Assembly: GCA_964624155.1 (NCBI GenBank)
Contig: CAZUWM010000003.1
Span: forward strand, 1 to 61,396
DNA from: an uncultured Planctomycetales bacterium
Lineage (GTDB): Bacteria; Omnitrophota; Gorgyraeia; Aquiviventales; Aquiviventaceae
Direction: 5' to 3'
Length of the DNA: 61,396 bases
Part shown: positions 1 to 61,396 of the stretch, one piece after another
How the letters are laid out: each line of letters starts with the position of its first letter
How positions within the stretch are numbered: position 1 is the stretch's first letter
Translations under genes and position numbers: made by a program
Notes under the pieces: generated by a model
What the model was told of the DNA's origin: nothing
Database searches by the model: none
What the model saw: only the letters and a program-made list of their open reading frames with translations

Positions 1-59
1 CGTGCTGCTGTTGACATACACCGGCATGCCGAAGATCTGCGAGATGGTGCGGAGGTGGA

Positions 60-1012
60 CAATGCGCTCCAGCTTCTGGTCAATCGCCTGGGCCAAGGCG
101 AAGGGATCCGTCCGTTCCCGGAGCCGTTGCAGCGCCGCCACCTTCACCGGATCGGCGTCGGGACAGGCCGCCACGCGATCCAGGGGGGTCTGTGGCGTGT
201 CGTAGACGCGCGTCAGCCGGGAACCGACACGCCCCTTCTTCGCGAGCTTCACCGAGGGGTGGGAGTCTCGTCGCGTTCCCAGGCGAGGAGCTTCCGGACG
301 TGGGTCCAGTTCTTCTGCTCGCTATGGGCGTTGTCATCCGCAGCGCGAAGGGCAAGCCCTGGCGGATCTCCTCCACGGCCGCCTCGATCCCCGCAGAGTC
401 TTTGCCGAGCACCGCACGGCTCTCCGTCCACGTCGTGTGGATGTCGGTCCGCGTGAGAGAGTGGAGGAACTCGCCGTCTGCACACGAGCCCGAGTGCGAG
501 ACGAGGTCGATCTCGGTCCAGCCCGGCGCGGTCACGTCCCAGTGGTCGGTCCTGATCGGGATGTGGTGCTTGAGCAACGTCCCCGGCTTGGTCCGGCCGT
601 AGAGCCGCCGCTTGAGGTGCGTCTTCTTCGCCTGCAAGCGCCGGTCGAGCTGGCGCGCACTGATCGAGCGCACCTCCTGCTCCACGGCGGGCGTCAGGGC
701 GAACCGCTGGCGGATCCAGGGCAGCCACAGGGGTACGAGCGCCTTCAGGCGCACCGACCAGGGGGAGCCCGCCGCGACCCACACCTGCGGGAGGATCGAG
801 ACGGCCTGCGAGCTGTGGCGGGCAGGCCGGCGGCGGCGCCCCCTGGGAGGGCGCGCCGGCGGCGGGCCGTTGAGCAGCCGGATCGCGTACTTGCGATGGT
901 ACTCGCAGACCTGGCAGCACTCGTCCAAGATGCGCGACTTCTCGGCCGGTGCAGCCCGCTGGTAGCGGGCGTAGATGGCGCAGAGGTATTCCCATTTGGC
1001 GCGTCGGCTCAT
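60..1012 (-). pseudogene. Degraded rve/DDE integrase-type transposase (ISNCY-like) with two internal deletions/frameshifts
   Basis: Typical N-terminus (KSRILDE..YHRKYAIRLL, GWTEIDLVSHSG). After LPFALR it shifts frame to DDNAHSEQKNWTHVRK (~340), then shifts again to PSVKLAKKGRVGSRLTRVYDTPQTPL (~255). Confidence 0.85.
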
Positions 1013-1031
1013 GATGCAACCCTCCTGGTGT

Positions 1032-1090
1032 CGGGTTACATCTTAGATGGCGCGACGATAGGGTCACGGGTAACATTTTAGACGGCGCGA
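1032..1090. repeat. Two 24-bp imperfect direct repeats at the IS 5' end (probable transposase binding sites)
   Basis: cgggttacatcttagatggcgcga (1032-1055) vs cgggtaacattttagacggcgcga (1067-1090), 21/24 identical, just upstream of the transposase ATG. Confidence 0.65.
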
Positions 1091-1139
1091 TACGGGGTTT
1101 GGTTTTTCTGCAGGAGGTTTGTGCTATACTAGCAGCGCC

Positions 1140-1586
1140 ATGACGAACAAGCCCACGTACCAACGAAAACGCCTGCTGGTCGATCCTTCCTATCAGCTTG
1201 CCTTCTTTATGAAACTGTTCGGAACGATCGTCGCGGTGGGGGCCATCAGCGCCTTTCTCGCCATCGCGATCGCCTACCGCAATCTCTCCAGACCAGAGCT
1301 AGCGGAGCAGCCGCTCCTCCATGGCGCGCTGATTGGGATCATCCTCGCCCTCTTCATCAACCTCATCATCGCCATCCCCGTTGCGTACTACCTCGGCCTG
1401 CGCCAAAGCCATCGAGTGATCGGACCGCTGGGACGGCTCGCCAGGTTGCTTGAGGCGGTCGGTCGAGGAGAATCCGCGAACGGCTTCAGTTTCAGAAAGG
1501 CCGACGTCCTCAAATCGCTCGAGGCGGCCATCAACCAGATGGCCCGCGACCTCGCACGTCGCTTTCAGCATCCCCCTCGCCCATGA
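1140..1586 (+). CDS. Two-TM membrane protein with HAMP-like C-terminus
   Basis: Two hydrophobic helices, then GPLGRLARLLEAVGRG..FRKAD..L..AINQM (HAMP-like). Stop overlaps the next ATG. Confidence 0.7.
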   Translation: MTNKPTYQRKRLLVDPSYQLAFFMKLFGTIVAVGAISAFLAIAIAYRNLSRPELAEQPLLHGALIGIILALFINLIIAIPVAYYLGLRQSHRVIGPLGRLARLLEAVGRGESANGFSFRKADVLKSLEAAINQMARDLARRFQHPPRP

Positions 1587-2317
1587 AGTTGGAAGGCGCT
1601 GTGGCCCTCATCACCGGAGGCGCCAAGCGTGTCGGTCGGTCGATCGCCCTCGCCCTTGCACAGCGCGGCGCGCACATCGTCATCACCTACCACACCTCCC
1701 ACCATGACGCACACACCACCCTGTCACGCTTGCAGGCGTACTCGACCCATGCGCAGGCGTTCCGCGCCGACGTGTCCCGCGCACCAGTCATCAAACGAGT
1801 CATCACCCACATCGAACGGAGGTTTGGGCGATTGGATATTCTCGTCAACAATGCGGCGATCTTTGAACGAACCCCCTTCACGACCCTCACAGAGCGCGAC
1901 TGGGATGCCCACCTGGATACGAATCTGAAAGGTCCGTTTCTCTGCGCCCTCGCTGCCAGTCGGCTCATGCGAAGGAGGGGTGCCGGCAAGATCATTAACA
2001 TCGCGGATTGGGCCGGTGAGCGGCCCTACCGCGATTACCTGCCTTACTGCGTCTCGAAAGCCGGCGTCATTGCGCTGACGAAAGCCCTCGCCAAAGAATT
2101 GGCCCCCTCAATCCAGGTGGTCGCCATCGCCCCAGGGCCGATCCTGCCGTCTCCGAATGACACGCCGGCCCAGCGGCGTCGAGCCGTCCGACGCCTGCCG
2201 CTGCAACGCTGGGGTTCGCCGGAGGACATCGCCAATGCCGTCGTGTTCGCGATCGAAGGCACCGACTTCATGACCGGCTCCGTGATGTATGTGGATGGAG
2301 GAAGGCTGATTGCCTAA
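1583..2317 (+). CDS. SDR family oxidoreductase, pteridine reductase (FolM/PTR1-like)
   Basis: TGGAKRVG, LVNNAA, YCVSK (YxxxK), IAPGPIL; adjacent to queD. Confidence 0.85.
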   Translation: MKLEGAVALITGGAKRVGRSIALALAQRGAHIVITYHTSHHDAHTTLSRLQAYSTHAQAFRADVSRAPVIKRVITHIERRFGRLDILVNNAAIFERTPFTTLTERDWDAHLDTNLKGPFLCALAASRLMRRRGAGKIINIADWAGERPYRDYLPYCVSKAGVIALTKALAKELAPSIQVVAIAPGPILPSPNDTPAQRRRAVRRLPLQRWGSPEDIANAVVFAIEGTDFMTGSVMYVDGGRLIA

Positions 2318-2330
2318 ACACCAATCGCTC

Positions 2331-2732
2331 ATGTATCGCGTGACGAAAGTCATTCACTTCTGCTACGGTCATCGCCTCCTGAACTACCAGGGCACATGCC
2401 GCTACCTCCACGGGCACAACGGCAAGGTGGAGATTGAACTCGAGGCCCGCCAACTCGACCGGCGGGGGATGGTGCGGGATTTCAGCGAGATGAGATACAA
2501 GCTTCAGGGGTGGATCGACGCCCATCTTGACCACAAAATGATCCTCCATCATGATGATCCCGCGCTGGCAGCGCTGCGTAAGATGAAGGAACCGGTCTAC
2601 GTGATGGAAAGGAATCCGACGGCCGAGAACTTGGCCCAGTTGCTGTTTGAGCAGGCGAAACGGTTAGGGTTCCCTGTGCGGGCTGTGCGACTGTGGGAAA
2701 CCGCCTCGTCGTTCGCCACCTATCAGCGCTAG
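2331..2732 (+). CDS. queD: 6-carboxy-5,6,7,8-tetrahydropterin synthase (PTPS family)
   Basis: FCYGHRL, CRYLHGHN, LDHK, PTAENLA, WETASS motifs. Confidence 0.9.
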   Translation: MYRVTKVIHFCYGHRLLNYQGTCRYLHGHNGKVEIELEARQLDRRGMVRDFSEMRYKLQGWIDAHLDHKMILHHDDPALAALRKMKEPVYVMERNPTAENLAQLLFEQAKRLGFPVRAVRLWETASSFATYQR

Positions 2733-3943
2733 CGGTTCGTCGAATCGGCCGAGAGTTGTGCGCGTAGTTGGTCGAGCACCGGTTGGAGGACCTCTTTGAA
2801 GGAGGGTGAGGCGTATCGGATCGCCTGCTCTAAATCGTCCGAAGCCCCTTGGCGATCACCGAGTTTCAACCGGGCGGCCGCCCGGTCGTGATACACTTCA
2901 ACCGCTGAGGGATTCAGTTCGAGCGCTTTCGTATAATCCGCAAGGGCTCCATCCACATCGCCCTGGCGACCCTTCAGGATCCCACGAGTGTAGTAGACCG
3001 CCCATGTCTCTTCTTCCGGATACTCTGCGGTCAGTTCGATCACCTTGGTGTAATCCGCGATCGCTCCGCTCACCTCCCCGATCTTCTGAAGGACATCAGC
3101 TCGTTGCAGATAGACCTCAATCGCCTCCCCATCCGCTTCTAAGGCTTTGGCGTAATCAGCCAACGCCCCCTCTCGATCGCCCTGCGTGAGACGGACGTTC
3201 CCCCGCCCAACATACGCGCGAAATTCGTCGGGTGCCAGCTCGATGGCTTTGGTGTAATCCGCGAGGGCTTCTTCCAATTGTCCCGCGTGTTGATGGGCAA
3301 CCGCTCGACCGCGATAGGCGTCTTCGTTCTCCCGAAGTTCCACCTGTCGCGTGTAATCCGCAAGGGCTCCCTCGACATCGCCTTGCTCCAGTCGGACAGC
3401 CGCTCGATTGCCATACGCGAGATCGAGGTACGGATCGAGCTCGATGGCCTTGGTGTAATCCGCCATCGCCCCCGCGAGATCGTCTGTTCGTTTCAAGGCG
3501 TTGCCTCGATTGCGATACGGCTCGGCTTCCTCCGGCTCCAGCTCGATGGCTTTCGAGAAATCGACGATCGCGGATGCTGTTTCGCCGCGTTGCAACTGGA
3601 CGAGTCCTCGGTTGCGATACGCCGACACAAAGGCTGGATTCAACTCGATGGCTCTGGTGAAATCCTGCAGCGCTTCCTCGAGCTGCCCTTGATACGCATA
3701 CGCGACCCCGCGACCATGGTGGGCTTCGGCGTAGGTCGGATCGCGCTCGATGGCCTTGGTGTAGTTGGCAATCGCCTCCTCGAATTGATCGATGTCCTGG
3801 TATCCCACCCCGAAGACGTAATACGTCTGCGCATCGTCATCATCCGCCCGGCACAGATGACACAGAGACAGAGCAAACACACCACAGAGTACACAGATAA
3901 CACAGAGAATTTTTCTGTACCCTCTGTGGTGTGTTGTTCTCAT
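2729..3943 (-). CDS. Secreted tetratricopeptide-repeat protein
   Basis: About ten TPR units (A..NRG..A.ADYTKAIEL.P); hydrophobic Cys-rich N-terminus. Confidence 0.9.
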   Translation of the reverse strand: MRTTHHRGYRKILCVICVLCGVFALSLCHLCRADDDDAQTYYVFGVGYQDIDQFEEAIANYTKAIERDPTYAEAHHGRGVAYAYQGQLEEALQDFTRAIELNPAFVSAYRNRGLVQLQRGETASAIVDFSKAIELEPEEAEPYRNRGNALKRTDDLAGAMADYTKAIELDPYLDLAYGNRAAVRLEQGDVEGALADYTRQVELRENEDAYRGRAVAHQHAGQLEEALADYTKAIELAPDEFRAYVGRGNVRLTQGDREGALADYAKALEADGEAIEVYLQRADVLQKIGEVSGAIADYTKVIELTAEYPEEETWAVYYTRGILKGRQGDVDGALADYTKALELNPSAVEVYHDRAAARLKLGDRQGASDDLEQAIRYASPSFKEVLQPVLDQLRAQLSADSTNR

Positions 3944-3960
3944 CTCTGTGATCTCTGTGA
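3851..3960. repeat. CACAGA/TCTGTG palindromic repeat element, copy in the TPR gene 5' end
   Basis: Multiple CACAGA units followed by multiple TCTGTG units; shares ttctgtaccctctgtgg with 37819-37835. Confidence 0.75.
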
Positions 3961-4800
3961 CTTACGGCGGAGGAGATCGGTGGCGGCGCGGCTGCCTTCG
4001 CTCAGCAGGGAGCCCATTTTCGGGTGGCTGGGCTCGAAATCAACCGGCACGTCGTGTCGCGTCAGCGCTTCAGAACAAATCGGACCCACTGAGGCGACGA
4101 CAACGCGTCGTCGAACGGCCGCTCGCAACGTGGCGTCCATCTCCATCTCGCGAGCGACGTGCATCAGGTGATCGACTTGGGTCGCTGAGGTGAACAGCAA
4201 CACATCGGCCTGCCCGTGGCAGATGGCGCGAATCGCCTCTCGAAGCGGACCCGTGTCTTCGGGAAGGGCCCACCGATAGACCGGCACGCGCATCACCTCG
4301 GCTCCGCGCGTCTTCAATCCCTGAAGGAGCTCGTCGTTTGTGACGCCATATTCCTGCACCGCCACCCGCTTGCCCTGCACCGGGCACTGGCTGTCCAATG
4401 TCGTCAAGATATCGCGCCAGGTATTGGGCTCCGGGACGGCAATCGTGGGTTTGAGTCCGACCTCTCCCAACGCAATGATGGGTTTTGGGCCGCGCACCAC
4501 CAGGGTCACGCGACCCAGCGCCTGGATAATCTGCTCGTTGGGATACGTCGTGGCGAGGGCTGCGATGAGGGTACGTGTGCCGACCCCGGTCAGGAGGATC
4601 ACGACATCAAGCGAGCCATTGAACAGGCGCGTGGCGAAGGCCAGGGCTTCGTGCTGATCCGTAAGCGGCACTTCCCGCATCGAGGGCGCAACGAACGGCT
4701 CGCCCCCAAATCGACGAATCAGCCGATGCATGTCTTCTGCCCGTCGGCTTTCAAACGCCACGACCCTCAACCCACCGAAATCAGTCGCCGTCGTCATCAC
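3940..4800 (-). CDS. hemD: Uroporphyrinogen-III synthase
   Basis: VAFESRRA, LTGVG, RGPKP, VYRW, FTSATQV, SVGPICSEAL, HPKMG. Confidence 0.85.
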   Translation of the reverse strand: MMTTATDFGGLRVVAFESRRAEDMHRLIRRFGGEPFVAPSMREVPLTDQHEALAFATRLFNGSLDVVILLTGVGTRTLIAALATTYPNEQIIQALGRVTLVVRGPKPIIALGEVGLKPTIAVPEPNTWRDILTTLDSQCPVQGKRVAVQEYGVTNDELLQGLKTRGAEVMRVPVYRWALPEDTGPLREAIRAICHGQADVLLFTSATQVDHLMHVAREMEMDATLRAAVRRRVVVASVGPICSEALTRHDVPVDFEPSHPKMGSLLSEGSRAATDLLRRKSQRSQR

Positions 4801-5155
4801 CCGTCACCCGTGTCCGAGTCACCTCGACGCTGGCGGAGTCAATGGTGGGTACGGCCCGTTTGGTGACACGCACCGTCACTCGAGGCGTGGGGAACTCCTG
4901 CAGAACGACCGCCGCGATCTCCTCAGCGACCGTCTCGAGCAAGCGATGGGCCTGTCCTTGGACATGGCGGCTCACCACTCCTACCACGGCCGCGTAGTCA
5001 ATCGCCTCCCGGACGTCATCATGGGCCGCGGCACGTGCGGCATCAATCGCCAATTCCAGATCAATCCCAATCCGCTGGGGCGCGGCGCGTTCCGCCTCGG
5101 TGACCCCGATCCGACACGGCACCACCAACCCGTTAAGGCACAGCTTATCGTTCAT
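4781..5155 (-). CDS. folB: Dihydroneopterin aldolase
   Basis: IGVTEAER..PQRIGIDLEL, IDYA, LLETVAE, VRVTK. Confidence 0.9.
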   Translation of the reverse strand: MNDKLCLNGLVVPCRIGVTEAERAAPQRIGIDLELAIDAARAAAHDDVREAIDYAAVVGVVSRHVQGQAHRLLETVAEEIAAVVLQEFPTPRVTVRVTKRAVPTIDSASVEVTRTRVTGDDDGD

Positions 5156-5690
5156 TGAGGAGCCGGCTGAGCACCGCGGTGAGGTTCGATTCCAGCCCTC
5201 CGCGATACCCGCTTTTGTCGTACACGATCCGTCCCTCCTGATCGATCACAAACAACCGGGGGATGCTGTGGACCCCGTACAGCCTCGCCACCTGAAACTC
5301 TCGGTCGAGCAGAATCGGCGCCGTGAACCGCTTCTCCGCCCACCGCTGGATGGTTTCGGCGGTTTCTCCCTGGTTGATAAGCAGGACCACGACACCCCTG
5401 TTGCGAAACATTCGGTAGATGACTTCTAACGAGGGAGTCGAGTACCGACACGGCCCACACCAGGTCGCCCAAAACTCCATGACCACGACTCGGCCTCGGT
5501 ACTCCGACAGGCGGACGGTCTCACCCCTCAGCGTCTGGAGGTCAAACTCTGGCGCGGCCGGACGAGGGTCAAGCGGCGTCCAGTCTGACATCTCTGGAGC
5601 GCACCCAACCACCAACCACGCGAGTGCTACGATCAACCAAGTCTTGCAAACGCAAAGTCGCAGGAATCTAGGAAAACTGGAATGGTCCAC
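5145..5690 (-). CDS. TlpA/ResA-type thiol-disulfide reductase (lipoprotein)
   Basis: FWATWCGPC thioredoxin motif, SIPR cis-Pro loop, lipobox VVGC. Confidence 0.9.
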   Translation of the reverse strand: MDHSSFPRFLRLCVCKTWLIVALAWLVVGCAPEMSDWTPLDPRPAAPEFDLQTLRGETVRLSEYRGRVVVMEFWATWCGPCRYSTPSLEVIYRMFRNRGVVVLLINQGETAETIQRWAEKRFTAPILLDREFQVARLYGVHSIPRLFVIDQEGRIVYDKSGYRGGLESNLTAVLSRLLNER

Positions 5691-5698
5691 TTTCTTCC

Positions 5699-6514
5699 CT
5701 ACCCACTGATGATATCTCGTGGGTTTATTCTCCTACCCTCAGAAGGCTGAACCTTTTTCCAGAGATCAGGAAAATAAGTCGATGTCCTGGTTAGAATCCC
5801 GCTTTTCGTATCCGTGATCGGTTCCAACCTAAATGGCCTTGAGGCCCAAGTCGCATCTTTTGCAAGCGGATAGTATTTGAGTTGCCCGCCTGATTCTCCA
5901 TACCACTCGAAAAGCGTGCCATGTTTGTCATCGCCTTTCAGGCAGCGTGTGGTAGAAAAGTACCACTTCAATGTCTCGGCTTTTGGTAAGGCGATCTTGA
6001 ACTGATGCAATTGATACAGGCCTTGCCTGTTCCACGATAGCACAAGATAAAAGCTCTTTTGGAGGTTAATAATCCCGCCACGCTGCGCGCTGACCGCTTC
6101 ATGCCAGCTTTCCACCAGATCGATCAGTTCCTTGCCAACAAGTTTTGGTCTTTTCAAGTAGGTTTTCGGGGTCATCCCTTGTGCCCCAAGTTGTCTCCAA
6201 AATTTTCCTGCTGAGTTCGAAAGCTCAAAAGAAACTCGTCCTGTTGTCACCAGCTTGTTTAGCTCTCGCCTCATCTTACAGGCAACTCCAAACCTGACTG
6301 TAGAATCGACTGCGATCGGAACGATGACATCAAAAATTGATTTGTTTTCCTGCGCTTCGCCAGAGAAAACGACGGCAACCGTACGCTCAAAATCTCTCCA
6401 GCCTGGCAGAGTTAAGCCGCCCTTCTGGGTCAGCATGCCTGAGCCATCCTGGTAGACGCTCAGTATCAGTCGAATTCGCTCAACTTCTTTCTCGGTAGGT
6501 ATTCTGAAATCCAT
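5699..6514 (-). CDS. Putative type II restriction endonuclease (PD-(D/E)xK-like)
   Basis: WRDFER...FDV...GVACK resembles a nuclease core; lies behind an HTH gene and opposite a DNA MTase; AT-richer than flanks. Confidence 0.6.
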   Translation of the reverse strand: MDFRIPTEKEVERIRLILSVYQDGSGMLTQKGGLTLPGWRDFERTVAVVFSGEAQENKSIFDVIVPIAVDSTVRFGVACKMRRELNKLVTTGRVSFELSNSAGKFWRQLGAQGMTPKTYLKRPKLVGKELIDLVESWHEAVSAQRGGIINLQKSFYLVLSWNRQGLYQLHQFKIALPKAETLKWYFSTTRCLKGDDKHGTLFEWYGESGGQLKYYPLAKDATWASRPFRLEPITDTKSGILTRTSTYFPDLWKKVQPSEGRRINPRDIISG

Positions 6515-6518
6515 GCCC

Positions 6519-6767
6519 TCAACGCTTTAGCTTCAACTCATCACGTAAAAGCTGATCAATGGTCACACCGAAAAAGTCTGCAACTTTTAACACCAGATCC
6601 ACAGTAGGCTTTTTCTTGCCAGATTCGATCTCGCTGAGGTATCCGTGCGCTGAGTAACCAAGTTTCCGTGCAAGGTCTTTGAGAGTTAGCCGCCTTTGCA
6701 GGCGAAGCGAACGGAGTTTCTCACCAAATTTTCGTATCGTTCTGTCCCTCGAAATCCCTCTTGACAT
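6519..6767 (-). CDS. XRE-family HTH protein, probable R-M controller (C) protein
   Basis: FGEKLRSLR..RLTLKDLA..GYLSEIESGKKKPTVD; directly upstream of the putative REase. Confidence 0.8.
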   Translation of the reverse strand: MSRGISRDRTIRKFGEKLRSLRLQRRLTLKDLARKLGYSAHGYLSEIESGKKKPTVDLVLKVADFFGVTIDQLLRDELKLKR

Positions 6768-6806
6768 CCAAAACCAAATTTGCTATTCTGTCTCTAATAG
6801 AGACAG
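6761..6806 (+). promoter_or_regulatory. Sigma70 promoter of the MTase overlapped by an 8-bp inverted repeat (candidate C-box/operator)
   Basis: TTGACA(6761)-N17-TATTCT(6784) with TGn; CTGTCTCT-aat-AGAGACAG at 6788-6806. Confidence 0.65.
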
Positions 6807-6834
6807 CCTTTTGAACACTCGGAAATTAGAGCAG

Positions 6835-7788
6835 ATGGAAATTGTGACCTCCCACCGCCGTCGTAAGCCGATCAACAGCCCATTGAAGTGGGTAGGCGGT
6901 AAATCGCGTTTACGGAAAGCTATCATCAGCTTACTTCCCGATCATACCTGCTATGTGGAACCCTTCGCCGGAGCCGCCTGGGTACTTTTTGGTAAATCTC
7001 CAAGCGATGTCGAGATCTTGAACGATATCGACCAAGAATTGATTACGTTCTTTCGCGTCGTTAAAGAACGACCCGACGATCTCATAGCTTCTTTTGAGTG
7101 GGAACTTGTTTCGAGGGCAGAGTTTGAAAGACTCGCCAATCTCGACCCTCAGACGCTTGACCCTATGCAGCGGGCGCATAGATTTTACTACCTCATTATG
7201 GCAGGATGGGGCGGTGAATTGAACTATCCTCGTTTTGCCACAAGCATCACCGATGGTGGGCATGGCAACCGTCTCATCGGCGCACTCAAGACCTTGCGTG
7301 CTCGTTTGGAACCTGTCTATGAACGACTCAAAACCGTTATCATTGAAAACCTAGACTGGCAGGAGTGTGTGGATCGTTACGATCGTCCTGGTACGCTTTT
7401 ATACCTTGATCCACCCTACCCTGGTAACGGCTGTAACTATGCTCATAATATGCGTTCTTGGGACGCTCATGAGAAGTTAATTGAGAGACTCAAGCAAACT
7501 CGGGCGAAATGGATTTTATCGTCCTACGACATACCAGAAATGCGCGGTTTCTTCTCTGATCATTTCATCGTTTCTGTCAGATCGTCATCGGGAATGAAGG
7601 TAAAGAAAAATGATAATTCGAGAGTCTTGAACGAGGAAATCCTGGTAACAAACTTTTCTCCCAAGACAAACTCACAGTATATTACCGCTCAGAATTCCCA
7701 GTTAACGTTGTCTTTGGGAGACGCCGTGGCGGAACCCGATTCGATTTATAGGGCTGGAAAAAAATTCTTCGTTCTCCAGCCTTCCTGA
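6835..7788 (+). CDS. DNA adenine methyltransferase, Dam/D12 class
   Basis: PLKWVGGKSRL, YVEPFAGAA, ILNDID, YLDPPY. Start chosen at ATG 6835 downstream of the promoter. Confidence 0.9.
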   Translation: MEIVTSHRRRKPINSPLKWVGGKSRLRKAIISLLPDHTCYVEPFAGAAWVLFGKSPSDVEILNDIDQELITFFRVVKERPDDLIASFEWELVSRAEFERLANLDPQTLDPMQRAHRFYYLIMAGWGGELNYPRFATSITDGGHGNRLIGALKTLRARLEPVYERLKTVIIENLDWQECVDRYDRPGTLLYLDPPYPGNGCNYAHNMRSWDAHEKLIERLKQTRAKWILSSYDIPEMRGFFSDHFIVSVRSSSGMKVKKNDNSRVLNEEILVTNFSPKTNSQYITAQNSQLTLSLGDAVAEPDSIYRAGKKFFVLQPS

Positions 7789-7812
7789 TTTCATTTGCTT
7801 CTCTCGCTTTTG

Positions 7813-9573
7813 TCACTCCTCCATGGTGGAGATGTCCCCGACAGGAAGCCCTTGATCCCACGCGCGCAAGACGCGGCGCATGATCTTGCCGGAGCGCGTC
7901 TTGGGGACTTTCTCGACGAAGTCGATCTCTCGGGGAGCGGCGTGCGCGGCCAGATTGTTCTTCACAAAATCGGCGATCTCTTTCTTGAGTGGTTCCGACG
8001 GCTGATAGCCTTTTCGAAGCGCGACGAACGCCTTGATGATCTGCCCCCGCACCTCATCGGGCTTGCCGATGACACCGGCTTCGGCCACCGCCGGATGCGC
8101 CACCAGCGCGCTTTCGACCTCGAACGGCCCCACGCGCTCACCGGAGGTTTTAATCACGTCGTCGGCTCGTCCCTGATACCAGATGTAGCCGTCTTCGTCC
8201 TTGAACGCGCTGTCGCCGCTCACGTACCAGCCGGGGATGCGGAAGTACTCCTGGTACTTCGCCGGGTTCTTCCAGATTGACTGCATCATCGAGGGCCACC
8301 CCGGCTTCACCACCAAATGTCCCAGTTGGCCGGGGGGCAACTCCCTGCCTTGATCATCGACGACGCTCGCATAGGTGCCAGGAAACGGCTTGCCGGTGCA
8401 GCCGATCTTGAAATCGTAGCTGCGATAATTGCAGATGAGCTGCATGCCGGTTTCGGTCATCCACCAGGTTTCATGCGGGGCCAGGCCGGTGATTTTCTTG
8501 ATCCACTTGAGCGCCTCGGGGTTCAGCGGCTCGCCGACGCTGCAAATGTGCCGCAGACTGGAGAGATCATACTGTTTGGGAATGGCCTCTCCTGCTGACA
8601 TGAGCATTCGATAGGCGGTCGGCGCACTGTACCACATCGTCACCCGGTACTTCTGGATCGTCTGATACCATCGGTCCGCATCAAACCGGCCGCCGAGGAC
8701 GACGCTGGTGATCCCCAGCGTCCACGGCCCGTAAATTCCATAGGAGGTTCCTGTCACCCAACCTGGATCCGCGGTGCACCAGAAGCAGTCGTCGTCGCGC
8801 AGATCAAGCGCCCATTTCGCGGTCTGGTAATGGCCCACCATGGCGTACTGGCGATGGAGCGCCCCTTTCGATTTGCCGGTTGAGCCGGAGGTGTAGTGAA
8901 TAATCAGGCTGTCGTCTTTGGTCAACCACTCCGGCTCGCACTGGTCTGACGCGTTCTTCATCTGCGCGTCATAGCTGATCTCACCGGCGGCGAGCGGCCC
9001 TTCGGCACCGACAAGGATGAGGTGTTCCAGCGCCGGAAGGGATTGACGTGGGATGCGCCCTTTCAGCGAGGGAGTGGTCACGCAGGCGATGGCCTCGCTG
9101 TTTTCCAATCGATCCTGGATAGCCTGCTCCATGAAGGCTTCGAACAACGGAACAGGGATTGCTCCAATACGATTAATGCCAAGGATGGCGAGATAGAGCT
9201 CCGGCGTGCGCGGGAGGAACGTCCCCACTCGGTCACCCTTCTTGACGCCAAGCTGTTTCAGGACGTTGCCGAAGCGGCTTGAAAGGGCTTGCAGATCGGC
9301 GAAAGTGTAGCGCTCATCGCGTTTCTCAAGGTCAGTGTAGAAGAGAGCGACTTTGGTACGTCGGAGGGAGGAGGCGTGACGATCGACGGCTTCATGGACC
9401 ACGTTGACCTTGCCGGTCGTGAACCAATCGAATTCCCGCTCAACGTCCTCCCACCGAAACGTGCGATAGGTCGCGTCGTAATCCTTGAGATTAGCGTCGA
9501 TGATCTTGGGCTTGCGTTCCCACTCGACCTGCGCGGCCATTGAAGTAGGCGATTCAACTGGAGAGTCTGCCAT
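7813..9573 (-). CDS. acsA: Acetate--CoA ligase
   Basis: YTSGSTGKSKG, WCTADPGWVTG, WWMTETG, PKTRSGKIMRR. ATG at 9573 overlaps the nuoH TAA (TAATG). Confidence 0.93.
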   Translation of the reverse strand: MADSPVESPTSMAAQVEWERKPKIIDANLKDYDATYRTFRWEDVEREFDWFTTGKVNVVHEAVDRHASSLRRTKVALFYTDLEKRDERYTFADLQALSSRFGNVLKQLGVKKGDRVGTFLPRTPELYLAILGINRIGAIPVPLFEAFMEQAIQDRLENSEAIACVTTPSLKGRIPRQSLPALEHLILVGAEGPLAAGEISYDAQMKNASDQCEPEWLTKDDSLIIHYTSGSTGKSKGALHRQYAMVGHYQTAKWALDLRDDDCFWCTADPGWVTGTSYGIYGPWTLGITSVVLGGRFDADRWYQTIQKYRVTMWYSAPTAYRMLMSAGEAIPKQYDLSSLRHICSVGEPLNPEALKWIKKITGLAPHETWWMTETGMQLICNYRSYDFKIGCTGKPFPGTYASVVDDQGRELPPGQLGHLVVKPGWPSMMQSIWKNPAKYQEYFRIPGWYVSGDSAFKDEDGYIWYQGRADDVIKTSGERVGPFEVESALVAHPAVAEAGVIGKPDEVRGQIIKAFVALRKGYQPSEPLKKEIADFVKNNLAAHAAPREIDFVEKVPKTRSGKIMRRVLRAWDQGLPVGDISTMEE

Positions 9574-10847
9574 TAGTCGACAAGCAGGTAGGTTCTCGGC
9601 TGCAACGGTGCGGGATTGTTGAGTCGAATCAACCACCAAACACTGAGGCTTAACAGGGCGAAGGCGAAGAGTCCTCCCTGGAATCCTGGCAAGGCCACCC
9701 AGAGAGCGGCCGCCATGATGTTGATCAACGTCAGGGGGAGGAAGAACTTCCACGCCAATCCCATGAGTTGATCGACCCGAAGGCGTGGAAGCGTACCGCG
9801 GAACCACACCATGACGAACACCAACAGATAGGTCTTGGCAAGAAACCAGGCCCATGAGGGGACCGCTTCATTCGCAAGGTATGCGAGCATTCCCGTCCCC
9901 ACGCAGGCCAAGACGCCGGACCCTCGCAGCGCCATGGGGATCGTTCGAGCGGTGGCGACAATGAACGCCGAACCACAGAGCGCCCACCACAGGGGAATCG
10001 CCGGACCCTGCCAGCCACCGAGAAACAGCGTCACGGTGAAGGCGCTGATGGCAAAGGCCTCGAGGAACTCGGCCATGTACCAGAGCGCGAACTTCATCCC
10101 GCTGTATTCGGTATGGAAGCCGGCGACGATTTCCGATTCGCCTTCGGGCATGTCGAAGGGCGTGCGATTCACTTCAGCCACTCCGCTCAGGAAAAAGATG
10201 AGGGCTGCGACCACGCCCCACGGGGTGAAGACAAACCACTGATCCGCCTGCGCCTCAACGATCCTCGCAGTGGACAGGGTTCCGGTGATCATGATCACCG
10301 TCACCACGGACAAGATCGAGGGCACTTCATAGGAGATGATCTGGGCCACGGCCCGCATCGCGCCCAGGAGCGAGAACTTGCTGCGCGAACTCCACCCGCC
10401 CATGAAAATCGCGTAGGAGCTAATCGAGGAGATGGCCAAGAAGTACAGCAGCCCAACGTTGAGATCGACGGCCACCATGTTTCGACCAAACGGCAGGACG
10501 GCAAAGACCAGGAGCGCCGGGATGACCGCCACCACCGGAGCCAACCAGTGCAGGAGTCGGTCGGCTCCATCCGGCACGATGTCTTCTTTGATCAGCATCT
10601 TCAGACCATCAGCCAGGGGTTGCGCCAACCCGTAGAGGCCGACTCGATTTGGGCCGAATCGGTTTTGCATTCGCGCGATGATTTTGCGCTCCAACCATGT
10701 CAGATACATCATGATGAGCGGGGCGATCGTCGCAATCGCGCCGATTCCGATCAGGATCGAGACCAATGGAACCGCCCAGTCGGGCAGAATCCTGGCAGCC
10801 AATTGAGTGGCGAACGCACTGAGGGAAACGAAGAGCTGATCGATCAT
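9573..10847 (-). CDS. nuoH: NADH-quinone oxidoreductase subunit H
   Basis: ERKIIARMQNRFGPNRVG, ADGLKMLIKED, ISYEVP, NRTPFDMPEGESEIVAGF, PRLRVDQLM. Confidence 0.95.
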   Translation of the reverse strand: MIDQLFVSLSAFATQLAARILPDWAVPLVSILIGIGAIATIAPLIMMYLTWLERKIIARMQNRFGPNRVGLYGLAQPLADGLKMLIKEDIVPDGADRLLHWLAPVVAVIPALLVFAVLPFGRNMVAVDLNVGLLYFLAISSISSYAIFMGGWSSRSKFSLLGAMRAVAQIISYEVPSILSVVTVIMITGTLSTARIVEAQADQWFVFTPWGVVAALIFFLSGVAEVNRTPFDMPEGESEIVAGFHTEYSGMKFALWYMAEFLEAFAISAFTVTLFLGGWQGPAIPLWWALCGSAFIVATARTIPMALRGSGVLACVGTGMLAYLANEAVPSWAWFLAKTYLLVFVMVWFRGTLPRLRVDQLMGLAWKFFLPLTLINIMAAALWVALPGFQGGLFAFALLSLSVWWLIRLNNPAPLQPRTYLLVD

Positions 10848-11488
10848 GCGGAGGGAGTCGGGGGTGCAGCCGACCGAGCCGGCACCGTCCCCGCTGGCGA
10901 GGAAGTGCCGCCAGCCGGATGGCTGGCGGCCTTTTTGGCCTTGGCGGCTAACCGCTGATCGACGACGGCCGCTTCCGTTGGCTTGATCTTCTGGAAGTAT
11001 TCCGCGCTTTTCAAGAGCCGCTCCTTATCATAGACCAGCTCCCGAAATCGTTCATCGCTCGAAATCTCATGGGCGTTATCCATCTCAATGGCCTCAAACG
11101 GGCAGACATCCACACAAATCTTGCAGGACATGCAAATGGAGACATCGATGTCGAAGCGCACCGGGTAGGTCCGTCCATGGACCTTGAGGGGCCGGCCCTG
11201 CTCATCTTTCGCAGGCCCGACGATATGGATGCACTGCGGGGGACATTCCTGTTCACAGATCTTGCAGGCTACACAACGCAGATTCTCCGGGGTTCCATCG
11301 TAGATAAGAAACGGAAAGACGCGGTGCCGCTCAGCATGTTGCTGTTTGACTTCTGGGTATTGGATGGTAAACAGCCCGTCGCCTTCTGGAAAACCCACAC
11401 GTTTCAGGATCCAGCGGCCGACCGGATAGGTGCCGATGAACTGCCGTAACGTCACCCGCAGTCCTTTCAGCACACCGATGCCAATCAT
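10844..11488 (-). CDS. nuoI: NADH-quinone oxidoreductase subunit I
   Basis: TIQYPE, CVACKICEQECP and CMSCKICVDVCP (two 4Fe-4S motifs). Confidence 0.9.
   Translation of the reverse strand: MIGIGVLKGLRVTLRQFIGTYPVGRWILKRVGFPEGDGLFTIQYPEVKQQHAERHRVFPFLIYDGTPENLRCVACKICEQECPPQCIHIVGPAKDEQGRPLKVHGRTYPVRFDIDVSICMSCKICVDVCPFEAIEMDNAHEISSDERFRELVYDKERLLKSAEYFQKIKPTEAAVVDQRLAAKAKKAASHPAGGTSSPAGTVPARSAAPPTPSA
10872..10930. repeat. 59-nt double-hairpin element inside the nuoI 3' end
   Basis: 46/59 identical to 47390-47448; stem GCCGCCAGCC/GGCTGGCGGC. Confidence 0.75.
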
Positions 11489-11628
11489 GGTTCGACTCGC
11501 TGATGCTCGCTCACCATGACCCTGAGTCCTTCGGCAAGCTCAGGATCCCTCAATCGATCCCGAGCGAAGTCGAGGGACAAGGCCGAACCCGTTCGACTAC
11601 ACTCAGGGTTCGGTCGCGTCGAACGGGT
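11479..11628. repeat. REP-like palindromic cluster (TTCGAC..CTCAGG family)
   Basis: gttcgactcgc..ctcaccatgaccctgag, ccttcggcaagctcagg, cgagcgaagtcgaggg, gttcgactacactcaggg. Related units at 26749-26793 and 30028-30043. Confidence 0.65.
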
Positions 11629-11638
11629 CATCATGTGT

Positions 11639-12778
11639 TCACCGATCCACCTCACCCATCACAATGTCAATCGAGCCGAGAATGATGATCACATCGGCCA
11701 CTTTTTGGCCGAGACACATGTCTTCGAGGATCGTCAGGTTGATAAAGCTCGGCGCGCGGACGTGATACCGATACGGCTGAGGGCTTCCGTCGCTCGAGAG
11801 ATAGAATCCCAGCTCGCCCTTGGGCGCTTCGATCCGCCCGTACGCCTCCGCTCCCTTCGGGGGCCGAAAGGTCCGAGGCGACCTGACCAGTTGCAATCCT
11901 TTCGGGCTGAGGGACGATCCCGAGGGGATTTCTTTCAGGGCCTGTTGAAGGATCTTCAAGCTCTCGCGCATTTCCAGGATGCGGACATAGTACCGATCGT
12001 AGACATCCCCGGCCGTCCCGAGCGGCACCCTGAAGCTGAACCGCGGATAGATCCCATAGCCGTCGACCTTGCGGATGTCGTAATCCACGCCGGAGGCGCG
12101 CAGCATCGGGCCGGTCACGCTGGCATCGATCGCCAACGCCTTCGGCAAGACCCCGACGTTCTGCGTGCGCTGACGGACGATCTCGTTCTGCGTCAACAAG
12201 GCTTCAAACTCATCCAAGAACCGCGGGTACTCGTTGACAATCGCTTGGGCCTGCTCAAGAAATCCTTCCGGCACATCCTCACGCACCCCGCCCGGCCGGA
12301 TGTAGTTGCACATCATCCTCGAACCGGAGGCCATCTCGAAGAGATCGAGGATGTTCTCGCGCTCGCGAAAGGCGTACAGCAGCGGCGTGCCGAAGGCTCC
12401 CATATCATTGAGGAGGAAACCGGTGACCGCGGTGTGGTTCACCAGACGGGTCAGCTCCGACATGATCACCCGGATATACTGCGCGCGCTCCGGTACCTCG
12501 ATGCCGCCGGCGAGCTGCTCGATCGCCAAGGCGAGTGCGAGGTTGTTCGTCATCGCACAGAAGTAGTCGAGCCGGTCGGTGAACGGAAACGAGGCGATAT
12601 ACGTCATCCCCTCGCCGATCTGCTCGTGATTGCGATGCAGATACCCCATGACCGGCTTGAGCTTGACAACCGTCTCTCCATCCAACACCGCCTGCATCCG
12701 GAACACCCCGTGCGTCGAGGGATGCTGCGGCCCCAGGTTCACTTCCAGTAGTTGAGTTTCTAGCAGTGGTTCAGCCAT
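11639..12778 (-). CDS. nuoD: NADH-quinone oxidoreductase subunit D
   Basis: [32 protein letters not shown]-terminal DIVMGEVDR; no NiFe CxxC motifs. Confidence 0.95.
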
Positions 12779-12809
12779 TAATTCCGCATTCCGAATTCCG
12801 CATTCCGCA

Positions 12810-13286
12810 TTACGGAACGTCTTGGTCCTCGACCACGTAGTCTTTGCGCATCGGATGACCCTTGAAGCCTTCCCACATCAAGATGCGGCGCAAATCGGGA
12901 TGGCCCTCAAAGATGACGCCGAACAAGTCGTACGCCTCCCGCTCCTGAAACTCCGCGCCGCGCCACATCGGGGTCACGGAAGGCACGACCGGATTCGCCC
13001 GTGGGAGCTTGACTCGCACCGCGAGGGGACCATGTTTCTGTTTCATGGAATACAGATGGTAGACGGTTTCAACGGCATCCGGAGGATAGTCGATGGCCGT
13101 AAGGTTGGAGAGATAGTCCATGTCATACGCGGGCGAATCCTTCAGGAATCGACAGACCCGCAACAGATCCTTCACCTCCACGACGAGGGTGAGACCTTCC
13201 AGTTGGAGCGTCACACCAGGAAGGCTGCGTTCAATGGTGGCTTTGAATGCGTCAACCGGAGGAAGCATCCTATACACAGATGTCAC
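12810..13286 (-). CDS. nuoC: NADH-quinone oxidoreductase subunit C
   Basis: [43 protein letters not shown]. Start may be 13268. Confidence 0.92.
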
Positions 13287-13293
13287 AGATCAA

Positions 13294-13350
13294 GAACTCC
13301 ACAGATTGACACAGATATCTGTGCTCATCTGTGTGTTGCATCTGTGCTCG
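13294..13350. repeat. CACAGAT/ATCTGTG repeat element at the nuoB-nuoC junction
   Basis: Four CACAGAT-type units then four TCTGTG units; supplies the nuoB tail [11 protein letters not shown]. Confidence 0.7.
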
Positions 13351-13936
13351 TCTGTGTTGATGGAGGTTGCCAGACATCAGAGTTATACCGCGGCACCAGT
13401 CCCTGTTCACCAAACGCGGGGACTGGATATTCGCCTCGTTTCTGATCCATGGCTGCCTTGAAGGATTGCGCTTTGATGTGTGCTTGAAGGCGCATCAACC
13501 CGTCCAGCAATGCCTCCGGCGTGGGAGGACAACCCGGAATATAGACATCAACCGGGATATACCGATCAATACCTTTGAGGACGTTATAGCCCTTGTGAAA
13601 CGGACCACCCGAGGTCGCACAGGCGCCCATCGAGATCACGTACTTGGGCTCAGCCATCTGGTTGTACAAGCGCACCACTTGGGGCGCCATCTTCTTCGTG
13701 ACGGTCCCCGCGACAATCATGAGATCAGCCTGTCGAGGCGAGGCACGGAAGATCTCCGAGCCGAATCGCGCGATGTCATACCGCGAGGCGGCGGTGGCGA
13801 TCATCTCAATGGCGCAGCAGGCCAGCCCGAACTGCAGCGGCCAGATCGAGTTGGACCGCCCCCAGTTGACGAGTTGATCCCAGGTCGTCACGTAGACGCC
13901 CTGCTTCTGCAACTCGCTCTTGAGGCCTTCGTCCAT
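13325..13936 (-). CDS. nuoB: NADH-quinone oxidoreductase subunit B
   Basis: [41 protein letters not shown]. Confidence 0.96.
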
Positions 13937-13985
13937 GCTCGTCTCTCAATCACTCAATCACCTAATCACTCAATCACCGTTTGAA

Positions 13986-14354
13986 TCACTCCCATTCGAG
14001 GACACCTTTGCGCCAAGCGTAGGCCAGGCCGACGGCTAGAATCGCCAGGAAGAACATCATCTCCACCAACGCGACCCACCCCAGCGATCGCCACACCATC
14101 GCCCACGGATAAATAAACACGATCTCCACATCAAAAATCACGAAGAGCAGCGCATACAGATAATACTGCACCCGAAACTGCACCCACGGGTCGCCGACCG
14201 ACTCCAGCCCGCATTCATAGGCCGCCGTTTTGGACGCGCCCGGCTTCTTTGGCGCGAGAAACCGAGCGAGGATCAACGGCAAGACCGCCATGATGATCGC
14301 GGCAACCGTCAAGATTCCGATGAAGAGGTACTGGTACGCGTACGTCGACGACAT
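13986..14354 (-). CDS. nuoA: NADH-quinone oxidoreductase subunit A
   Basis: YECG, QYYLYALLFVIFDVEIVFIYPWA, WRKGVLEW; AGGAGG SD upstream of 14354. Confidence 0.95.
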   Translation of the reverse strand: MSSTYAYQYLFIGILTVAAIIMAVLPLILARFLAPKKPGASKTAAYECGLESVGDPWVQFRVQYYLYALLFVIFDVEIVFIYPWAMVWRSLGWVALVEMMFFLAILAVGLAYAWRKGVLEWE

Positions 14355-14457
14355 AGCAATTAAAACCCTCCTTAAGCCCTCTGTGATTTTATGGTACACT
14401 CACGCCATGCGAAAGGCAAGCCTCCTCACCAATTGGCATCGTCGGAACGTCGACGAA

Positions 14458-15258
14458 ATGACGAATGGATCACGCGACCGCAGCACGGAGAAAGCCGTCG
14501 GGATGAGGCGGCCAATTGGTGCGGGGGCAAGACTGCTCTCGGTACGTCTGTGGTCGGCGGGCGCGTGGATCCTCATCGTCCTGCTGACCATCGTGTTCTT
14601 CCTCCTCATCCTGGCGGCTCGCGTACTCTTGGGGTGGTCTGATCCCCAACGAAAAATTGCCCATTGGCTCGCCTCCCTGTGGGGCCAGGCGACTTTCTTC
14701 TGCTCTCCTGGCTGGCGAATCCGCGTCACCGGACGAAGCCACATTCATCCGGACCGCCCCTATCTCCTCGTGGCCAACCACCAGAGCGCCTTTGACATCA
14801 TGGCCCTCTACTTCTTGCGTCGGCAGTTCAAGTGGGTTGCGAAAGAGGAGCTCTTCAAGATCCCGTTCGCCGGATGGTCGATGTCCCTGGCCGGCTATAT
14901 CTCCCTCGGGAGAGGGCGCAACCGCAGTATTCAAGCCGCGTATGCGCAGGCCAAACAATGGCTGGCTGAAGGCATGTCGGTGTTATTCTTTCCTGAAGGC
15001 ACGCGGAGCATCACCGGCAAGCTCGGACCGTTCAAGAACGGAGCGTTTAAACTGGCGATTGAAGCTGGCGTGCCAGTGGTGCCCATCGCGGTTGACGGGA
15101 CGCGGGAGTTGCTCCCTCGGCACAGCCTCGTGCTGCGGACGCGCGGACACAGTCGCCTCGTCGTCCACCCGCCCATTGAGTCCTCGTCGTATCACGCGAA
15201 CCCGGATCGCCTTCGGGACGAGGTCCGACGACTCATTGAACAGACCCTCACGACCTGA
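14458..15258 (+). CDS. plsC: 1-acyl-sn-glycerol-3-phosphate acyltransferase
   Basis: NHQSAFD (HX4D), FPEGTRS, FKNGAF. Start uncertain. Confidence 0.88.
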   Translation: MTNGSRDRSTEKAVGMRRPIGAGARLLSVRLWSAGAWILIVLLTIVFFLLILAARVLLGWSDPQRKIAHWLASLWGQATFFCSPGWRIRVTGRSHIHPDRPYLLVANHQSAFDIMALYFLRRQFKWVAKEELFKIPFAGWSMSLAGYISLGRGRNRSIQAAYAQAKQWLAEGMSVLFFPEGTRSITGKLGPFKNGAFKLAIEAGVPVVPIAVDGTRELLPRHSLVLRTRGHSRLVVHPPIESSSYHANPDRLRDEVRRLIEQTLTT

Positions 15259-16955
15259 GCCAGTTCTCGTTCCGGGTGGGAACCCAGATGAATCCGCAGC
15301 ACCCGACGACGACGATCCATCAGGGCTTGCGCGTCCCCTAACGCCTGGGCTTGTTTGAGGACGCCAAAGGTGTACGGTTGACCTGGGATGGGCACGTCCA
15401 CCGCATCATCGCACGTGAAACACAACAACACCGCCCGATCAGACCCACCTTTGTAGAGCTGGCCGATGGAGTGGAGATACCGAGGTCCGTGACTCAAGAC
15501 CGTCGCCACCCCCAAACGCTCAGCCAATTGATGGCGCAGGACCACCAACTGGTCATCGAGCGAGGCCAGGCACGGCAAGAATGAGATCAGCGCCACGTAA
15601 TCGTCCTCATGAACGTGCTCCAGCAGCGTTTCCAGCAGGTCGTGGAGCGAATCGCCACGCAACCATGAGCGATCCCCATACAGGCGCAGGTCACCGTTCA
15701 CCAGGAGGGGCTCGTCGGACGGCAACGCATGGTCGCGGGTATAGCGGTCCAACAGTTGCATGGTGCGGTCCTTGCTCTCCTGGACGTTGGGCTCGTCAAA
15801 GGGATTGACCCGCATGACGGACGCGGCGATCGCCGTCGCCATGAACCAGCGGACGATCTCACCACCGAGGTCATAGGCGTCACGCCATCGGAGCTGAACC
15901 ACGGGATGACCCGCCTCCGCGAGGGCGCGGATGGTCTCGTCAAGCCTTCGATCAACCTGAGCGGCGAGTTGGATGTCGATAAAGAGACGATCCGCACCGT
16001 ATTCAGGCGCTGAACGCAACGGCTCATCAGAGATCGGGATCAAACCCTTGCCGGATTTGCCGGTACTTTCGGCAATCAACTGCTCAATCCAGGCTCCTAA
16101 TGATCTCAACCCTGGGGGGCGCACCAACGTCATCTTATCTCTGCCCTGGCCTGCCCCTTCACCCAGGACGAGGCCAAGTTGGACCGCCGGGTTGTCGGAG
16201 AGCGCCCGATCCGGTTGGCAGGCTTCGAACATCTCACGCGCGCGAGACAACAACTGACGAATGTCCAGACCAATCAGCGCCGCCGGCACGAGGCCGAAAT
16301 ACGTCAGCGCAGAGAATCGTCCTCCGACATCCTGCCCGGTGGCCGGTCCATGCGCAAACACCCGACGAAATCCCAACTGGAGGGCCTGGGCCTCGAGGGG
16401 AGTCCCAACATCCGTGATGGCCACGCACTGTGTTCCCGACGACGGTCCATGAAGTTGACGAAGCTCGTCGTAGAAATACCGGCATAAGGCGTTCGGCTCC
16501 ACCGTCGTCCCTGATTTGCTCGAGACGATGACCAGCGTCCGCTCAAGCGGAAGACGTTGACGCAGGTGATGGATGGCGGTCGGGTCCGTCGTATCCACCA
16601 CCGTCAGGTCAAGCCATCCAGGTGTTACCCCAAAGATCGAGCGGCATACCTCAGGAAAGAGACTGCTGCCACCCATGCCCAGCAAGATCGCGTGCGTGAA
16701 GCCATCCTGTTTGACCTGCTGGGCGAAGGTGATGATCTCCTGAGCGGCAGATTCCATGACGGGGAGGATCGCCAGCCAGCCGAGTCGGTTCCGAATGGCG
16801 GCCGCTTCATCAGGTCTCGACGTCCAGAGGGTGGTGTCCTTGTCCCAGAGACGCTTGATGAACTGCTGGCCCCCAAGCCGCTTCCACGCCACGTCGATCT
16901 GTGACGCAAAGGAGCTTGGAAGAATGCTGATGGGTAGGAGAGATTGTCCGGTCAT
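15192..16955 (-). CDS. pgi: Glucose-6-phosphate isomerase (of the type found in Tal/Pgi fusions)
   Basis: GMGGSSL, SSKSGTTVE, VGGRFSAL, EQLIAESTGK, NPFDEPNVQESK, GPRYLHSIGQ. Confidence 0.85.
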   Translation of the reverse strand: MTGQSLLPISILPSSFASQIDVAWKRLGGQQFIKRLWDKDTTLWTSRPDEAAAIRNRLGWLAILPVMESAAQEIITFAQQVKQDGFTHAILLGMGGSSLFPEVCRSIFGVTPGWLDLTVVDTTDPTAIHHLRQRLPLERTLVIVSSKSGTTVEPNALCRYFYDELRQLHGPSSGTQCVAITDVGTPLEAQALQLGFRRVFAHGPATGQDVGGRFSALTYFGLVPAALIGLDIRQLLSRAREMFEACQPDRALSDNPAVQLGLVLGEGAGQGRDKMTLVRPPGLRSLGAWIEQLIAESTGKSGKGLIPISDEPLRSAPEYGADRLFIDIQLAAQVDRRLDETIRALAEAGHPVVQLRWRDAYDLGGEIVRWFMATAIAASVMRVNPFDEPNVQESKDRTMQLLDRYTRDHALPSDEPLLVNGDLRLYGDRSWLRGDSLHDLLETLLEHVHEDDYVALISFLPCLASLDDQLVVLRHQLAERLGVATVLSHGPRYLHSIGQLYKGGSDRAVLLCFTCDDAVDVPIPGQPYTFGVLKQAQALGDAQALMDRRRRVLRIHLGSHPERELAQVVRVCSMSRRTSSRRRSGFA

Positions 16956-16964
16956 GGCCGTCTA

Positions 16965-17820
16965 TTATGGCACAGACTGTCGTGATGAGAGAATGTCGTC
17001 AGGCAAGGTTCCCGCGAGCAGAGGGACGGATCCCGGCCAGCTGCTCGCAAGCTCCGGGGCGGGCGGTTCGCGGGTGATCGTCAGATCATCGTAGTAGGCG
17101 AGGGCTTCGGTCTGCGTGCTATCCGTATCGGTCATGAGCCCAATGGCGACGATCATCGGTGGATCGTCCTCGAAACAGCGTCGGTAATCCTCCGTCACAT
17201 TCCGTTTCACCGTCTGCCACGAACCGAGGTGCTCACGTCCGCTTTCAACGACAAGGATCTTCGAGTTTCTGGAGTAGGGACTCTCAAGCACCGTGTCAAC
17301 CGGCAGCGTCGCCGACCAGACGTAGTCGAGGTTGCGTTTCTGCCAGGGAAGCCCCGAGCTCTCGAAATAGACGTAGACCCGTGCGGAGGCATCCGAGCCT
17401 TGTTTGAGACTCAGGTTTTCTCCTTGGACGAACCGATCCACGCGCCACCGCCAGGAAATCCACGGATGGTGGGCGGGATCGACATGGAGCGGGGTTAAGA
17501 GGATCGAGGCTCCGGATTGACTGAGGGCTTGGAGGCTGGACAATCCGTCAAGCTGTTCGATGCCGTAGCGGGTACGGCCGTGAATCGCGACCTCCCGCCA
17601 GCGCTCGGAATCCAGGCGATCAAATGGCTCTTGGAAGATCAGATTCGAGACACGAGGAAACGGGAAGGACGAGGTCGTCGTGGCAGCCGCGTGGGGCTGG
17701 GAAGGACGATGCCGGGGCGCGCACCCTCCGCTGATGAGGAGCAACGTGATTTCACAGATTACAAGACTGATTCCACAGATTCTTACCCAGCGATCACTCA
17801 GTGCAATCCTCTGACAATCC
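16965..17820 (-). CDS. DUF3047-like lipoprotein
   Basis: ISWRWRV, DASARVYVYF, YVWSA, VVESG, MTDTDST; lipobox ISGGC. Start uncertain (ORF open to 17942). Confidence 0.7.
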
Positions 17821-17865
17821 CCGCCTGCCTCAATGTCCACGGGGCGGGCAGGTGTGTAATCTGTG
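17755..17865. repeat. CACAGATT repeat plus CCCGCCTGCC..GGCGGGCAGG palindrome
   Basis: cacagattt/cacagattc...aatctgtg units; palindrome at 17820-17852. Confidence 0.55.
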
Positions 17866-17866
17866 T

Positions 17867-18367
17867 TTACTTCAGCGTCTCCGCGGCGACCAATTCCCCA
17901 CTGCTGGCTGAGAGATCCTGGTAGGGCGCCAACTGGGCCCACGTCTTCTTGCCCACAATCCCATCGACCGTTAAGCCATGGACCCGCTGGAATTCTCGGA
18001 GGGCTTCACGGGTGAGGGGTCCCATTTTGCCGTCAATCGATCCTTGATAGAAGCCGGCGTTCTTGAGGGCTTGCTGGATTTCTTTCGTCGACGGCTTCGC
18101 CCAGGATCTGACTGGTGTGGCGGTTCCGCGCTCGGCACTCGGCAGAGTTGGAGGACTCGTCGCTGTCGCCACGGCATCCGAGGATTGGCTGTCCAGGGGC
18201 TGCTCGGTGACCTCACGGGTGCTCACCCGTTCGAGCTGGGTGATGCGTCGATCGAGCAGATCCATGGTCGCTTGCAATCGATTGATGGTTTGTGCCGTAC
18301 GCGGTCCTGCGCATCCACTGATCGCGACCGCGATCAACGAGATCCCCAGTACCTCATGCCTTCGCAT
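17867..18367 (-). CDS. Lipoprotein with a peptidoglycan-binding (PG_binding_1) domain
   Basis: Lipobox ISGC, coiled coil, IQQALKNAGFYQGSIDGKMGPLT..FQ..GLTVDGIVGKKTW. Confidence 0.9.
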   Translation of the reverse strand: MRRHEVLGISLIAVAISGCAGPRTAQTINRLQATMDLLDRRITQLERVSTREVTEQPLDSQSSDAVATATSPPTLPSAERGTATPVRSWAKPSTKEIQQALKNAGFYQGSIDGKMGPLTREALREFQRVHGLTVDGIVGKKTWAQLAPYQDLSASSGELVAAETLK

Positions 18368-18410
18368 CAGTCATCCCTCCAGCCGTTTGTCGTTAGTCTA
18401 CCAAAGCGAC

Positions 18411-19286
18411 TTATGAATGTCGAGAGGACGGTTCAAGTTGAAACGTGGTATGCGTGATGCCGAATCGTTCAGCGAGGAGACGGTTGACTGCCGACAACAC
18501 CTCCGAACCTCGTGAGAGCTGGTCAACCGTCAGATGGCCGCTCATCGCCTCCATGCCGGTCGTGATCGTCCACAGGTGGAGATCGTGGATATCCACCACC
18601 CCCTCGACGGCTCGGATGGCGGTGACCACCTTCGCGACACTGAGGTGAGCGGGGGCGCCTTCCAATAAGATGTTCACGGAGCGCTTGACCAGCAGCCAGG
18701 CGTTGATCGCAATCAGGCCGCCGATGAAGAGACTCACGAGGGGGTCGGCGTGGCGCCACCCCTTGAAGCGAATCAGCAGCCCCGCCGTGATCACCCCCAC
18801 CGACCCCAGGGCATCGCTCAGGACATGCAGCCAGGCTCCTTGAACGTTCAAGCTGGCCAGCCGGGCATGAAAGAGGATCCGACCACTGATGAGATTGGCC
18901 GCCAAGCCCAAGCAGGCGGCCAGCAACATCGGGCCGGTCAAAATCTCCGGAGGGTGTTGGAGACGTTGGATCGCGCGCAGAACGATCCACACCACCAGCA
19001 GACAGAGGGCTATGCCGTTGATGAGTGCCGCGAGGATTTCGGTACGGTAATAGCCGTAGGTTTTCTCCGGCGTGGCGGGCCGTGCAGCCATCCACGCGGC
19101 AAACAAACTCAATCCCAACGCCAGCGTGTCGGTGACCATGTGACCCGCGTCAGCCAACAACGCCAGGCTTCCGCTGATGAGGCCTGCAATGATTTCGATA
19201 ACCATGATGAGCGCGGTGATCATCATGGCAAGCGCCAGTTGACGCAGCCCCCCGTCCCCTGGTCGCTGATGCGGATGGACGCTCAT
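18411..19286 (-). CDS. czcD: Cation diffusion facilitator (CzcD-like)
   Basis: SLALLADAGHM, TYGYYRTE, HVLSDALGS, DLHLWTIT, HTTFQLE. Confidence 0.9.
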   Translation of the reverse strand: MSVHPHQRPGDGGLRQLALAMMITALIMVIEIIAGLISGSLALLADAGHMVTDTLALGLSLFAAWMAARPATPEKTYGYYRTEILAALINGIALCLLVVWIVLRAIQRLQHPPEILTGPMLLAACLGLAANLISGRILFHARLASLNVQGAWLHVLSDALGSVGVITAGLLIRFKGWRHADPLVSLFIGGLIAINAWLLVKRSVNILLEGAPAHLSVAKVVTAIRAVEGVVDIHDLHLWTITTGMEAMSGHLTVDQLSRGSEVLSAVNRLLAERFGITHTTFQLEPSSRHS

Positions 19287-20383
19287 CCCGCCTCGGCCGT
19301 CAATTGGTCGAGCCGCTCAAGGAACCGTTTCGGTGGCAGGAACCCCTGAATGCGCAAGTCCGGCCGTTCTCTGCCCTGCACATCGAAGAGCAGAAGCGTC
19401 GGAACCCCATACACGTCGTAGTGCTCGAAGAGTTGTTCCGCTTCCCGCGAGACGCCGCCGGTGGCATCGACCCGCAGGGTGACCACCGAGGATAACCGCT
19501 GCACGACGTCCGGGTGTCGAAACGTCACGTGATCCATTTCCACACACGGCAGACACCAGTCCGCATAGATATCCACGAGCACCGGTTGTCCGCTCTGCCG
19601 AGCTTGCTCCAATCTCGCGTAGCTGTAGGGCTGCCAGACGACCCCCGCCTGACTCCTGGCGGGCAGGGCAGAGGTGGCGGTTCTTCCAGCGGTCGCGTTG
19701 CGCTGACGCGCAGCGATCCCGAGCAAATAGACGCTGAAGGCGATGAGGACGACACCCAGCGCCCGCTTACTCCACACCAGCCACTTGCCGGCTTTAGGCA
19801 GTTGCGTCACGCGATGCGCCATCACGCCGAGGACAATATAGGGTAGGCCCATCCCGATGCCAGTCGTCAAGAGCAACCCGAATCCCAAGACGGGATTGCC
19901 GACTTGACTGACGACCAACAACAACGACAACAGAAACGGGCCGATGCAGGGCGCGGCAATCAAACCGACCGTCAGTCCCATGACCAACGCCCCCAGAGGA
20001 CCCGCGGTCGCTCGCCCAAACCGCTGGGCAAGCCATCGGGGCGGCTGCAGCTCATACAATCCAAACATGCTCAAGGCCAGCGCGATGATAAGTGCCGCGA
20101 CCAGCATGAGCACGGCGGGATGCTGCAACCACGAGCCGAACAACGCGCCCGTCTGCGCAGCGAGCGTACCGAGCAGCGCGTACATCAGCGAGATGCCGGC
20201 GACGTAGGCCACCCCAAGCCACACGACATAGCCGGTGCGCCCCTGACCTTGGCCGCTGAAGAAGGCGACGGTCACCGGCACCATCGGATAGACGCAGGGC
20301 GTCAGATTCAAGGCGAGGCCCGAGAGGAACGCCGCCAGGAACCACACCCAGATGGCTTGACTCTGAAAGAGTGACTCAAGCAT
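19283..20383 (-). CDS. DsbD/CcdA transmembrane domain with C-terminal thioredoxin
   Basis: LTPCVYPM, AAPCIGP, DIYADWCLPC, GVPT. Confidence 0.9.
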   Translation of the reverse strand: MLESLFQSQAIWVWFLAAFLSGLALNLTPCVYPMVPVTVAFFSGQGQGRTGYVVWLGVAYVAGISLMYALLGTLAAQTGALFGSWLQHPAVLMLVAALIIALALSMFGLYELQPPRWLAQRFGRATAGPLGALVMGLTVGLIAAPCIGPFLLSLLLVVSQVGNPVLGFGLLLTTGIGMGLPYIVLGVMAHRVTQLPKAGKWLVWSKRALGVVLIAFSVYLLGIAARQRNATAGRTATSALPARSQAGVVWQPYSYARLEQARQSGQPVLVDIYADWCLPCVEMDHVTFRHPDVVQRLSSVVTLRVDATGGVSREAEQLFEHYDVYGVPTLLLFDVQGRERPDLRIQGFLPPKRFLERLDQLTAEAG

Positions 20384-20404
20384 GGAGGCGATTGATGACT
20401 TCCA

Positions 20405-21406
20405 TTATATCGTGAGGATGCCCTCTTGGCGAAACCATCCGACGGCCCGGCGGATGGCTTCGTCAATCGGCGTCTGGGGTAGATTGAGCTCGCGAAGGGC
20501 TTTCGCGTTGTCCAACTGTTGGCCGGTGCGGCTCAGATGGACAACCTGCCGAGGCAACCACGGCTCACGCCGCGTCATCCCCGCCACCGCTTCACTCCCC
20601 CAGGCCAGAACTCGTGCGACCGACTGAGGAATCTCCCACCGCGGAGGCGCGACACCGGCGATCGTCGCGACGAGTCGAGCGAATTCGCTCACCCTCAGAT
20701 GCCGACAGGCCAGTAGATAGCGCTCGCCGACGCGTCCCCCTTCGGCGGCGCGCACATGTCCCACACCGACATCGCCGGTGTAGATCGCATTGAAGGCATA
20801 GTCGAGATAGAACGGCAGGCGATATTTGGCGAATGCCAGCACGGCGCGGCCGGAAAAACGATGGGCGTCATACTCGCCGATGCACAGACTGGGATTGACG
20901 ACCACGACCGGCAGTCCCTCGCTGGCAAACCGAAGCGCCTCGTGCTCCATGGCGATCTTCACCGTGGCGTAGAGGGGACGCCAATGCGTCAACGGCCACG
21001 GCTCACGATCCGCTTCATTCGCGAGCCGACCGGGCACTTGACGGATCGTCGCGGCACTGCTCGTAAAGACCACGCGCGAAGGCCGCGTCTGCTGCAGGTG
21101 TCGCATCAAGCGCCTGACCGAGTCGATCCCGTGCGCCACGGCGTCATCCCGCCGCGCGTGGATGCGTGGATAGTAGCCCGCAGCGCCGAAGACCCACTCG
21201 CATCCGTCAAGTGCTTCCTGCAGCCCATCGTCCTGATCCAGATCGAGCTGCACGCGCTCAATCGGCAGTCCCTCAAGCACGGAGAGGAATCGGGGATTGC
21301 GATAAGCCGCGCGCACGGTGTGGCCGTCCGCCAGCAACGCCCGCACGATATGCGCCCCGATATGTCCGGTGGCCCCTAAGACGAGTGCGCGAACTGCGTC
21401 TTTTAT
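20405..21406 (-). CDS. NAD-dependent epimerase/dehydratase (HpnA/DFR-like); start codon non-canonical or lost
   Basis: GATGHIG lies upstream of the first GTG (21346); FTSS, YATVK, VNPS..IGEYD. An in-frame ATA is at 21406. Confidence 0.75.
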   Translation of the reverse strand: MKDAVRALVLGATGHIGAHIVRALLADGHTVRAAYRNPRFLSVLEGLPIERVQLDLDQDDGLQEALDGCEWVFGAAGYYPRIHARRDDAVAHGIDSVRRLMRHLQQTRPSRVVFTSSAATIRQVPGRLANEADREPWPLTHWRPLYATVKIAMEHEALRFASEGLPVVVVNPSLCIGEYDAHRFSGRAVLAFAKYRLPFYLDYAFNAIYTGDVGVGHVRAAEGGRVGERYLLACRHLRVSEFARLVATIAGVAPPRWEIPQSVARVLAWGSEAVAGMTRREPWLPRQVVHLSRTGQQLDNAKALRELNLPQTPIDEAIRRAVGWFRQEGILTI

Positions 21407-21440
21407 TGTTGAGCCTGTGAGTTTCTGTTTTGACTTGAAC

Positions 21441-22016
21441 CTATTGAGAGGCGGGTTCTGAGGCGACTTGGACGCGATCTAAATCCTGAATGAATCGCTT
21501 CAGAGGGCGGTACCACGGATACTGATCGTCAAATCCCAACGCCTTCGCTTCGGCATAGGCTTGCTCGGCGCTCCATCCTTCTTCGAGCACGCGGTAACTG
21601 GCCATCAGCGCTCCGGTTCGTAACTGACCCTGCCGACAATGCACGAACACGGGTTGTCGTCGAGGATCGGTCACGACGGCCAGGAACGTTTTGACCTCAA
21701 CGTCCGACGGTTCCTCGTAGTTCGAGAGCGGAAGACTGACGAAGTCAAGACCCAGCGCGTGAGCCTGCTTGGTTTCCTGGGTAATGAGTCGAGGGGGCAC
21801 CCGCAGCGACACAATGGTTTTGACTCCCATTGTTTTGAGCGCCCGTAGGCCGGCTGCATCGGGTTGCGCGCCGCGGTAAATACCCGGAGCGACGTATTGG
21901 AAGTTGTTGATGAGCGCCGATTGGGAAGGTTGTTGAATCGCAGTCGGACTCGCGCATCCCGAGAGGCAAAGGAGAGCAACCAACGCGACCCACATGGGCT
22001 TTATCATAACACTCAA
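21441..22016 (-). CDS. Tyrosine/dual-specificity phosphatase family lipoprotein
   Basis: IYRGAQP, VFVHCRQGQLRTG (CX5R), lipobox LSGC. Confidence 0.88.
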   Translation of the reverse strand: MSVMIKPMWVALVALLCLSGCASPTAIQQPSQSALINNFQYVAPGIYRGAQPDAAGLRALKTMGVKTIVSLRVPPRLITQETKQAHALGLDFVSLPLSNYEEPSDVEVKTFLAVVTDPRRQPVFVHCRQGQLRTGALMASYRVLEEGWSAEQAYAEAKALGFDDQYPWYRPLKRFIQDLDRVQVASEPASQ

Positions 22017-22040
22017 TCACTTAATCACTCAATCACTTAA

Positions 22041-23330
22041 TCACGGATTGTCAGGTAGGCGGTTCGTGCGGCACACGTCAGCGAATCGGCGGGCACTCTC
22101 CCGCACCCGACGCGCCTGGGTGGAGTAGTCCACCTCGATCAAGCCGAAGCGCGGCGTGTAGCCGTGCGCCCACTCGAAGTTATCGAGCAGCGACCAGTAG
22201 AGATAGCCGATCACCGGCACACCCTCTTGAACCGCCCGCCCCACCCAGCGCAGGTGATTGAGGATAAACCGCGTGCGCTGGGCGTCGTCCGTCGTGCAGA
22301 TGCCGTTTTCGGTGATCAACACCGGCAGGCGATACGGCACCGTCCATTGCAGGATCTGCCGGATGCCGGGAGGATAGACATCCCACTCCAGGAAATTCCG
22401 CTCAGTCACGTTCGTGTGATGGCGCGTGCTGCATCGGCTGCCCCACCACAAGGAACCGACGAGCGAGGATCGCAGGAAGACGCGCCCATAATAGTTCATG
22501 CCGATGAAGTCCAGCGACCCGCGAGCCTCCGGGATGCGCACGCGAGGGAACCCTGGAAACTTCCACTCCCCCTCGACCAACGCCTTCAGAAATCGCTGAT
22601 TGTAGACGTGCTCGGCGAATCCGGCGGCCACGCGGTCGATCGGCCACCAGGGACGGCACGGCGGAAACGGCTGGGCGTGATTGGCCAGGCTCACCCGAAC
22701 ATCCCACCTGCTGGCCTTGGCGACGTGGTGGATGAGCTGCGAGCTGACGGCGTGCGCGCGAATGAGGTGCTCGACGACGCGGACAAACAGCCGGACGTTG
22801 TTGCGTTCCCCCGGCGGTCCCACCCCATCCAGATAGTGCATGACCGCATAGACCATCGGCTCATTGATCGTCAGCCAATACCGCACCTGATCCCCCAGCG
22901 CCTCCACGACGCGTTGGGTGAAGCGGGCAAACGCCTCAACGACCTTTGGATTCGTCCATCCACCCTGATTCGCAAGCCACAGCGGATTGGTGTAATGATG
23001 GAGGGTGACGAGCGGCTCCAACCCCCGCTCGCGAAGCGCCGCGATCACCTCGCGGTAGTGGGCGATGGCGGTCTCGTCAAACTCCCCTTCCCTGGGTTCG
23101 ATGCGGCTCCACTCGAGCGAGAAGCGGTGGGCGGTATGGTGCAGCGACTTCGCGAGGTCGAAGTCTTCACGAAACCGACGATACTGATCGCACGCAAGAC
23201 CTGAGGGCTCTTTCACCTTCCCTGCCTGCTCCCAGACCCACCAATCGTTATTGGTGTTATGTCCTTCAACCTGATGAGCCGAAGTGGCCGACCCCCACAA
23301 GAAGCCTGACGGAAAGAGGATATCACCCAT
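22041..23330 (-). CDS. Glycoside hydrolase family 1 (beta-glucosidase)
   Basis: GSATSAHQVEG, RFSLEWSRIEP, TINEP, ITENG, DNFEW. Confidence 0.95.
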   Translation of the reverse strand: MGDILFPSGFLWGSATSAHQVEGHNTNNDWWVWEQAGKVKEPSGLACDQYRRFREDFDLAKSLHHTAHRFSLEWSRIEPREGEFDETAIAHYREVIAALRERGLEPLVTLHHYTNPLWLANQGGWTNPKVVEAFARFTQRVVEALGDQVRYWLTINEPMVYAVMHYLDGVGPPGERNNVRLFVRVVEHLIRAHAVSSQLIHHVAKASRWDVRVSLANHAQPFPPCRPWWPIDRVAAGFAEHVYNQRFLKALVEGEWKFPGFPRVRIPEARGSLDFIGMNYYGRVFLRSSLVGSLWWGSRCSTRHHTNVTERNFLEWDVYPPGIRQILQWTVPYRLPVLITENGICTTDDAQRTRFILNHLRWVGRAVQEGVPVIGYLYWSLLDNFEWAHGYTPRFGLIEVDYSTQARRVRESARRFADVCRTNRLPDNP

Positions 23331-23366
23331 AAGATGCTAGATGTTGGATCTATCACCTATCACCAA

Positions 23367-24185
23367 TCACCCATCACCTTCGTTGAGGATGTGCACGATC
23401 TGCTTCGCGAAGGAGGGATGCGCAAGAATCATTTGTGGACCGCTGAACGAGGGGCGGCCCGAGAAGTCGCACATTACGCGCCCGGTCGCGCGGGCGAAGG
23501 CGGCCATCGGCGCGATGTCCCACACCTTGACGCCGTACTCGATCACCGCATCGACATAGCCGCGGATCAACCAGAGATGGCCGGCGCAGTCGCCGTAGGC
23601 TCGTTCAAGAAAACACGACTTGACCAATCGCTGAAACCCGTTCCAATACGGCGTCGGCATCCACCATTTTGAGCCGCCGTGGAAGATCGCCGCATCACGC
23701 AGCGCCGGCGGCCTCGGGGCTCGCGGCAATAACACGCGAAGGCGGCCCTGGCGCTCATAGGGGGGCGTTCGAAGCCCGACACCGATGAACGTCTTCAACG
23801 CCGGAAACCGGCAGGCGCCGAGGACGGGCTTGCCCCGTTCGACGCGCCCGATCAGGGTGCCCCACGTCGGCAGTCCGCGCGAGAAGGCGCGCGTGCCGTC
23901 GATCGGATCGACCGTCCAGTACGTCGCCCTCGGTTGCGCGGACGGCCCTGCCTGCGTCCACCCTGGAGGCAGGCCGAGCTCCTCTCCGACGATGACCTCG
24001 CCGGGAAAGGCGCGCCCCAGCTCGCGGCGCAGGAACTCCTCGATCGTGCGGTCCGCAATCGTGACCGGTGACTGATCGGACTTGCGCTCAACACGCAGGC
24101 GGGTGCGGAAATAGCGCAGGGCGATCCGCTGGCACTCGGCCGTTTTCGCTTCAGCCCACTCTAAACGTTCATCGCGCAGACGCAT
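23367..24185 (-). CDS. Inositol monophosphatase family / histidinol-phosphatase (HisN-like)
   Basis: KSDQSPVTIAD, GEE, DPIDGTRAF, WDIA. Confidence 0.85.
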   Translation of the reverse strand: MRLRDERLEWAEAKTAECQRIALRYFRTRLRVERKSDQSPVTIADRTIEEFLRRELGRAFPGEVIVGEELGLPPGWTQAGPSAQPRATYWTVDPIDGTRAFSRGLPTWGTLIGRVERGKPVLGACRFPALKTFIGVGLRTPPYERQGRLRVLLPRAPRPPALRDAAIFHGGSKWWMPTPYWNGFQRLVKSCFLERAYGDCAGHLWLIRGYVDAVIEYGVKVWDIAPMAAFARATGRVMCDFSGRPSFSGPQMILAHPSFAKQIVHILNEGDG

Positions 24186-26439
24186 GTCGGATCAGGTTGA
24201 GGGCGGAGCCGGCCTTGAACCAGCAGATCTGTTCGTCGGTCAGCGAATGTCCCAGCGTGATTGTCGTCGTCCCGTCGGGCCGGTGGACGATCGCCGTCAC
24301 CGGTTTGCCGGGCGCCAACGCCTTCAAGCCGGTGAGGCTGATGCGAACGTCCGATTGGATCGCGTCGTAATCCGCCGACTTCGTCAACGTCAGCGGCAGG
24401 ATGCCCTGTTTCTTCAGATTCGTTTCATGTAACCGGGCGAAACTTTTGGCGATCACCGCCTTGCACTTCAGGTGGCGGGGCGACATCGCAGCGTGCTCGC
24501 GGCTTGAGCCTTCGCCGTAGTTGTCATCACCCACCGCCACCCATCCCAATCCTTCCGCTTTGTAGTGACGCGCAACTTCCGGGATGGGCTTTTCCTTCCC
24601 ATCGAGCTGATCGATCGCCGTACCGGTCTTGCCGGTAAAGACATTCTCCGCCGCGGTAAACATGTTGTCGCTGATCTTATCCAAATGGCCGCGAAATCGC
24701 AGCCACTTGCCTGCCGGCGAGATGTGATCGGTGGTACATTGGCCTGCCACTTTGATCAATACCGGCAGACGTTCGAAGTCGAGCCCGTTCCACGGCCGAA
24801 ATGGCTCCAACACTTGCAACCGTTCGCTGCCCGTCGGCACGAGCACGGCGATCGTCTTGCGCTCTGTCTCCGGCAGGGGCGGCAAGAAACCCTCCGTACC
24901 CTGCGCGAATCCATTGGACGGTAGCTCCGGTGCCGACGGGGCTTCGAGTGTGACCATTCGACCGTCCGGAGCCTTCAGGGGATCGGCCAATGGATTGAAT
25001 CGCAAGTCCGCCGCAAGCGCCATGGCGGTGACGATCTCCGGACTGCCCATGAATGCCAGCGTCTCGGCGGAGCCATCGTTACGTCGTGGGAAGTTGCGGT
25101 TAAACGAGGTCAAGATCGAATTAACCTCGCCGGACGTGATGTCGTCCCGTTTCCACTGACCGATGCATGGCCCGCAGGCGTTGGCCAGTACCGTGCCGCC
25201 GATCGCCTCGAGCGCTTTCAATTGTCCGTCGCGTTGGATCGTCTGATAAATCTGATCCGAGCCCGGCGTGATCAAGAAATAACACTTCGCTTTCAAGCCG
25301 GCTCGCCGCGCTTGCTCGGCCACCGCCGCGGCCCGCCCGATATCCTCGTAGGAGGAATTCGTGCAACTGCCAATCAGCGCCACCTTGATCTGCGGCGGCC
25401 AGCCACCCTGTTCGAGGTCCTTGCCCAACTGCGAGATGGGACGCGCCGCATCGGGTGAGCGCGGCCCCACGATGTACGGCTCAAGGGTGGTCAGATCAAT
25501 CTCGATGATCTCATCAAAGAATCGCTTCGGATCGTGCTCGACCTCCGGATCCGCGATCAGCGAAGCGCGATGCTGCTCGGCCAGTTGCGTAAGTTCCGTA
25601 CGATCCGTGGCGCGCAGATACGTGCTCATCCGCTCATCAAATGGAAACACTGAGGTCGTCGCCCCCAGCTCCGCGCCCATGTTGGTGATCGTCGCCTTAC
25701 CGGTGCAACTGATCGACGCCGTGCCGGGGCCGAAATATTCGATGATCTTGTTCGTCCCGCCCTTGGTCGTCAGGAGGCCGCATACTTTTAGGATCACGTC
25801 CTTCGGCGAAGTCCACCCCTGAAGCCGTCCGGTCAGATGCACGCCGACGAGTTTGGGACACTTCACTTCCCACGGAAGGCCTGACATCACATCCGCCGCA
25901 TCCGCCCCCCCGACCCCGATGGCCAGCATCCCCAGGCCGCCGGCATTGGGCGTGTGCGAATCGGTGCCGATGATCAACCCGCCGGGAAACGCGTATTGTT
26001 CAAGGAACACCTGGTGGATGATGCCGGCCCCTGGCTGCCAGAACCCCATCCCATAGCGCTGCGAGGCGGAGCGCAGGAAATCGTAGACCTCGCGGTTCGC
26101 TTCCAGGGCCGCTTTCATGTCGTCGGAGGCCCCGACGCGCGCCTGGATGAGATGGTCGCAGTGGACCGTCGTCGGCACCGCTACGGTGTCGCGCCCCGCC
26201 AACATGAACTGGAGGATCGCCATCTGAGCGGTGGCATCCTGCATGATCACCCGGTCGGGATAGAGCGTGAGGTAACTCGTGCCGCGGACAAACTCTTGAG
26301 TGGCCGGATCCGCGACATGGGCGGCGAGGATTTTCTCCGAAAGCGTCAGCGGCCGCCCCAACCGCTTGCGCAGCACGACCTGTTTCTCCGCCAGCCTCGT
26401 GTACAAGGTCTTGATCGCGTCGATCTCTACGGCGGTCAT
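24169..26439 (-). CDS. Aconitate hydratase (mitochondrial-type AcnA family)
   Basis: MQDATAQMA, HCDHLI, DSHTPNAGG, IGSCTNSSYED, NACGPCIGQW, TTDHISPAG, GSSREHAA. Confidence 0.93.
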   Translation of the reverse strand: MTAVEIDAIKTLYTRLAEKQVVLRKRLGRPLTLSEKILAAHVADPATQEFVRGTSYLTLYPDRVIMQDATAQMAILQFMLAGRDTVAVPTTVHCDHLIQARVGASDDMKAALEANREVYDFLRSASQRYGMGFWQPGAGIIHQVFLEQYAFPGGLIIGTDSHTPNAGGLGMLAIGVGGADAADVMSGLPWEVKCPKLVGVHLTGRLQGWTSPKDVILKVCGLLTTKGGTNKIIEYFGPGTASISCTGKATITNMGAELGATTSVFPFDERMSTYLRATDRTELTQLAEQHRASLIADPEVEHDPKRFFDEIIEIDLTTLEPYIVGPRSPDAARPISQLGKDLEQGGWPPQIKVALIGSCTNSSYEDIGRAAAVAEQARRAGLKAKCYFLITPGSDQIYQTIQRDGQLKALEAIGGTVLANACGPCIGQWKRDDITSGEVNSILTSFNRNFPRRNDGSAETLAFMGSPEIVTAMALAADLRFNPLADPLKAPDGRMVTLEAPSAPELPSNGFAQGTEGFLPPLPETERKTIAVLVPTGSERLQVLEPFRPWNGLDFERLPVLIKVAGQCTTDHISPAGKWLRFRGHLDKISDNMFTAAENVFTGKTGTAIDQLDGKEKPIPEVARHYKAEGLGWVAVGDDNYGEGSSREHAAMSPRHLKCKAVIAKSFARLHETNLKKQGILPLTLTKSADYDAIQSDVRISLTGLKALAPGKPVTAIVHRPDGTTTITLGHSLTDEQICWFKAGSALNLIRHASAR

Positions 26440-26511
26440 TGCGTTCTCCGATCTTCATTATATATCAACTCACCCCCATACGCATCTTCACCACTTTGCT
26501 GTGGCAACCGC

Positions 26512-26540
26512 TTGATGGTCCAAGAAGAATGAGGTATAAT
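26512..26540 (+). promoter_or_regulatory. Sigma70 promoter of the riboswitch leader
   Basis: TTGATG(26512)-N17-TATAAT(26535) in an AT-rich intergenic region. Confidence 0.65.
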
Positions 26541-26621
26541 TACTTTACAATTTAGAAGTTTAGAAAAGGTTAGGTAATCTCACGATAAATCCGCCACAGG
26601 GCATGGCGGACCCGCCAGGCA

Positions 26622-26749
26622 AGTTGGCGGGGGCAAATCCCGAGCGATCGGGAGACGTCCTGAAAGGGATCCCCCCAGGGTTGATTCGCGAGCGAATCAT
26701 GGGGGGGCAAAGCCGCGGATCCTACGAACGGACAGCCGGGCTGCCGAAC
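26622..26749 (+). ncRNA. c-di-GMP-I (GEMM)-like riboswitch with a 50-nt insertion
   Basis: GGCAAA-TCCCGA-GCGA-TCGGGA-GAC-[26657-26706]-GCAAAGCCGCGG..GGACAGCCGGGCTGCCGAA matches the GEMM layout. Confidence 0.75.
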
Positions 26750-26823
26750 CCTTCGACAGGCTCAGGGTTCAGTCCTGAGCAGAGTCGAAGGACCGAAGAG
26801 AATCGGCAGCCCGGTTTTTGTTT
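26736..26823 (+). terminator. Intrinsic terminator overlapping the aptamer 3' strand
   Basis: CCGGGCTGCCGA (26736-47) pairs perfectly with TCGGCAGCCCGG (26803-14), followed by TTTTTGTTT. Confidence 0.75.
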
Positions 26824-26835
26824 CTACGAGGTCTG

Positions 26836-29800
26836 ATGCAACGTAGATCACAGCATCCCTTCCTTAATATACTCCTCAGTGCAGCCCTTGTGGTTGGACA
26901 GGGCCAACCAGTTGCGCTGGCGGCCGACCGTCGCTCCTCTTTAACCCCCTCACCCTCGCCAACCCCATCACCAACCCCGGATCCCACTCCTTCGCCGACG
27001 CCTTCCCTCTCTCCCTCACCCACGCCGGCCGCCCACCCAGGACGGACCGCCCCTCCTGCGCGATCCGCCGTCACGCTGCAATCAACCCTTGGACGGGCAG
27101 CCTCGGCGGCGTCCACCGTTGGTCCTGCGACGACCGTTCCAACGGGTTTCAGTGACGTCTACGTGCGCGGCACGCAGCTCATGGTCCGCCGCCGGCAGGC
27201 TGACGGCTCGCTGGCCGAGGCACAGCCATACCTCGTCAAAGGTGTCACATGGTCACCGGCGACACGGGCGCCGAGGGACGGGCCCGATCCACGGACTGGC
27301 AGACTCGTGCCGTATGGCTTCTTCTTCGACGGCCCCTGGCGCGCCCCCGGCTTGCAGGGCTACGAGCTGCTGGGCTACTGGCAGCGCGCGCGGTTCGCCG
27401 CGCATTACGCCGCCGATCTCGCCCTCATCGCGCAGATGCACGCCAACACCGTGCGCGTCTACACGGATCTGGGCAACACCCCCGCCGAGGGGCTGCGCGT
27501 GCTCGATGAGTGCTACCGCCGCGGCATCATGGTCATCCTGACCGTGGCATCAGCCAAGGAGGACGTCGACAGCGGCCGCTACCTCGAGCTGGTCAAACGC
27601 TACAAGGATCACCCCGCCATCCTCATGTGGTCGCTGGGGAATGAATGGAACCTCAATCGCTACTTCGGCTATACCATCGATGAGGCGATCCGCGCAACCG
27701 ACTCAGCCGCGCAGACCATCAAGCAACTCGATCGGATGCACCCCGTCACCTCGTCGCTTTCGGATCGCTTCACGGAGGGACGCGACGGCATCACCTGGAT
27801 CGTCCGAAACGTGCCGTCGGTCGACGTGTGGGGGCTCAATGTCTACCGGGGGGCCAGCTTCGGCAACCTCTTCAGCCAGTGGAATGCCATCACGACGAAA
27901 CCGTGTTACCTCAGCGAGTTCGGCACCGACTCCTTCTTTACCCAGCGCTACAAGACGGTGAACGGCTTCCAGGCAGATGACGTCGTCGGACAGGAAGATC
28001 GCCCACGACAGGCGGAGTATGTCCTGGGGCTTTGGAAGGAGCTAAAACTCCGTCTCTCTGCTCTCGATCCCACGAAACGCTGCCTCGGCGGCGCTGTCCA
28101 TACGTTCCAGGACGCCCTCTATTTCGTCGGCTCGTTCCACTTCGGCCTCGGCGGACTCGTCGACTACGACGGCCCTGACCGAAGACCGGGAACGGCTGAC
28201 GATGACACGAGCTACGACGAGTACAACCCCGAGGGCTTGGTGATCGTCGGCGGCCATCCGGATCACGTCGCCAACGAAGAATACTTTGGCCTCGTGGACG
28301 CTGATCGGAATCCTAAACCTGCCTACACCGCCTTGCAGCAGCTCTACGCTCAACTCTCTGTCCCTCCGACGGTCGCCAACCGCCCGCCCGTCCTGGAACC
28401 CATTCCCAATCAGACCGCGAGAGTCGGCGAGGCGAAGACCTTTCCCGGCCTGCTGCGCTTCTCTGACCCCGACGGCCAGGTCCCGACCTTTGTGGTCGTC
28501 AGCGGCGGACCGAACGGTCTCGTCGTGCGCCCGACTCCGACCGTCCCCGGTGTGGCCGACGTGTTCTGGCCCGCCGTCCCTCAACCCGGCACCTGGACGT
28601 TGACCGCCATCGTCCCGGATCCCCAGGAGGGCAATCTCAATGGCCCGCTCGCCGCCCGTCGCCAGTTCACCGTGAGCGTGCAGGCCGCGAATCGCCCTCC
28701 GATCGTCGCATCCTGTGAGACCACGGAAGACGCCTCGCTCATGACCTTATCGTTTGAAGACGTCATGCGCTGTCTGACCGATGCCGCCGTTTCGGAGCCG
28801 TCAAAACGACGTCTCGTTGGCATCCGGGCTGCGCCGACTACCCAGAACCATCTGACCTCACGCCAGGTCTTCACCCTCTTGACCCACCCACAGGTGCCTG
28901 ATTCGGTGAAGGCGGTCACTGTGCAGCTTCGGCGATTCGATCCAGGCGTTGTTGCGATGCAACAGGGGTTCCAAACGATCCTAATCCGTCCGGAGGCAGA
29001 TTTTTCCACTCCGCCTCAGACCGTGGAGACGTTTTTCAGCGCCATCACCAACGTCTACGGCTTCACCGCCGCGTTCAAGCAATACATGCAGTCAGAGTTG
29101 TTTTTCAAAGGGAACAACTTACAATCAGAGGAGCTTGGCAACGGCTACGGTGAGAATCTATTGGTCCTGGTTAGTTCCGGCGCGCACTGGCTCGCCGTCC
29201 ACGAACTCGATCACACATTCTGGGAATGGGAACGCGCGCAGAAAGGGCCATCGATCACTGAAGCGCTCATCCACGCGGTGTATGACGTCGCCACTGGCCG
29301 CATCCCTGTGGCGAAAGCGGAGATCGCCCAGCGTGCTCGCGAGGCGTTGTTCGACCGACACCCCAACGCGTTCCCCCCGAAAGCCGATCAGGCGATCTAT
29401 TCGTGGGAGGAGGTTAAGGCGAAACTTGATGCCATCGATGGCCTCCACGTCCGAACGGCCTTTTGGCCGTGGACCGTGACACGAGAACTGCCTCCTGAGC
29501 TATGGCGATTTTGGAGCGGCATGCTCGGTCCAGAACTCCCACCGGCCACGCGTCACCAGATTCGCCTCGGTAGTCCTAGCGGTCCACCTCCATCAAACAC
29601 CCCAGCAGCCAACCGGCCGCCGACGATTCAGTGGACCAAGGTCTACGATCCAGGTGGATCGATCCTCGGCTTCGTCACCGGCCGGCCGATCACCTTCGAA
29701 GCACAAGCGACTGATCCGGACGGCAAGACCGTGACCTACACATGGGACTTCGGCGATCAGACGACCGCCACCGGCTCAACCGTGCAACATCCCTACGCCC

Positions 29801-30048
29801 GTCCAGGCTCTTATACCGTGACCCTGCGCGTGAGCGACGGCCAGTCCACAGCGACGAAATCAATCCCGATCACCGTCCAAGCCACCAACCCGCCGCCGGT
29901 TGCCGGACAAAATGGGCCGCAGCCTGGCGTGACCGCTGATTCCTCCCTCCCCCAGCGCAAGACGACCCCCACGCGACAACCGGCGGGGCGAGATCCTGCC
30001 CGCCCCGGCATAACGGGTCGGGCCGGGGAGCCTGTCGAAGGACCGTGA
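26836..30048 (+). CDS. Large secreted protein: clan GH-A (GH2-like) barrel, Ig-like module, HExxH region, PKD domain
   Basis: Signal peptide, P/S/T linker, ANTVRVY, LGNE, YLSEFG, NRPPVLEPIPNQT, HELDH, YTWDFGD..H.Y..PG.YTVTLRV. SD GAGGT before ATG 26836. Confidence 0.85.
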   Translation: MQRRSQHPFLNILLSAALVVGQGQPVALAADRRSSLTPSPSPTPSPTPDPTPSPTPSLSPSPTPAAHPGRTAPPARSAVTLQSTLGRAASAASTVGPATTVPTGFSDVYVRGTQLMVRRRQADGSLAEAQPYLVKGVTWSPATRAPRDGPDPRTGRLVPYGFFFDGPWRAPGLQGYELLGYWQRARFAAHYAADLALIAQMHANTVRVYTDLGNTPAEGLRVLDECYRRGIMVILTVASAKEDVDSGRYLELVKRYKDHPAILMWSLGNEWNLNRYFGYTIDEAIRATDSAAQTIKQLDRMHPVTSSLSDRFTEGRDGITWIVRNVPSVDVWGLNVYRGASFGNLFSQWNAITTKPCYLSEFGTDSFFTQRYKTVNGFQADDVVGQEDRPRQAEYVLGLWKELKLRLSALDPTKRCLGGAVHTFQDALYFVGSFHFGLGGLVDYDGPDRRPGTADDDTSYDEYNPEGLVIVGGHPDHVANEEYFGLVDADRNPKPAYTALQQLYAQLSVPPTVANRPPVLEPIPNQTARVGEAKTFPGLLRFSDPDGQVPTFVVVSGGPNGLVVRPTPTVPGVADVFWPAVPQPGTWTLTAIVPDPQEGNLNGPLAARRQFTVSVQAANRPPIVASCETTEDASLMTLSFEDVMRCLTDAAVSEPSKRRLVGIRAAPTTQNHLTSRQVFTLLTHPQVPDSVKAVTVQLRRFDPGVVAMQQGFQTILIRPEADFSTPPQTVETFFSAITNVYGFTAAFKQYMQSELFFKGNNLQSEELGNGYGENLLVLVSSGAHWLAVHELDHTFWEWERAQKGPSITEALIHAVYDVATGRIPVAKAEIAQRAREALFDRHPNAFPPKADQAIYSWEEVKAKLDAIDGLHVRTAFWPWTVTRELPPELWRFWSGMLGPELPPATRHQIRLGSPSGPPPSNTPAANRPPTIQWTKVYDPGGSILGFVTGRPITFEAQATDPDGKTVTYTWDFGDQTTATGSTVQHPYARPGSYTVTLRVSDGQSTATKSIPITVQATNPPPVAGQNGPQPGVTADSSLPQRKTTPTRQPAGRDPARPGITGRAGEPVEGP

Positions 30049-30122
30049 TCCCTGATCCATAAATAAACCCGAGATTGCTATGCATCATCAGATGTGGTAT
30101 TTTACGCAGTGAAGGTAACCCC

Positions 30123-30323
30123 ATGCGTACCACCCTTGATCTGAATGAGAAGTTGTTGTCCCAAGCCATGGCGGCTGCACACACGAAGACGAAGAAAGCA
30201 ACGGTGGAGCGATCGTTGCGTGAATTGATCCGCGCCGCCCACATCGAACGGCTCATCACCCGACGCGGAGAGGGGACGACGCTGACCCTCCGCACGCTGT
30301 CCCGCATGCGTCGGGATGCGTAA
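30123..30323 (+). CDS. vapB: VapB-family antitoxin
   Basis: MRTTLDLNEKLL..AM..TKTKKATVERSLRELI; promoter TTGCTA-N17-TATTTT at 30075-30103. Confidence 0.85.
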   Translation: MRTTLDLNEKLLSQAMAAAHTKTKKATVERSLRELIRAAHIERLITRRGEGTTLTLRTLSRMRRDA

Positions 30324-30735
30324 GCCGCTCGTCTTGGTCGATTCGTCCATCTGGATTCCCTTCCTGCGGAGTCGAACAGCCGATCCGGCGGCGGAACTCC
30401 TGATGGGGCTGCTTCGTGACAAGCGGGTCGCGACCAACTGGCTGATCCGGCTGGAACTGCTCAGTGGAACGGCCACACACCAGGCCTATGAGTCGCTCGA
30501 TGCAGATCTGGCCGCGCTCCATCAGCTCCCGCTGACAGAGAAGGTGTTTCACGCGGCCAGCCTGCTACGATGGCGGCTCCATCGCAAGGGTGCTTCCATT
30601 CCGGTGGTCGATACCCTGATTGCGGCCTGCGCCATCTTCTACGCTTGCCCACTGCTGGAAGACGATGCTCACTTCCGACTGATCGCCAAACACGCCCCGC
30701 TTCATCTTCATCTTTCGTCAGGGCTCCACATTTGA
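30316..30735 (+). CDS. vapC: PIN-domain toxin
   Basis: LVDSSIWI, ELLSG, VDTLIAACA, LLEDDAHF. Confidence 0.9.
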   Translation: MRKPLVLVDSSIWIPFLRSRTADPAAELLMGLLRDKRVATNWLIRLELLSGTATHQAYESLDADLAALHQLPLTEKVFHAASLLRWRLHRKGASIPVVDTLIAACAIFYACPLLEDDAHFRLIAKHAPLHLHLSSGLHI

Positions 30736-30771
30736 CACGCCGGCTGGCACCTCCACCCCCCCGCGCGCAAG

Positions 30772-30877
30772 CCGTGAGCCCTGCTTCGCCAAGGCTTCGC
30801 AGAGGCCTCTCCGAAGCCCTGCTGCGCTGAAGCGAAGCTCCGGCTTCGCAGAGGCGAGCGCGAAGCGCGGAGGAGGG
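30772..30877. repeat. REP-like palindromic cluster (CTTCGCCAAGGCTTCG family)
   Basis: ctgcttcgccaaggcttcgcag, ccgaagcc, gcgaagctccggcttcgc. Confidence 0.6.
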
Positions 30878-30891
30878 CCCTGATCCGCCGA

Positions 30892-31256
30892 TTGGAAATC
30901 CGAGAATTCAGGAGGAGAGATGACCACGAAAATCGTCACCTCGCCGGTCGGCGCGAAAGCCCAGGTTACCCTCCCGAAACTCGTGCGGGAGGCGCTGCAT
31001 TTGACGGCGCAGCAGGACTTGGTTGGCTTCGTGATCTATGGAGGCCGCGTGGCATTGACGCGCATCGAACCGGTGCCCTCCAGCGATCCGTTCACGGACG
31101 AGGAGTGGAAGAAGATCGACCGGCTGACTTCCCAGACCCCCGCCGCCGTGGCAGAGAACGCCGCGGATTCCTTGCGCTACTTGAAGCGTCATCTCGGCCG
31201 CGCGTAATGCGGTATGCCTATCAACCTTCGTTTCTCGAGACCACCCGCCATCTCTC
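30892..31256 (+). repeat. 365-bp direct repeat, copy 1 (copy 2 at 32192-32556)
   Basis: Appears identical at an offset of exactly 1300 bp; identical 95-aa translations. Confidence 0.92.
30920..31207 (+). CDS. AbrB/MazE/SpoVT-fold antitoxin, copy 1
   Basis: KAQVTLPKLVREALHL..DLVGFVI..GRVAL; AGGAGG SD. Confidence 0.8.
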   Translation: MTTKIVTSPVGAKAQVTLPKLVREALHLTAQQDLVGFVIYGGRVALTRIEPVPSSDPFTDEEWKKIDRLTSQTPAAVAENAADSLRYLKRHLGRA

Positions 31257-31371
31257 TTACGCCCAAGCGACCAAGCTGTTGAAGGCCATCCAGAAGTTCC
31301 AGCATGCTATTGAGACGTCCCAGTGGCCTCAGGGGTTAGGCCTCACGCATCTGCGCAACGAGGATGGATAA
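31207..31371 (+). pseudogene. Truncated RelE/ParE-like toxin (54 aa)
   Basis: Homologous to the N-terminal half of 32507-32782; stops at HLRNEDG*. Confidence 0.7.
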
Positions 31372-31489
31372 GTGTCAGACGCTTTCGAACCGTCGTCCTC
31401 CCCTCCCGCGTGTCCGAAGCCTCTTGCGAGACGATGGGCGGTTGACAGTTCATGAGGGGAAGTGTTAAAGTTTAGGTGAGGGTACGTTT

Positions 31490-31705
31490 ATGCATCCGTC
31501 AGTGGGTCTCACGACGATTTCCTATGCGAAATATCAGCGTCGCTATGGCGGCAAGTTCATCGCCCGCCACGACGGGGAGGTCCTGGCAAGCGGCGCCAGC
31601 TATCGGGCGTTGTTGCAGGCGATCCGAAAACGCCGCCTGAGGCGACAAGACGTCATTGTGGGCTACGTCCCCCCCAAAGACGCCATTTGTATTTATGTCA
31701 GTTGA
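31490..31705 (+). CDS. Small DUF5678-like protein
   Basis: KYQRRYGGKFIARHDGEVLASG; promoter TTGACA(31442)..TGnTAAAGT upstream. Confidence 0.7.
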   Translation: MHPSVGLTTISYAKYQRRYGGKFIARHDGEVLASGASYRALLQAIRKRRLRRQDVIVGYVPPKDAICIYVS

Positions 31706-32105
31706 CTTCCCGATCGGGATCAAGGTCATTTCCCTCGGTCGAGTCGCCAATCCCGTCGTGCCCCTCCTTGTCCGGACTCGCCAGGGCTATGTGCCATTCG
31801 ATTTCCTCGTCGATACGGGCGCTGATTGTTCCATGATGCCAGCGTCTATCGCTGAGACAGAGCTCGGCGTGTCTCTCAAACGCGCTCCACAAGAGACATT
31901 CTTCGGAATCGAGGGCAGCGGCCTGCGTGTCTACCGAGGATGGGTTGCTCTGAAAATCGGCCCGTATCCTTTGCGCGTCCGCTGCGTCTTCTCACCTCAT
32001 GAACACACTCCGTTGATCCTCGGACGAATGGATGTATTCCGTCGTTTCACGATCACCTTCGACAATCACCTCCGTCGCATCCGATTCACCAAGCTGGCTC
32101 ACTAG
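31695..32105 (+). CDS. Retropepsin-like (clan AA) aspartyl protease
   Basis: FLVDTGADCS, ILGRMDVF; overlaps the upstream small ORF. Confidence 0.85.
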   Translation: MSVDFPIGIKVISLGRVANPVVPLLVRTRQGYVPFDFLVDTGADCSMMPASIAETELGVSLKRAPQETFFGIEGSGLRVYRGWVALKIGPYPLRVRCVFSPHEHTPLILGRMDVFRRFTITFDNHLRRIRFTKLAH

Positions 32106-32220
32106 TCTTTCATACCAGCTTTCCTTAACCAGCCACAACACAACCTCTTCGATCCCTTGACACGACCGACCTACCCTGGTTATACTTATAGTTGGAAATC
32201 CGAGAATTCAGGAGGAGAGA

Positions 32221-32507
32221 TGACCACGAAAATCGTCACCTCGCCGGTCGGCGCGAAAGCCCAGGTTACCCTCCCGAAACTCGTGCGGGAGGCGCTGCAT
32301 TTGACGGCGCAGCAGGACTTGGTTGGCTTCGTGATCTATGGAGGCCGCGTGGCATTGACGCGCATCGAACCGGTGCCCTCCAGCGATCCGTTCACGGACG
32401 AGGAGTGGAAGAAGATCGACCGGCTGACTTCCCAGACCCCCGCCGCCGTGGCAGAGAACGCCGCGGATTCCTTGCGCTACTTGAAGCGTCATCTCGGCCG
32501 CGCGTAA
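32221..32507 (+). CDS. AbrB/MazE/SpoVT-fold antitoxin, copy 2 (ATG at 32220)
   Basis: Identical to 30920-31207; promoter TTGACA(32157)-N18-TATACT upstream. Confidence 0.8.
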
Positions 32508-32782
32508 TGCGGTATGCCTATCAACCTTCGTTTCTCGAGACCACCCGCCATCTCTCCCCCACGCAAGCAACCAAACTCCTGAAGGCGGTGGAGCGATTCC
32601 AGGCGGCGCTTGAAAGCCGCCAATGGCCCAAGGGATTAGGCGCCACGCATCTGCGAGATGACTATTTTGAATTCCGCGCGGACCTCCATACGCGGGTGAT
32701 CTACCGACGGAGCCGTGACCTGATTCAGTACGTCTTGTGCGGCAGTCACGACGAGGTCAGGCGTTTCTTGAAAACGCGGTAA
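32507..32782 (+). CDS. RelE/ParE-like toxin (91 aa)
   Basis: TAATG coupling to the antitoxin; Y..SFL, LRDDYFEFRADLHTRVIY, GSHDEV. Confidence 0.75.
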   Translation: MRYAYQPSFLETTRHLSPTQATKLLKAVERFQAALESRQWPKGLGATHLRDDYFEFRADLHTRVIYRRSRDLIQYVLCGSHDEVRRFLKTR

Positions 32783-32789
32783 CGACTCC

Positions 32790-32819
32790 TTGACAAGAGG
32801 GGCGGGAGCCTGGTATAGT
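32790..32819 (+). promoter_or_regulatory. Strong sigma70 promoter upstream of the cspA leader
   Basis: TTGACA-N18-TATAGT with a TGn extended -10. Confidence 0.75.
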
Positions 32820-32883
32820 TCAAGTGTTTGGAGTGAATGTACGTGTGGGAAGGTTCTGGTCAGGAACGAGTTCGAGTCGTGGG

Positions 32884-32926
32884 AACCGCAGGGCGATCTG
32901 GTCGGTCGTCCAGCGGTTTTTTATTT
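32884..32926 (+). terminator. Intrinsic terminator/attenuator inside the cspA upstream region
   Basis: AACCGC-A-GGGCGATC-tggtc-GGTCGTCC-A-GCGGTT then TTTTATTT. Confidence 0.65.
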
Positions 32927-32929
32927 GAG

Positions 32930-33163
32930 GCCGTCACTTACGGAGCGGGAACGAACGTAAGTGACAGGGCCGAAAATAACCCCGCACCCAGCGCAATGGA
33001 CGTTGGAGCGTGAAATGAGTTTTAGCGCGTTTCGAACTGAACAGACCTCACACACAGCCGACCGCCGTTGGTTCGGCTGGGTGCGGGGTTCAATTCGCAC
33101 ACGCAACTTACGTTCACTAGCGTTCCGTAAGTTGCGTGCTCATTGAAGGGGGGTGTACGACAG
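32930..33163 (+). ncRNA. Unrecognised structured leader RNA, copy 1 (cspA)
   Basis: 15-bp stem 32978-92/33076-90; core 109/118 identical to the reverse complement of 41823-41940. Confidence 0.7.
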
Positions 33164-33367
33164 ATGCCGAGAGGCACCGTGAAGTGGTTCAGCGACCAGA
33201 AGGGGTATGGCTTCATCACCCCGGAGGACGGGTCGAAGGACGTGTTTGTCCATCACAGCGCCATTAAAGCCGACGGCTTTCGCAGCCTTCGGGAAGGCCA
33301 ACAGGTGGAGTTCGAGATCACCCAAGGACCGAAAGGTCCGCAAGCCTCCAACGTGGCGATAGCCTAA
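33164..33367 (+). CDS. cspA: Cold-shock protein
   Basis: [15 protein letters not shown] (RNP1), DVFVHHSAI (RNP2), [10 protein letters not shown]. Confidence 0.97.
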
Positions 33368-33382
33368 CGTTTGGACGCTGAC

Positions 33383-33421
33383 AACCCCGCCCTTTCTCAA
33401 GAGAGGGCGGGGTTTCTTTTT
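33383..33421 (+). terminator. cspA intrinsic terminator
   Basis: AACCCCGCCCT..AGGGCGGGGTT followed by a T-run. Confidence 0.85.
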
Positions 33422-33435
33422 GGTATGCTAGAGGC

Positions 33436-33879
33436 ATGCGCCGCAACGTCTGGATTAGCCTGTTCGTGATCGTGTGGGTCGCCGTCTTCCATTACGAGAC
33501 GCTGCGCCTGAATTACCTCAGCCCGCTCGTCGGACGTGAGCTACCCAAACTGAAGTTCCTCTACCCTCCCGCCGGATGGATCATGTTCTTCAACGTGGAC
33601 CGCTCCTACGGATTCGCGGAAGTCTACGGCGTGAAAGCGGGGCGCCCAACGCTCCTCGACCCCCACGACATCTTCGAAACCCGAGCCGTCCTCTACGACA
33701 ATATCCACCGCAACGTCTTGATCAGCGTGCTCTCACCCTACGACGGGCCGCGATTCTGCCGTTACCTGAGTCGAAAATTCCCGCAGTATGGCCGGTTCAC
33801 CGTTGTGTATGCCGCCTACCCCGATCTCATCGAGCGGCCCAACGAGATTCAGCGCCGAGTGGCGTACCGGTGTCCATGA
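33436..33879 (+). CDS. Membrane-anchored protein, possible SdpA/DUF5819-like partner of the HTTM protein
   Basis: N-terminal TM, GWIMFF motif; ATGA overlap with the next gene. Confidence 0.6.
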   Translation: MRRNVWISLFVIVWVAVFHYETLRLNYLSPLVGRELPKLKFLYPPAGWIMFFNVDRSYGFAEVYGVKAGRPTLLDPHDIFETRAVLYDNIHRNVLISVLSPYDGPRFCRYLSRKFPQYGRFTVVYAAYPDLIERPNEIQRRVAYRCP

Positions 33880-35171
33880 AGCTGCTCCAGTGGTGGCACA
33901 AGGCGTTCTTTGAGGAGCGGCCGTCGATCAGTCTGTCGCTCTTCCGCATCGCGGTGGCCATCACGGTCGGCTGCCACGTGCTGCCCGCCTTCTTCCAGAT
34001 GGAGGACAACTACCTCTCCACTGCCTTCAAAGAGAAGAACGGCTCCTTCTTCCCCATCTGGGCTTTGCAGCTTGTCGAGCAGAGTCCGGATTGGCTGGTG
34101 TGGACGTTCGTGGGGCTCTTCGGCGGCTCGTGGTTCTGTTTCCTGATCGGGTTCCAGTCTCGGGCGAGCTGCCTCCTCATGGGGCTGGCCTGCTACTACT
34201 TCTACGCGCTCAATTCGCTTCATATCGGCACGCTCTCCTTTGACATCCTCCTCGTGACGCTCTCCCTCATGTACGTCACGAGCTACCATGGGGATTTCCT
34301 TTCGGTCGACAGCCTCTTACGAGGCGATGTCCAGCCGTACAAGCGCCTGCGGCCGTTTTTCGTCCAGCGGCTGCTGCAATTGCAGATCGCGTGGACATTT
34401 TTCTATACGGCGCTGAGCAAGATCACCGCCAGCGGCAACTGGCTGACCGACAACCCCTACTACTATTTGATGCGCTACCCGCCTCTGGGGGTCGTCCGAG
34501 ACTTTCCCTTCCGTGGCTTCCTCGCTCAACACCCCTCATGGTGTTATGGCATCGGCCTCAGCGTCCTGGTCTGCGAGTGTGCGTTGCCGTTGTTGCTGTT
34601 CATCCGTCGCACGCGGCCCTTCGCCCTGGCCTGCGGGCTCAGCTTCCATGTCCTGCTGCTGATCACCCTTCATGTGCCGACGATCTTTTTCTTCCTCTTC
34701 CCTCCGCAATTGCTGCTCTTTGTCGAGCCGGAAACCCTCGTGCGATGGATTGAGCGGCGGCGTGCCCGACACGCGGCACACGGGCGGATGCGTCTGATCT
34801 ACGACGGGCGCTGCGGGTTTTGCCTCGAGAGCGTGCGGCGGGTGTTGACGCTCGATGTGTTCGGTCGGCTGGAGCCGATCGACTTCCACGGTGTCGCTGA
34901 TCTGCGCGCGATCCACCCGTCACTCGACCGGGAGCGCTGTCAAAGTCGGATGCAGGGTGTTGAGCCGTACGGAAGGATTACGGAAGGCTTTGAGGCGTTT
35001 CGACGGATCAGTGTGCGGCTGGTATTACTCTGGCCGCTCGCCCCACTGCTCTACCTGCCAGGTGTTCGCTGGATCGGCGTGCGCGTCTACGACTGGGTCG
35101 CCGCCCATCGCTTCCTCTTCCACCGCAGCACAGTCTGCGCCGACAACCAGTGCCATCTGCCTCATCGCTAG
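33876..35171 (+). CDS. HTTM-domain membrane protein fused to a DCC1-like thiol-disulfide oxidoreductase
   Basis: LSLFRI, LSVDSL, LQLQI..YTALSK..W; C-terminal IYDGRCGFC (CxxC) and YDWVAAHR. Confidence 0.85.
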   Translation: MKLLQWWHKAFFEERPSISLSLFRIAVAITVGCHVLPAFFQMEDNYLSTAFKEKNGSFFPIWALQLVEQSPDWLVWTFVGLFGGSWFCFLIGFQSRASCLLMGLACYYFYALNSLHIGTLSFDILLVTLSLMYVTSYHGDFLSVDSLLRGDVQPYKRLRPFFVQRLLQLQIAWTFFYTALSKITASGNWLTDNPYYYLMRYPPLGVVRDFPFRGFLAQHPSWCYGIGLSVLVCECALPLLLFIRRTRPFALACGLSFHVLLLITLHVPTIFFFLFPPQLLLFVEPETLVRWIERRRARHAAHGRMRLIYDGRCGFCLESVRRVLTLDVFGRLEPIDFHGVADLRAIHPSLDRERCQSRMQGVEPYGRITEGFEAFRRISVRLVLLWPLAPLLYLPGVRWIGVRVYDWVAAHRFLFHRSTVCADNQCHLPHR

Positions 35172-35175
35172 CGGT

Positions 35176-35787
35176 TCAGAGGAGCTTCACGCCGGCGGCG
35201 CGGTGGAACCTCGCGATGGCTCGCTGAGTATCGAACGACGGGCCCCAGAGGGTCCGACCAGAGGTTTGGAGAAAATGCTCGACGTGCCGGCGGAAGTCGA
35301 ACTGTGCCAGCGAGCGAGGGCTGGCTCGTAGCGCCTTTCCCCAGACATTGACCGCAAGAGCCCAGGGAATCCGTTGGCGACGCAAGGTGGCCGCGACGTC
35401 ACGTTGATCGAGCTCAAGATAGCGTGTGAGCTTACCGATCGCCCAGTAGAGCGGATCCAGCACTCGCACCTCGATGGTCCCAAACCGCCGGTAGCGTGTC
35501 GTCCTCCTGGCATAATCCAGCAAGCTGATCATGCCCCACCGGTCGATATCCTCCGCATAGTTGACGTCGATGCGAGTCTGCGCCGTCGCCTGGCTGATGG
35601 CCGCTTCGAACGCCCTCCATTGTTGAGGCGATCGGCGGCGCAGGCGGACCGCAAAATCGATGTCGCGGCTGGCGCGGGGATTGCCGAACAGGGTGCCGGC
35701 CGCGGCCCCCGTCACCATTACGGTCGCCTTGCCGTTGAACCGTCGGCTCAACTCCAAGAAAAACCGATTGATGTCTCGTTTGGTCAT
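35176..35787 (-). CDS. DUF6036-like nucleotidyltransferase-fold protein
   Basis: VTGAAA..G..RASRDIDF, IGKLTRYLELDQRDV; ATGA overlap with the upstream HTH gene. Confidence 0.7.
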   Translation of the reverse strand: MTKRDINRFFLELSRRFNGKATVMVTGAAAGTLFGNPRASRDIDFAVRLRRRSPQQWRAFEAAISQATAQTRIDVNYAEDIDRWGMISLLDYARRTTRYRRFGTIEVRVLDPLYWAIGKLTRYLELDQRDVAATLRRQRIPWALAVNVWGKALRASPRSLAQFDFRRHVEHFLQTSGRTLWGPSFDTQRAIARFHRAAGVKLL

Positions 35788-36305
35788 GGGCGATGCAACC
35801 GGTCCGTGATGCGCGACAGCAAACTGTCCACCACGCTCGATGGATAGCGCGCACGAAGTCGTAACCACGCGAGGTTGGTTTTCCGGTTGCTCCAGCGCGG
35901 GGTCTTCCAGGGTTTGTGATAGGCGTGCGCTTTGGGGGCCACGAGCCTGCGTAATGTCTCGACCAGAAACCGATCCGCTTCGCGACGCACCGGCGCTCCG
36001 CTGACCACGTGATCGGCGAGGCGCTCCATCTCCTCCCGCGAGAGCTGGCGTCCGGGGTGGCCTTCCGACGGAGGCAGTAATCCATCAACGAGCATCCCAG
36101 GTTGTACGTTGAGGGCGGAGGCCAGAGCCCGCAAGGTTTGCAGCGTGACCTCTCGCCTGCCTCCTTCAATTGCCGAGAGGTTGGAGCGAGGGATGTGGCT
36201 GCGCGCCGCCAACGCCTGTTGCGTCATCCCGCGAGACATGCGCCAGAAGAGCACCGTCTCTCCGAAGGGAGTCATGGAATCATGATTGTCGTAGTTGTAC
36301 GACAT
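35784..36305 (-). CDS. XRE-family HTH protein
   Basis: RGMTQQALAARSHIPRSNLSAIEGGRREVTLQTL; promoter TTGACA-N17-TAGACT at 36343-36315. Confidence 0.85.
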   Translation of the reverse strand: MSYNYDNHDSMTPFGETVLFWRMSRGMTQQALAARSHIPRSNLSAIEGGRREVTLQTLRALASALNVQPGMLVDGLLPPSEGHPGRQLSREEMERLADHVVSGAPVRREADRFLVETLRRLVAPKAHAYHKPWKTPRWSNRKTNLAWLRLRARYPSSVVDSLLSRITDRLHRP

Positions 36306-36361
36306 TCATGACTTAGTCTACCTGGAGGGAGGCTTCGTGTCAAGCGAGGATCGACGGATGA

Positions 36362-37882
36362 TCACTGTTCTTCAAAAATCTGATCTTGGAAGGTGAAGAG
36401 GTCGGCGGATTGCCAGGCATCGGGAGGCAGGCCGGCTTTTTGGGAGGCGAGCTCGCGCAAGAACTCCAGGCGGGTCCAGCCGGTTTCGTGCCACACCTGC
36501 GGGAGAAACAACCCGCTGCGACCATCCTTCTGCAAGATCACCCCGTCGCGCCCGGCGACAATCTCTTGAGCCGATGGGACCGGCTGGGAAGGGGTGAGGA
36601 TCGACACCTCGATGGAGACCTGATCCAACTCTTCAGCCGTCATCGGCGCAAAACGCGTATCGCGCAGCGCCGCATCCATGGTCACGATCGGCAGGAGCTG
36701 AGCCAGCGGTACATCGCTTTCGATGCGGCCGATACAACCGCGCAACTCCTTGTTGGCGCGCCGTCGCAGCGTGACGAACATCCCCTGCTTGTTTGAAAGC
36801 TCCGGAAACGACTCGAGCGACACCGGCGCCGCACTGCGGGGATGGAAGTAATGCTGCAATGTTGCGCGGGCCGCGCGCACCAACGCCATCCCCGCCTCCG
36901 AGGAGAGAGGAGAGGAGGGCGACGTGATCAGGGGCACGACGTACAGATCAATGGCGGCATAGCCCACCACGCCACGGCTCTTGTCGCCGGTCGTATCACC
37001 TGAGTTCGCATAGTGGAGGAGGCGGGGCTTCTGATAGCCGAGACGCTCGGTGAGTGAGAGCGCAGCCAGGATCGGCCCTCGACCACACGCCTCGAGATGG
37101 CCAGCCTGAAACAATCGATCCACGGCGCTGGAGGTTTCGCGCAAGATGAGGTTGATCGTCTGCTCGTCACGTCGCTTTGCGTCATCATAGGGGTGGTAGT
37201 GCGACAAATCTGTGCTGAAGACGAACAGATAATTGTCCTGCTTGGCGAGTGTGGCGAGCGAGTCAGCGAGCGCCTGCGCATCTTTCAAGTCCACACTGCC
37301 CATCAGAATGGGAATCAGCTTGAAGTCGCCAAGGGTGACTTGGAGAAACGGCAGCATCACCTCGATCGAGTGCTCCCCGGAGGCATGCGCCGACTCTACG
37401 TGCGAGAGGCCGGGTTGCAGCATCAGCCATGCGGCAACATTGGTATCAATGGGAATGACCCCAAGCGGGGTCTGGTAGCCATCACGGTCATCCACCGAGC
37501 TGCCCTCAAATTGGCCGCGGTGGGTGAACCCAACGACGACAACCCCCTCGTAGGAGTGCCCTTGCACCTGGCGAAACGCGCGGGCGGCCACGGGGCCGGA
37601 ATATTCGTATCCAGCGTGAGGGACGATCAGGACGCTCGGCACAGGGGCTGAGGCGTCGGGCTCAGGCTGCTGGCTGAGGAGCTGTGTGACGAGGGCGCGA
37701 AGGGCGGTTGGGTCGTCCGGATAAAACGAGCCCGCAACCTGCGCTTCCCTGACCTCCGCACCGACCACAGAAGTCACAGATAGACAGAAACACACCACAG
37801 ATAACACACAGATAAATCTTCTGTACCCTCTGTGGAGCAGCTGTGTCATCTGTGGAGTTTCTGTGGCATCTGTGGTGATCAT
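36362..37882 (-). CDS. AmmeMemoRadiSam protein B (MEMO1) + protein A (AMMECR1) fusion
   Basis: VAGSFYP, PHAGYEYSG, EHSIEV.LPFLQ, STDLSHY, ANSGD; GMFVTL..LRGCIG, DTRF, LFLPQVW, LASQKAG. Confidence 0.92.
   Translation of the reverse strand: MITTDATETPQMTQLLHRGYRRFICVLSVVCFCLSVTSVVGAEVREAQVAGSFYPDDPTALRALVTQLLSQQPEPDASAPVPSVLIVPHAGYEYSGPVAARAFRQVQGHSYEGVVVVGFTHRGQFEGSSVDDRDGYQTPLGVIPIDTNVAAWLMLQPGLSHVESAHASGEHSIEVMLPFLQVTLGDFKLIPILMGSVDLKDAQALADSLATLAKQDNYLFVFSTDLSHYHPYDDAKRRDEQTINLILRETSSAVDRLFQAGHLEACGRGPILAALSLTERLGYQKPRLLHYANSGDTTGDKSRGVVGYAAIDLYVVPLITSPSSPLSSEAGMALVRAARATLQHYFHPRSAAPVSLESFPELSNKQGMFVTLRRRANKELRGCIGRIESDVPLAQLLPIVTMDAALRDTRFAPMTAEELDQVSIEVSILTPSQPVPSAQEIVAGRDGVILQKDGRSGLFLPQVWHETGWTRLEFLRELASQKAGLPPDAWQSADLFTFQDQIFEEQ
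37765..37880. repeat. CACAGA/TCTGTG repeat element, copy in the Memo-Amme gene 5' end
   Basis: Same unit structure as 3851-3960 and shares a 17-mer with it. Confidence 0.75.
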
Positions 37883-38769
37883 GACGGCCCGCGCGCTCCC
37901 AACACGATGAGGGGATGTCGCCGCGCCACCTCGACCCTCAAACGATCGCCAAATCGCAGGGGATGGCGGATGTGCGGCCCGTCAATAAACGCCGCGCCCT
38001 CGCGCATCAGCCACGTCACCTCCACAACGGCATCCAGCGGCAGCACTCCACCGGTCAGCCGGTAGCGATGCAGCCGCCCCTCATACAATTCGCGGGGACG
38101 GTACTGGAATCGCCTCGCGTCCCATGCCAATCGCCGGCCACCCGCCGCAAGAATCGCGCTGCTGGAGCCAGCAGCCGTCGCGACCCACAAGCCGGAGCTT
38201 TTCTGGTCTTCGCGGCGAGCGCCGAGCTTCAGATGATAGCGGCTCATCGTGGCGGGATTATCATGCACGATCAAGACATCGTTGAGCACGAAGGGCTTGA
38301 GGAGACGACCGTTGAGTCGGAGCTGAAGCCGCGTCAGCGCAGCACCTCCCAGTTGACCTTCTACGGCTCGACGCAGGATGCGCCTGACGCTCTGGCGCGT
38401 CGCCGCGCAGAAGACCGCTTCGCTGCGTGTCGGATCGGAGTTGACCCCGACGACGGGAACGCCGTCCACCAGATGGGAAGCCTGCAGGAGGGTCCCGTCA
38501 CCCCCAACCGAGACGACCAGGTCATAGCGAGCGGCGGATCGCAGCTCTCCACGATAGACCACATCGAAGCGCACCCCGAGATCGCGCACGGCCTGGATGA
38601 CCGCCTCCAGCGTGCGTTGGTGAACCCGGTGCGCGACTAACAGATCGCGCGCCTCCGGATGACGCGCCTGGAGGAGCGCTCGCAGATGCCGATCGCGGCG
38701 CTCCACCACGTGGAGCTGGTAGGCGCTTTTCTTGTACACGACCAGGATTCGCGAGGGACCCGTTGACAT
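37879..38769 (-). CDS. NAD(+) kinase
   Basis: [35 protein letters not shown]. Confidence 0.9.
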
Positions 38770-38800
38770 GACGGAACTAGTATACTATGCTACCGCCAAG

Positions 38801-39019
38801 ATGGCTAAAGAGGAAGGGGTCGAAATTGAAGGGATTATCGTGGAACGGCTGCGCAATTCCCGCTTCCGCGTGAAAATCCCCGGCGATCATCTGGTCTTGG
38901 CGTATCTCTCCGGCAAGATGCGCCACCACGCCATCCGCATCCTGGAAGGCGACACGGTCCGTCTGCTCCTCTCCCCCTATGACCTCACTCAGGGACGCAT
39001 CGTGTACCGGGTGAAGTAG
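38801..39019 (+). CDS. infA: Translation initiation factor IF-1
   Basis: IEIEG-like start, [30 protein letters not shown]; promoter TTGACA(38763)-N17-TATGCT. Confidence 0.9.
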
Positions 39020-39099
39020 CTTGACGTAATGTTTGATAATTTTTGTTGATTTTTGATAATAAAGTTGCTATAGTTTGCCAACTAAAAAGGAGGGTACCC

Positions 39100-39438
39100 A
39101 TGACCAAACGGTTAGGGGTAATGGCCGTGGTTCTCGCGTTGATAGTGGCTCCAACCGCAGTGTTTGCGGCAAGCCCGTGGGCGCAAGAGGCCACCTATGT
39201 GGGCAAGGCGAAGGGCAAGCTCGTCTACGGCCTGAAGAACGGCCTGCTCGGCTGGACCGAGATCTTCAGCGAACCGGCGGAAGCTATCCAAGGGGGTGGC
39301 AATTTCTTCGTCGGTATTGCTGAGGGGCTCTTCAACGGTGTCGGGCAGACCATCGGCGGGGCGTTGCACCTCGCGACCTTCCCGATTCCGCAAATCGACG
39401 TTCCCCTTCCGGAAGGCGGGACATCACTCCTTCAATAA
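39100..39438 (+). CDS. Secreted TIGR04073-like (exosortase-associated) small protein
   Basis: Signal peptide, KLVYGLKNGLLGWTEI, GIAEG, TFPIP; SD AGGAGG. Confidence 0.65.
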   Translation: MTKRLGVMAVVLALIVAPTAVFAASPWAQEATYVGKAKGKLVYGLKNGLLGWTEIFSEPAEAIQGGGNFFVGIAEGLFNGVGQTIGGALHLATFPIPQIDVPLPEGGTSLLQ

Positions 39439-39461
39439 GTCCTGATCGTTCTTGATAAGAC

Positions 39462-39500
39462 AAAAGGCCCTTGGGGATCTTCCCGAGGGCCTTTTTATTT
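39462..39500. terminator. Bidirectional terminator between convergent genes
   Basis: AAAAGGCCCTTGGG..CCCGAGGGCCTTTT. Confidence 0.8.
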
Positions 39501-39520
39501 GGCTGATAAAAAATATCTTG

Positions 39521-41149
39521 TCAAGTCCATGCGCCCCGCAACGCCGTGAGGGCATCATCCGTCACAGCGGAGGGCGCGCGATCGGTGGAGAGCTTCGTCC
39601 ACTGGGAGGACGTCCAGCCACGGACGGGCTCAAACCCTTCCCTCAGGCGATCATAGTGTTCTGGCTTGGCCTCTGAGAGATCACGCCTCTGTGCATATCG
39701 TGCCCCGAGGCGCTGGATCGCCACCGCTCGCGGCGCCGTGCACTCGAAGAAATGAAACGAGGCGCCGTGGCGTCGCGCGATCTGAGCCAGCGTCCGGCGG
39801 CCTTCGGCTTTCGAGAAGGTCCCATCGCAGATGACCGAGCGGCCCTGGCGCACGAGGGCGTCGGCGCGCTGGATGAGCCGCTGGTAAACCAGCGCGGAGA
39901 CGCGCGGCGCATAGAGCCCATCGGCAAATCCTGACCCCGCCTCTGCTTCGCCGCCTGGCTTCGCAGCAGCAAGCCGCCGAAATCGCGCAAATTCTTTCAG
40001 TCGAATCTCATCCGTCCGAAGCCAGACCGCGCCCAGTCGCTCGGCGAGGGCCTTCGCGAGTGTGCTCTTCCCTGTCCCGATGAGCCCGCCGACGGCGATG
40101 AGTCGAGGCGGCGCAAACTGGCGGGTGTAGCGAAGCGCCAGGGCGAAGTGCCGCCGGGACAGCTCCCGAAGCCGACGACCTTCTGGAGTACGTGGATGTT
40201 GGAGCCACGCCAGTCCCCTGACCTTCCCTCGCACGAGAGTCCGATGGCACTTGTAGAACGGGAGCAGTAGATCACCGGTCGAATCGTTGAACCCTCGTCG
40301 ATACTGAGCGACCAACGCGTCGGCCAACCGGCGTTTCCCTCGGAATTCCAAATCCATCACGAGGAAGCTCAGGTCGTTCACCGCATCACCGCACCGAAAC
40401 GCCGGTTGAAACTCCACGCAGTCGAAGATCGTCACCGGATCAGTCACGCAAATATTTTCACAGCGCAAGTCGCCGTGCCCGTCAACGATCCGTCTCTCAC
40501 GGATTCGCTGCTGCAGTAGGGGTCCATGGAGGGTGAGAAATTGACGATACGCCGACTCCAGGAATCGGCGATCCGACTCAGAGACGAGCCGCCCGACGAA
40601 GGGGGCGCACTCCTGCAGATTGCCTAGCACCAACTGGGCGACGGCTGCTGGGGTGCCGAAGCGAGTAATTTGCGCGCTGCGTGCCGCGCGCTTGAAGAAC
40701 CGAACCAAGGTCTGCCCGATGTGGAGCATGTCGCCTCGGCCGACTCGGCGTCTTGCCACGAGCTGATCGAGCATGCGCGCTTCGGGCAGTCGGCGCATCT
40801 TGACGAGCCATTCAACCGTCTTCCCCCGCCCCCCAAGCTGAAGCGCTCCTCCTCGTTCCACGACCGGCACAAGACCGAGATAGATGCGGGGAGCTAAGCG
40901 CCGATTGAGAGCAAGCTCCAAACCACACCATCGCTTGCGCAGCGAAAGCGTGGAGGCGTCGAGGAACGGAAACTTCACCGGCTTCTTGAGCTTGTACGCG
41001 AACGATCCGGCGAGGAAGACATGGGAGACATGCGTCTCGCGGCGCTCCACCCGATCGACCGCGTGAGGATAGTTCGCGGGATCTGAGAAGAACGAGACGA
41101 GACGACGTTCGTGCGTGGCCAGAACGGTGGACTTACGTGAGTTTCCCAA
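39521..41149 (-). CDS. Bifunctional aminoglycoside-phosphotransferase-like / AAA_33 P-loop kinase
   Basis: ETHVS, YKLKKPV, DGHGDLR.ENI, FDCVEF; GGLIGTGKS (Walker A). Start uncertain (TTG 41149 or 41194). Confidence 0.88.
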   Translation of the reverse strand: MGNSRKSTVLATHERRLVSFFSDPANYPHAVDRVERRETHVSHVFLAGSFAYKLKKPVKFPFLDASTLSLRKRWCGLELALNRRLAPRIYLGLVPVVERGGALQLGGRGKTVEWLVKMRRLPEARMLDQLVARRRVGRGDMLHIGQTLVRFFKRAARSAQITRFGTPAAVAQLVLGNLQECAPFVGRLVSESDRRFLESAYRQFLTLHGPLLQQRIRERRIVDGHGDLRCENICVTDPVTIFDCVEFQPAFRCGDAVNDLSFLVMDLEFRGKRRLADALVAQYRRGFNDSTGDLLLPFYKCHRTLVRGKVRGLAWLQHPRTPEGRRLRELSRRHFALALRYTRQFAPPRLIAVGGLIGTGKSTLAKALAERLGAVWLRTDEIRLKEFARFRRLAAAKPGGEAEAGSGFADGLYAPRVSALVYQRLIQRADALVRQGRSVICDGTFSKAEGRRTLAQIARRHGASFHFFECTAPRAVAIQRLGARYAQRRDLSEAKPEHYDRLREGFEPVRGWTSSQWTKLSTDRAPSAVTDDALTALRGAWT

Positions 41150-41753
41150 CGGTGTACGATGACCGAATGCTCGCCCAGATCGCCAGCATCCCAAGGCCGA
41201 TGGCCAAGAGGAGCGCGGGGGCGCTTATCGCGCCGTAGTGAGCCGGCGCGAGCATGCCGAAGAGCATGGGACCGGAGAGGAACGTATTGATCCGAGAGGT
41301 CAGCAGCGCCCGTTTCCTCACCGCCGGAGCCTGTTCGGCCGGGACTTTGCCGGTCAGCAGACGCTTCTGGGCCGGCCAGATGATGAACCACACGTTGAAC
41401 CACATGATGGTTCCCAACAGCATACCGAACAAAATCCACATGGCCCGCTGGGTCATTCCCATCGTATCGATCAACAAACTGGTCGGCCCAAATCCTACCC
41501 CTGGGGTATAGAAGTAGGTCAGGACAAACAGCGTCAGGCCGGCGAGGAAGGTGATCATCGCGCCCCACCGGAACCACCACAAGACTCGCGGCATCAGTTG
41601 CGGATTGACGGCCTTTTTGGTGGCGTCATCGAGCGAACCTTGGAGGGGGACATTGACGAAGTTGAAAAAATAGAGATGTCCGATCCAGGTAATGCCCGCG
41701 ATCACATGGAGCCATCGGACGATCAAGTGGACGTTGCTGTAGAGATCCGGCAT
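41133..41753 (-). CDS. Membrane protein of the urate-oxidase-N / PuuD-like family
   Basis: RWLHVIAGITWIG.LYFFNFV, WWFRWGA, IM.FNVW.IIWP.Q, SRINT.LS.PMLF.M. Confidence 0.75.
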   Translation of the reverse strand: MPDLYSNVHLIVRWLHVIAGITWIGHLYFFNFVNVPLQGSLDDATKKAVNPQLMPRVLWWFRWGAMITFLAGLTLFVLTYFYTPGVGFGPTSLLIDTMGMTQRAMWILFGMLLGTIMWFNVWFIIWPAQKRLLTGKVPAEQAPAVRKRALLTSRINTFLSGPMLFGMLAPAHYGAISAPALLLAIGLGMLAIWASIRSSYTVGKLT

Positions 41754-41986
41754 GGTCGCTCACCCTCCTTCAATGAAGGCACACGTTACGGAGTCCGCAG
41801 GACGACGTAACGTGTCGTGCCTGAATTGAACCCCGCACCCAGCCGAACCAACGTTGGTCGTCTAGGTGTGAGGTCTGCTCAGTTCGAAACGCGCTGAAAC
41901 TCATTTCACGCTCCAACATCCATTGTGCTGGGTGCGGGGTACGTTCGGCCAGCCCTTTACGTCACCGTGTTCCGTAAAGGGCTGCC
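41754..41986 (-). ncRNA. Unrecognised structured leader RNA, copy 2
   Basis: Homologue of 32930-33163; promoter TTGATG-N16-TATAAT at 42020-41993. Confidence 0.7.
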
Positions 41987-42003
41987 TCACGTATTATACA
42001 CCC

Positions 42004-44205
42004 TCACCGAACCGCATCAAGGAGTTCCACCATCTTCGCGACATCGGTGGTCGGCAGATTACACAGATAGTTCTGGCAGACGTAGGCGGTGGATTGGCCC
42101 TGAAGCGGTAGTTGATTCGCCACAAACGGGATCAGGGCTTCGATCGCGCTGGCCTTTGACCCGCTCGGATGAAACGCCGCAACCGCTCTGGGGAGGAAGC
42201 GACGGTGAACCGCCTGAATCATGGACTGAGTCTGTGGAGTGGAGGGATCGCCGGCGATGACGATCTCTTGCGAGGGGCCCAGCCAATGATCCAGGGCGAT
42301 GAGAAACTGGGGAAAGGCGTGCGGAGCGCGGGCCACCTCTCCCGAGAAGGCTTCGATGAGCCGCTTCGCCTTCTCCTGCAGGACGTCATCCATCGTCAGC
42401 GTGCCTAAGCGAACCAACACCAGGGCGGCCACCGAGTTGCCTGACGGAACCGCGCCGTCGTACAACTCCTTGGTGCGGGCGATGAGGGTTTCATTCTTGG
42501 CGCCGCCCAGGAACAACCCGCCTGAGGAGTCATCCCAGAAGAGCCGCACCATCTCGTTCGTCAACCGTTTCGCCTCCGAGAGCCAGCGCGCGTCGAACGT
42601 CGCCTCGTAGAGCTCCAGCAAGCCCCAGCTCAAGAAGGCGTAGTCATCGAGGAACGCTGGGATGGCGGCTTCCCCGTCTCGATAGCGATGCAGGAGCCTC
42701 CCCTTCTGTTGAAGACGATCCAGCACGAATGACGCCGCCCGCGTCGCCTCCTCTGCATACTGCGGCTCTCCCAACGCTTTGGCCCCGTAGGCGAGGACGC
42801 CGATCATCAGGCCGTTCCAGTCGGTGAGGATTTTGTCATCGCGGTGCGGCCGCTTCCGACGGTTTCGAGCCTCCAACAGTTTGGCCCGCGCGGCGTCAAG
42901 CCGCGTCTGAACCGACGGGTCGGGGGATGTCGCCGTCGTCAGAATCGTCGTGCCGTTCTCTCCGCCAAACTGATTGGCGGATCCGCCATGCTGTGTGGCG
43001 GAAAAGTTCCCGGCCAGCGTCACGCCAAACGCTTCCATGACGAAGGCGGCGTCTTCCTCGCCAACCACCGTCTTGATCTCCTCCGGCGTCCAGACGTAAA
43101 ACTCCCCTTCCTTCCCCACCTCGCCAGCATCCTCTGCGGAATAGAACGCGCCCTCGGGACCGCGCAGATCCCGCAGCACGTAGGTGAAGATGTCCCTCGC
43201 CGTCTGGGCGTACGAGGCGTTGCCGGTCACTTGATAGGCTTCGAGGTACGTCCGCGCCAGCAGCGCCTGATCGTAGAGCATCTTCTCAAAATGCGGGACC
43301 AGCCACTGCTCATCTGTCGAGTAGCGGTGGAAGCCTCCGCCCAGATGGTCGTGAATGCCGCCCCGCGCCATGGCATCCAGCGTTTCCTCGACCATCTTCA
43401 GCAGCTGGGGATCGCGCTGCCGATACCACACCCTCAACAGGAACGACAGCGCATGGCTGCGGGGAAACTTCGGGGCTGAGCCGAATCCGCCATGGGTGGG
43501 GTCATACTGGTTGCTGAACTGGACCGCCGCGGTTTGCAGTGTTTCAAGGCCCACGGACGACGAGACGGTGCGTTCGGCGCCGGCCTGCAGAGCTTGGGTA
43601 ATGGATTGACTCGAGGTGAGGAGGTCGTGGCGTTTGGTCTGCCAGGACTCGTGGATCGAGCGCAAGACCGTCTTGAACCCCGGTCGGCCGAACGCGTCCT
43701 CCGGAGGAAAATACGTCCCACCCCAAAACGGTTTGCCCTCCGGAGTCAAGAACACGGTCATCGGCCAGCCGCCTTGCCCCGACATCGCTTGGACCGCGCT
43801 CATGTAGAGCGCATCGAGGTCGGGACGCTCCTCCCGATCGACCTTGATCGAGACAAACCAGTCGTTCATCAATTTGGCAATCTCTGGACTCTCGAAGGAT
43901 TCCTGCTCCATGACATGACACCAGTAACAGGTGGAATAGCCGATAGAGAGCAGGATCGGCTTGTCTTCCCGCTTGGCGCGGGCCAACGCCTCCTCCCCCC
44001 ATGGATACCAGTCCACGGGGTTGTGGGCGTGCTGCAAGAGGTAGGGACTCTTTTCTTTAATCAGGCGATTGGATTGGCGAGCGGTCTGTTCCTGCGCCAT
44101 GCGCGTGGGCTCTGTAGTGGTCCGTGGACGGATGCCGGCCACCCACAGGGTAGCCGCCATCCCGGCGACCACGGCCATCAACAACCACCACTTCCTTTTT
44201 ACCAT
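42004..44205 (-). CDS. YyaL/SPATA20-like protein (DUF255 thioredoxin plus alpha/alpha-barrel)
   Basis: [58 protein letters not shown]. Confidence 0.93.
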
Positions 44206-44271
44206 GACCGTTCCCCATCATACAACTACTTGCTTTCTGGGTCTACTCATGCTAGAGTGCCCCCACTTCAC

Positions 44272-44622
44272 ATGCTACGGTCACGGTGCGTCACTTTCAC
44301 TGTGGTGCTGACTTTCCTCGTGATCGGCTTCTTCAGCGCTCCCTCTGTCACTCACGCCGCCGGTCCCACCACCAAACTCGGTCGCGGACTCACCAATGTC
44401 GTCACCGGATGGGTGGAAATCCCCAAGCGCATCGCGGAAACCTCCCAGGTTCAAGGGATGGCTGCCGGGCTGACGTGGGGGCTGTTGCGCGGCCTGGGCT
44501 ACGGATTCGTCCGCACCGCCGCCGGTTTCTACGAGGTCTTCACCTTCCCGGTTGCCGCCCCTCCCAACTATGAACCGGTGATCCAACCCGAATATGTCTT
44601 TCTGGAGGAATCTCGTGAGTAA
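44272..44622 (+). CDS. Secreted TIGR04073-like (exosortase-associated) small protein
   Basis: Signal peptide, KLGRGLTNVVTGWVEIP, G.YEVFTFP, PVIQPEYV. Confidence 0.75.
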   Translation: MLRSRCVTFTVVLTFLVIGFFSAPSVTHAAGPTTKLGRGLTNVVTGWVEIPKRIAETSQVQGMAAGLTWGLLRGLGYGFVRTAAGFYEVFTFPVAAPPNYEPVIQPEYVFLEESRE

Positions 44623-44716
44623 CGCACCACTCGTGTTCATCCCCCGCCACGTTCCTTCCCCGTGTGTCGGGATGGTGCAGCTCATCGTGCGTGAAATTCA
44701 ACACAGGAGGTGAAGG

Positions 44717-45391
44717 ATGGATTGGCAGATGGTGCTCGTCCAGCCGGTCCAAGCCTTTTTTACCCAGCTCATGGGGTTTCTGCCCAATGTGCTGGGCGCG
44801 TTGCTCATCCTGCTGGTCGGATGGGCGGTCGCCAAAGGGATCGAAGGAGTGCTCGTCAAGCTCCTGAAGACCGTCAAACTGGATAAGCTGGCGGACAAGA
44901 TTCAGATCAGCGAGATCCTGAACAAGGGGGGGATCAAGCGCAAGCTGTCGGAAGTCATCGGCATCATCGTCTACTGGCTTGTCATGCTGGTCGTCCTCAT
45001 CGCCACCTTGAACGCGCTGCAACTGACGGTGGCCGCTCAGCTCCTTGAGCATGTGGTTGCCTTTCTGCCGAATGTCGTCGCCGCGATCTTCATCCTCGTG
45101 GTCGGGATTGTCACCGGCGCGTTTCTCTCAACGACGGTTCGGACGGCCGCGAGTAACGCGGGAGTGGACTCGTCCCGCCTGCTCGGTCAAGCCGTGCAGA
45201 CGACGGTGATCGTGTTTGCCATCGTCGCAGCCTTGAAGCAACTCCAGATCCAACTCGTGGGCGAAGCCTTCCTGATCGTGCTGGGTGCCGTGTGTTTTGG
45301 ATTGGCGCTGGCCTTCGGGTTAGGCGGCAAGGATCTGGCCGGTCGCTGGTGTGACAGTTGGGCCAACGAAATCACCGCCAAGAGACGATAA
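44717..45391 (+). CDS. TM-helix repeat membrane protein (CmpX / MscS-associated)
   Basis: FLPNVLGALLIL..GW repeated as FLPNVVAA; AFGLGG; SD AGGAGG. Confidence 0.8.
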   Translation: MDWQMVLVQPVQAFFTQLMGFLPNVLGALLILLVGWAVAKGIEGVLVKLLKTVKLDKLADKIQISEILNKGGIKRKLSEVIGIIVYWLVMLVVLIATLNALQLTVAAQLLEHVVAFLPNVVAAIFILVVGIVTGAFLSTTVRTAASNAGVDSSRLLGQAVQTTVIVFAIVAALKQLQIQLVGEAFLIVLGAVCFGLALAFGLGGKDLAGRWCDSWANEITAKRR

Positions 45392-45402
45392 GAACGATAC
45401 GC

Positions 45403-46212
45403 GTGAAGTTGTCTGCGCACACAGCCCGACCGTCCGGCTCTATTCTGGCCGCGGTCGGGCTGTTGTCTTTGTGGGTGACGTCCGCCGCAGCCGTCCCCTC
45501 CCTCAACGTCGATCGCCTCAGCCCTGAGGATGTGACGCGGCTGCAGATCATCCTCCAACACCTTGAGCCTCTCATCGCCTCCCACAAGCAAGTAGGCACG
45601 GTCAATCTCCTGACGTGGGACGAACTCTACCAACCGCTCGCCGAGGAGGAGTGCCGGTTTCTCGATGCGTTTCGTGCGTTGAAAGGCGCTGAGCTCGGTG
45701 CGACCAGCCATTATTTTGGAGAGCTCACTGAACCGGATGTGGTGCCGCTCGGTCCCCAAGAAATCCTCAAGGACGGCCGCCGCACCCAAACGCTCTCCGC
45801 CCAGTTCCTGCCTCGGGATGTGGCGGATGCCTACGAGACGATGATGCAGGCGATGGAGCGCGACCTCGGCAGGCGCCTCCTCATCGAGTCCGGCTATCGC
45901 TCGCCTGCCTACCAACTCTATCTGTTCCTTTTTTATCTGCCGAAGCACGACCATTCGATCCGGGAAACCAACCGGTTCGTGGCGCTCCCAGGCCATAGCG
46001 AGCACGGGTACCCGCCTCGGCAGGCGATTGATTTCATCAATCAAGAGGGCATCAACGGCGAGGACCACCCGGAGGAATTTGAGGCGCTGCCGGAGTATGC
46101 GTGGTTGCAAGAGCGCGCGCATGAGTTCGGATTTTACCTGTCGTATCCGCGCGACAATCCCCACCACACGGCGTTTGAGCCATGGCATTGGCATTACGAA
46201 AAAAGTGATTGA
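45403..46212 (+). CDS. M15B D-alanyl-D-alanine carboxypeptidase (VanY-like)
   Basis: SGYRS, PGHSEH..AID, EPWHW; signal peptide. Confidence 0.85.
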   Translation: MKLSAHTARPSGSILAAVGLLSLWVTSAAAVPSLNVDRLSPEDVTRLQIILQHLEPLIASHKQVGTVNLLTWDELYQPLAEEECRFLDAFRALKGAELGATSHYFGELTEPDVVPLGPQEILKDGRRTQTLSAQFLPRDVADAYETMMQAMERDLGRRLLIESGYRSPAYQLYLFLFYLPKHDHSIRETNRFVALPGHSEHGYPPRQAIDFINQEGINGEDHPEEFEALPEYAWLQERAHEFGFYLSYPRDNPHHTAFEPWHWHYEKSD

Positions 46213-46240
46213 GTGATTAGGTGATTGGGTGATTAAGAAA

Positions 46241-47629
46241 ATGAGTAAGCCGACGCTGATCCGGGCGCTGGGGTTGGCGGACGCCACGTCGCTGGTGGTG
46301 GGGTGCATCGTCGGCGTAGGCATTTTCCGCACGGCCAGCTCCATCGCCGCCCATCTGCCCTCCCCTTCCCTTATTCTGCTGGTCTGGGTCGTGGGCGGCA
46401 TCGTGTCGTTATGTGGCGCGCTCTGTTACGCCGAGCTCGCGGCGATGTTTCCCTCCACGGGCGGCGACTACGTGTACCTGGAACGCATCTACGGACGATT
46501 CTGGGCCTTCTTGTTTGGGTGGACCAAGCTCTTCATCGAACGCACGGGGACCATCGCGATCTTGGGGTTTGTCTTCGCCGAATACGTCCGGCGCGTGATC
46601 CCCTACGACGAGATGACCTTGCGATGGACGTCGGCGGCGGCGATTACGGCCTTGACCGCCGTCAACGTGTTCGGGGTGCGGTGGGGCACGTTGGTCCAAA
46701 ATATCTTTACCGTGCTCAAGATCGCCGCCCTCGCTTCGCTCATTCTCGCCGGGTTGATGATCGCAGCGCGCGGTCAGACGGTTTCGTTGGACTGGACGAT
46801 CCCCCCGCTGACAGGATCAACCGTGCAAGCGTTGGGGGTGGCGTTCGTGTTTGTCCTCTGGACATTTGGCGGCTGGACGGAAGCCGCGTATGTGGCGGAG
46901 GAGGTGCGCGAGCCGACCCGCAATCTCCCGCGGGCGATCATCGGAGGATTGCTCCTTGTGACGTTCCTCTACGTGCTCGTCAACTGGAGCTATCTGGTCT
47001 GCGTCCCTATCGAACAATTGCCGCAGACCCCGCTGGTCGCTTCCCGCGTCATGCAAGGGGCCCTCGGCTCCGTCGGGGCGGCGTTGATCGCCGTAATGGT
47101 GGCGTGCTCCGCCTTTGGGGCGCTCAACGGCTATATCCTCACCGGCGCTCGGATTCTCTATGCCATCGGTCAGGATCACGCCTTTTTTCGACGATTGGCC
47201 GCCATTCACCCCACCTTTCATACGCCGGCGAGGGCCTTGTGGGTCAACGCGGCGATTGCGATCCTGCTCGTGTTCACCAAAACGCTCGACCAGATCATGA
47301 CCTACTCCACCGTGGTCATCTCGATCTTCTTTGTCATGACGGTCATCGGGGTCATGGTCTTGCGCCGCCGGCTTCCGCGTCAGCCGCGCGACCGAGCTGG
47401 CACCTTCCTCGCTGGCGAGGGAGTGTCGACGGCCACAGGGCCGTCGACGCCGTATCGCGCCTGGGGTTACCCCTTTACCCCGCTACTCTTCTCGCTGGTG
47501 ATGGTCGGCTTCGTCATCAATGCGTGTCTTACGCAGCCGCGTGAGGTACTCTTCGGCTTCGGACTCCTCGCCCTTGGGCTGCCCCTGTACGCGCTCTCCC
47601 GCCCGACCACCCAATGCCCCTCTTCGTAA
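46241..47629 (+). CDS. APC-family amino acid permease
   Basis: VGCIVGVGIF, ALCYAELA..P..GGDY.Y, GGW..EEV..P.RNLP, TP..AL, YRAWGYP. Confidence 0.92.
   Translation: MSKPTLIRALGLADATSLVVGCIVGVGIFRTASSIAAHLPSPSLILLVWVVGGIVSLCGALCYAELAAMFPSTGGDYVYLERIYGRFWAFLFGWTKLFIERTGTIAILGFVFAEYVRRVIPYDEMTLRWTSAAAITALTAVNVFGVRWGTLVQNIFTVLKIAALASLILAGLMIAARGQTVSLDWTIPPLTGSTVQALGVAFVFVLWTFGGWTEAAYVAEEVREPTRNLPRAIIGGLLLVTFLYVLVNWSYLVCVPIEQLPQTPLVASRVMQGALGSVGAALIAVMVACSAFGALNGYILTGARILYAIGQDHAFFRRLAAIHPTFHTPARALWVNAAIAILLVFTKTLDQIMTYSTVVISIFFVMTVIGVMVLRRRLPRQPRDRAGTFLAGEGVSTATGPSTPYRAWGYPFTPLLFSLVMVGFVINACLTQPREVLFGFGLLALGLPLYALSRPTTQCPSS
47390..47448. repeat. 59-nt double-hairpin element inside the permease gene
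   Basis: Homologue of 10872-10930; stem GTCGACGGCC/GGCCGTCGAC. Confidence 0.75.
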
Positions 47630-49302
47630 TTACGCTGGCTTCATGTGGGTTGTTTCTGGTTGGTTACCTTCTGTATGGACGGTTATTAGCTCGTCGGTTT
47701 GACCTCTCGCCGGCACGAACGACACCGGCTCATACCATGAGCGACGGGGTTGACTACGTGCCGGCGAAGGCCCCCTTCCTGCTGGGGCAGCATTTCTCGG
47801 CCATTGCGGCGGCAGGTCCCATCGTCGGCCCGATTCTGGCCGGGTTGTGGTTCGGCTGGCTGCCAGCGCTGTTATGGATCGTCTTCGGAGCGATCTTCTT
47901 CGGAGCGGTCCACGATTTTTCGAGCCTGGTCGGCTCGATCCGCCATCGCGCGCAGTCCATCGTGGAGATCGTCCGTGACCAGCTCGGCCCTCGAGCGCAC
48001 GCGCTCTTCATGGGTTTCGTCTGGCTGTCGCTCCTCTACGTCATCATCGCCTTCACGGACCTGACCAGCTCTTCCTTTGTGGAAGTCACCTACGGGGGTG
48101 GGGTCGCCAGCTCCTCAAGCCTCTACCTCGTGGCGGCTGTGGCGATGGGGTTGTGCCTGTATCGGCTGCGCCTGCCGTTATGGCTGGCGACGGCCGTCTT
48201 CCTGCCGGTGGTGGCGTGGATTATCTGGTATGGACAGTCGATCCCCCTCACCCTCTCTCCGATCGGTTCCATCCGCCCGCAACTGCTCTGGAACGGCATC
48301 ATCCTCGCCTACTGTTTCGTCGCTTCGATCATTCCGATGTGGCTGCTCTTGCAGCCCCGCGGCTATCTCGGCGGGTTCTTTCTCTATGTGGTCTTGGCCG
48401 CCGGCGTGGTCGGCCTCTTGTTGGGCGGCGAGCATATCAAGTATCCGGCGTTTCTGGGATGGACGAGCCAACGGGGGCTGCCGCTCTTTCCCATGCTGTT
48501 CGTCACCGTCGCTTGCGGCGCGTGTTCCGGGTTTCACGGGATCGTCAGCTCGGGCACGACCTCGAAACAAATCAGCCGGGAACCGGATTGTCGGTTGGTC
48601 GGCTATGGGGGGATGCTGCTGGAAGGGCTCGTCGCGGTGATTGCGCTCTCAACGGTGATGTTGCTCGCCCCGGGCGATCCGACCCTCGCTCAATCGCCGG
48701 ATCGCATCTATGCCAATGGCCTGAGCCACTTCGTCGAGCGCTTCGGCGTCAATCGAGACTTCGCCAGGTCGTTCGCGCTCCTGGCGTTTGCCACGTTTAT
48801 TTACGACACACTGGACGTGGCGACCCGGCTCGGCCGCTACGTGTTGCAGGAACTGACCGGATGGAAAGGCTGGTGGGGGCGTGTGGGAGCCACCCTCTGC
48901 ACGCTGGTCCTACCGGCGCTGTGCGTCAGCCTGACCATTCGAGACTCCTCAGGGACTATCGTGCCCGCATGGAAGGTCTTCTGGACGATTTTCGGAACCT
49001 CCAATCAATTGCTCGCCGCCCTGACGTTACTGACGATTACCGTGTGGCTGAAGCGCAGTAACCGTCCGTGGTGGCTCACGGCCGCGCCGGCGGCCTTCAT
49101 GGTGACGATGACCTTCTGGTCGCTCATCCTCACCGCCCGCCCATGGATCACTGCTCTGTTCCAAGGCCGGGCTACGATTGACTGGATCGCGGTCACCGCC
49201 CTCGTCCTGATGGTACTGGCGGTGTTGGTGGTCACCGAAGCGTTGAAAGTTCTGGCGACACTTCTTCGTTCCGCACCCTCTCCTAGCAGCCGTACGGCGT
49301 AA
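47614..49302 (+). CDS. cstA: Carbon starvation protein A (peptide/pyruvate transporter)
   Basis: TPAH..DGVDYVP, GQHFSAIAAAGPIVGP, ACGACSGFH, TLDVATRL, FGTSNQLLA. Confidence 0.93.
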   Translation: MPLFVITLASCGLFLVGYLLYGRLLARRFDLSPARTTPAHTMSDGVDYVPAKAPFLLGQHFSAIAAAGPIVGPILAGLWFGWLPALLWIVFGAIFFGAVHDFSSLVGSIRHRAQSIVEIVRDQLGPRAHALFMGFVWLSLLYVIIAFTDLTSSSFVEVTYGGGVASSSSLYLVAAVAMGLCLYRLRLPLWLATAVFLPVVAWIIWYGQSIPLTLSPIGSIRPQLLWNGIILAYCFVASIIPMWLLLQPRGYLGGFFLYVVLAAGVVGLLLGGEHIKYPAFLGWTSQRGLPLFPMLFVTVACGACSGFHGIVSSGTTSKQISREPDCRLVGYGGMLLEGLVAVIALSTVMLLAPGDPTLAQSPDRIYANGLSHFVERFGVNRDFARSFALLAFATFIYDTLDVATRLGRYVLQELTGWKGWWGRVGATLCTLVLPALCVSLTIRDSSGTIVPAWKVFWTIFGTSNQLLAALTLLTITVWLKRSNRPWWLTAAPAAFMVTMTFWSLILTARPWITALFQGRATIDWIAVTALVLMVLAVLVVTEALKVLATLLRSAPSPSSRTA

Positions 49303-49317
49303 GAGCGTTTTCGACCC

Positions 49318-50670
49318 TCATCGGGCGTTCTCTCGTACGAACTGCTCCACAAGCGGCCGAACCATTCGTTCTTTGGACAGCGGAAAGAAGTCGAAGAGCA
49401 TACAAAGCTCACTGACTGTTGAATGGACTAAATCGATCAGCTTGGGTTCAATGTCTTTCAGACGTTCTTTAATCCATGCCTCCGCTTCATCCTCAATACA
49501 CACTCGTTGAGTGTGCATCGTCATCGCCCGTCCAGGGTCACCTGCCGATAGGACCCGGCTTCGAAGCCCAGTGTACCGGATTCTGATCACGACTTTCTGT
49601 TCAGGTCCTACGTGAAGGGTTCGATACAGCCGGCTGATTCGCATGAGGGTTTCTGCGGTGCGGACAATCCGCGTATCCACGAAAATCTTCCCTTCGGATC
49701 GCTCATCTTCAAACAGCGTCTTCAGGAGATAAAACACCCGGTCTGTCCGAAGCGCCCAGTAGTCGAACGAAGATCGGCCCGTTAGTCCACCGGTCAGAAT
49801 GGTGGCTCGGATTCCGTCCTTATGAGGCTTTGGCGCATCTGCCGGTCGAGTCATTACCAGCCCGATCGGCCATCCGAATGAATGTACCTGGGTCTGCTCC
49901 ATGGCTCGCCGCAGCTCATCCTGCCGAAATTGCAGGGTTGTGTCCGGCGTCTGTCCCGTCGCTACTTTCCACGCGTCCTGCTGTGCGTTAACCACGGTAT
50001 CTGGAAGATAGGCGAGCACTTCCATCAAGCATTTGTCAAGTTGCCGAGTCTTCGCGATACCAAGCGCCTCTCGCCGCTCCTGCTCAACCCATGCTTTGAG
50101 GTTGTTGTACTCATCAGCAACTTTGACCTCTTCCGCATGGGCTTGGCGCGGTGGCCTCAAGATAAAATCAAAGTCACAGCCTGCCTTGCTCGCAAATCTC
50201 CGGAGATAGTCGATCGTGATCTTCTCCCGTCCTTGTTCGATTCCGGAGACGAACTGCTGGCTGCAGCCGAGCATCTCAGCCACTTCTCCTTGTGAGAGGT
50301 GCAGGGCTTCTCGACACTGGCGCAACTTGCTGGTCAATTCTTCAATGAACGGGTCAGGCTCACGAGGCTGCCTCTGGCGAAGCCTTACTCCGGAATGCTT
50401 AAACTCGCGGCTATACCGCTCGTAGGTGGCTCGCCAGAACGCCCCTTTCTCCTTGGTCCATTCATCCTTATTGACCTCTTGCTGGATGGCGTAGAACCGA
50501 CGACAAAATGCCAGCGGCTTAATCAAGGAGAACACCTGCTCAGGATCATCAACTCGTGCCAACAGGCGGGCAGCCACCCGGGGAAATTTGGGATTCTGCT
50601 CATCGGTCAAGATGTCCCGAATCTTCTCGATCGGCATGCCTAAATCCCAATACCAATTCTCACGTTTCAT
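49318..50670 (-). CDS. XRE HTH-containing multidomain protein with a large uncharacterised C-terminal domain
   Basis: Central LSQGEVAEMLGCSQQFVSGIEQG; ATGA overlap with the upstream NTase; AT-richer. Confidence 0.75.
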   Translation of the reverse strand: MKRENWYWDLGMPIEKIRDILTDEQNPKFPRVAARLLARVDDPEQVFSLIKPLAFCRRFYAIQQEVNKDEWTKEKGAFWRATYERYSREFKHSGVRLRQRQPREPDPFIEELTSKLRQCREALHLSQGEVAEMLGCSQQFVSGIEQGREKITIDYLRRFASKAGCDFDFILRPPRQAHAEEVKVADEYNNLKAWVEQERREALGIAKTRQLDKCLMEVLAYLPDTVVNAQQDAWKVATGQTPDTTLQFRQDELRRAMEQTQVHSFGWPIGLVMTRPADAPKPHKDGIRATILTGGLTGRSSFDYWALRTDRVFYLLKTLFEDERSEGKIFVDTRIVRTAETLMRISRLYRTLHVGPEQKVVIRIRYTGLRSRVLSAGDPGRAMTMHTQRVCIEDEAEAWIKERLKDIEPKLIDLVHSTVSELCMLFDFFPLSKERMVRPLVEQFVRENAR

Positions 50671-51368
50671 GTGGTCACGTAGCGACGGTTCAGACGCTCA
50701 TACACCTGCTGTTCCATGTGTCGCATGATTTGCTTGATATTACCCTCTGGCGCAATATCAAGCAGGTCAAACGTGGTCCCTTGACCTGTCATCGCTTGCA
50801 GCCACCGCGTCAGCCGCTGATAGTCCTGACGGCCAAAATGGGTTGGAAACCACTCGTGCAGCGGTGCATAGTGTGTCGAAAGATACCACAGGTCAAAAAG
50901 GTCTTTGGCGTAGTCTCTCCCTCCGGCAAGCCGTTGTCCAGTTGAAGATACTTTGTCGGTCCATCCGATGACAGCACGAACCTTTCGCAGGTAAATGTCA
51001 TCCATTGACGCGATACCATCCTGCTCAACCGGCTGCAGCAATGGATCAAAGTCTTCGATGATGTCTACCTTCACAAATATTCCCTTAGCAACATTGAATT
51101 CGTAGACCGCCACCTTCGCAAGACGAGGCCTGATCCGTTCGTCCAAGAGGCGGAATGAAAACCCTGTTGCTCGCTCAATGCACTTGCCAAGCGTTCGGTG
51201 CAACTTGTGGCTCCATTGTTGAGTGAAGAAATCGATATCTTCCGAGTAACGATGCCGACAACGGATCGCAAGGGCCGTTCCTGCCGCCAGATAAACACCA
51301 AGATTAGCCGCAGTGACAGCCTTGAGCATTCTCTTCTGCACTTCAATGATAGTTTGATTGATAGACAT
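50667..51368 (-). CDS. AbiEii/AbiGii-like nucleotidyltransferase
   Basis: YLAAGTALA..HRYSEDIDFF, KVDII, KDLFDLWYL. Confidence 0.85.
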   Translation of the reverse strand: MSINQTIIEVQKRMLKAVTAANLGVYLAAGTALAIRCRHRYSEDIDFFTQQWSHKLHRTLGKCIERATGFSFRLLDERIRPRLAKVAVYEFNVAKGIFVKVDIIEDFDPLLQPVEQDGIASMDDIYLRKVRAVIGWTDKVSSTGQRLAGGRDYAKDLFDLWYLSTHYAPLHEWFPTHFGRQDYQRLTRWLQAMTGQGTTFDLLDIAPEGNIKQIMRHMEQQVYERLNRRYVTT

Positions 51369-51377
51369 GCTATACCT

Positions 51378-51432
51378 AGTATATACTCTTATTTATAGCA
51401 CAGTCAATCTTATAAAACAAGCTATAGCTTGT
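51378..51432 (-). promoter_or_regulatory. Promoter plus 16-bp perfect palindrome (candidate operator)
   Basis: TTGACT(51407)-N18-TATACT; ACAAGCTATAGCTTGT at 51417-51432. Confidence 0.6.
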
Positions 51433-51468
51433 ATACAAAAGACGCAAAACAACCGAGGGGTAAACGAA

Positions 51469-51810
51469 TTAGATCAAATCCGCGGGGGAAGCGGGACTGG
51501 CGGAAGGTGAGGAGGAAGACGGGAGGCTTCCGAGGACATCTTGGATGATTCGCTCCACGTCATCCTGCGTGACGCCATAGTACCACACGTTGTCGGGGAA
51601 GACCATGACGTTCGGGCCTTTCGCGCAGAGATCCTGGCAGCCCGACTTGCTGACCCGAACGATGCGAGATAACCCCAAGGCCTTGATGCGCTCCTTGAGT
51701 TGAGCCGCAATCGTCTCGCTCTCCCGATGGGCGCAGCAGATCTCGTTCCCCGCTCGTCGATTGATACACACAAAGAGGATCTTCTGATACGGAACGCGCG
51801 CCTGTTCCAT
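51469..51810 (-). CDS. Thioredoxin-like [2Fe-2S] ferredoxin
   Basis: FVCINRR..CC..SGCQDLCAKGP.V.VFPDNVWY. Confidence 0.9.
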   Translation of the reverse strand: MEQARVPYQKILFVCINRRAGNEICCAHRESETIAAQLKERIKALGLSRIVRVSKSGCQDLCAKGPNVMVFPDNVWYYGVTQDDVERIIQDVLGSLPSSSSPSASPASPADLI

Positions 51811-53045
51811 CAGGATCCGTTGAGGTTGATCATGTCTTCAGAGCGGCCGAGTGTCAAGAACATCATGAGGTAATCGCGCAAGTGACGGGTTAAGAGGAAA
51901 TTCTGCCGCACGTGCTCCCGCCCGTTCTCCCCAAGCTGTTTCGCAAATTCGGGGTTGCGCAAACATTGCTTGATCGCGTGCGCCGTCCCTTCGATGCTGT
52001 GCACCAGAAGCCCGCTGTAGCGATGCTTCACCTGCAGCGGAATGCCTCCGACGGCTGAGGCGACCACCGGCTTGCACTTCCACAGGGCCTCAGCCACCGT
52101 TAAGCCGAATCCTTCACGAAGCGATTTCTGCACGATCACCGTCGAACCTCGCTGGAGGGCGTTGATCTCCGTGTGGCTGTCGGGAGGCAACATCAACAGG
52201 TGGATATCGGGATCGTCGGCCACGCGTTCCCGCACGCGCGCGAGCACCTCCTCGCCCTCAGGGTCATCACTGGCCGGCCCGCCGGCCAGGACGAGCCGAC
52301 ACCGCATCGTCCGACGCACCAGGCGAAAGGCCTCCACGACCCCCACAGGATCTTTGAGATAGTCGAATCGAGAAACCTGGGTGATGATCGGCCGATCCTG
52401 CGGAATGCCCAGACGTCCGAAGACGGCCTTGATCGCCTCCGGCTCGAGCTCCCGGTTCTTGTCGCTGAGCGGATCAATGGAGGGGGCGATCAAGATTTGC
52501 CGAAGGGACGGTGACCTGGCAAACGCAGGCGCGGAGTACACGGCCGCGTCGTATTGTTGGACGTAGGGGCGCAGGAACTCCCACGCCTCCCGCTGGGCGT
52601 AGGTGAGATCAATGTGACATCGCCACACCCAGTGTCGGCCGACCGTTCGACGCCCCTCAACCAGAGCGATCGGCTGCGGATCGTGGATGAAGATGATGTC
52701 CGTGTCAAGATTCAACCGTGAGAGATTGCGACGGTTGACCTCGATGAGCGTCTGGCGCATGTCCGGCGTGATGGTTTCAGGATTCCCGTGCAAGGCGTTG
52801 TGAAGTCTCTTGGTTGCCTGATAGAAGCCGGCCGGGCCTTCCAAGACCTCCCACCGGGCGTCGAGTCCCAATTCACCGAGCAGCGGGATCATGCGATGCA
52901 AGATCTCCGCCACCCCACCGCCTGTTTTCGTGGCATTGACGCAACAGATCCTGCGACCCGCGAGGCGATCGGCCAGCAACCGTAGCTCTCGGAGCGTGCT
53001 GGGCCCGACGAACGGGCGATACTGATCCAATCCCTGCGTGCTCAT
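51810..53045 (-). CDS. treT: GT4 trehalose glycosyltransferring synthase (TreT-like)
   Basis: NAT..GGGVAEIL, IHDPQP, WRCHID, QVSRFD.LKDP.GV, EGFGLTV.EA.WK. Confidence 0.88.
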   Translation of the reverse strand: MSTQGLDQYRPFVGPSTLRELRLLADRLAGRRICCVNATKTGGGVAEILHRMIPLLGELGLDARWEVLEGPAGFYQATKRLHNALHGNPETITPDMRQTLIEVNRRNLSRLNLDTDIIFIHDPQPIALVEGRRTVGRHWVWRCHIDLTYAQREAWEFLRPYVQQYDAAVYSAPAFARSPSLRQILIAPSIDPLSDKNRELEPEAIKAVFGRLGIPQDRPIITQVSRFDYLKDPVGVVEAFRLVRRTMRCRLVLAGGPASDDPEGEEVLARVRERVADDPDIHLLMLPPDSHTEINALQRGSTVIVQKSLREGFGLTVAEALWKCKPVVASAVGGIPLQVKHRYSGLLVHSIEGTAHAIKQCLRNPEFAKQLGENGREHVRQNFLLTRHLRDYLMMFLTLGRSEDMINLNGS

Positions 53046-53746
53046 GCGTGCAACCGCTGTCTCACCAACGCGATCATCATGGAGCGCAGGGTCTCCAGGC
53101 TATGCGCATACGGATCCAGGGCCACGAGCTCCTTGGCCAACGTCGTCTCGCCGAGCTGCTCCTCACACCATCGAGCGAAATCGTTCGTCGAGCGACCCAG
53201 GCGCAGCCGCGCATCGAAGATATGGAAGTAGAGCGACGACAAACTGACGCGAGCCAGCGCATCGGCGAACTCAGACAAGCTCGATGCGGTTTCCTCCGTC
53301 GGCATGACCACCTGGACGGACTTGAGGAAGAAAAACTCCTCGCCTTCGCTGACGAATCGGAAACGAGCCGCGGGATGCTGCGCCAGATGGTCTTCGATCG
53401 TTTTGATGAGAACGCGGCGGATCTGCTCGAGAGAATCGAATTCGAGGATGTCAATGCTCGCCAATCGCTCTCCTAACGCTTCATCCCCCAACACCTCCGT
53501 GACCCAATACGCGAAGTCATGGGTGGGCTCGGGAGTCAGGTAGTGGTGGCTCAACAAGAAGTAGTGGGTGTGGTGGTAGATGCACGCTTCCGGGACCTGA
53601 CGGAGCAGCTTGACCAAGCGTGGCAGGGTGGCGGCGCGTAATCCCGTCGCCTCTTGAAGGACGAAACTGGTATGGAAGCGAAACGGCGCGGAGGCGGTCA
53701 CTGTGCGGGGACGTGCGTGCGCCACGTCACGAGACGGTTCAGCCAT
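53042..53746 (-). CDS. DUF5752-like protein (usual TreT partner)
   Basis: Internal duplication: IYHH..DFAYWV...LGERLA and LYFH..NDFARW...LA..LDPY. Confidence 0.75.
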   Translation of the reverse strand: MAEPSRDVAHARPRTVTASAPFRFHTSFVLQEATGLRAATLPRLVKLLRQVPEACIYHHTHYFLLSHHYLTPEPTHDFAYWVTEVLGDEALGERLASIDILEFDSLEQIRRVLIKTIEDHLAQHPAARFRFVSEGEEFFFLKSVQVVMPTEETASSLSEFADALARVSLSSLYFHIFDARLRLGRSTNDFARWCEEQLGETTLAKELVALDPYAHSLETLRSMMIALVRQRLHA

Positions 53747-54513
53747 TGTGTCACCTCACGCGGTGTGCGCAACCGATACATCGCCGCCGTTCGTCGGCTT
53801 GGTCGTCCGACCAATACCGAGATGCCGTGACGACGGTTGACAACACGAAACGCATCCTCATCGGTCTGATCATCGCCCACATACACCACAAGGGGCAGCC
53901 GCCAACGAGTCCGTCCAGGCCTCGGCGTGTCGAGGATCCAGCTGATGATCCGGCCTTTGTCCCATGTCACCGGCGGGCGGATCTCAATGACCCGCTTGCC
54001 GCGTGTGATCCGAACCGTCCCGCTTCGGCGATACGGAGCAAGACAGCGGCCCGCAAGACGGTGAAACGCTCGTAAGGCCGCCTGAGGGACATTCCGCCAA
54101 TGAAGACTCAACGTCAATCCTTTGTCTTCCACCTCTACGCCACGAATCGGCCCCAGCACCTTTCGTAGGTGTGTGGCCATCCGTTTGAGAAGCGGTCGTC
54201 TTGCGTTGGCGACGGGATTGAGATAGCGCAGCCGAGGGCCCTGAAGTGCTAACCCGTGGTTGCCGACATAGTAGAGACCGCGAAGACCGACCCGTCGTTG
54301 CAGGTCTCGCAATGCCCTGCCGCTGACCAGCACCACGCGAACGCCTGGGAGAGTCGCCAGGCGTTTGAGCAACGGTTTGGTCCTGCCCGAGAGCCGAGCG
54401 TCCCAGGGATGCTTGACGATGGGGGTCAACGTCCCGTCATAATCCACACACAGCAGCAACGATGCCGAGGAGGCGATACGTCGTCGGACGGGATGGTCAA
54501 CCAACTCCCGCAT
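53698..54513 (-). CDS. otsB: Trehalose-6-phosphate phosphatase
   Basis: DYDGTL, VSGR, GNHG, EDKG.T.S.HWR, EIRP..WDKG, GDDQTDEDAF. Confidence 0.93.
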   Translation of the reverse strand: MRELVDHPVRRRIASSASLLLCVDYDGTLTPIVKHPWDARLSGRTKPLLKRLATLPGVRVVLVSGRALRDLQRRVGLRGLYYVGNHGLALQGPRLRYLNPVANARRPLLKRMATHLRKVLGPIRGVEVEDKGLTLSLHWRNVPQAALRAFHRLAGRCLAPYRRSGTVRITRGKRVIEIRPPVTWDKGRIISWILDTPRPGRTRWRLPLVVYVGDDQTDEDAFRVVNRRHGISVLVGRPSRRTAAMYRLRTPREVTQWLNRLVTWRTHVPAQ

Positions 54514-56751
54514 TTAGGCAGAAGCCGCTGCATGTTCTTGAGCCGGCTGGAGACGCGTGAGCTCAGCGACCAGATTGGCCGCCCAGCGGTAGACGTTGTG
54601 CTCTTGAATCGTCCAGCGCATCCGCTCCATCCGGCTCTGCTGTTCCTCACGGCTCATGATCAGCGCAGCGTAAATGGCTTCGGCCATCTCCTCGACGTCA
54701 TAGGGATTCACGAGCAGCGCCTCTCGGAGCTCGCGAGACGCTCCGGCGAAACGACTGAGGACGAGCGATCCCCGCAAGTCAGATCGGGCGGCGACAAATT
54801 CTTTGGCCACGAGGTTCATCCCGTCGTGCAGCGAGGTGACCAAGCAGACATCCGCCGCGCGGTAGAACGGCGCGATCTCCGCTTGGCTGTGATGTTTCTT
54901 CAGAAACAGGATTGGCTTCCATTGGCGCGTCTGGAAACGCCGGTTGATCCGCTCCACCTCGGCATCCAGCTCCGCCCCCAGGTCATGGTAGCGCTTGATG
55001 ACGGTCCGGCTTGGGGCGCCAAGTTGGATAAAGACACACTTCCCGTGAAATTCCTGATGGAGTTCCAGAAAACGCTCGATGGCTCGGAACCGCTCCGTGA
55101 TGCCCTTTGTGTAATCAATCCGATCCACGCCGACTCCCACCCACTGCACGTTGAAACCCAGTTCTTTCAGAAAGTGATCCCTCGAGAACTCACCCGAGGT
55201 CTCTGGGACGGCGATGCCGATCGGAAACGGCTTGACCCACGTCGAATGGCCGGCCCGATTCACGGCGAATTGCTCCCAGTCAATCCGCGATTCCAACAAC
55301 CGATCCACGGTGTCAAGAAAGTTGTTGCAGTGAAATTGGGTATGGAAGCCGATCACATCGGCCCCCAACATACCGTGCAGCAGTGCGTCGGCCCAGGGGC
55401 AGATCCCGAAGGCTTCAGGATTGGGCCACGGGATGTGCCAGAAGAGCGCGATTCGAGCGTCCGGACGTTTCTCTTTGATCAATCTTGGCAATAAGGCGAA
55501 ATGGTAGTCTTGAATCAACACGCAGGGATGCTCGGTACCTTCCAGCTCCTCCAGAGCCGCCTGGGCGAACTTGGCGTTGACGGCCGCATACTGTTGCCAG
55601 TCCTCGACTCGGAAGATGGGACGGGTGTGCGCGATGTGGCACAAGGGCCACAACCCCTCATTGGCAAATCCGTAGTAGTAGCCATCCTCTTCTTCCTTGG
55701 TGAGCCAGAGCCGCCTGAGCGTGTAGAGGGGCGTCTCGGGAGGCACGCGCAACCGGCCGCTGGAGTCTGCGGTCTCACGGTCCGCATCGCCTGCACCGTG
55801 AGCGATCCACGTCCCTCCACAGGCTCGAAGGATGGGTTCTACCGCCGTCACCAGACCGCTGGCCGGCATGATCCACCGAACCTGCCGGCCTTGTCGGATG
55901 TGCATATACGGTTCCCGATTGGCGATGAGCAGCAGCGGCCGTCCGTTCAACGCCTTGCGAGTGTGTTCTTTCAACCGTTCGGACGTCCAGCGCGATTCAG
56001 CCGCGTGCCGCAATTTCGCTTCTGTTTCTGCTGCGGCGCGCGCGACGGTGAGGCTCCTCGCCATGTGCGTGACTTCGCGGGCCAAGGGCGCAAAGACGTC
56101 GCCTCTCGGCAGCGTGTCATGTTCCGCGAGCTCCCCACGTCGCAGGCGCCTCATCCACTCGATCGTCTTTGACAACGGCCGAAGCACGTTCCACTGGACG
56201 ATCAGCAGCGTGATGAGCGAGATCAACAGGACGTGAGCGAGCAGGCGGATGAAGTTTTGACGCCACAGACGGTCTCGCTGAGTGTCAATGTAGCCGGCGT
56301 CATGCACGATCGCCAGCGCCCCAATGATCTGCTCCACCCATCGAATCGGCAAGACTTGCAAATGCCACCGCCTCTTCTCATCAGACAAGAAGAGCCCCCT
56401 CCCCTCGCCGTTCCTCATGACGTCCTGCGCCATCTCATGAGGTTGGTGAAAGACCGCGGGGAGGCTTTGGGTGACGGCCAGAGGATGGCCCTCGTTCGTG
56501 TAGACGGCGATTCCCGCCAATCGCTCCCGCGCGCCGAAACGCTGCACCAAGCGCTGTAGTCCCTCCAGATTGCCACCCGAGGCAAGCGGCTCAACGGATT
56601 CCTGGAGACTATCAGCCAGCACGGCGGCTCGACGAGCCAGCTCCTCTTCAAGACGTCCCTGTTCCTGACGGGCCTGGAATCCGGTCGAGATGAACACCAC
56701 CGCCGCGGCCGCAAGCATAAGAGAAAAAATTAGACGAAGGGTGACTCGCAT
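54514..56751 (-). CDS. otsA: Trehalose-6-phosphate synthase with N-terminal TM-sensor-TM-HAMP module
   Basis: ANREPY, SGLVTA, IQDYH, FWHIPWP, VDRIDYTKG, DGMNLVAKEF; first ~235 aa contain two TMs and a HAMP-like segment. Confidence 0.92.
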   Translation of the reverse strand: MRVTLRLIFSLMLAAAAVVFISTGFQARQEQGRLEEELARRAAVLADSLQESVEPLASGGNLEGLQRLVQRFGARERLAGIAVYTNEGHPLAVTQSLPAVFHQPHEMAQDVMRNGEGRGLFLSDEKRRWHLQVLPIRWVEQIIGALAIVHDAGYIDTQRDRLWRQNFIRLLAHVLLISLITLLIVQWNVLRPLSKTIEWMRRLRRGELAEHDTLPRGDVFAPLAREVTHMARSLTVARAAAETEAKLRHAAESRWTSERLKEHTRKALNGRPLLLIANREPYMHIRQGRQVRWIMPASGLVTAVEPILRACGGTWIAHGAGDADRETADSSGRLRVPPETPLYTLRRLWLTKEEEDGYYYGFANEGLWPLCHIAHTRPIFRVEDWQQYAAVNAKFAQAALEELEGTEHPCVLIQDYHFALLPRLIKEKRPDARIALFWHIPWPNPEAFGICPWADALLHGMLGADVIGFHTQFHCNNFLDTVDRLLESRIDWEQFAVNRAGHSTWVKPFPIGIAVPETSGEFSRDHFLKELGFNVQWVGVGVDRIDYTKGITERFRAIERFLELHQEFHGKCVFIQLGAPSRTVIKRYHDLGAELDAEVERINRRFQTRQWKPILFLKKHHSQAEIAPFYRAADVCLVTSLHDGMNLVAKEFVAARSDLRGSLVLSRFAGASRELREALLVNPYDVEEMAEAIYAALIMSREEQQSRMERMRWTIQEHNVYRWAANLVAELTRLQPAQEHAAASA

Positions 56752-56759
56752 GGCGGGCG

Positions 56760-57659
56760 CTACTCTTTCGATTTGAGGTGGACGGTGCGAATGGGGAACG
56801 GGATCGTGATGCCGTCACGTTGATAGCGGGCATGGAGGCGTTTGACGAACTCATGCTTGACGAGATATTGATCAACGAACTCCTTGGCGCGCAGGACGAC
56901 GGTGAAATTGACGCTGGATTCGCCGAAGGTGTGAAAGCGCACCATCGGCTCAAAGGTCGCCACGCCGCCGGGAATGGTTTGCAGAACCTCTTTCGCCACG
57001 TCAACCGTCACCCGCTCGACGCGCTCCAGATCACTGTCGTAGGCCACGCCGACTTCCACCAGCACGGCCAGCTCCTTATCCGGAAGATGATAATTCGTGA
57101 TGACCGACTGGCTCAGTTTGGCATTGGGAATGATGACGGCGTTGTTGGGGAGCATCTTGATTTTCGTCTCGCGCCAGCCGATGTCGATGATGTAGCCTTC
57201 CTCCCCGCTCTGCAGTCTGACGTAGTCGCCCAGGCGCAGATTCTTGCTGACTCCCACGTACATGCCGGCAAAGAGGTTCGACAACGTATCTTGGAGCCCA
57301 AGAGCGACGCCAAGGCTTCCAATGCCCAGAGCAGCGAGGAGACTGCCAATCTTGATGCCCAAGCTGTCGAGGATGATCAGCAAACCCAGACTGAGGATCG
57401 CGATCTTCGCCAGCTGCCGGGTTAAGCTGGTCGCCGGAACAGCCATCTTCCATGTGGCGGCGTAGCGCACCACCACGTTGGAGGCCAGCCTCGCGCCGAC
57501 CCAGGCGACGGAAAAGATCCACAGCGCTTTGAGAATCTTGCCGACGACCTCCACGACGTCTTCGGGGATCGGAGAAAACTTCACGGCGAGATAGATGCCG
57601 AGCATGACAACCCACAACACCATCGGTCCTCTGATCTTTTTATGTATCATTGCTCTCAC
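56760..57659 (-). CDS. mscS: Small-conductance mechanosensitive channel
   Basis: LGIGSLGVALGLQDTLSNLFAG, GDYV, IGWRET, IPN, VGVAY, GITIPFP. Confidence 0.92.
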   Translation of the reverse strand: MRAMIHKKIRGPMVLWVVMLGIYLAVKFSPIPEDVVEVVGKILKALWIFSVAWVGARLASNVVVRYAATWKMAVPATSLTRQLAKIAILSLGLLIILDSLGIKIGSLLAALGIGSLGVALGLQDTLSNLFAGMYVGVSKNLRLGDYVRLQSGEEGYIIDIGWRETKIKMLPNNAVIIPNAKLSQSVITNYHLPDKELAVLVEVGVAYDSDLERVERVTVDVAKEVLQTIPGGVATFEPMVRFHTFGESSVNFTVVLRAKEFVDQYLVKHEFVKRLHARYQRDGITIPFPIRTVHLKSKE

Positions 57660-57691
57660 TTCCCACTTCTAACTTCTTACTTCCGACTTCG

Positions 57692-58141
57692 TCATAGTGG
57701 TTGGCGGTCAGCGTAGCCGCTCTCGACGGGGTGCCAAAACCTGACGGTGTCCTCATCCAGCTTCCAACAGAGGAAGGCCGGCTCTCCGTCACGGACTGTA
57801 TAGAAATCGACGAGGCCCGCGTTGAGATCCTTCAGGACGCCGCCGAGTGTTTCGAGCTGTTGGAGCGCGGAATGAAACGCTTCAATGAGCTGCAACTGGT
57901 GCCGGGTGAGGGATTCGATCTGCTGGCGGACTTCGTGGAGGGGATACCCGTTCCCTTGGGAGAGCTTGTTCACCGACTCATCGAGCTGTTCGTTCGTCTT
58001 GAGGATCGAACCATGCAACCCTTGAAGCTGCTCGATGAGGGGACGAACGCGAGGCAGGAGCGCGTTCGCCTCGTCAACTGCGAAAACCTTGGGAGGTTGC
58101 TCGGAAGGCAGTTGTCCTACACGCTGAAGGAGGAGCCGCAC
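57692..58141 (-). CDS. DUF2203-family protein
   Basis: F.VDEANALLP, LKDL..GLVDF, LCWKL.E...WH..GYA.RQPL. Confidence 0.85.
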   Translation of the reverse strand: MRLLLQRVGQLPSEQPPKVFAVDEANALLPRVRPLIEQLQGLHGSILKTNEQLDESVNKLSQGNGYPLHEVRQQIESLTRHQLQLIEAFHSALQQLETLGGVLKDLNAGLVDFYTVRDGEPAFLCWKLDEDTVRFWHPVESGYADRQPL

Positions 58142-58443
58142 CCGCAGGACTTCTTGGCCAACGGATTGTTGAATTCAAACCCGCCGCCCACCAGACCGCT
58201 CTTGAAATCAATCGTCGTCCCATCGAGGTAGAGGTGGCTCTTCGCGTCAACCAGAATCTTCAACCCGTCCTGCTCAAAGACGGTATCGTACTGCTTCGGG
58301 GTGGCCTCATCCACGAGCATCTGGTAGCTGAAGCCGGAGCACCCGCCCCCCTTGACCCCCAGGCGAAGGGCCGCGTTGGGCTTCTGCTCTTTCGCGATCA
58401 AGCGTCTCACTTCCTCAGCCGCCGTCGGTGTTAACGTAATCAT
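58117..58443 (-). CDS. A-type Fe-S carrier (IscA/ErpA, HesB family)
   Basis: GGGCSG.SY, LDG..IDF, NP.AK.SCGCGSSF; SD AAGGAGG. Confidence 0.95.
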   Translation of the reverse strand: MITLTPTAAEEVRRLIAKEQKPNAALRLGVKGGGCSGFSYQMLVDEATPKQYDTVFEQDGLKILVDAKSHLYLDGTTIDFKSGLVGGGFEFNNPLAKKSCGCGSSFSV

Positions 58444-58456
58444 CGTATGTCCTCCT

Positions 58457-58867
58457 TTACCTTTTTATTATACCTCCTCGGAGGCGGGCGATCAAGGTGC
58501 AATCGGCCGGGGGGAAACGATCCCGACCAAGCTGCTCCGCCCTCACCCACCGAATCGCTTGAGTCCCCAATGGCCGCGGCTCTCCGCGGGCCAGCTGACA
58601 TCGAAAGACCCGAAACGAGATCAGGCGATCAGGGTACTGGTGCCGAATCCGACCGAACGGCCGGAGGTTGCGCACCGACACCCCCAGCTCTTCTCGAAGC
58701 TCTCGACGAAGGCATGCCTCCCACGACTCCCTCACCTCTTTCTTTCCCCCAGGAAATTCCCAGTAGCCGCCGAAATGATCATTCGGGCGGCGCCGGCAAA
58801 TGAGATAGCGGCCGTCTCGCTCAACGACCGCGATCGCCACGCGCACGTGAGGGATTGGAGGGTTCAT
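58457..58867 (-). CDS. mutT: NUDIX hydrolase, 8-oxo-dGTP diphosphatase-like
   Basis: WEFPGGKKE..ES..CL.REL.EELG, FPPAD. Confidence 0.88.
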   Translation of the reverse strand: MNPPIPHVRVAIAVVERDGRYLICRRRPNDHFGGYWEFPGGKKEVRESWEACLRRELREELGVSVRNLRPFGRIRHQYPDRLISFRVFRCQLARGEPRPLGTQAIRWVRAEQLGRDRFPPADCTLIARLRGGIIKR

Positions 58868-59531
58868 AGGGATAACTCCGACACGACCGGCGCAAGACGC
58901 ACGTTGAACACTGAGGGGCTCGTGCCGTGCAGATCAAGGCGCCGAAATCCATCATCGCCTGGTTGATGGTGTAGCCCCGCCCTCTAGGGATCACCGCCGA
59001 CGCCAAGGCCCAGAGACGACGCCGTGTCGAGGCGCGTTTGAGGGGTGCTCGAATGCCGAAATAGCGCGAGAGAAGCCGCGCCACATTCGTATCGAGAATC
59101 GGGGCATCCTGCTTGAAGGCGAAGCTCAGCACGGCTCCTGCGGTGTAACGGCCGATCCCGTCCATCGCCACCAGCCCGTCATACGAATCAGGGATCGAGC
59201 CGCGGTGTTGCTCGACGACCTGTTTAGCCATGTTGCGCAGGCGCAGCGGCCGGATGTTATAGCCCAGCGGGTACCACAGTTTTCTGACCTCGGTCGGCCG
59301 CGCCTTCGCCAGGTGTTCAATCGTGGGGTAGCGCTGCAGGAATTCGTGATATTTAGGGATCACGCGATCCACTTGGGTCTGCTGGAGCATGATCTCCGAG
59401 ACGAGGATCTTGTACGGATCGCGCGTCGCTCTCCACGGCAGCGGCCGTTGATGGCGCACGTACCACCGCAGGACATGCCGTTGGAACGCTCGAACGGATT
59501 GTGGGATGGGGGACTTCGAGAAGGCTGGCAT
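58821..59531 (-). CDS. mutY: A/G-specific adenine glycosylase, catalytic domain only
   Basis: SEIMLQQTQV, LGY..R, GIGRYTAGA, LDTNV.R, AMMDFG..CTA..P.C..C....C. Confidence 0.9.
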   Translation of the reverse strand: MPAFSKSPIPQSVRAFQRHVLRWYVRHQRPLPWRATRDPYKILVSEIMLQQTQVDRVIPKYHEFLQRYPTIEHLAKARPTEVRKLWYPLGYNIRPLRLRNMAKQVVEQHRGSIPDSYDGLVAMDGIGRYTAGAVLSFAFKQDAPILDTNVARLLSRYFGIRAPLKRASTRRRLWALASAVIPRGRGYTINQAMMDFGALICTARAPQCSTCVLRRSCRSYPYEPSNPSRARGDRGR

Positions 59532-59562
59532 GAGCGATCTATTATAGTGTAGAATACCGTCG

Positions 59563-60306
59563 ATGAGTGTGCAAACGTATCAAAGCGTCGTCGATCGCAT
59601 TGACATCCTCTCGTACAACGTCCGCTGTTTTCGGCTCCGATTGACCGAGCCCAAACGCCTTCCCTTCGAGGCGGGGCAATTCGTGATCATCCACGTGCCG
59701 ACGAAGGGCCTGCCGGCCACGACGCGCGCGGCGAAGACCGGCGAGAGCGTCCTCAAGCGCGCCTACTCGATCGCCTCGCCGCCCCATGAGGACGGGGTCG
59801 TGGAAATCTGCCTCCAGCATGTTGACGGCGGGGCCGCCTCCACGTTTTTCTGGCAGCTCAAACAAGGCTCGCCGGTAACCCTCTCAGGCCCGCATGGGCG
59901 GTTCGTCCTCAAGCAGCCGCTCAATTACGAGCCGATTTTCATGGCCACCGGCACGGGGGTCGCGCCGCTGCGCAGCATGATTCACGACCTCTTTCACCGC
60001 CAGGCCACGCAACCCGTCCGGCTGTTCTTCGGCTGCCGCTACGAGCATACCGTGCTGTTCGAAGCGGAGTTCCGCTCGCTGGCGTCTCTACGCCACAACT
60101 TCCACTATATCCCCATCGTCAGCCGCCCGAAGGAATGGACGGGGGAGGTCGGCCACGTCCAAGAGGTGTTTCACAAGCAGATCACCGAGTTCACCAACAA
60201 AGAAATCTACATCTGCGGGTGGCTCGAGGTCGTCAAGGCGATTGCCAACGATTTGCGCTCGTTCGGTGTTCCCAACGAGCAGATCCATTACGAGGAATGG
60301 GGCTAA
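59563..60306 (+). CDS. FNR-family FAD/NAD(P) oxidoreductase
   Basis: F.AGQF, RAYSIAS, GPHGRF, ATGTGVAP.RSM, YICG. Confidence 0.9.
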   Translation: MSVQTYQSVVDRIDILSYNVRCFRLRLTEPKRLPFEAGQFVIIHVPTKGLPATTRAAKTGESVLKRAYSIASPPHEDGVVEICLQHVDGGAASTFFWQLKQGSPVTLSGPHGRFVLKQPLNYEPIFMATGTGVAPLRSMIHDLFHRQATQPVRLFFGCRYEHTVLFEAEFRSLASLRHNFHYIPIVSRPKEWTGEVGHVQEVFHKQITEFTNKEIYICGWLEVVKAIANDLRSFGVPNEQIHYEEWG

Positions 60307-60385
60307 TAACGAGTTAGGAGTTCGGAGTTAAGGGTTGGGAGTTGAGAACCCTCAACTCGGAACTCTGAACTCTCAACTTATCACG

Positions 60386-61249
60386 ATGACTCAACGGGTA
60401 ATTACTGTGGGGCATACGCCGGACATGGACGACGCGTTCATGTTCTACGCCATCGCGGAGGGCAAGGTGGCCGTGGAGGGGTTCTCCATCCAACATGTCA
60501 TTGAAGACATTCAAGCCCTGAACCAACGAGCCCTCCGCGCTGAATTGGATGTCACCGCGGTCTCGGCGGCCGGCTACCCGCTCATGGCCAAAGACTACTG
60601 GATCCTCTCGATCGGTTCCAGCGTGGGGCGCGGCTATGGGCCGCTCGTCGTCGCCACCAAGGGCTGCAATCCTCAAGAGCTTGCGGGGGGGCGCTACGTG
60701 GCCGTGCCGGGCCTGCACACGACGGCGTACCTGGTCTTACGCTTAGCCATTCCGGAGATCGTGCCGGTCGAGATGCCGTTTGAGCAGATCCCGGAGTCGG
60801 TCTTGAGCGGGCGGGTGGAGGCGGGGCTCTTGATTCATGAACGACAACTGACGTATCGCGATCAAGGGCTGCTGCCGATCCTAGACCTCGGGACGTGGTG
60901 GCAGACCCAGACGAAACTGCCCTTGCCGCTCGGTCTGAACGTCATCAAGCAGTCGCTCGGCCAACCGTTGGCCACGCAATTCGCGCAACTCTTGAAGGAC
61001 AGCATTGTCTACGCGATGACCCATCAGGATGAAGCGCTGAGTTGGTCGTTGCGCTACGGACGGGGGATTGACCCCGTCCGCGCCCGACAATTCGTGAGCA
61101 TGTATGTCAATGAAGACACCCTCACCTTCTCCCCCGCGTGCCAGCAGGCGTTGCATCTCCTGTACGAACGCGCGCAGGCCTGTGGCCTCATTCCCTCCGT
61201 GCCCCCGTTGACCTTCATCCAGCCGACCACACAGATTTCACAGATTTAA
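60386..61249 (+). CDS. mqnD: 1,4-dihydroxy-6-naphthoate synthase (futalosine pathway)
   Basis: GHTPDMDDAFMFYAI, GRGYGP, PG.HTTA, LLIHE, DLG.WW..T.LPLPLG, MYVN. Confidence 0.9.
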   Translation: MTQRVITVGHTPDMDDAFMFYAIAEGKVAVEGFSIQHVIEDIQALNQRALRAELDVTAVSAAGYPLMAKDYWILSIGSSVGRGYGPLVVATKGCNPQELAGGRYVAVPGLHTTAYLVLRLAIPEIVPVEMPFEQIPESVLSGRVEAGLLIHERQLTYRDQGLLPILDLGTWWQTQTKLPLPLGLNVIKQSLGQPLATQFAQLLKDSIVYAMTHQDEALSWSLRYGRGIDPVRARQFVSMYVNEDTLTFSPACQQALHLLYERAQACGLIPSVPPLTFIQPTTQISQI

Positions 61250-61308
61250 AAACAGATTGCACAGATTGATCTGTGAAATCTCACTTCAAGAATCTGTGTA
61301 ATCTGTGT
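61230..61308. repeat. CACAGATT/AATCTGTG repeat element between convergent mqnD and def
   Basis: Four ACAGATT units then three ATCTGTG units. Confidence 0.75.
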
Positions 61309-61396
61309 TAGGCATAGCGTTTTCGTCGGAAGACATCGGTTCGCAGATTCGTCACCCGATCCAAAAACAGCATGCCGTCCAAATGATCCACTTCGT
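61308..61396 (-). CDS. def: Peptide deformylase, C-terminal fragment (gene runs off the window)
   Basis: Minus-strand translation (H)EVDHLDGMLFLDRV..FRRKRYA*, matching the HExxH-LDG motif. Confidence 0.8.
   Translation of the reverse strand, partial: EVDHLDGMLFLDRVTNLRTDVFRRKRYA

Follow-up and report, generated by a model that had tools for sequence, protein, structure and literature searches.

A hairpin repeat that probably replaced signal-peptide codons of exported proteins in an Omnitrophota-like genome

The window, that is, the whole stretch of 61,396 nucleotides analysed here, comes from an uncultured Omnitrophota-like bacterium sampled in groundwater and holds five copies of an inverted repeat (E1 to E5), which are listed with the genes encoding three repeat-associated proteins in Table 1. 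In all five, CACAGA(T) units (three to five per arm, at a spacing of 9–11 nt) are followed by inverted (A)TCTGTG units, and RNA folding predicts a long hairpin for each (−39 to −59 kcal/mol). The dispersed repeat family described in the initial annotation is borne out by these structured copies and by enrichment over shuffled sequences: CACAGA/TCTGTG occurs 48 times in the window versus 28.6 ± 5.3 times expected from dinucleotide shuffles (0 of 100 reach 48), with 33 of the 48 occurrences falling inside the five clusters, and clusters of at least five approximate units number four in the window versus none in 20 shuffles. The five sites reported previously were all recovered, with slightly wider limits.

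Because each copy is an inverted repeat, either strand presents the CACAGA units first and the TCTGTG units second; consequently, the upstream gene always ends into the polar CACAGA arm, and the hydrophobic TCTGTG arm always contains or precedes the start of the downstream gene. The polar tails of NuoB and MqnD are indeed repeat-encoded, as had been noted, but their assignment to ‘the other strand’ does not hold for an element of this symmetry. E2 encodes the final ~10 residues of NuoB, with the likely nuoC start (ATG 13268) lying just beyond it, and E5, which lies where the 3′ ends of mqnD (+) and of an unnamed gene (−) continuing past the window end converge, encodes the last 6–7 residues of MqnD (tail ..TTQISQI-stop). 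The HemD-like protein likewise ends in repeat-encoded residues; that of an 82% relative (L129) ends in RRKRETS-stop, without the repeat. E3 has outer arms ACACAGATTACA / TGTAATCTGTG around an internal insert of ~70 nt with a GC-rich stem, and its right arm lies within the DUF3047 gene.

Table 1. Repeat copies, adjoining genes, and repeat-encoded N-termini in the window (a slash marks a predicted cleavage site).
Feature	Position	Strand	Description
TPR-repeat protein gene	2729..3943	-	404 aa
TPR N-terminus, repeat-encoded	3839..3943	-	MRTTHHRGYRKILCVICVLCGVFALSLCHLCRA; basic n-region, 20-residue hydrophobic core
Copy E1	3852..3959	.	5 CACAGA + 3 TCTGTG units, core CCACAGAGGGTACAGAA; predicted hairpin -58.9 kcal/mol, z -6.8; spans both hemD-like stop and TPR start; ATGA overlap 3940-3943
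Uroporphyrinogen-III synthase (HemD)-like gene	3940..4800	-	final 6 residues SQRSQR from CACAGA units
Copy E2	13275..13356	.	4+4 units; nuoB/nuoC junction; predicted hairpin -38.9 kcal/mol, z -4.8
DUF3047 lipoprotein gene	16965..17840	-	
DUF3047 N-terminus, public-data call	17721..17840	-	MDIEAGGDCQRIALSDRWVRICGISLVICEITLLLISGGC; alternative starts GTG 17840 and an ATT
Copy E3	17753..17865	.	starts immediately past TAA of PG_binding lipoprotein gene; predicted hairpin -44.6 kcal/mol, z -2.8
Memo-AMMECR1 fusion gene	36362..37882	-	506 aa
Memo-AMMECR1 predicted signal peptide, repeat-encoded	37760..37882	-	mature side /EVREAQVAG; alternative start M12
Copy E4	37766..37874	.	4+4 units, core as in E1; predicted hairpin -51.7 kcal/mol, z -4.1; NAD kinase-like gene / Memo-AMMECR1 gene junction; ATGA overlap 37879-37882
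Copy E5	61230..61307	.	3+3 units; predicted hairpin -38.8 kcal/mol, z -8.3

The TCTGTG arm lies in frame at the start of three unrelated genes, for which it would encode basic-plus-hydrophobic N-termini, as the initial annotation proposed: those of the TPR protein, the Memo-AMMECR1 fusion, and the DUF3047 protein. The peptides that it quoted (HRGYRKILCVICVLCGVFALSLC, HRGYRRFICVLSVVCFCLSVTSVVGA, and RICGISLVICEITLLL, respectively) are correct, and the 17-mer TTCTGTACCCTCTGTGG is found in both the TPR and Memo-AMMECR1 copies. For all three proteins, the hydrophobic core of the predicted N-terminal signal is read from this arm. The repeat is usable as a signal because ATCTGTG yields I-C-V, S-V, or L-C depending on the frame—all three frames being hydrophobic—and because CACAGATGA provides both ATG and TGA.

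In the Memo-AMMECR1 and TPR proteins, HRGYRR followed by FICVLSVVCFCLSVTSVV and HRGYRK followed by ILCVICVLCGVFALSLCHLC form the charged n-region and hydrophobic core of a Sec-type (SPase I) signal (maximal Kyte-Doolittle value over 10 residues: 3.2 for the TPR N-terminus and 3.1–3.2 for the two together). Cleavage of Memo-AMMECR1 is predicted at V-G-A/E, which has small residues at −3/−1 and lies at the x-A/E position used by homologues (VSA/E, AWA/E, VGA/E). The TPR protein has a plausible candidate site, C-R-A/D, for which homologues offer no comparison, and its first TPR repeat directly follows DDDD (Pfam match from residue 40). In the DUF3047 protein, the ATCTGTG arm gives the core RICGISLVICEIT, followed by a lipobox-like ISGGC; this S-G-G-C, which has serine at −3 and follows a core containing a glutamate (..ICEITLLLISGGC), is non-canonical compared with the LVGC, LAAGC, and LGC of orthologues.

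The window repeat belongs to a wider family of hairpins built from C[AG]C[AG]GAT arrays, present in many bacterial phyla, two archaeal metagenome-assembled genomes (MAGs), and viral contigs. Species-representative genomes of many phyla contain at least 120 array stretches, and viral contigs contain 47 of CACAGAT, 60 of CACGGAT, and 18 of CGCGGAT, versus 6 each for two control heptamers of matched composition. Cultivated carriers include Chryseobacterium sp. Leaf201, Pedobacter ghigonis, Scytonema sp. HK-05, and Asticcacaulis biprosthecium C19. Arms are conserved among the copies of one genome, an arm of ~30 nt (AACCACAGATGGACACAGATAAACACAGAT) recurs across Planctomycetota, Acidobacteriota, and Chloroflexota, and the outer consensus of the family is (T)TWAAC-CACAGAT. 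Copy density is 5 in 61 kb in the window and 7 in 12 kb in another sequence (L324). Copies are nearly always intergenic (at a median of 34 nt past a stop codon) but also flank a tmRNA gene and sit within a 23S rRNA gene. Such a distribution suggests that the repeat is, or has been, mobile.

A BLAST search of plasmids with a consensus copy gave six unannotated matches, chiefly on cyanobacterial plasmids. The 38-aa repeat peptide, a query too short for a census, had one match above threshold among 1.84 billion proteins (phmmer); this 220-aa open reading frame (ORF), with two copies of ..Y(W/R)G(S/I)LCVLCVLCGS.., is probably a spurious frame across two elements. Window elements and 10 further loci matched no Rfam family at gathering score, the sub-threshold matches being to generic long hairpins (miRNA precursors). 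Literature searches by motif and description yielded only analogues (the elements of Delihas, REPINs, GTAG/CGTC REPs, and TAACTGA repeats), and the cross-phylum family appears undescribed so far and more novel than its use in signal peptides. DnaA-box, CRP, LexA, attC, and parS sites misfit in orientation, spacing, or copy number. An origin of CACAGAT from CGCGGAT by CpG deamination was rejected, the window showing no depletion (CpG observed/expected 1.15; 562 CGCG versus 635 expected).

Like miniature inverted-repeat transposable elements (MITEs), it has terminal inverted repeats, in that the whole element is one inverted repeat; target-site duplications are missing, however, as 80 copies have only chance-level direct repeats at the palindrome boundary (length 0: 46, 1: 25, 2: 7, 3: 2). 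No related full-length insertion sequence and no recurrent neighbour gene (transposase or regulator) occurs around 120 genomic and 47 viral loci, and the 61-kb window contains no transposase. REP/REPIN elements, which are mobilized by RAYT (Y1) transposases (PMC3116915, PMC3733652), are likewise short hairpins located mainly after genes, without target-site duplication; the many dispersed and mostly extragenic hairpins of the present family also fall into genome-specific families. Unlike REPs, the family lacks a GTAG/CGTC head, and neither the window nor the surroundings of the ~170 copies showed a RAYT gene; moreover, REP sequences are species-specific, whereas here one heptamer motif extends over many phyla. 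The TAACTGA heptamer repeats of Beggiatoaceae, Cyanobacteria, and Bacteroidetes are similarly short intergenic arrays with a patchy distribution across phyla and no known mobilizing mechanism, but they are contiguous direct repeats just 5′ of starts, whereas the window family consists of inverted arrays (hairpins) of a different heptamer (PMC4679880).

The orthologues bear on whether the repeat created export signals or overwrote them. The initial annotation proposed new signals that could move enzymes from their normal place in the cytoplasm, which would include the Memo-AMMECR1 fusion. Three repeat-encoded N-termini are consistent with that proposal, as is the usually cytoplasmic location of Memo and AMMECR1 proteins, and the ancestral location of the TPR protein is not fixed by orthologues: a search returned generic TPR proteins only (best identity 34%) that carry no start-site information, and in none of 80 hemD-bearing metagenomic relatives is hemD followed by a TPR gene (on the closest contig, 35 nt of sequence remain after hemD). 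The two other proteins contradict it. An ordinary signal peptide (V/A-x-A/E just before the Memo domain) is present in 112 of 118 Memo-AMMECR1 homologues, scored as an N-terminal hydrophobic extension that is 18 aa or longer and ends in x-A/E. Among them is the repeat-free L005 (76% identical), which carries MRRGLHFGSWFLVVALLPVPLWAG/EVR and the same ATGA overlap; in another orthologue (L004; 83%), a different-looking repeat copy lies in frame and gives MSQRKILCALCGVLFFSVLLCSVPSVQA/EVR. For DUF3047, close orthologues are lipoproteins whose lipoboxes read L-x-G-C; a lipobox-like pattern was detected in 63 of the 120 homologues, among which truncated gene calls are numerous, and one orthologue (P0243/L006), only 70% identical, nevertheless has the same RICGISLVICEIT peptide as the window. 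Since homologues of both proteins already carry export signals, their export is, on sequence comparison, ancestral and the repeat overwrote an existing signal; relocation is very improbable. No empty site that would define the insertion boundaries was found in a very close relative.

Two further explanations concern the repeat itself. The hairpins could be purely intergenic terminators or mRNA stabilizers, with translation actually starting no earlier than the last unit and no hydrophobic peptide being made. Typical family members in other genomes are indeed untranslated (their open frames are artefacts running from stop to stop, and the real ATG lies downstream), the predicted hairpins are very stable, and GTG codons within the last TCTGTG units (V39 of Memo-AMMECR1, V22 of the TPR protein) make shorter, signal-less products possible. 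Starts downstream of the repeat, which the initial annotation had named as the case that would overturn it, are nonetheless unlikely for all three proteins: the only candidates for an in-frame start fall within the arm or ahead of it, and the arm is immediately followed by the mature Memo domain in the fusion, by the lipobox cysteine in the DUF3047 protein, and by the first TPR repeat in the TPR protein. Later starts would strip the three proteins of a family-typical signal peptide; between the arm and the lipobox cysteine the sole start is a TTG giving MLLISGGC, the next downstream start in the TPR gene (the GTG of GVG) would cut the first TPR repeat, and the frame is open in two diverged Memo-AMMECR1 copies, those of the window and L004. 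We consider such an annotation artefact improbable. A selected regulatory hairpin that couples or gates downstream translation, or serves as an RNase III site, with coding secondary, is slightly less so, although still doubtful as the main explanation, and it is compatible with signal replacement. All four relatives with the PG_binding/DUF3047 junction have an array of the CACAGAT or CGCGGAT type over the stop/start region, the ATGA overlaps lie within the 5′ arms of E1 and E4, and the copies beside tmRNA and within 23S rRNA occupy places of usual RNase III-type processing. Such a role is opposed by a gene context that is not conserved over ~170 loci, by the absence of the repeat from close relatives at the hemD and Memo junctions, and by a crude test for compensatory variation between the spacers of the two arms, which was not significant (0.65 versus 0.60). 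The stems of Neisseria Correia elements are RNase III substrates. Correia elements are likewise abundant junction hairpins that are co-transcribed with genes, but their defined terminal inverted repeats, TA duplication, and IHF site were not seen in the window family.

We therefore favour, as the probable explanation, replacement of ancestral signal-peptide codons by a REP/MITE-like hairpin repeat in those downstream genes whose products are exported. Each of the five copies consists of a heptamer-array arm and its inverted counterpart; in this compact Omnitrophota-like genome, copies would have settled in very short spacers between co-directional genes. The CACAGATG(A) units would then supply two codons, the downstream gene's ATG and the upstream gene's TGA; the repeat centre (CAC AGA GGG TAC AGA A/G) would give the basic n-region HRGYR(K/R), and the ATCTGTG arm the hydrophobic core, with the last few ancestral codons retained as cleavage site or lipobox. 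Replacement would be tolerated, and presumably neutral, because it is physico-chemistry, not sequence, that constrains signal peptides; in front of a gene for a cytoplasmic protein (NuoC), the repeat would keep clear of the coding sequence. At −52 to −59 kcal/mol, the predicted hairpins enclose the ATG and would be expected to impede initiation if translation were not coupled to the upstream gene.

Repeats within coding sequences have precedents. Rickettsia palindromic elements are reportedly translated in frame within conserved proteins and also occur in RNA genes; like the window repeat, they are said to be palindromic and in frame within otherwise conserved proteins, but as internal insertions in surface-exposed segments, confined to one genus and without heptamer arrays. 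The YPAL/RU-2 and ERIC MITEs of Yersinia are fused in frame to genes and, as here, the hydrophobic frame of a palindromic repeat contributes to the signal peptide or transmembrane segment predicted for a protein (e.g. YPO1552) (Delihas 2007; PMC2229807). These elements differ in being 127–168 bp long, with terminal inverted repeats, restricted to enterobacteria, and unrelated in sequence to the window repeat; they were proposed to create new exported proteins, whereas orthologues here indicate replacement (PMC2229807). MITE-derived signal peptides are already on record (Delihas).

More tentatively, the window repeat may be one lineage of an undescribed cross-domain C[AG]C[AG]GA[TG] hairpin superfamily, spread by trans-acting machinery and possibly phage-carried; this broader reading is possible rather than probable. 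Such elements would settle at any place that tolerates a hairpin or a hydrophobic peptide—after stops, in 23S rRNA, by tmRNA, and in signal-peptide codons—and in the last of these would offer stop, start, basic region, and hydrophobic core as one ready-made unit.

The case presented here offers a natural example of a selfish or structural repeat absorbed into coding sequence in the signal peptide, the one region that is almost indifferent to sequence, and the orthologues give the states before and after absorption. It also carries a warning for annotation: the repeat yields spurious ORFs elsewhere, and here it alters start-codon choice and predicted localization. If a stable hairpin does hold the stop/start overlap, it would be a candidate device for strict translational coupling. 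The hairpin family itself extends far more widely than the window implies, to many phyla, archaeal MAGs, and viral contigs, with no known mobilizing enzyme or binding protein; finding its partner protein would take the study of REP-like elements in a new direction.

All five copies (E1–E5) of the CACAGA/TCTGTG repeat in the window have the same architecture: on the plus strand, several CACAGA(T) units at 9–11 nt spacing come first and about as many (A)TCTGTG units come after. The window holds 48 CACAGA/TCTGTG occurrences, 33 of them in the five clusters, compared with 28.6 ± 5.3 after dinucleotide-preserving shuffling, and 0 of 100 shuffles gave as many; a looser scan recovered four clusters with at least five approximate units and none in 20 shuffles. 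The five sites named in the initial annotation are thus borne out, and the peptides it quoted, with their shared 17-mer, were correct on re-reading. Every cluster is a compound inverted repeat with a predicted long hairpin (−38.8 to −58.9 kcal/mol; z −2.8 to −8.3 relative to shuffles).

Repeat copies in the window and their gene context, assigned from ORF lists and Pfam
Copy	Position	Flanking genes	Relation to genes
E1	3852–3959	upstream hemD-like, downstream TPR protein	ATGA stop/start overlap within 5' arm
E2	13275–13356	upstream nuoB, downstream nuoC	codes NuoB tail (10 residues); likely nuoC ATG (13268) just beyond
E3	17753–17865	upstream PG_binding lipoprotein, downstream DUF3047	begins directly past TAA, extends into DUF3047 gene
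E4	37766–37874	upstream NAD kinase-like, downstream Memo-AMMECR1 fusion	ATGA overlap like E1
E5	61230–61307	mqnD (+) and convergent gene (−)	between both 3' ends

As the flanking genes indicate, all five copies abut a gene 3' end. Each copy being an inverted repeat, the CACAGA units precede the TCTGTG units on either strand, so that upstream genes receive polar tails and downstream genes hydrophobic heads; the polar tails had been ascribed to the 'other strand', which is wrong. E2 halts just before the start codon of NuoC, a cytoplasmic protein. The window is ordinary chromosome of an Omnitrophota-like bacterium, its homologues carrying Omnitrophica names, and contains no transposase or RAYT gene. 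Matches to its sequence came from metagenome assemblies only. It also includes a low-GC island (5699–7788; GC 0.49, GC3 0.50) in which a Dam-like (DPPY) DNA methyltransferase ORF adjoins a 271-aa ORF that matches no Pfam family; the two are probably an acquired restriction-modification pair. A second lower-GC island (49318–51368; GC3 0.55–0.60) has two ORFs (450 and 233 aa); PIN-domain and Zeta-toxin-like genes lie outside it (30316–30735, 39521–41194).

The Memo-AMMECR1, DUF3047 and TPR proteins very probably have their start codons within the repeat, with the TCTGTG arm coding their hydrophobic cores. ATCTGTG reads as I-C-V, S-V or L-C, all suited to a signal-peptide core, and CACAGAT as the polar or basic H-R, T-D or Q-I/M. 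Units in the window lineage are most often 9 nt apart, a spacing that keeps the frame (10 nt elsewhere). The centre of the subfamily comprising E1, E4 and the copy in L004 (an 83% Memo-AMMECR1 orthologue locus), CAC AGA GGG TAC AGA A, encodes HRGYR(K/R), a textbook n-region. Since CACAGATGA contains both ATG and TGA, the unit reproduces a stop/start overlap; the L004 kinase gene terminates in exactly such a unit.

These signals appear to have taken the place of older ones. The Memo domain start (V/A)AG.FYP is present in 118 of 120 homologues; in 112 of these, the domain is preceded by 18 or more residues that include a strongly hydrophobic segment and usually end in V/A-x-A before E. In the window, the repeat fills the entire interval from the kinase stop to the A/EVREAQVAG boundary. 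We compared this arrangement with a repeat-free orthologue (L005, 76%), in which the ATGA overlap with the kinase gene is likewise present and MRRGLHFGSWFLVVALLPVPLWAG, an ordinary signal peptide, precedes EVR. In L004, whose flanks by eye match the window at ~90% identity, the repeat copy is rearranged yet in frame, giving MSQRKILCALCGVLFFSVLLCSVPSVQA before EVR. The DUF3047 orthologues are likewise predicted lipoproteins (e.g. MRRDEWVWVCVLLLAAGC), and the window sequence RICGISLVICEIT is identical in P0243/L006, despite just 70% identity of the mature proteins. Export was an existing property of both families, in which the repeat would have replaced a signal. The proposal that the repeat supplies export signals therefore stands insofar as its arm codes N-terminal hydrophobic cores, but no new location results, homologues already having signals; the suggested relocation of cytoplasmic enzymes is contradicted by the Memo-AMMECR1 homologues and the lipoprotein DUF3047 orthologues.

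E3 has an internal insert of ~70 nt (17782–17852) with a GC-rich imperfect stem (CCTGCCCGCCCC..GGCAGGCGGGG); the insert is unique within the window, is absent from the orthologous L006 copy and contains the GTG that public annotation gives as the DUF3047 start. For the TPR protein, neither a homologue search nor a hemD-synteny search in metagenomes found an orthologue. The closest hemD relative (L129 3320–3375; 82% aa identity) is without the repeat and keeps the ATGA overlap followed by ATGAGA (M-R), like the window; its contig breaks 35 nt further on. In P0361, a 220-aa database protein from another organism, ..Y(W/R)G(S/I)LCVLCVLCGS(N/F)A(M/L)SGF.. appears twice and closely matches the TPR N-terminus; the protein probably results from a spurious ORF call across a pair of elements of the same repeat subfamily.

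At the hemD and Memo junctions, the repeat is missing from some relatives, and such variation is the main indirect argument for its mobility. The PG_binding/DUF3047 junction has a hairpin array in all four genomes compared (window, L006, L007, L008). The array is of CACAGAT type in the window and L006; in L007 (3025–3125) and L008 (30–125), its units are CGCGGAT/CGCTGAT and ATCCGCG/ATCAGCG, and it extends into signal-peptide codons. This distribution is incongruent with the DUF3047 protein tree, ((window, L008),(L006, L007)), with ~88% identity within pairs and ~70% between, and points to replacement or recombination, not slow point mutation. Genome-wide CpG-deamination bias was rejected as the cause of the type difference, the window being without CpG or CGCG depletion.

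A scan for CACAGAT-N2-4-CACAGAT-N5-35-ATCTGTG, one genome per species, yielded at least 120 matching stretches. Those listed include Acidobacteriota, Bacteroidota, Chloroflexota, Planctomycetota, Verrucomicrobiota, Cyanobacteria, Omnitrophota, Patescibacteria, spirochaetes, NC10, Nitrospirae, some Proteobacteria, two archaeal MAGs and several cultured strains. Copies typically form a near-perfect hairpin, (TTT)AAC-CACAGAT-NNA-CACAGAT-NNA-CACAGAT - loop 7–30 nt - ATCTGTG-TNN-ATCTGTG-TNN-ATCTGTG-GTT(AAA). Copies within one genome have common arms and differing loops, and a near-identical 30-nt arm recurs in different phyla. Almost all are intergenic (2 of ~105 lie deep within ORFs), at a median of 34 nt past a stop codon. 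Family copies showed no target-site duplication, no conserved neighbouring gene among the loci examined and no matching Rfam family. In viral contigs, arrays of CACAGAT, CACGGAT and CGCGGAT occur in 47, 60 and 18 stretches, against 6 for each of two composition-matched control heptamers, which marks C[AG]C[AG]GAT as specific. On the viral contigs L324 and L325, one ~75-nt CACGGAT-type repeat, its arms and loop both conserved, occurs as seven copies in 12 kb, or about one per gene. Hairpin copies also lie directly either side of a tmRNA gene (4667–5070) in a Patescibacteria MAG (L019 4586–4634, 5086–5154). Two in the 23S rRNA gene of a Candidatus Falkowbacteria MAG (L125 797–846, 1468–1515) look like intervening sequences; the Rfam LSU match there covers 1–1779 for just 1395 model positions. 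We found no description of the C[AG]C[AG]GAT family in the searchable literature, and only tentatively take it for a hitherto undescribed superfamily of hairpins that spans domains and relies on a trans-acting partner.

For E1 and E4, both the start ATG and the upstream stop sit in the 5' arm of the predicted hairpin (−52 to −59 kcal/mol). Free initiation there would be poor, and the stem would be opened by any ribosome that finishes the upstream gene; strict translational coupling may therefore reasonably be inferred. A purely regulatory role, or one as an RNase III site, is a live alternative, favoured by the family copies at tmRNA and 23S rRNA genes and compatible with signal replacement. 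That the repeat-encoded N-termini are annotation artefacts and are not made is quite unlikely. In favour of this reading, GTG codons are present in the last units, and open frames across the repeat in other genomes are not real genes. Against it, DUF3047 has no usable start codon between the TCTGTG arm and its lipobox cysteine; the sole in-frame starts of the TPR protein (ATG 3943 and GTG at V22) are both within the repeat, and its first TPR repeat starts immediately past ..CRADDDD.

The classic translated palindromic repeat is the RPE of Rickettsia. A REP-like hairpin is a better fit to the present repeat than a classical MITE, although neither REP hallmark (a GTAG/CGTC head or a RAYT gene) was found for it. 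The nearest precedent, reported by Delihas (PMC2229807), is that of enterobacterial MITEs (YPAL/RU-2, ERIC) joined in frame to genes, where they can contribute to a predicted signal peptide. Unlike these, the window repeat, which is unrelated to them, is built of heptamer arrays and belongs to a cross-phylum family, and orthologues here document an existing signal being replaced.

AmmeMemoRadiSam components are usually considered cytoplasmic. In the window, the fusion (36362–37882) neighbours the NAD kinase-like gene and an HTH gene, with no radical-SAM partner gene adjoining it. A Sec signal peptide is near-universal (112/118) in the Omnitrophota fusions (homologues P0001–P0120), which suggests that the Memo/AMMECR1 enzyme of Omnitrophota may be periplasmic.

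Follow-up and report, generated by a model that had tools for sequence, protein, structure and literature searches.

A 60-nt palindromic repeat of Omnitrophota, resident in frame in unrelated genes, joins a conserved module to a variable hairpin

The 61-kb stretch of Omnitrophota DNA analysed here (the window) carries two copies of a 60-nt element that lies in frame in two unrelated genes, nuoI and the gene of an APC-family amino acid permease; among the genomes of Omnitrophota, tens of copies are found. The element is composed of a module that is constrained in its sequence and a hairpin that is constrained only in its shape. Taken as a whole, it is probably best explained as a selfish repeat, non-autonomous and akin to REPs and RPEs, of which the in-frame insertions have survived; that it is moved in trans as single-stranded DNA is a more tentative proposal. 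The initial annotation had interpreted the two copies as a coding-tolerant mobile palindrome analogous to the Rickettsia palindromic elements (RPEs), and this interpretation is supported by the evidence that follows.

The two segments had been described as colinear, of the same length and 46/59 identical (10872-10930 and 47390-47448), and the alignment, which contained no gaps, confirmed this description. The unit is 60 nt long, since the alignments of the family placed an invariant C one base 5′ of the 59-nt segments, and over this length the two copies (Table 1) are identical at 47 of 60 positions, again gap-free, the module at the 5′ side contributing 32/36 identities and the hairpin 15/24. 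A degenerate pattern of 36 nt matched only these two copies in the window, and no match was obtained in 100 dinucleotide-preserving shuffles. The covariance model of the family recovered both copies at ~80 bits (E ~2.5e-16), and no further copy above noise was detected in the window with the filters off. The stems of hairpin 2 differ between the copies at three positions per arm, and all these differences are compensated, as had been claimed. The reading frames were confirmed as well, i.e., the element is antisense in nuoI, where it encodes AASHPAGGTSSPAGTVPARS, and sense in the permease gene, where it encodes DRAGTFLAGEGVSTATGPST. In copy 1, hairpin 2 is followed by CTTTTT, so that on the + strand it resembles an intrinsic terminator antisense to nuoI. 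At gathering thresholds no Rfam match was found in the window, and in E-value mode only sub-threshold noise appeared around copy 1. The 61-kb window contained no tRNA or tmRNA gene that we could find.

Table 1. Positions in the window of the element, its parts and the genes concerned
Feature	Position	Strand	Remarks
Element copy 1	10871..10930	+	antisense in nuoI; covariance model 80.2 bits
Element copy 2	47389..47448	+	sense in APC permease gene; covariance model 80.0 bits
Conserved 36-nt module, copy 1	10871..10906	+	CGACCGAGCCGGCACC-N-TCC-NN-GCTGGCGAGG-R-AGT; imperfect palindrome 10886-10905
Hairpin 2, copy 1	10907..10930	+	GCCGCCAGCC GGAT GGCTGGCGGC
Hairpin 2, copy 2	47425..47448	+	GTCGACGGCC ACAG GGCCGTCGAC
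nuoI (NADH-quinone oxidoreductase subunit I)	10844..11488	-	214 aa; hosts copy 1
APC-family amino acid permease	46229..47629	+	466 aa as listed; likely true start ATG 46241; hosts copy 2
Empty site in DUF255/thioredoxin-domain gene 42004-44205	42706..42711	-	junction 42708/42709, between Q499 and Q500

The expectation that more copies exist elsewhere was borne out in both collections that were scanned. A single genome of each GTDB species was searched with a pattern that fixed 19 bases of the 5′ part, and 37 matches were obtained, of which 29 shared nothing beyond the pattern and 8 carried the whole element. These full-length copies lie in five MAGs: three in JACQRB, two in MHGA01 (Omnitrophica WOR_2 GWA2_63_20), and one each in JACQRD, JAHFGX and a MAG labelled Planctomycetales. 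For the metagenome scan the pattern had 24 specified bases, and its 44 matches were spread over 40 loci. After removal of duplicates, 41 distinct pattern-matching copies were left, the two of the window included, and a covariance model search inside the fetched loci added 7 more divergent ones, so that ~48 copies are known from Omnitrophota MAGs and metagenome contigs. Ascertainment by exact patterns in the module favours well-preserved, probably young copies, and it inflates conservation at the pattern positions. On large contigs the exact-pattern copies number eight on four Ga0080064 contigs (1.8 Mb in total), five on two Ga0209726 contigs (347 kb in total) and two in the window, i.e., about one copy per 30-225 kb, and these densities are lower bounds because of the divergent copies that the covariance model added. 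No copy turned up in a scan of IMG/VR viral contigs, and blastn with the consensus gave none among PLSDB plasmids or INPHARED phages. When the three common translations were joined into one peptide query, only two weak short matches were obtained, the word index being ill-suited to queries of 20 aa.

Comparison with orthologues showed both segments to be insertions, as the initial annotation had held. In the permease, copy 2 accounts for residues 388-407. The best homologues come from Candidatus Omnitrophica MAGs; all 19 of the 19 aligned orthologues (64-83% identical) are without exactly 20 residues between PRQPR and PYRAWGYP, and a motif scan found the element-derived peptide in 0 of 120 retrieved homologues. 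The DNA of the closest genome (GCA_016206725.1, JACQRA, locus L042) shows the empty site CAGTCTCG^GCCGTATCGC, and the filled site of the window reads CAGCCGCG-60 nt-GCCGTATCGC. The junctions therefore define an exact insertion of 60 nt with no repeated bases, that is, without a target-site duplication. A 1-nt duplication (C), considered from the C found at +1 in 82% of the flanks, was not supported by this empty site. A further pair of filled and empty sites was found for the DUF255/thioredoxin-domain gene of the window, which is empty; its orthologue in loci L022/L069 carries AASPAAGGTPSPAGKVPARS, exactly 20 residues, at the same junction.

In NuoI, copy 1 accounts for residues 187-206 and ends 8 codons upstream of the nuoI stop, which overlaps the nuoH start. 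The two closest orthologues, from loci L003 and L004 (NuoD 94% and 91% identical to that of the window), are both without the element, and the 20-codon indel is exact, with AAKAKK/SAPPSSS-stop in L004 and AAKAKK/20 aa/AAPPTPSA-stop in the window. NuoI tails within this clade are variable and rich in P, A and S. The element is present at the same codon in the NuoI of L001/L002 (P0199, 68% identical), and L001, with a NuoD 82% identical to that of the window, is more distant than the element-free L003 and L004. A distant orthologue with the segment had been named beforehand as an observation that would speak against insertion, and P0199 is formally such an orthologue; the closer relatives are nevertheless empty, which argues for insertion at the same site or precise loss and not for an ancestral protein segment. 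The ancestral tail segment raised by P0199 was rejected, as the two closest relatives are without exactly these 20 codons and the motif is absent in 119 of 120 homologues. Since the codon is filled in the window and in L001 and empty in the closer L003 and L004, it was either hit twice or lost precisely at least once, and either reading implies a process that is precise and site-selective. Between the window and L001, the two nuoI copies match at 52/60 positions, against 117/180 for the upstream coding DNA, and their differences include a compensated change in the stem.

When 40 copies were aligned, they filled 60 columns with zero gaps. Columns 1-36 are the conserved module, with the consensus given in Table 1, and its conservation is not purely an artefact of ascertainment, because positions 1-5 and 33-36 of the module, which the search pattern did not cover, still show 92% pairwise identity, compared with 66% for the hairpin stem. 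Columns 37-60 are hairpin 2, with a 10-bp stem, a 4-nt loop and 24 nt in total. Double compensatory changes were observed in 10/10 of its pairs and 96% of the cells are paired; the observed value was reached by 0/500 shuffles and was not approached by any slid register, and a corresponding test of the first 11 copies agreed. There are 23 distinct stem sequences among the 40 copies, and the stems differ even inside a single genome or contig (the window, L058, L060 and MHGA01). All pairs are Watson-Crick in 25 stems, 4 have only G-T pairs in addition and 11 have one to three mismatches, so that 29/40 are mismatch-free. We also considered whether G-U pairs favour the sense strand of the host gene, and this was rejected, as neither L001 nor the counts over the 40 copies gave a consistent strand preference.

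The first half of the element behaves differently. The initial annotation had spoken of a double hairpin, and this is supported for the second hairpin, by its covariation, but not for the first: the imperfect palindrome of the module (columns 16-23 with 28-35) has 82% of its cells paired, two positions are usually mismatched, and no double change was seen. In the main family helix 1 is thus a conserved sequence and not a demonstrated helix. Two rare variants, at 3707-3775 of L072 (69 nt) and 8502-8571 of L074 (70 nt), have the module palindrome swapped for another hairpin, CCCCGC..GCGGGG, and these cases, too few as they are, hint at structure in the first half. The ends of the element, CGACC... 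and ...GCGGC, are not inverted repeats. The element is 77% GC and its consensus is stop-free in six frames, which by our own calculation has a chance of ~25% for a 60-mer of this composition and hence is not unlikely in itself.

The majority of copies are contained in real genes whose reading frame they leave intact, and these unrelated hosts number more than 20. Genes were assigned by open-frame analysis, codon-position GC and Pfam, at some loci by codon-position GC only, and the copies of L043, L044 and L074 are without a gene assignment. Respiratory and membrane proteins are represented by NuoI (window and L001), NuoL, cytochrome oxidase subunit III (COX3) and the APC permease, and DNA-related proteins by ComEC, DprA, DNA topoisomerase I (TopA) and DNA polymerase III delta′. 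Hosts in translation and core metabolism are arginyl-tRNA synthetase (ArgRS; DALR domain), triosephosphate isomerase (TIM), the argininosuccinate synthase region and a MiaB-like radical SAM enzyme. The others are AnmK, DUF255, PilZ, GH57, a SIS-domain protein, T2SS protein K, a SPOR protein, TPR proteins, NUDIX/NrtR, a methyltransferase and a periplasmic binding protein. Both orientations relative to the host gene occur, in roughly equal numbers. The use of the six frames is uneven (~14, 12, 5, 1, 1 and 0 copies; chi-square p ~3e-6 on approximate assignments): the commonest are the sense frame DRAGTILAGEEVPRAAERAA (~14), the antisense frame AARSAARGTSSPARMVPARS (~12) and GRALRSARHFLASEDGAGSV (~5), and the frames rich in Cys, Trp and Arg are nearly unused. 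The two predominant frames are benign ones that encode small or hydrophilic residues. Furthermore, the copies tend to be found between Pfam domains or near termini, in loops, linkers and tails. AlphaFold modelled the window permease with a mean pLDDT of 80, and only one internal segment, 388-408, fell below 50; this is the insert, a disordered stretch in the loop that connects helix 353-381 with helix 416-435.

The flanks of 38 copies revealed a preference on the 5′ side for a pentanucleotide GC(S)G(S), with C favoured on the 3′ side. G occupies position -5 in 66% and C position -4 in 79%, against a background of ~31%; C/G, G and G/C prevail at positions -3, -2 and -1, respectively, and 82% have C at +1. 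The exact GCSGS was present in 11/38 flanks, where ~1% would be expected, which denotes a degenerate preference and not a strict site. With respect to the GCCGG(C) that the module has at positions 8-13, the flank consensus GCCGG is both complementary and a direct repeat, and the usual 3′ end of the element, GCGGC, fits the target motif. Head-to-tail tandems were observed with two copies in L064, with different hairpins, three in L065 and two in L056, and L060 has one copy plus a 16-nt 5′ fragment in the same arrangement; all the multi-copy arrangements observed are head-to-tail. In five further copies GCGGC is the 5′ flank. The resemblance of the element's own 3′ end to the target would explain the tandems. 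At a distance of 0.8-4.7 kb, L058 and L060 contain oppositely oriented copies, and the two copies of the window are both on the + strand.

Among known repeats, the RPEs are the closest in behaviour. In PMC10969869 (citing Ogata 2000 Science 290:347 and 2002 Genome Res 12:808), RPE-1 to RPE-10 are described as AT-rich elements of ~100-150 bp, confined to Rickettsia, that are found in frame in many unrelated, often housekeeping genes, with empty orthologues and no associated transposase. Judged by that description, the Omnitrophota element likewise is a multi-copy palindrome, in frame in unrelated genes with empty orthologues, with its peptide tolerated in loops or at the surface and no transposase found in the window or the flanks screened, and the RPE analogy was borne out for behaviour, i.e., in-frame residence in unrelated genes. 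By the same description the two would be separate families, as the element is 60 nt long and 77% GC while RPEs are two to three times longer and AT-rich, and its hosts are all Omnitrophota/PVC MAGs. The combination of a module with a hypervariable compensated hairpin, the use of at least four frames, the two orientations and the GC(S)G(S) flank are also unlike the RPEs as that source describes them.

The second comparison is with REP sequences. Di Nocera et al. 2013 reported GTAG- and CGTC-tagged REP stem-loops within ORFs, with the greatest abundance in Opitutus terrae (PVC) and in R. conorii, there as RPE-4/RPE-6 (PMC3733652). These REPs have stems of 5-13 bp, loops of at least 2 nt and 20-40 bp overall, and intragenic dimers encode 20-30 aa; they lie for the most part outside genes, their dimers are predominantly head-to-head or tail-to-tail and rarely head-to-tail, and their families include units with different stems and loops, for which mobilisation by RAYT is hypothesised and unproven for many (PMC3733652). 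Hairpin 2, with its 10-bp stem, 4-nt loop and 24 nt, falls within the REP size limits, and the element resembles REPs in being short, GC-rich and inside ORFs; the phylum of O. terrae is moreover related to Omnitrophota (PVC superphylum). In contrast to REPs, the element is without a GTAG/CGTC tag, having GAAGT 5′ of the stem (AAGTC in one sub-family), of which AAGT is unpaired, its 3′ end is flush with the stem and followed by the +1 C, and it joins two unlike hairpins head to tail in a composite with a length fixed at 60 nt. Its copies are mostly intragenic, its arrays are all head-to-tail, and its peptides are unlike the GTGVPPV and VGPALAAG of O. terrae (PMC3733652). A full-text literature search found nothing on such repeats in Omnitrophica/Omnitrophota, and the qualification of the element as undescribed holds within Rfam and this full-text search, with the intragenic REPs of O. 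terrae as the precedent (PMC3733652). The absence of the tag, the head-to-tail composite and the different peptides set the element apart from these REPs, and we class it as a new family among coding-tolerant palindromic repeats, outside the RPE and the tagged REP super-families. A repeat-flanked RAYT (Y1 HUH) gene of the REP type was not found in the window or by a motif screen of ~450 kb of flanks.

The element is not a classical MITE, as terminal inverted repeats and target-site duplication are both absent. More can be compared with the elements moved by Y1 HUH enzymes. IS200/IS605, their miniature derivatives (PATEs) and the REP/RAYT 'REPtrons' transpose as single strands, have hairpins at or near both ends and produce no target duplication, and IS200/IS605 insert 3′ of a short specific tetra- or pentanucleotide at the left end, with an orientation bias with respect to the replication strand (lagging-strand template). 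The Omnitrophota element shares with IS200/IS605 the absence of terminal inverted repeats and of target duplication, the hairpins near the ends and, as a preference and not as a strict site, a short sequence at the left end, and precise excision, mechanistically possible for such elements, would fit the empty nuoI sites in the close relatives. It differs in its degenerate target, in the opposite orientations within 0.8-4.7 kb, in its right end, which is the foot of the hairpin and not some bases beyond, and in that no tnpA/RAYT was found near the copies. Membership of IS200/IS605 may thus serve as a working model only.

The initial annotation had advised a search for a RAYT/IS200-type transposase, and no such gene was encountered near the element: the Pfam annotation of 40 ORFs of the 61-kb window included no transposase or integrase, and a motif screen of the ORFs in the window and in ~450 kb of flanks around the copies, a weak test, gave no convincing HUH-Y1-like ORF. 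A single HxHxH match in that screen was a HIT-family-like motif. The word mobile accordingly rests on presence/absence polymorphism and copy multiplicity. In the explanation that we prefer, the element would spread, or would have spread, as a selfish non-autonomous repeat like the REPs and RPEs, and survival would be limited to insertions that preserve the frame and fall in tolerant regions of proteins; such a filter would explain the fixed length of 60 nt, the stop-free sequence, the frame bias and the positions in loops and linkers. Less certainly, movement would take place in trans as folded single-stranded DNA by an enzyme of the HUH/Y1 type (RAYT or IS200/IS605-like), for which the conserved module and the hairpin shape would be the recognition features, with insertion 3′ of GC(S)G(S). 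A module bound in sequence, a hairpin bound in shape, the absence of duplication and the left-flank preference suggest that an enzyme acting in trans recognises the element as folded single-stranded DNA, in the manner of REP/RAYT or IS200/IS605, and we advance this as a tentative proposal that is less likely than not to hold. Against the preferred explanation stand the failure to find a transposase in the window and ~450 kb of flanks, the degenerate target motif and two further findings. The oppositely oriented copies of L058 and L060 do not agree with a strict replication-strand bias of the IS200/IS605 kind, and in nuoI the copy of the window and that of L001 resemble each other more closely than does the coding DNA upstream of them, which a purely neutral resident copy does not predict.

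An extended form of the same idea, which we regard as unlikely, is that a structure-guided system of single-strand DNA insertion and excision, specialised for genes, is active now or was so recently. Its trans-acting enzyme would recognise the invariant 36-nt module plus any perfect hairpin, insertion would occur at GC(S)G(S), mirrored by the internal GCCGG and the element's own 3′ end, and precise excision would be possible. This would explain why the nuoI codon is filled in two lineages with closer relatives empty, and also why resident copies are more conserved than their flanks while the hairpins diversify and yet stay paired. If true, it would be a minimal 60-nt, frame-neutral transposon with a target choice defined by base pairing, in a phylum with almost no cultured members.

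Spread could also have occurred with no transposase, by hairpin-induced polymerase stalling and microhomology-mediated template switching, or by gene conversion between dispersed copies, in which case one process would both make new copies and homogenise old ones. The likeness of the GC(S)G(S) flank to the 3′ end GCGGC and the internal GCCGG suits such a process, as do the gradual fall of flank conservation from -1 to -5, which is microhomology-like, the missing target duplication at the permease site, the tandems with the 16-nt partial copy and the failure to find a transposase in the window and ~450 kb of flanks; that orthologous copies are closer to each other than their flanks would fit conversion. 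The sharp 5′ boundary with its invariant first base, and the 60 nt found in 40/40 aligned copies, are however difficult to obtain in this way, and tandem partners with different hairpins are not slippage duplicates. Conversion should homogenise the hairpin too, yet hairpins vary within one genome or contig (window, L058, L060), and we hold this route to be improbable.

Selection at each site would be the alternative to selfish spread, the element being a host-functional structure, perhaps an RNA hairpin with an influence on translation or on the stability of the mRNA, or a site in the DNA to which a nucleoid or topology protein binds, in line with proposals made for REP/BIME. What recommends it is conservation: the nuoI copies of the window and L001 diverge at 8/60 positions, with a compensated stem change among them, and the flanking coding DNA at 63/180, the module positions outside the search pattern keep their 92% identity across genera, and most stems are intact; the terminator-like structure of copy 1, antisense to the nuo operon, could be read in the same sense. 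A function at each site is nevertheless hard to reconcile with the roughly equal use of both orientations to transcription, the unrelated positions in unrelated genes, the closest orthologues without the element, the low density of about one exact-pattern copy per 30-225 kb and the lack of an Rfam match, and the frame bias resembles filtering by tolerance, and we consider a host function improbable. Finally, chance or convergent likeness of coding linkers that are low in complexity, rich in Pro/Ala/Gly and of separate origin, for which the variable P/A/S-rich tails of NuoI and the ~25% likelihood of a stop-free 60-mer at 77% GC might be cited, is excluded by a nucleotide-level match across opposite coding orientations, 0 shuffle matches, a covariance model E of ~1e-16 and dozens more copies in other genes and frames with a hairpin that covaries.

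Protein-coding palindromic repeats have been known mainly from Rickettsia and a few REP-rich genomes, and their spread and tolerance are still puzzling. The non-autonomous selfish repeat that we favour is useful in this respect, as the family has a tiny fixed length, sharp boundaries, filled and empty sites and a measurable target preference, and it separates a module constrained in sequence from a hairpin constrained in shape. It decorates essential enzymes (ArgRS, topoisomerase I, TIM, a clamp-loader subunit and complex I subunits) in a widespread uncultivated phylum, and it offers a compact system for the study of how such elements move, of the cost of a 20-residue insertion and of the dating of insertions through metagenomic populations. 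In alignments and structure predictions of Omnitrophota proteins, the inserts will show up as lineage-specific 'loops' of 20 aa, and as such they should be recognised as repeat-derived.

The 60-nt element, which consists of a conserved 36-nt module and hairpin 2, was also observed as head-to-tail tandem arrays in other MAG or metagenome loci (L056, L064 and L065; see the table). In L064 and L065 the host frame was open through the array, with 40 extra residues in the former and 60 in the latter, and the L065 copies represented a sub-family of the element with a GCACCG start and AAGTCC ahead of the stem. In the long variant carried by locus L001, a 36-nt insertion splits the module, and the frame is kept (32 codons).

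Copy 1 of the window is antisense in nuoI. On the strand that runs antisense to the nuo operon, its hairpin 2 and the CTTTTTGG that follows it (window 10907-10940, +) had the score of an intrinsic terminator. The conserved Lys-Lys codons of NuoI, read on the opposite strand, give the T-run 3′ of this hairpin, and therefore the terminator-like form may be coincidental. The nuo order in the window is ...C, D, I, H, with the E/F/G genes absent between D and I, and the same arrangement was found in L001. Because the AMP-binding enzyme ORF as listed overlaps nuoH, its true start is probably located further downstream.

At three places in the window, 8-nt units (GTGATTGA / GTGATTAA / GTGATTAG) are repeated in tandem, and each of these arrays is inside a gene cluster, in sense orientation and directly 5′ of a start codon. 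A pattern scan of the window with the 8-nt unit gave 9 matches, compared with 0.01 expected, and the units supply a stop codon in each of the three frames. Since GGTGAT complements a portion of the 16S rRNA 3′ end, the arrays may serve as Shine-Dalgarno-like elements in repeated form or as translational-coupling elements. The exact ~365-nt duplication holds a small gene with the start MTTKIVTSPVGAKAQVTLPKLVREALHL, which has the look of an AbrB/SpoVT-like antitoxin, and extends over the first few codons of the next gene, which overlaps it on the downstream side; past these codons the copies diverge. The repeat may reflect a duplication of toxin-antitoxin modules or, alternatively, an assembly repeat. 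The D6 dyad, a repeat family recovered in the repeat search of the window, may be an operator-like site.

Coordinates of the repeats and neighbouring genes
Feature	Locus	Position	Strand	Remark
AMP-binding enzyme ORF as listed	window	7813-9855	-	overlaps nuoH 3′ end by ~280 nt
nuoH	window	9573-10847	-	
8-nt array	window	13948-13977	-	precedes ORF 13325-13936
8-nt array	window	22015-22044	-	precedes phosphatase ORF 21441-22016
8-nt array	window	46205-46234	+	precedes permease gene
D6 dyad GATTTCACAGATT...GATTNCACAGATT	window	17748-17781 and 61234-61267		85% identity over 34 nt
PIN-domain gene	window	30316-30735		upstream of duplication
Direct duplication, ~365 nt	window	30892-~31256 and 32192-~32556		100% identical; copies 1300 nt apart
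Aspartyl-protease-like ORF	window	31656-32105		between the duplication copies
Element array, three units	L065	5337-5516	-	head-to-tail
Element array, two units	L064	341-460	+	head-to-tail
Element array, two units	L056	1173-1285	+	head-to-tail
Element variant, 96 nt	L001	5060-5155	+	in periplasmic-binding-protein gene

As to host range, L022 (CAYJWN010000067.1), a MAG labelled 'uncultured Planctomycetales', shares its element site with the metagenome contig L069. The DUF255 proteins of L022 and the window are 69% identical, a level similar to that of Omnitrophota relatives. Either this taxonomic label may be a loose one, or the element may reach past Omnitrophota within PVC.

Follow-up and report, generated by a model that had tools for sequence, protein, structure and literature searches.

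On the evidence of its sequence, the RNA leader of a gene for a secreted GH2/PKD protein in the window (the whole 61,396-nt stretch of DNA that was analysed) is homologous to the c-di-GMP-I (GEMM-I) riboswitch. This homology is not in doubt, because the leader without its inserts was colinear with the canonical leader of a syntenic ortholog (130 of 148 positions identical, 88%), with compensatory pairs in P2 and a retained GNRA loop. The leader (26578-26819) is probably a working c-di-GMP ON switch that controls transcription termination of the glycoside-hydrolase/PKD gene and tolerates several plug-in hairpins. Relative to this ortholog it has gained three self-complementary modules: J1/2 contains the repeat element E1, the P2 base is interrupted by a module of two hairpins, and the terminator loop carries a single hairpin. 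Because the modules close on themselves and rejoin the flanking core nucleotides, the three-helix core, the ligand pocket and the terminator would all be preserved. The features of the locus are collected in Table 1.

Table 1. Coordinates of the riboswitch leader, its insertions and neighbouring features in the window.
Feature	Position	Strand	Basis or remark
Aconitase gene, divergent	24169-26439	-	other flank of the region
Promoter-like site TTGATG-17-TATAAT	26512-26540	+	1 found, 0.1 expected in shuffles
Leader with c-di-GMP-I (GEMM-I) aptamer and terminator	26578-26819	+	precedes secreted GH2/PKD protein gene
P1 5' strand UCUC-A-CG	26578-26584	+	same in L001, within the 71.5-bit RF03167 match of L001
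A-rich J1/2 segment AUAAA	26585-26589	+	same in L001
ins1, E1 copy, UCCGCCA-N7-UGGCGGA and CCCGCCA-N7-UGGCGGG	26590-26631	+	absent from L001; R1 54 bits
Aptamer 5' core	26632-26657	+	pocket G, G-C of 2-bp P2 base, AAA, P2 hairpin, GAC-G
GGCAAA	26632-26637	+	sequence landmark
P2 hairpin UCCCGA-GCGA-UCGGGA, GNRA loop	26638-26653	+	sequence landmark
GAC	26654-26656	+	sequence landmark
ins2, two abutting hairpins	26658-26707	+	absent from L001; folding
Aptamer 3' core	26708-26748	+	C-AAA (J2/3), P3, GC, P1 3' CG, AA
CAAAGCC	26708-26714	+	sequence landmark
P3 hairpin	26711-26742	+	within aptamer 3' core
GCCGGGCTGCCGAA / GCCGGGCUGCCGAA	26735-26748	+	sequence landmark
Intrinsic terminator	26736-26819	+	inverted repeat 12/12 complementary; MFE fold
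ins3, 46-nt hairpin CCUUCGAC...GUCGAAGG around CUCAGG-N7-CCUGAG	26749-26794	+	absent from L001; inverted repeat; MFE fold
Distal P1 3' strand GAGA	26798-26801	+	within terminator region
Regulated gene	26836-30048	+	ORF, 1070 aa
Second E1 copy in the window	42961-43002		in frame in DUF255/YyaL thioredoxin-like gene 42004-44205 (-); R1 60 bits

The promoter-like site, the terminator and the ORF start at 26836 placed the RNA in a 5'-leader where aptamer and expression platform compete. The product of the downstream gene combines a signal-like N-terminus and a Pro/Thr/Ser linker with a GH2 TIM-barrel-like domain and a PKD domain. Neither c-di-GMP enzymes nor a transposase were found among the 20 neighbouring ORFs scanned. 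The closest homolog of this protein, P0002 (64% identity), is encoded on contig L001 of assembly GCA_964342925.1, which is syntenic with the window and shares the promoter, the leader start, the terminator, the end of the flanking aconitase gene and the downstream gene. The leader 3' of the promoter-like site is conserved there. At the position of the window aptamer, L001 carries a canonical 74-nt aptamer (RF03167, 71.5 bits), and a canonical aptamer (62.4 bits) also precedes the gene of a more distant ortholog, P0003, on contig L005.

The window was aligned with L001 in segments, as MAFFT merged the three gaps into one. This revealed exactly three extra blocks, ins1 of 42 nt, ins2 of 50 nt and ins3 of 46 nt. 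The canonical aptamer at the same position in the syntenic ortholog, together with the colinearity of the leaders after excision, argues that the observation is not due to chance. The inserts are missing from L001 and from L005, and we therefore regard the window version as an expanded derivative, although exact loss of the inserts in those two lineages, rather than gain in the window, could in principle have occurred. No other example seen had all three inserts together. We judged an assembly artefact implausible, since the same insert types are present in many independent assemblies. An independent Logan contig that starts in the ins3 loop, inside the palindrome, confirmed the 3' half of ins3; a look-up of the aconitase for independent assembly support gave no match.

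The core blocks, the P2 and P3 pairing and the terminator of the window are intact. Like c-di-GMP-I RF01051 (clan CL00126, Vc2 type), the window RNA is located in a 5'-leader, has a terminator that overlaps the aptamer 3' strand, and has a canonical member at the orthologous position. It also keeps the conserved blocks in the canonical order: A-rich J1/2 (AAA), GGCAAA, a GNRA-capped P2, GAC-GC-AAA, the AGCC...GGCU P3 and GCUGCC. All six P2 pairs covaried in alignment A3, and three of them changed in a compensatory way relative to L001 (UCCGCC-GCAA-GGCGGA), with a GNRA loop in both. The 3' core could be aligned to RF03167 positions 36-80, forming the same stems as in L001, and P1 was present in the constrained fold of the window leader. 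All the landmarks named in the initial annotation of this DNA were recovered in the sequence. That annotation included neither the third insertion (26749-26794) nor the P1 5' strand, which lies upstream of the start it had assigned (26578-26584).

The window RNA differs from RF01051 in having two hairpins, abutting on each other, within the 2-bp P2 base, the 42-nt double hairpin ins1 in J1/2 and another hairpin in the loop of the terminator. With 50 nt inserted into GAC-GC-AAA and 42 nt into J1/2, its junction has lost the simple three-way form in which this block is contiguous, and the Rfam model fails. The ins1 block is placed in J1/2 directly 5' of the G before GCAAA. The ins2 block comes between the G and the C in the middle of conserved GAC-GC-AAA. 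In the consensus structure of Rfam, this GC and that of GGCAAA pair to form the 2-bp P2 base, so that ins2 lies within these two base pairs. The insert ends one nucleotide before the A-rich J2/3 strand, which in the Vc2 structures supplies the adenine stacked between the guanines of the ligand. Its position is ambiguous by one nucleotide (26657-26706 or 26658-26707), because a G flanks both sides. In the register GACG/CAAAGCC, the first hairpin (hpA, UCCU-GAAA-GGGA, 26658-26669) abuts without a linker on the second (hpB, UCCCCCCA...UGGGGGGG, 26670-26707), whose 8-bp C/G stem encloses UGAUUCG-CGAG-CGAAUCA. Folding bore out the initial description of the 50 nt between GAC(G) and (G)CAAAGCC as two closed hairpins. 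Because hpA and hpB abut each other and the flanking sequence with no unpaired nucleotide, they would form a perfect four-way junction locally. In such a junction P2 would stay coaxially stacked, while hpA and hpB would stack on each other. This stacking may explain why a pair of hairpins, and not one, recurs at this site, and why many RNAs tolerate E1.

No Rfam family matched anywhere in the 61-kb window at the gathering score. The best match under permissive settings was to c-di-GMP-I-GGC (RF03167), spanning 26670-26749 with 26.3 bits against a threshold of 59, an operational limit under which the window falls because of its three insertions. This match took the second inserted hairpin as P2. 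We rejected that alignment, as GGCAAA and the GNRA-capped P2 lie upstream and the ortholog fixes the alignment. The initial annotation had expected a c-di-GMP-I aptamer with an insertion that standard models may miss, and the sub-threshold, mis-aligned match agrees with this. We also considered a tandem or partial duplication of the aptamer and rejected it, since the sequence holds no second set of core blocks. RF03167 was the best-scoring Rfam model for L001, L005 and the 3' half of the window. Its consensus reads GCGAAGCC, with G for A in GC-A-AAGCC (GCGAAgCc), whereas the window and L001 carry GCAAAGCC, like RF01051; the window is therefore not of the GGC pocket type.

The cGAMP-type GEMM-Ib riboswitches are defined by an A that replaces the G just before the GC in GGCAAA. 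The window has G at 26632, as the initial annotation had pointed out, and so lacks the GEMM-Ib feature. Known GEMM-I variants shift their specificity through few changes, and the insert is only one nucleotide away from the J2/3 adenines, so we considered that the expansion beside the pocket might have re-tuned the aptamer to 3'3'-cGAMP, another cyclic dinucleotide or some other ligand. We regard this as very improbable. The pocket-defining positions (the G before GCAAA, the A in GCAAAGCC, and GCUGCC) are canonical and the same as in insert-free L001, which gave no support to the altered specificity that had been suggested. The class of the regulated gene, a secreted or surface protein, is typical for c-di-GMP. 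All 46 expanded aptamers described below also keep GGCAAA, CAAARC and GYTGCC, though the search pattern demanded them.

The P3 3' strand, J3/1 and the P1 3' strand together make up the 5' arm of the terminator, CCGGGCUGCCGA (26736-26747). This arm pairs perfectly with UCGGCAGCCCGG (26803-26814), which is followed by UUUUU. The terminator of L001 has the same design without ins3. The ins3 site is the terminator loop, and it is also an internal loop of the P1 3' strand. The terminator state was the MFE fold of the leader (-125.1 kcal/mol, z -6.4). A constrained fold in the aptamer state was feasible at -103 kcal/mol; in this fold P1 (UCUC-A-CG with CG...GAGA), the 2-bp P2 base, P2 and P3 were all present, and the three inserts formed closed hairpins. 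The modelled aptamer state was thus the less stable of the two by about 22 kcal/mol, so function would depend on co-transcriptional kinetics, which the 92 nt added inside the aptamer could disturb. Because the aptamer and the terminator compete for one strand, ligand binding should give read-through. The ligand-stabilised aptamer would sequester the terminator 5' arm and termination would be prevented; the anatomy of the leader thus points to ON logic for the switch in the window.

The main rival to a working switch is a recently inactivated aptamer. According to this explanation, selfish palindromes invaded the leader, which no longer binds ligand and remains conserved only as the insertions are recent. 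The missing Rfam match at the gathering score, the presence of three insertions, two of which adjoin pocket nucleotides, and their complete absence from the nearest ortholog would all fit such decay. Against this, the core nucleotides, P2/P3 pairing and terminator are intact, and every insert is a closed hairpin at a junction or in a loop. We therefore consider decay unlikely, and two further observations against it come from other genomes: the ins1 and ins2 sites are occupied again in many aptamers that are sound in other respects and have terminators and ORFs, and E1 is tolerated by essential RNAs, as set out in the following paragraphs.

Within the class, the two-hairpin expansion at the ins2 site recurs as a variant with a conserved structure. 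We scanned metagenome contigs with the pattern GGCAAA-N6-GNNA-N6-GACG-N{25,55}-CAAARC-N{15,45}-GYTGCC. The 120 matches listed included 41 without P2 pairing, taken as chance matches, 31 canonical aptamers in which a downstream CAAARC had been matched, and 48 with a real insert. A search of relatives for the same insertion, as the initial annotation had advised, thus yielded 44 further distinct examples from the scan and one more on contig L120; together with the window they make up 46 distinct inserts at GACG^CAAARC. L120 itself came from a scan of GTDB species, where almost all the matches listed were from Omnitrophota. The window and contig L124, which carries an expanded aptamer, were assigned to Omnitrophota by their best named protein matches. 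The Omnitrophota loci gathered for E1 contained too few aptamers for an unbiased frequency of the expansion.

The inserts are very diverse in sequence, and two abutting hairpins spanning the whole insert formed the MFE structure in 39 of the 46, versus 83 of 2300 mononucleotide shuffles. The remaining seven folded into two hairpins with 2-nt linkers. Covariation was examined in an alignment of 29 sequences trimmed to the five closing pairs of each hairpin, which leans towards structure because each MFE fold was used to set the inner boundary of its hairpins. In this trimmed alignment 97.3% of the cells were paired, and the covariation score was 0.81, compared with 0.20 for shuffles and 0.06-0.20 for slid partners. 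Both sides had changed in all five pairs of hpA and in four of the five pairs of hpB, whose closing pair was C-G in 28 of the 29 sequences. The surroundings of the expanded aptamers were those of a regulatory leader: a terminator-like hairpin and its T-run came after 41 of the 46, versus 8 of 40 chance matches and 22 of 30 canonical aptamers, and 42 of the 46 had an ORF downstream. The downstream genes checked encode an RlpA-like DPBB protein and a PorV-like protein, and no homologs of the regulated glycoside hydrolase were found near the other expanded aptamers. When 20 expanded aptamers were scored with RF01051, 13 passed the threshold (37-57 bits) with the insert placed in a local gap, and seven were missed. 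Many expanded members are probably already among the Rfam hits, unnoticed. In the literature that we searched, which did not cover all journals, we found no description of an expanded GEMM-I variant or of its link with E1. The two-hairpin expansion is thus apparently undescribed, while the riboswitch class itself is known.

The inserts closest in form to ins2 of the window were those of L154, L183 and L192 (UCC-loop-GGGA followed by UCCC...GGGG). In a further group the insert was a CCNUGAACC...GGUUCANGG doublet, which was nearly confined to riboswitches and came from loci with a GC content of 34-61%. E1 itself occupied the ins2 site in L120, L148, L130, L153, L165 and L168/L212, and the inserts of L149, L174, L178 and L146 looked intermediate between E1 and unrelated hairpins. 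Because the module is E1 in some members and intermediate in others, the expansions probably began as palindromic insertions; they were probably kept as structurally harmless or mildly useful. We also examined whether ins2 of the window is a diverged E1 copy. The stems are alike (UCC..GGA and UCCCCCCA..UGGGGGGG compared with UCCGCCA..UGGCGGA), yet the covariance model of E1 (R1) gave no match to ins2 even at E<=10, and we rejected this identification. An E1 origin of ins2 is therefore suggested only by the intermediates seen elsewhere.

The ins1 block is a copy of E1, a repeat found across the phylum. The initial annotation had reported two hairpins at 26590-26631 directly upstream of the aptamer. 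These hairpins are real, and they represent a copy of a dispersed repeat rather than an elaboration specific to the aptamer. The window contained exactly four occurrences of the motif CCGCCA-N7-UGGCGG, arranged in two tandem pairs (26591/26612 and 42962/42983), while the shuffle mean was 0.52. A scan for the E1 doublet in one genome per GTDB species, with exact stems required, found copies in at least 117 stretches, and nearly all those listed were Candidatus Omnitrophota MAGs of 39-67% GC. The stems were invariant because the search demanded them. Within the loops, A2/C6 and G2/U6 were conserved, and the seventh base pair covaried within each hairpin (first hairpin, U-A 82 and C-G 27; second hairpin, U-A 74 and C-G 37). 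The ends of the element (positions 1 and 42) showed no covariation, and the complementarity between loop 1 and loop 2 was not above that of shuffles. On these grounds we rejected one long REPIN-type hairpin; E1 is therefore a pair of hairpins and, as DNA, two-fold symmetric. R1, built on the 42-nt consensus of [U/C]CCGCCA-N7-UGGCGG[A/G] twice, recognised only two copies in the window, 26590-26631 (54 bits) and 42961-43002 (60 bits).

E1 was found inside protein genes, structured RNAs and riboswitches. The second copy in the window is in frame within a DUF255/YyaL gene, at a position where the solved homolog (PDB 7tkv_A) has a 12-residue gap; most orthologs lack E1 there and read GNFEHGTTIL. 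Across the loci examined, stop-free frames 200 codons long or longer contained 47 of 120 E1 copies, and 30 of these 47 were read in the one frame that encodes [S/P]A-x3-GG twice. Seven genomes carried E1 inside RNase P RNA (scores of 130-165 bits), and in the alignments of L066 and L039 it was located in the apical loop of a helix. Two genomes carried it inside tmRNA. The scores of these interrupted RNase P RNAs and tmRNAs were still far above threshold, and such tolerance in essential RNAs speaks against the decay of the window aptamer. Some tRNA copies, extra or partial ones that lie next to an intact tRNA of the same anticodon, also contained E1, which implies that its insertion is not always harmless and is a point in favour of decay. 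Among c-di-GMP-I aptamers, those of L014, L043 and L054 carried E1 immediately before the first G of GGCAAA/GGUAAA, which is the ins1 site of the window, and that of L120 carried it between GACG and CAAAAC, which is the ins2 site. The arm motif of ins3 also recurred (twice in L120, and in L001, L024 and L091); by a rough estimate, its 6 occurrences in 1.58 Mb compare with fewer than one expected. This gives a weak hint of a second repeat family.

We found no description in the literature of such a palindromic element in Omnitrophota. Rickettsia palindromic elements are short palindromic interspersed repeats that are both intergenic and protein-coding (PMC1779305). E1 resembles them in being in frame in proteins and in occurring in tmRNA and RNase P RNA, a likeness of behaviour only. 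The Rickettsia elements are 100-150 bp long and belong to Rickettsiales, whereas E1 is a symmetric pair of 7-bp hairpins of 42 bp in Omnitrophota and has no sequence relation to them; its length and taxon place it outside that family. Like REP/REPIN elements, E1 is a dispersed, many-copy doublet of two inverted copies of an imperfect palindrome of about 21 nt. Unlike them, it is not extragenic, being present inside genes and structured RNAs, its two hairpins covary separately and not as a long REPIN hairpin, and its consensus lacks GTAG/CGTC, the REP end tag named in the title of PMC3733652. REP/REPIN elements are defined by extragenic location, this end tag and an associated RAYT transposase; by the first two features, E1 is not one of them.

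The conservation of these modules raises the question of whether they have a role of their own. The double hairpins, especially E1, might bind a phylum-specific protein or tune the folding kinetics, giving the switch a second input or altered dynamics. The E1 stems were invariant across genomes of 39-67% GC (in an exact-stem search) and its loop positions were conserved, the CCNUGAACC...GGUUCANGG-type inserts were conserved between loci ranging from 34 to 61% GC, nearly all of them riboswitches, and the closing pair of hpB was nearly constant. These observations would fit a functional add-on, but the insert sequences are otherwise very diverse, and an RNA-level role is unlikely where E1 is in frame in proteins; we think such a role improbable. 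It is conceivable, and we put it forward tentatively, that E1-like double hairpins are a mobile module of Omnitrophota that fits into existing RNA structure and was repeatedly inserted into c-di-GMP-I junctions and selected there, altering kinetics, affinity or factor recruitment through the four-way junction. The reading we prefer for the window remains that of a working ON switch in which the plug-in hairpins are tolerated.

Taken together, these observations suggest that a common expanded form exists within a well-studied riboswitch class, and that standard models miss or mis-align it. As seven of the 20 expanded aptamers tested, and the window itself, scored below the threshold, the c-di-GMP regulons of Omnitrophota are under-annotated. 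The expanded aptamers are also a natural experiment on the tolerance of the GEMM-I junction, with two abutting hairpins placed one nucleotide from a ligand-contacting strand, and they indicate insertion points that could be used in riboswitch engineering, for example for reporters. E1 adds a previously undescribed element, similar in behaviour to those of Rickettsia, to a phylum of mostly uncultured, very small bacteria. Its presence in essential RNAs, riboswitches and protein genes suggests a route by which structured RNAs may acquire new helices. If the double hairpins are indeed a mobile module, riboswitch architecture would be evolving by the capture of palindromic elements.

Among the matches listed, E1, the dispersed 42-nt double-hairpin palindromic repeat of Omnitrophota, lay within the RNase P RNA of seven Omnitrophota genomes and the tmRNA of two. 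Both RNase P RNA alignments shown (L066 and L039) placed the repeat in an apical loop. The scores of the E1-bearing RNase P RNAs and tmRNAs were still far over the Rfam thresholds. Eight loci have extra or partial copies of a tRNA in which E1 stands at the position of the D-loop. These copies adjoin an intact tRNA with an identical anticodon, indicating that the 5' part of the tRNA was duplicated. One Omnitrophota locus bearing E1 also contained a group I intron.

Locations of repeats and associated features (L-numbers denote other contigs or loci compared)
Feature	Location	Remark
E1 in RNase P RNA	L013, L039, L063, L066, L078, L094, L104	
E1 in tmRNA	L075:3348-3387; L080:7084-7123	
E1 in tRNA copies	L086:699-740; L113:2259-2298; L016:2536-2577; L027:7641-7682; L046; L073; L109; L077	
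Group I intron	L028:2140-2474	61.5 bits
Second E1 copy of the window	42961-43002	inside ORF 42004-44205, minus strand
48-nt doublets at the ins2 site	L124, L125, L158, L177, L185, L189, L234, L241	
48-nt doublet outside riboswitches	L155:2187	single copy seen
CCUUCGAC-N-GCUCAGG motif or complement	window 26750-26791; L120:4554-4640; L001:5381; L024:5466; L091:2532	
VapB/PIN (VapC-like) pair	window 30075-30735	
PIN gene with short upstream ORF	L001:4034-4680	
E1 hairpin 2 3' arm	window 26623-26630	GUUGGCGG
Aptamer 3' tail	window 26741-26749	CUGCCGAAC
Aptamer with E1 in J1/2	L043:1231-1290	

The second E1 copy of the window is an in-frame insertion, flanked by GNF and ENGTTIL, in the gene of a DUF255/YyaL thioredoxin-like protein. 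It is missing from the closest ortholog, and in further orthologs exactly this site is filled by inserts that are also rich in Ser, Ala and Gly but differ from it. One of these, SAEGGSASGG, would be equivalent to a 30-nt double hairpin. Among the 120 listed copies (L007-L123), those in long ORFs nearly always used one reading frame, the one encoding [S/P]A-x3-GG-[S/P]A-x3-GG. This suggests either selection for a benign peptide or frame-specific insertion.

Within the c-di-GMP-I riboswitches, the ins2 site at the base of P2 was occupied at eight loci (GC 34-61%) by a 48-nt doublet family, in which CCNUGAACC-N6-GGUUCANGG occurs twice. These doublets were found almost exclusively in riboswitches, and the family may have a sequence-specific role. 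Related loci share recurrences of CCUUCGAC-N-GCUCAGG, either as such or as the complement, and this motif may represent a second dispersed palindromic repeat family. An independent Logan assembly (run ERR4904391) broke exactly in the loop of the palindrome of ins3, the terminator-loop hairpin (L006:1 equals window 26771). The inverted repeat probably caused this break through its effect on the assembly graph.

Downstream of the regulated gene, the window carries a VapB/PIN (VapC-like) toxin-antitoxin pair. The syntenic ortholog locus L001 also has a PIN gene, immediately preceded by a short ORF, but at a distance of a few more genes in the downstream direction. HTTM/DCC1-like genes are syntenic between the two loci.

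In the window, the aptamer 3' tail could pair with the 3' arm of the second hairpin of the E1 copy in J1/2. The resulting helix would resemble P1 and be an alternative to it, in competition with that E1 hairpin. Comparable GCGG/CCGC complementarity was found in L054. The L043 aptamer, an ortholog of the L054 aptamer, has E1 in its J1/2, and its P2 contains the extra internal hairpins CUGUACC-GUAU-GGUACAG and GGCCCGCAAGGGUUC, a further sign of hairpin accumulation in Omnitrophota aptamers.

Follow-up and report, generated by a model that had tools for sequence, protein, structure and literature searches.

The window, by which we mean the whole 61,396-nucleotide (nt) stretch of DNA from an uncultured Planctomycetales bacterium analysed here, contains a gene that probably encodes a secreted, modular, retaining glycosidase of clan GH-A, set behind a c-di-GMP-I riboswitch leader that has been invaded by hairpins and equipped with an orphan module that leans away from a zincin peptidase. 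In the proposed arrangement, a signal peptide and a P/S/T-rich linker would precede the catalytic barrel, which would be followed by an Ig/cadherin-like module, a 90-amino-acid (aa) stretch, the orphan module of about 210 aa and a PKD domain. The features of the gene and its leader are listed in Table 1.

Table 1. Features of the glycosidase gene and its leader (positions counted from the first nucleotide of the window)
Feature	Position	Strand	Remarks
Sigma-70-like promoter candidate, TTGATG-17-TATAAT	26512..26540	+	Consensus match only, 10/12; block conserved with L001
c-di-GMP-I (GEMM-I) type aptamer, split by two insertions	26581..26749	+	Rfam 26.3 bits; custom covariance model 40.5 bits, E 1e-8
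Insertion A, 42-nt double-hairpin element E	26590..26631	+	UCCGCC-loop-GGCGGA and CCCGCC-loop-GGCGGG; between CACGAUAAA and GGCAAAUCC
Aptamer 5' core	26632..26657	+	GGCAAA, P2 hairpin UCCCGA-GCGA-UCGGGA (GNRA loop) and GACG
Insertion B, 50 nt, two hairpins	26658..26707	+	Between GGAGACG and CAAAGCC
Aptamer 3' core	26708..26749	+	CAAAGCC, P3 helix, GCUGCCGAA; about 90% identical to L001 989-1025; the Rfam-aligned part
Intrinsic terminator	26734..26823	+	Stem CCGGGCUGCCG/CGGCAGCCCGG around an additional inner hairpin, then UUUUUGUUU
CDS, modular secreted glycoside hydrolase (secretion predicted)	26836..30048	+	1070 aa; ORF list and translation
Sec-type signal peptide, predicted	26836..26922	+	aa 1-29, ALA/AD; read from sequence
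P/S/T-rich linker	26938..27060	+	aa 35-75; read from sequence
Clan GH-A catalytic domain	27130..28380	+	aa 99-515; short N-terminal beta segment and (beta/alpha)8 barrel
Ig/cadherin-like beta-sandwich module	28351..28680	+	aa 506-615; sub-threshold Pfam Cadherin_4 (E 0.001-0.002) and Big_9
90-aa stretch	28681..28950	+	aa 616-705; opens with linker motif ANRPP; no family match
Orphan module of about 210 aa with HELDH	28951..29580	+	aa 706-915; one relative
HELDH pentapeptide	29200..29214	+	aa 789-793; identical in P0121
PKD domain	29668..29877	+	aa 945-1014; Pfam PKD and PKD_4, E 2e-19 to 6e-19
P/T/G-rich C-terminal tail	29878..30045	+	Read from sequence

Translation of the window gave a frame that runs uninterrupted from the ATG at 26836 to the stop codon at 30046-30048, and an identical assembly of the gene and its contig was recovered from a second, independent run. 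The sequence GAGG lies 4 nt 5' of this ATG; starting instead at the TTG at 26818, which falls inside the U-run of the terminator, would lengthen the protein by 6 aa. The N-terminus, MQRRSQHPFLNILLSAALVVGQGQPVALA followed by AD, has by reading the pattern of a Sec signal peptide, from which we infer secretion, and the N-terminus of the orthologue (at locus L001) could be aligned with it after correction of the orthologue's start. No cell-surface sorting signal was recognised in the 1070-aa protein. These results agree with an earlier reading made from the sequence alone, which had recognised the signal peptide and the linker and whose coordinates for the open reading frame and the motifs GNE(W), SEFG and HELDH proved exact.

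The barrel belongs to clan GH-A, as it combines the (beta/alpha)8 fold with an Asn-Glu acid/base pair on strand 4 and a Glu nucleophile on strand 7. GNEW occupies aa 268-271 (nt 27637) and SEFG aa 360-363 (nt 27913); E270, at the end of strand 4, would serve as the acid/base, and E361, on strand 7, as the nucleophile. A Pfam search placed the GH2 TIM barrel (GH2_C) above its cut-off (E 3e-10 to 2e-11). About 118 homologues of the glycosidase were found, the majority labelled Omnitrophota, with similarity confined to the GH domain. The family to which the barrel belongs is large, uncharacterised and well represented in Omnitrophota, and, going by the labels of these relatives, the gene itself probably stems from an Omnitrophota bacterium. 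In 29 aligned homologues, both catalytic Glu residues are invariant and the Asn of the acid/base motif is nearly so (N171/E172 and E263 in alignment numbering, the two Glu corresponding to E270 and E361 of the protein). The AlphaFold model of the domain (pLDDT 87.9, pTM 0.90) shows strands alternating with helices and both Glu at barrel strand ends, GNEW following strand 164-169 and SEFG lying in strand 259-264. In a Foldseek search with this model, 230 PDB structures matched at E <= 0.001; barrels of GH2 and GH158 ranked highest, all at probability 1.0, and a PDB profile search put GH158 first (E 1.6e-16). The clan GH-A barrel and its two Glu motifs, already named in the sequence-only reading, are supported by family search, alignment, structure prediction and structure comparison alike. 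The closest structures, of GH2 and GH158, share only 14-21% identity with the domain at TM-scores of 0.44-0.55, and no characterised enzyme exceeds 21% identity, which is too low for a substrate to be named.

Beyond the barrel, the PKD domain was confirmed at high significance (PF00801, 68.4 bits against a cut-off of 23.5; PF18911, 69.8 bits), and PKD domains of collagenases in the PDB match it at E 4e-17. The Ig-like module proposed earlier was borne out weakly, with Cadherin_4 and Big_9 below their cut-offs. It is conserved in the orthologue as far as nt 28655, where DNA similarity between the two loci ends; a segment of the tail (nt 29949-29998) matches the L001 DNA directly after the orthologue's stop codon. 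P0002, which at 64% identity is the nearest relative, instead combines GH, Ig and fn3, and the domains added in other family members are dockerin, fn3, CARDB, ILEI and, in one case, a subtilase. The C-terminal half is thus freely exchanged among relatives in this GH family. A region of about 280 aa that had been delineated between the Ig-like module and the PKD domain does exist, yet it consists of two parts: aa 616-705 (87-90 aa), which matched no family, gave no homologue and does not resemble the Ig module before it, and aa 706-915, which one other protein also carries.

That other protein, P0121, is the single relative of the orphan module in 1.84 billion representative proteins (residues 931-1157, 78% identity), and a metagenome scan yielded no further ones. 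P0121 is a giant secreted SBBP/CARDB/ChaN-like protein of 1890 aa from another Omnitrophota MAG, and its gene is in a syntenic position, upstream of vapBC. Comparison of the two copies gave a Ka/Ks of about 0.10, indicating purifying selection, and the module is a real, selected domain. Searches of Pfam, NCBIfam and PADLOC relaxed to E <= 10 left it without a match, and PHROGs gave just two chance-level, non-peptidase entries. The weak PDB matches were near chance, namely, limonene epoxide hydrolase (NTF2-like; E 0.004) and NKG2D (C-type lectin). Fold prediction from the two available sequences failed (AlphaFold pLDDT 44), and a Foldseek search with this low-confidence model gave no match at E < 1.

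Could this module be a peptidase? The sequence-only reading had described it as HExxH metallopeptidase-like and the protein as a dual enzyme attacking glycan and peptide. In its explicit form, this reading makes aa 706-915 a new gluzincin-like metallopeptidase in which H789 and H793 bind zinc, E790 acts as the base and a residue such as E809 (in SITEALIH) is the third ligand, directed at the glycan and peptide of glycoproteins, S-layers or matrix; we consider it quite unlikely. In its favour, HExxH arises in only 1.3% of shuffles of the glycosidase protein, HELDH is the sole HExxH in the 25,790 aa of the window's open frames, and it lies within the best-conserved stretch of the module, a core about 90% identical to P0121. 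Judged from the sequence, a strand-like LLVLV, then SSGA, the motif and a Glu 16 residues past H793 are compatible with the strand-helix-helix of gluzincins; the low-confidence model places helices at HELDH, and GH-protease fusions do occur, since P0023 joins this GH to a subtilase. Against this, no peptidase relative was found by family, profile or structure search at any threshold, and the weak PDB matches are unrelated folds. HELDH does not fit the extended zincin signature (PROSITE PS00142 type) because of D792, as that pattern excludes Asp at the fourth position of the motif; chance alone would place a Glu within 8-28 residues in most sequences; and with a lone homologue at 78% identity, conservation of the pentapeptide is uninformative. 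The pentapeptide is the only evidence for a metallopeptidase, and the dual activity finds none beyond it.

The competing explanation, to which we give close to an even chance, holds that the module is a non-catalytic accessory domain, binding a glycan or surface or acting as a spacer, that HELDH is incidental and that the protein is a glycosidase with a single activity and with targeting modules. The module is flanked by beta-sandwich modules, as binding modules usually are: its neighbours are Ig and PKD in the window protein, and CARDB and a propeller-like region in P0121. Aromatic residues are frequent in it (8 Trp, 13 Phe and 5 Tyr in 210 aa), the two folds to which it shows weak PDB similarity are small and ligand-binding, and the relative P0002 does without it. 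However, those similarities contradict each other, no carbohydrate-binding family was matched, and the low Ka/Ks and near-invariant HELDH core would suit an active site equally well. On balance, the module is more likely to have an accessory role, in binding or structure, or to be an enzyme other than a peptidase, than to be a zincin. Since HExxH is rare and falls where the module is best conserved, a catalytic metal site may nonetheless exist, and as a secondary, novel reading the HELDH module may be the founder of a new metallohydrolase family.

Upstream of the gene, transcription would start about 300 nt before the coding region and proceed through the c-di-GMP-I aptamer. An Rfam search at the gathering threshold returned nothing in the window; there was only a sub-threshold match to c-di-GMP-I-GGC (26.3 bits against a threshold of 59), at 26670-26749. 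The orthologous leader at L001 has a genuine c-di-GMP-I aptamer, scored at 71.5 bits, with a terminator 3' of it. When 26590-26631 and 26658-26707 were spliced out in silico, the window leader kept 35 of 36 invariant columns, defined as those constant in four bona fide aptamers, and was identical to L001 at 64 of 74 positions; the single altered invariant position keeps a GNRA loop. The 5' core corresponds to GGCAAAUCCGCC-GCAA-GGCGGAGACG of L001 with compensatory changes in the stem, and the minimum free energy fold of the full leader retains the core topology of L001. Four runs yielded identical assemblies of the leader. Upstream aptamers were also detected at the loci of two distant homologues of the GH family (L027 and L065; 61 and 65.5 bits); among 80 other loci of the family these 2 alone have the aptamer, which makes the link between aptamer and family sporadic. 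These data show that the window leader descends from a c-di-GMP-I riboswitch. The terminator has a folding energy of -53 kcal/mol (z -6.9), and L001 has the same stem and U-run without the inner hairpin. Its 5' arm (26734-26747) is the aptamer 3' strand, and folding showed the aptamer and the terminator pairing to be mutually exclusive; the leader thus has an expression platform that competes with the aptamer, of the same design as in L001. Because the aptamer 3' strand doubles as the terminator 5' arm, ligand binding would be expected to block termination, making this an ON switch.

Both insertions are absent from L001, and insertion B folds as self-contained hairpins. Other contigs of runs X2 and X3 have insertion B as well, there placed after the 5' half of a canonical aptamer. 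Pattern searches located element E in more than 120 metagenome contigs, including others of the same samples, where we estimate that about 0.1 occurrences would be expected by chance. Its hosts are diverse, comprising tRNA genes, other riboswitches and one protein gene of the window, which it enters in frame and whose homologue lacks it. E strongly prefers tRNA D-arm loops and riboswitch junctions, and its loop-proximal pairs exceed the shuffled expectation. No transposase partner was recognised for it, although GIY-YIG-like ORFs often adjoin its copies, tRNA-associated ones only. No clear target-site duplication was seen at the two copies in the window. Being multi-site, non-coding, hairpin-forming and absent from orthologous sites, E is a small palindromic repeat of the MITE/REP/RPE-like kind, and our literature search found no published description of a 42-nt double-hairpin element.

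Whether such a leader still responds to its ligand bears on the riboswitch control claimed in the sequence-only reading, of which the ancestry stands (the L001 score and the 35 conserved columns), whereas the Rfam gathering threshold was missed and the two insertions had been overlooked. Present-day c-di-GMP control of the window gene is plausible but unproven, since the insertions interrupt the aptamer at its ligand-binding three-way junction. They adjoin the nucleotides that contact c-di-GMP in the Vc2 structure, so binding may be lost; on the other hand, the core nucleotides are intact, and the switch may still work. We regard it as a possibility, to be entertained tentatively, that the insertions abolished binding and left a constitutive terminator or attenuator or a long structured 5' untranslated region. 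The fall in Rfam score, with 71.5 bits at L001 against 26.3 bits in the window, speaks for such a loss, as do the insertions in both junction strands with ligand-contacting bases and a third one that lengthens and stabilises the terminator, favouring the OFF state. It is opposed by the survival of all but one invariant position and by the compensatory changes in P2, which argue for ongoing selection. Moreover, E sits at the same AAA/GG site in at least nine further metagenomic aptamers of the c-di-GMP-I type, five of the tested ones still pass the Rfam gathering scores, and paralogous leaders bear the same insertions in the same samples. A bolder reading, rather doubtful in our estimation, is that the leader continues to function as a c-di-GMP riboswitch despite a 42-nt mobile double hairpin and a 50-nt hairpin pair in its junction strands, and that E represents an undescribed class of tiny mobile elements that colonise RNA loops and junctions (tRNA D-loops, c-di-GMP-I and FMN aptamers) and enter proteins in frame without killing them.

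Compared with known systems, the leader resembles the c-di-GMP-I riboswitch (GEMM-I; Rfam RF01051, variant RF03167; Vc2 of Vibrio cholerae), as the core AAAGGCAAA, the P2 hairpin with its GNRA loop, GACGCAAAGCC, P3 and GCUGCCGAA are all found in the window, a terminator overlapping the aptamer lies 3' of the core in both, and the orthologue scores above the Rfam threshold. GEMM-I riboswitches often precede genes for secreted and surface proteins. The window leader differs in junction strands split by 42 and 50 nt, in the third insertion in the terminator loop and in its sub-threshold score.

For the enzyme, the GH158 endo-beta-1,3-glucanases (BuGH158, PDB 6PAL; GH158(Pro), PDB 9ORO/9P25) resemble the window protein in their clan GH-A barrel and in a retaining chemistry that uses two Glu residues. 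They gave the best PDB profile match, covering strand 4 to strand 6 with GNE, and a Foldseek probability of 1.0 at about 21% identity. Membership in GH158 is nevertheless not established, as the sequence match spans only about 100 residues, the TM-score is only 0.44, and the window family has an additional N-terminal beta segment and long C-terminal modules. GH2 beta-glucuronidases and beta-galacturonidases (e.g., PDB 6NCW, 6U7I and 3K46) were the best Foldseek matches (E 3e-13, TMq 0.51-0.55) at 14-20% identity; a Pfam search of the window protein did not detect their N-terminal sugar-binding and immunoglobulin-like domains (PF02837, PF00703), and the domain order and modular tail are different. 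Gluzincins fused to glycan-binding modules (M60-like/enhancin, HExxH...E) likewise combine HExxH and a downstream Glu, here 16 residues on, with a secreted multi-module protein that handles glycans. In contrast to them, the orphan module has no sequence, profile or structural similarity to peptidases and an atypical fourth-position Asp, and its membership is not established.

Element E recalls the Rickettsia palindromic elements and REP/MITE-like repeats in being multi-copy and non-coding and in residing both in frame in a protein gene and in RNA genes. Rickettsia palindromic elements, of about 100-150 nt, insert in frame in genes and in RNA genes. E is much shorter (42 nt), has a pair of direct hairpins in place of a single long palindrome, and is set apart by its preference for tRNA D-arms and riboswitch junctions.

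The locus consists of a modular, predicted clan GH-A enzyme and a GEMM-I leader, both of known kinds, with two features that could not be placed, an orphan protein module and an aptamer invaded by hairpins, of which the invaded aptamer is the more surprising. The observations made in the sequence-only reading were largely right and their interpretation was half right: the glycosidase, the modules and the riboswitch ancestry hold, while neither the metallopeptidase nor the "dual attack" is supported.

Features of the window gene, its leader and its surroundings, in window positions; leader parts are compared with L001, the locus of the closest relative
Feature	Position	Strand	Basis or remark
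Open reading frame of the window gene	ATG 26836 to stop 30046-30048	+	1070 aa, one long open reading frame
GNEW	aa 268-271, nt 27637	+	Translation
SEFG	aa 360-363, nt 27913	+	Translation
HELDH	aa 789-793, nt 29200-29214	+	Translation
Leader, 5' part	CACGAUAAA, then 42-nt insert 26590-26631	+	Leader comparison
Leader, next part	GGCAAA-UCCCGA-GCGA-UCGGGA-GACG, then 50-nt insert 26658-26707	+	Leader comparison
Leader, 3' part	CAAAGCC...GCUGCCGAAC	+	Leader comparison
vapB/vapC (PIN) pair	30075-30735, 30892-31371 and 32157-32782 (region including a second pair)		Directly 3' of the window gene; 97% DNA identity to the pair at L003
Second copy of the 42-nt element	42961-43002, in frame (14 codons)	- (gene 42004-44205)	DUF255/YyaL-like thioredoxin-domain gene

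In the translated frame, GNE, SEFG and HELDH all stand where they had been reported, and an assembled copy of the gene from an independent public run is identical. An alternative start, TTG 26818, would give the protein six extra residues; ATG 26836 is preferred because GAGG stands 4 nt 5' of it, because the U-run of the terminator contains the TTG, and because the N-terminus then matches that of the L001 orthologue, P0002, after correction of its start. P0002 was truncated by the gene caller; its true start is ATG 1054 (L001 1054-3144), which adds a signal peptide and a P/T linker resembling those of the window protein.

A GH2 TIM-barrel model of Pfam matched both the full-length window protein (E = 3e-10) and its glycoside hydrolase (GH) domain by itself (E = 2e-11). 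Among 5.8 billion proteins searched there were ~120 matches, nearly all restricted to aa ~100-610 and none spanning more than 51% of the query, and in species-representative genomes a relative is encoded at 266 loci, the best of them mostly labelled Candidatus Omnitrophota. Across an alignment of 29 diverse members, GNEW and SEFG each keep an invariant Glu, and the Asn is nearly invariant. Searching the PDB with this 29-member profile placed GH158 first (E = 1.6e-16, over ~100 residues around the acid/base motif), followed by GH42, GH2 and GH5. The AlphaFold model built on the same alignment (pLDDT 87.9, pTM 0.90) has E270, the assigned acid/base, just past a barrel strand and E361, the assigned nucleophile, inside one; Foldseek matched this model to GH2 beta-glucuronidases/galacturonidase (E ~3e-13, TM 0.51-0.55) and to GH158 laminarinases (~21% identity, TM 0.44). 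Pfam, the 29-member alignment, AlphaFold and Foldseek all agree with the proposal of a clan GH-A glycosidase bearing both catalytic Glu residues. Sequence and modelled structure together place the domain among the retaining clan GH-A enzymes, in a family that is uncharacterised and close to GH158 and GH2; its substrate cannot be named from these matches. This family is a large, uncharacterised clan GH-A group, abundant in Omnitrophota, which are poorly understood and possibly host-dependent nanobacteria, and an assayable substrate would offer a first functional handle on it.

Behind the barrel, both additional modules that had been proposed were recovered, an Ig-like one from Cadherin_4/Big_9 matches below the Pfam threshold at aa 506-615, a stretch kept in the closest relative, and a clear PKD domain at aa 945-1014 (E = 2e-19 in Pfam; collagenase PKD domains in the PDB, E = 4e-17). 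In three places (aa 513, 617 and 924) the linker motif ANRPP comes ahead of a module boundary. For aa 616-705, no relative was found anywhere, and no resemblance to the preceding Ig module was seen. The C-terminal half is a swappable cassette, since the closest relative, P0002 (64% identity), has the layout GH + Ig + fn3, the DNA similarity between the window and L001 stops at nt 28655, and other family members bear dockerin, fn3, ILEI or CARDB domains and, in one case, a subtilase domain.

The region containing HELDH (aa 615-935) gave no match in Pfam, NCBIfam or PADLOC at E <= 10 and two chance-level matches in PHROGs (E = 0.04 and 0.3). An exhaustive phmmer search of 1.84 billion representatives identified a single other protein, P0121 of locus L003, with 78% identity across window aa 706-931, and a back-translated scan of JGI metagenomes yielded no additional relative. 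An N-terminal HELVAH region of P0121 was rejected as a relative of the module (hhalign probability of 4%). In the codon comparison, Ka/Ks is 0.10 for the orphan module, 0.23 for the GH+Ig part and 0.08 for the neighbouring aconitase, which marks the module as a genuine domain under selection.

What this domain does has been read as zincin-type metallopeptidase activity of aa 706-915, which we consider unlikely. The motif itself speaks for it: HExxH arises in 1.3% of shuffles of the window protein, HELDH is the sole HExxH across the long open frames of the window, P0121 shares it unchanged within a module core that is ~90% identical, and a Glu is present 16 residues past the second His of the motif. 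Nevertheless, a lone homologue at 78% identity cannot demonstrate conservation of a motif, chance alone would be expected to supply a Glu further along, and Asp792 of HELDH violates the extended zincin signature PROSITE PS00142. No peptidase relative emerged from any search. AlphaFold reached a pLDDT of 44 on the two-sequence alignment, and Foldseek returned nothing at E < 1 for the resulting model; helical-bundle matches at E > 1 were discarded as noise. The only PDB similarities are weak, one to the NTF2-like limonene epoxide hydrolase (E = 0.004 by profile and 0.19 by single sequence) and the other to the C-type lectin NKG2D (two 9-bit stretches), and both, considered as fold leads, were rejected as evidence because they exclude each other and score close to chance. 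A non-catalytic accessory domain is the most likely single alternative, with prospects slightly short of even, and the remaining probability falls to some other enzymatic function. With the metallopeptidase, the supposed "dual attack" on glycan and peptide also loses its support, and a protease label should not enter the annotation of the window protein. The orphan module is a clean case of a selected, lineage-restricted domain beyond current profile and structure tools.

P0121 (1890 aa) comes from a Candidatus Omnitrophota MAG and bears the annotation SBBP repeat protein. In this protein, the module has a CARDB domain on one side and a propeller-like region on the other, and the C-terminus is ChaN/Tiki-like. 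The gene for P0121 stands 5' of a vapBC pair that shares 97% DNA identity with the vapBC pair 3' of the window gene, and the locus looks like a hotspot for exchange of different secreted mosaics. Another small gene pair occurs twice here (30892-31361 versus 32147-32775, each ~85% identical to one L001 stretch), and the region 3' of the window gene looks like a recombination hotspot. At L003, two adjacent genes (40-2376 and 2373-8045, the latter encoding P0121) share a repeated linker motif, RKS.IPQRPASTDAEVFIAQAP plus a P/T run, ahead of C-terminal domains that differ. This two-gene architecture resembles that of a polymorphic effector, and the tail of the window protein (PQRKTTPTRQPAGRD) looks like a remnant of the L003 linker motif.

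At Rfam gathering thresholds, no RNA family was matched in the window; a permissive search gave c-di-GMP-I-GGC at 26670-26749 with 26.3 bits versus a threshold of 59 bits. The orthologous leader of L001 has a 71.5-bit aptamer followed directly by the terminator and start codon, and L027 (45% identity) and L065 (37%), the loci of two distant homologues, likewise have upstream aptamers above threshold, with a small ORF between aptamer and GH gene. This ORF (L027 ~2020-2250, L065 ~1950-2220; ~76-89 aa) is conserved, carries the motif LDR[ED]E[LI]DFLD and is without a Pfam match. A covariance model built on four clean aptamers found no further case among 80 loci and scored the window leader at 40.5 bits (E = 1e-8). 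When both aptamer inserts were spliced out in silico, 35 of the 36 columns that never vary among the four reference aptamers were kept, and the single altered one preserves the GNRA loop; the spliced aptamer is identical to that of L001 at 64 of 74 positions, with compensatory differences in the P2 stem. The minimum free energy fold of 26577-26752 has the core topology of L001, the inserts forming self-contained hairpins. After the splice and the metagenome scan, a decayed or partly duplicated aptamer was rejected for two precise insertions. The c-di-GMP-I ancestry of the leader is supported by the L001 aptamer and the splice. The window aptamer itself is below the Rfam threshold, because the 42-nt element, and only this element, disrupts detection.

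The 3' strand of the aptamer (26734-26747) doubles as the 5' arm of a hairpin (-53 kcal/mol) that ends in UUUUUGUUU, and L001 has the same terminator stem without the inner hairpin. From this shared strand we infer an ON switch, in which c-di-GMP binding would lead to anti-termination. Compared with L001, hairpin insertions of ~45-50 nt occupy the aptamer junction (26658-26707) and the terminator loop (26750-26795); further contigs from the same samples contain them as well, and they are unrelated in sequence to the 42-nt element. The leader was assembled identically in four runs. Elsewhere in these samples, contigs have pieces of it beside different flanks; paralogous leaders therefore exist. 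The GH family is found recurrently, though sporadically, behind c-di-GMP aptamers, a pattern suggesting that a step of glycan remodelling belongs to a surface or attachment lifestyle, and the invaded aptamer is a natural experiment on the insertion tolerance of a riboswitch junction.

The 42-nt element has the layout TCCGCC-loop-GGCGGA + CCCGCC-loop-GGCGGG. Its scan pattern in metagenomes, TCCGCC-N4-12-GGCGGACCCGCC-N4-30-GGCGGGGG, matched at least 120 contigs, with ~0.1 chance matches estimated. Stem pairs close to the loops are in excess over shuffled controls, with G-T pairs occurring often. The element stands at the same site, between AAA and GG, in at least nine further c-di-GMP-I-type aptamers, five of which pass Rfam thresholds; it also lies within an FMN riboswitch and in tandem arrays. 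Among the matches listed, it further occurs in tRNA D-loops, between ...AGCUCAGUU and GGUUAGAGC. Such tRNAs are usually truncated 5' fragments just 5' of an intact tRNA, often with a small GIY-YIG-like ORF between, an arrangement that suggests a homing-type element aimed at the tRNA D-loop region. At loci such as L087, L105, L114, L171, L193 and L199, the fragment with the element is followed by a GIY-YIG-like ORF (MYVLRSLK.GK.YIG...) and then by the intact tRNA gene. RNA-level introns were rejected as an account of these copies, which sit in truncated 5' fragments upstream of intact tRNA genes. On two contigs bearing the element, the RNase P RNA genes are unusually long against the 367-position model (457 nt at L163 5316-5772 and 522 nt at L115 1824-2345) and may hold insertions.

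At the second window copy, a gap of 12 residues in the solved homologue 7TKV falls exactly where the element lies. None of 83 other loci examined, L001 and L003 included, carries it, and our reading is that it reached the window lineage after the split from L001. In the papers searched, no relevant description of the element was found. We take it to be a small palindromic mobile element, and it looks like a previously undescribed mobile repeat targeting loops of structured RNAs, apparently widespread and disruptive to RNA-family detection. Its behavior is comparable to that of the Rickettsia palindromic elements.
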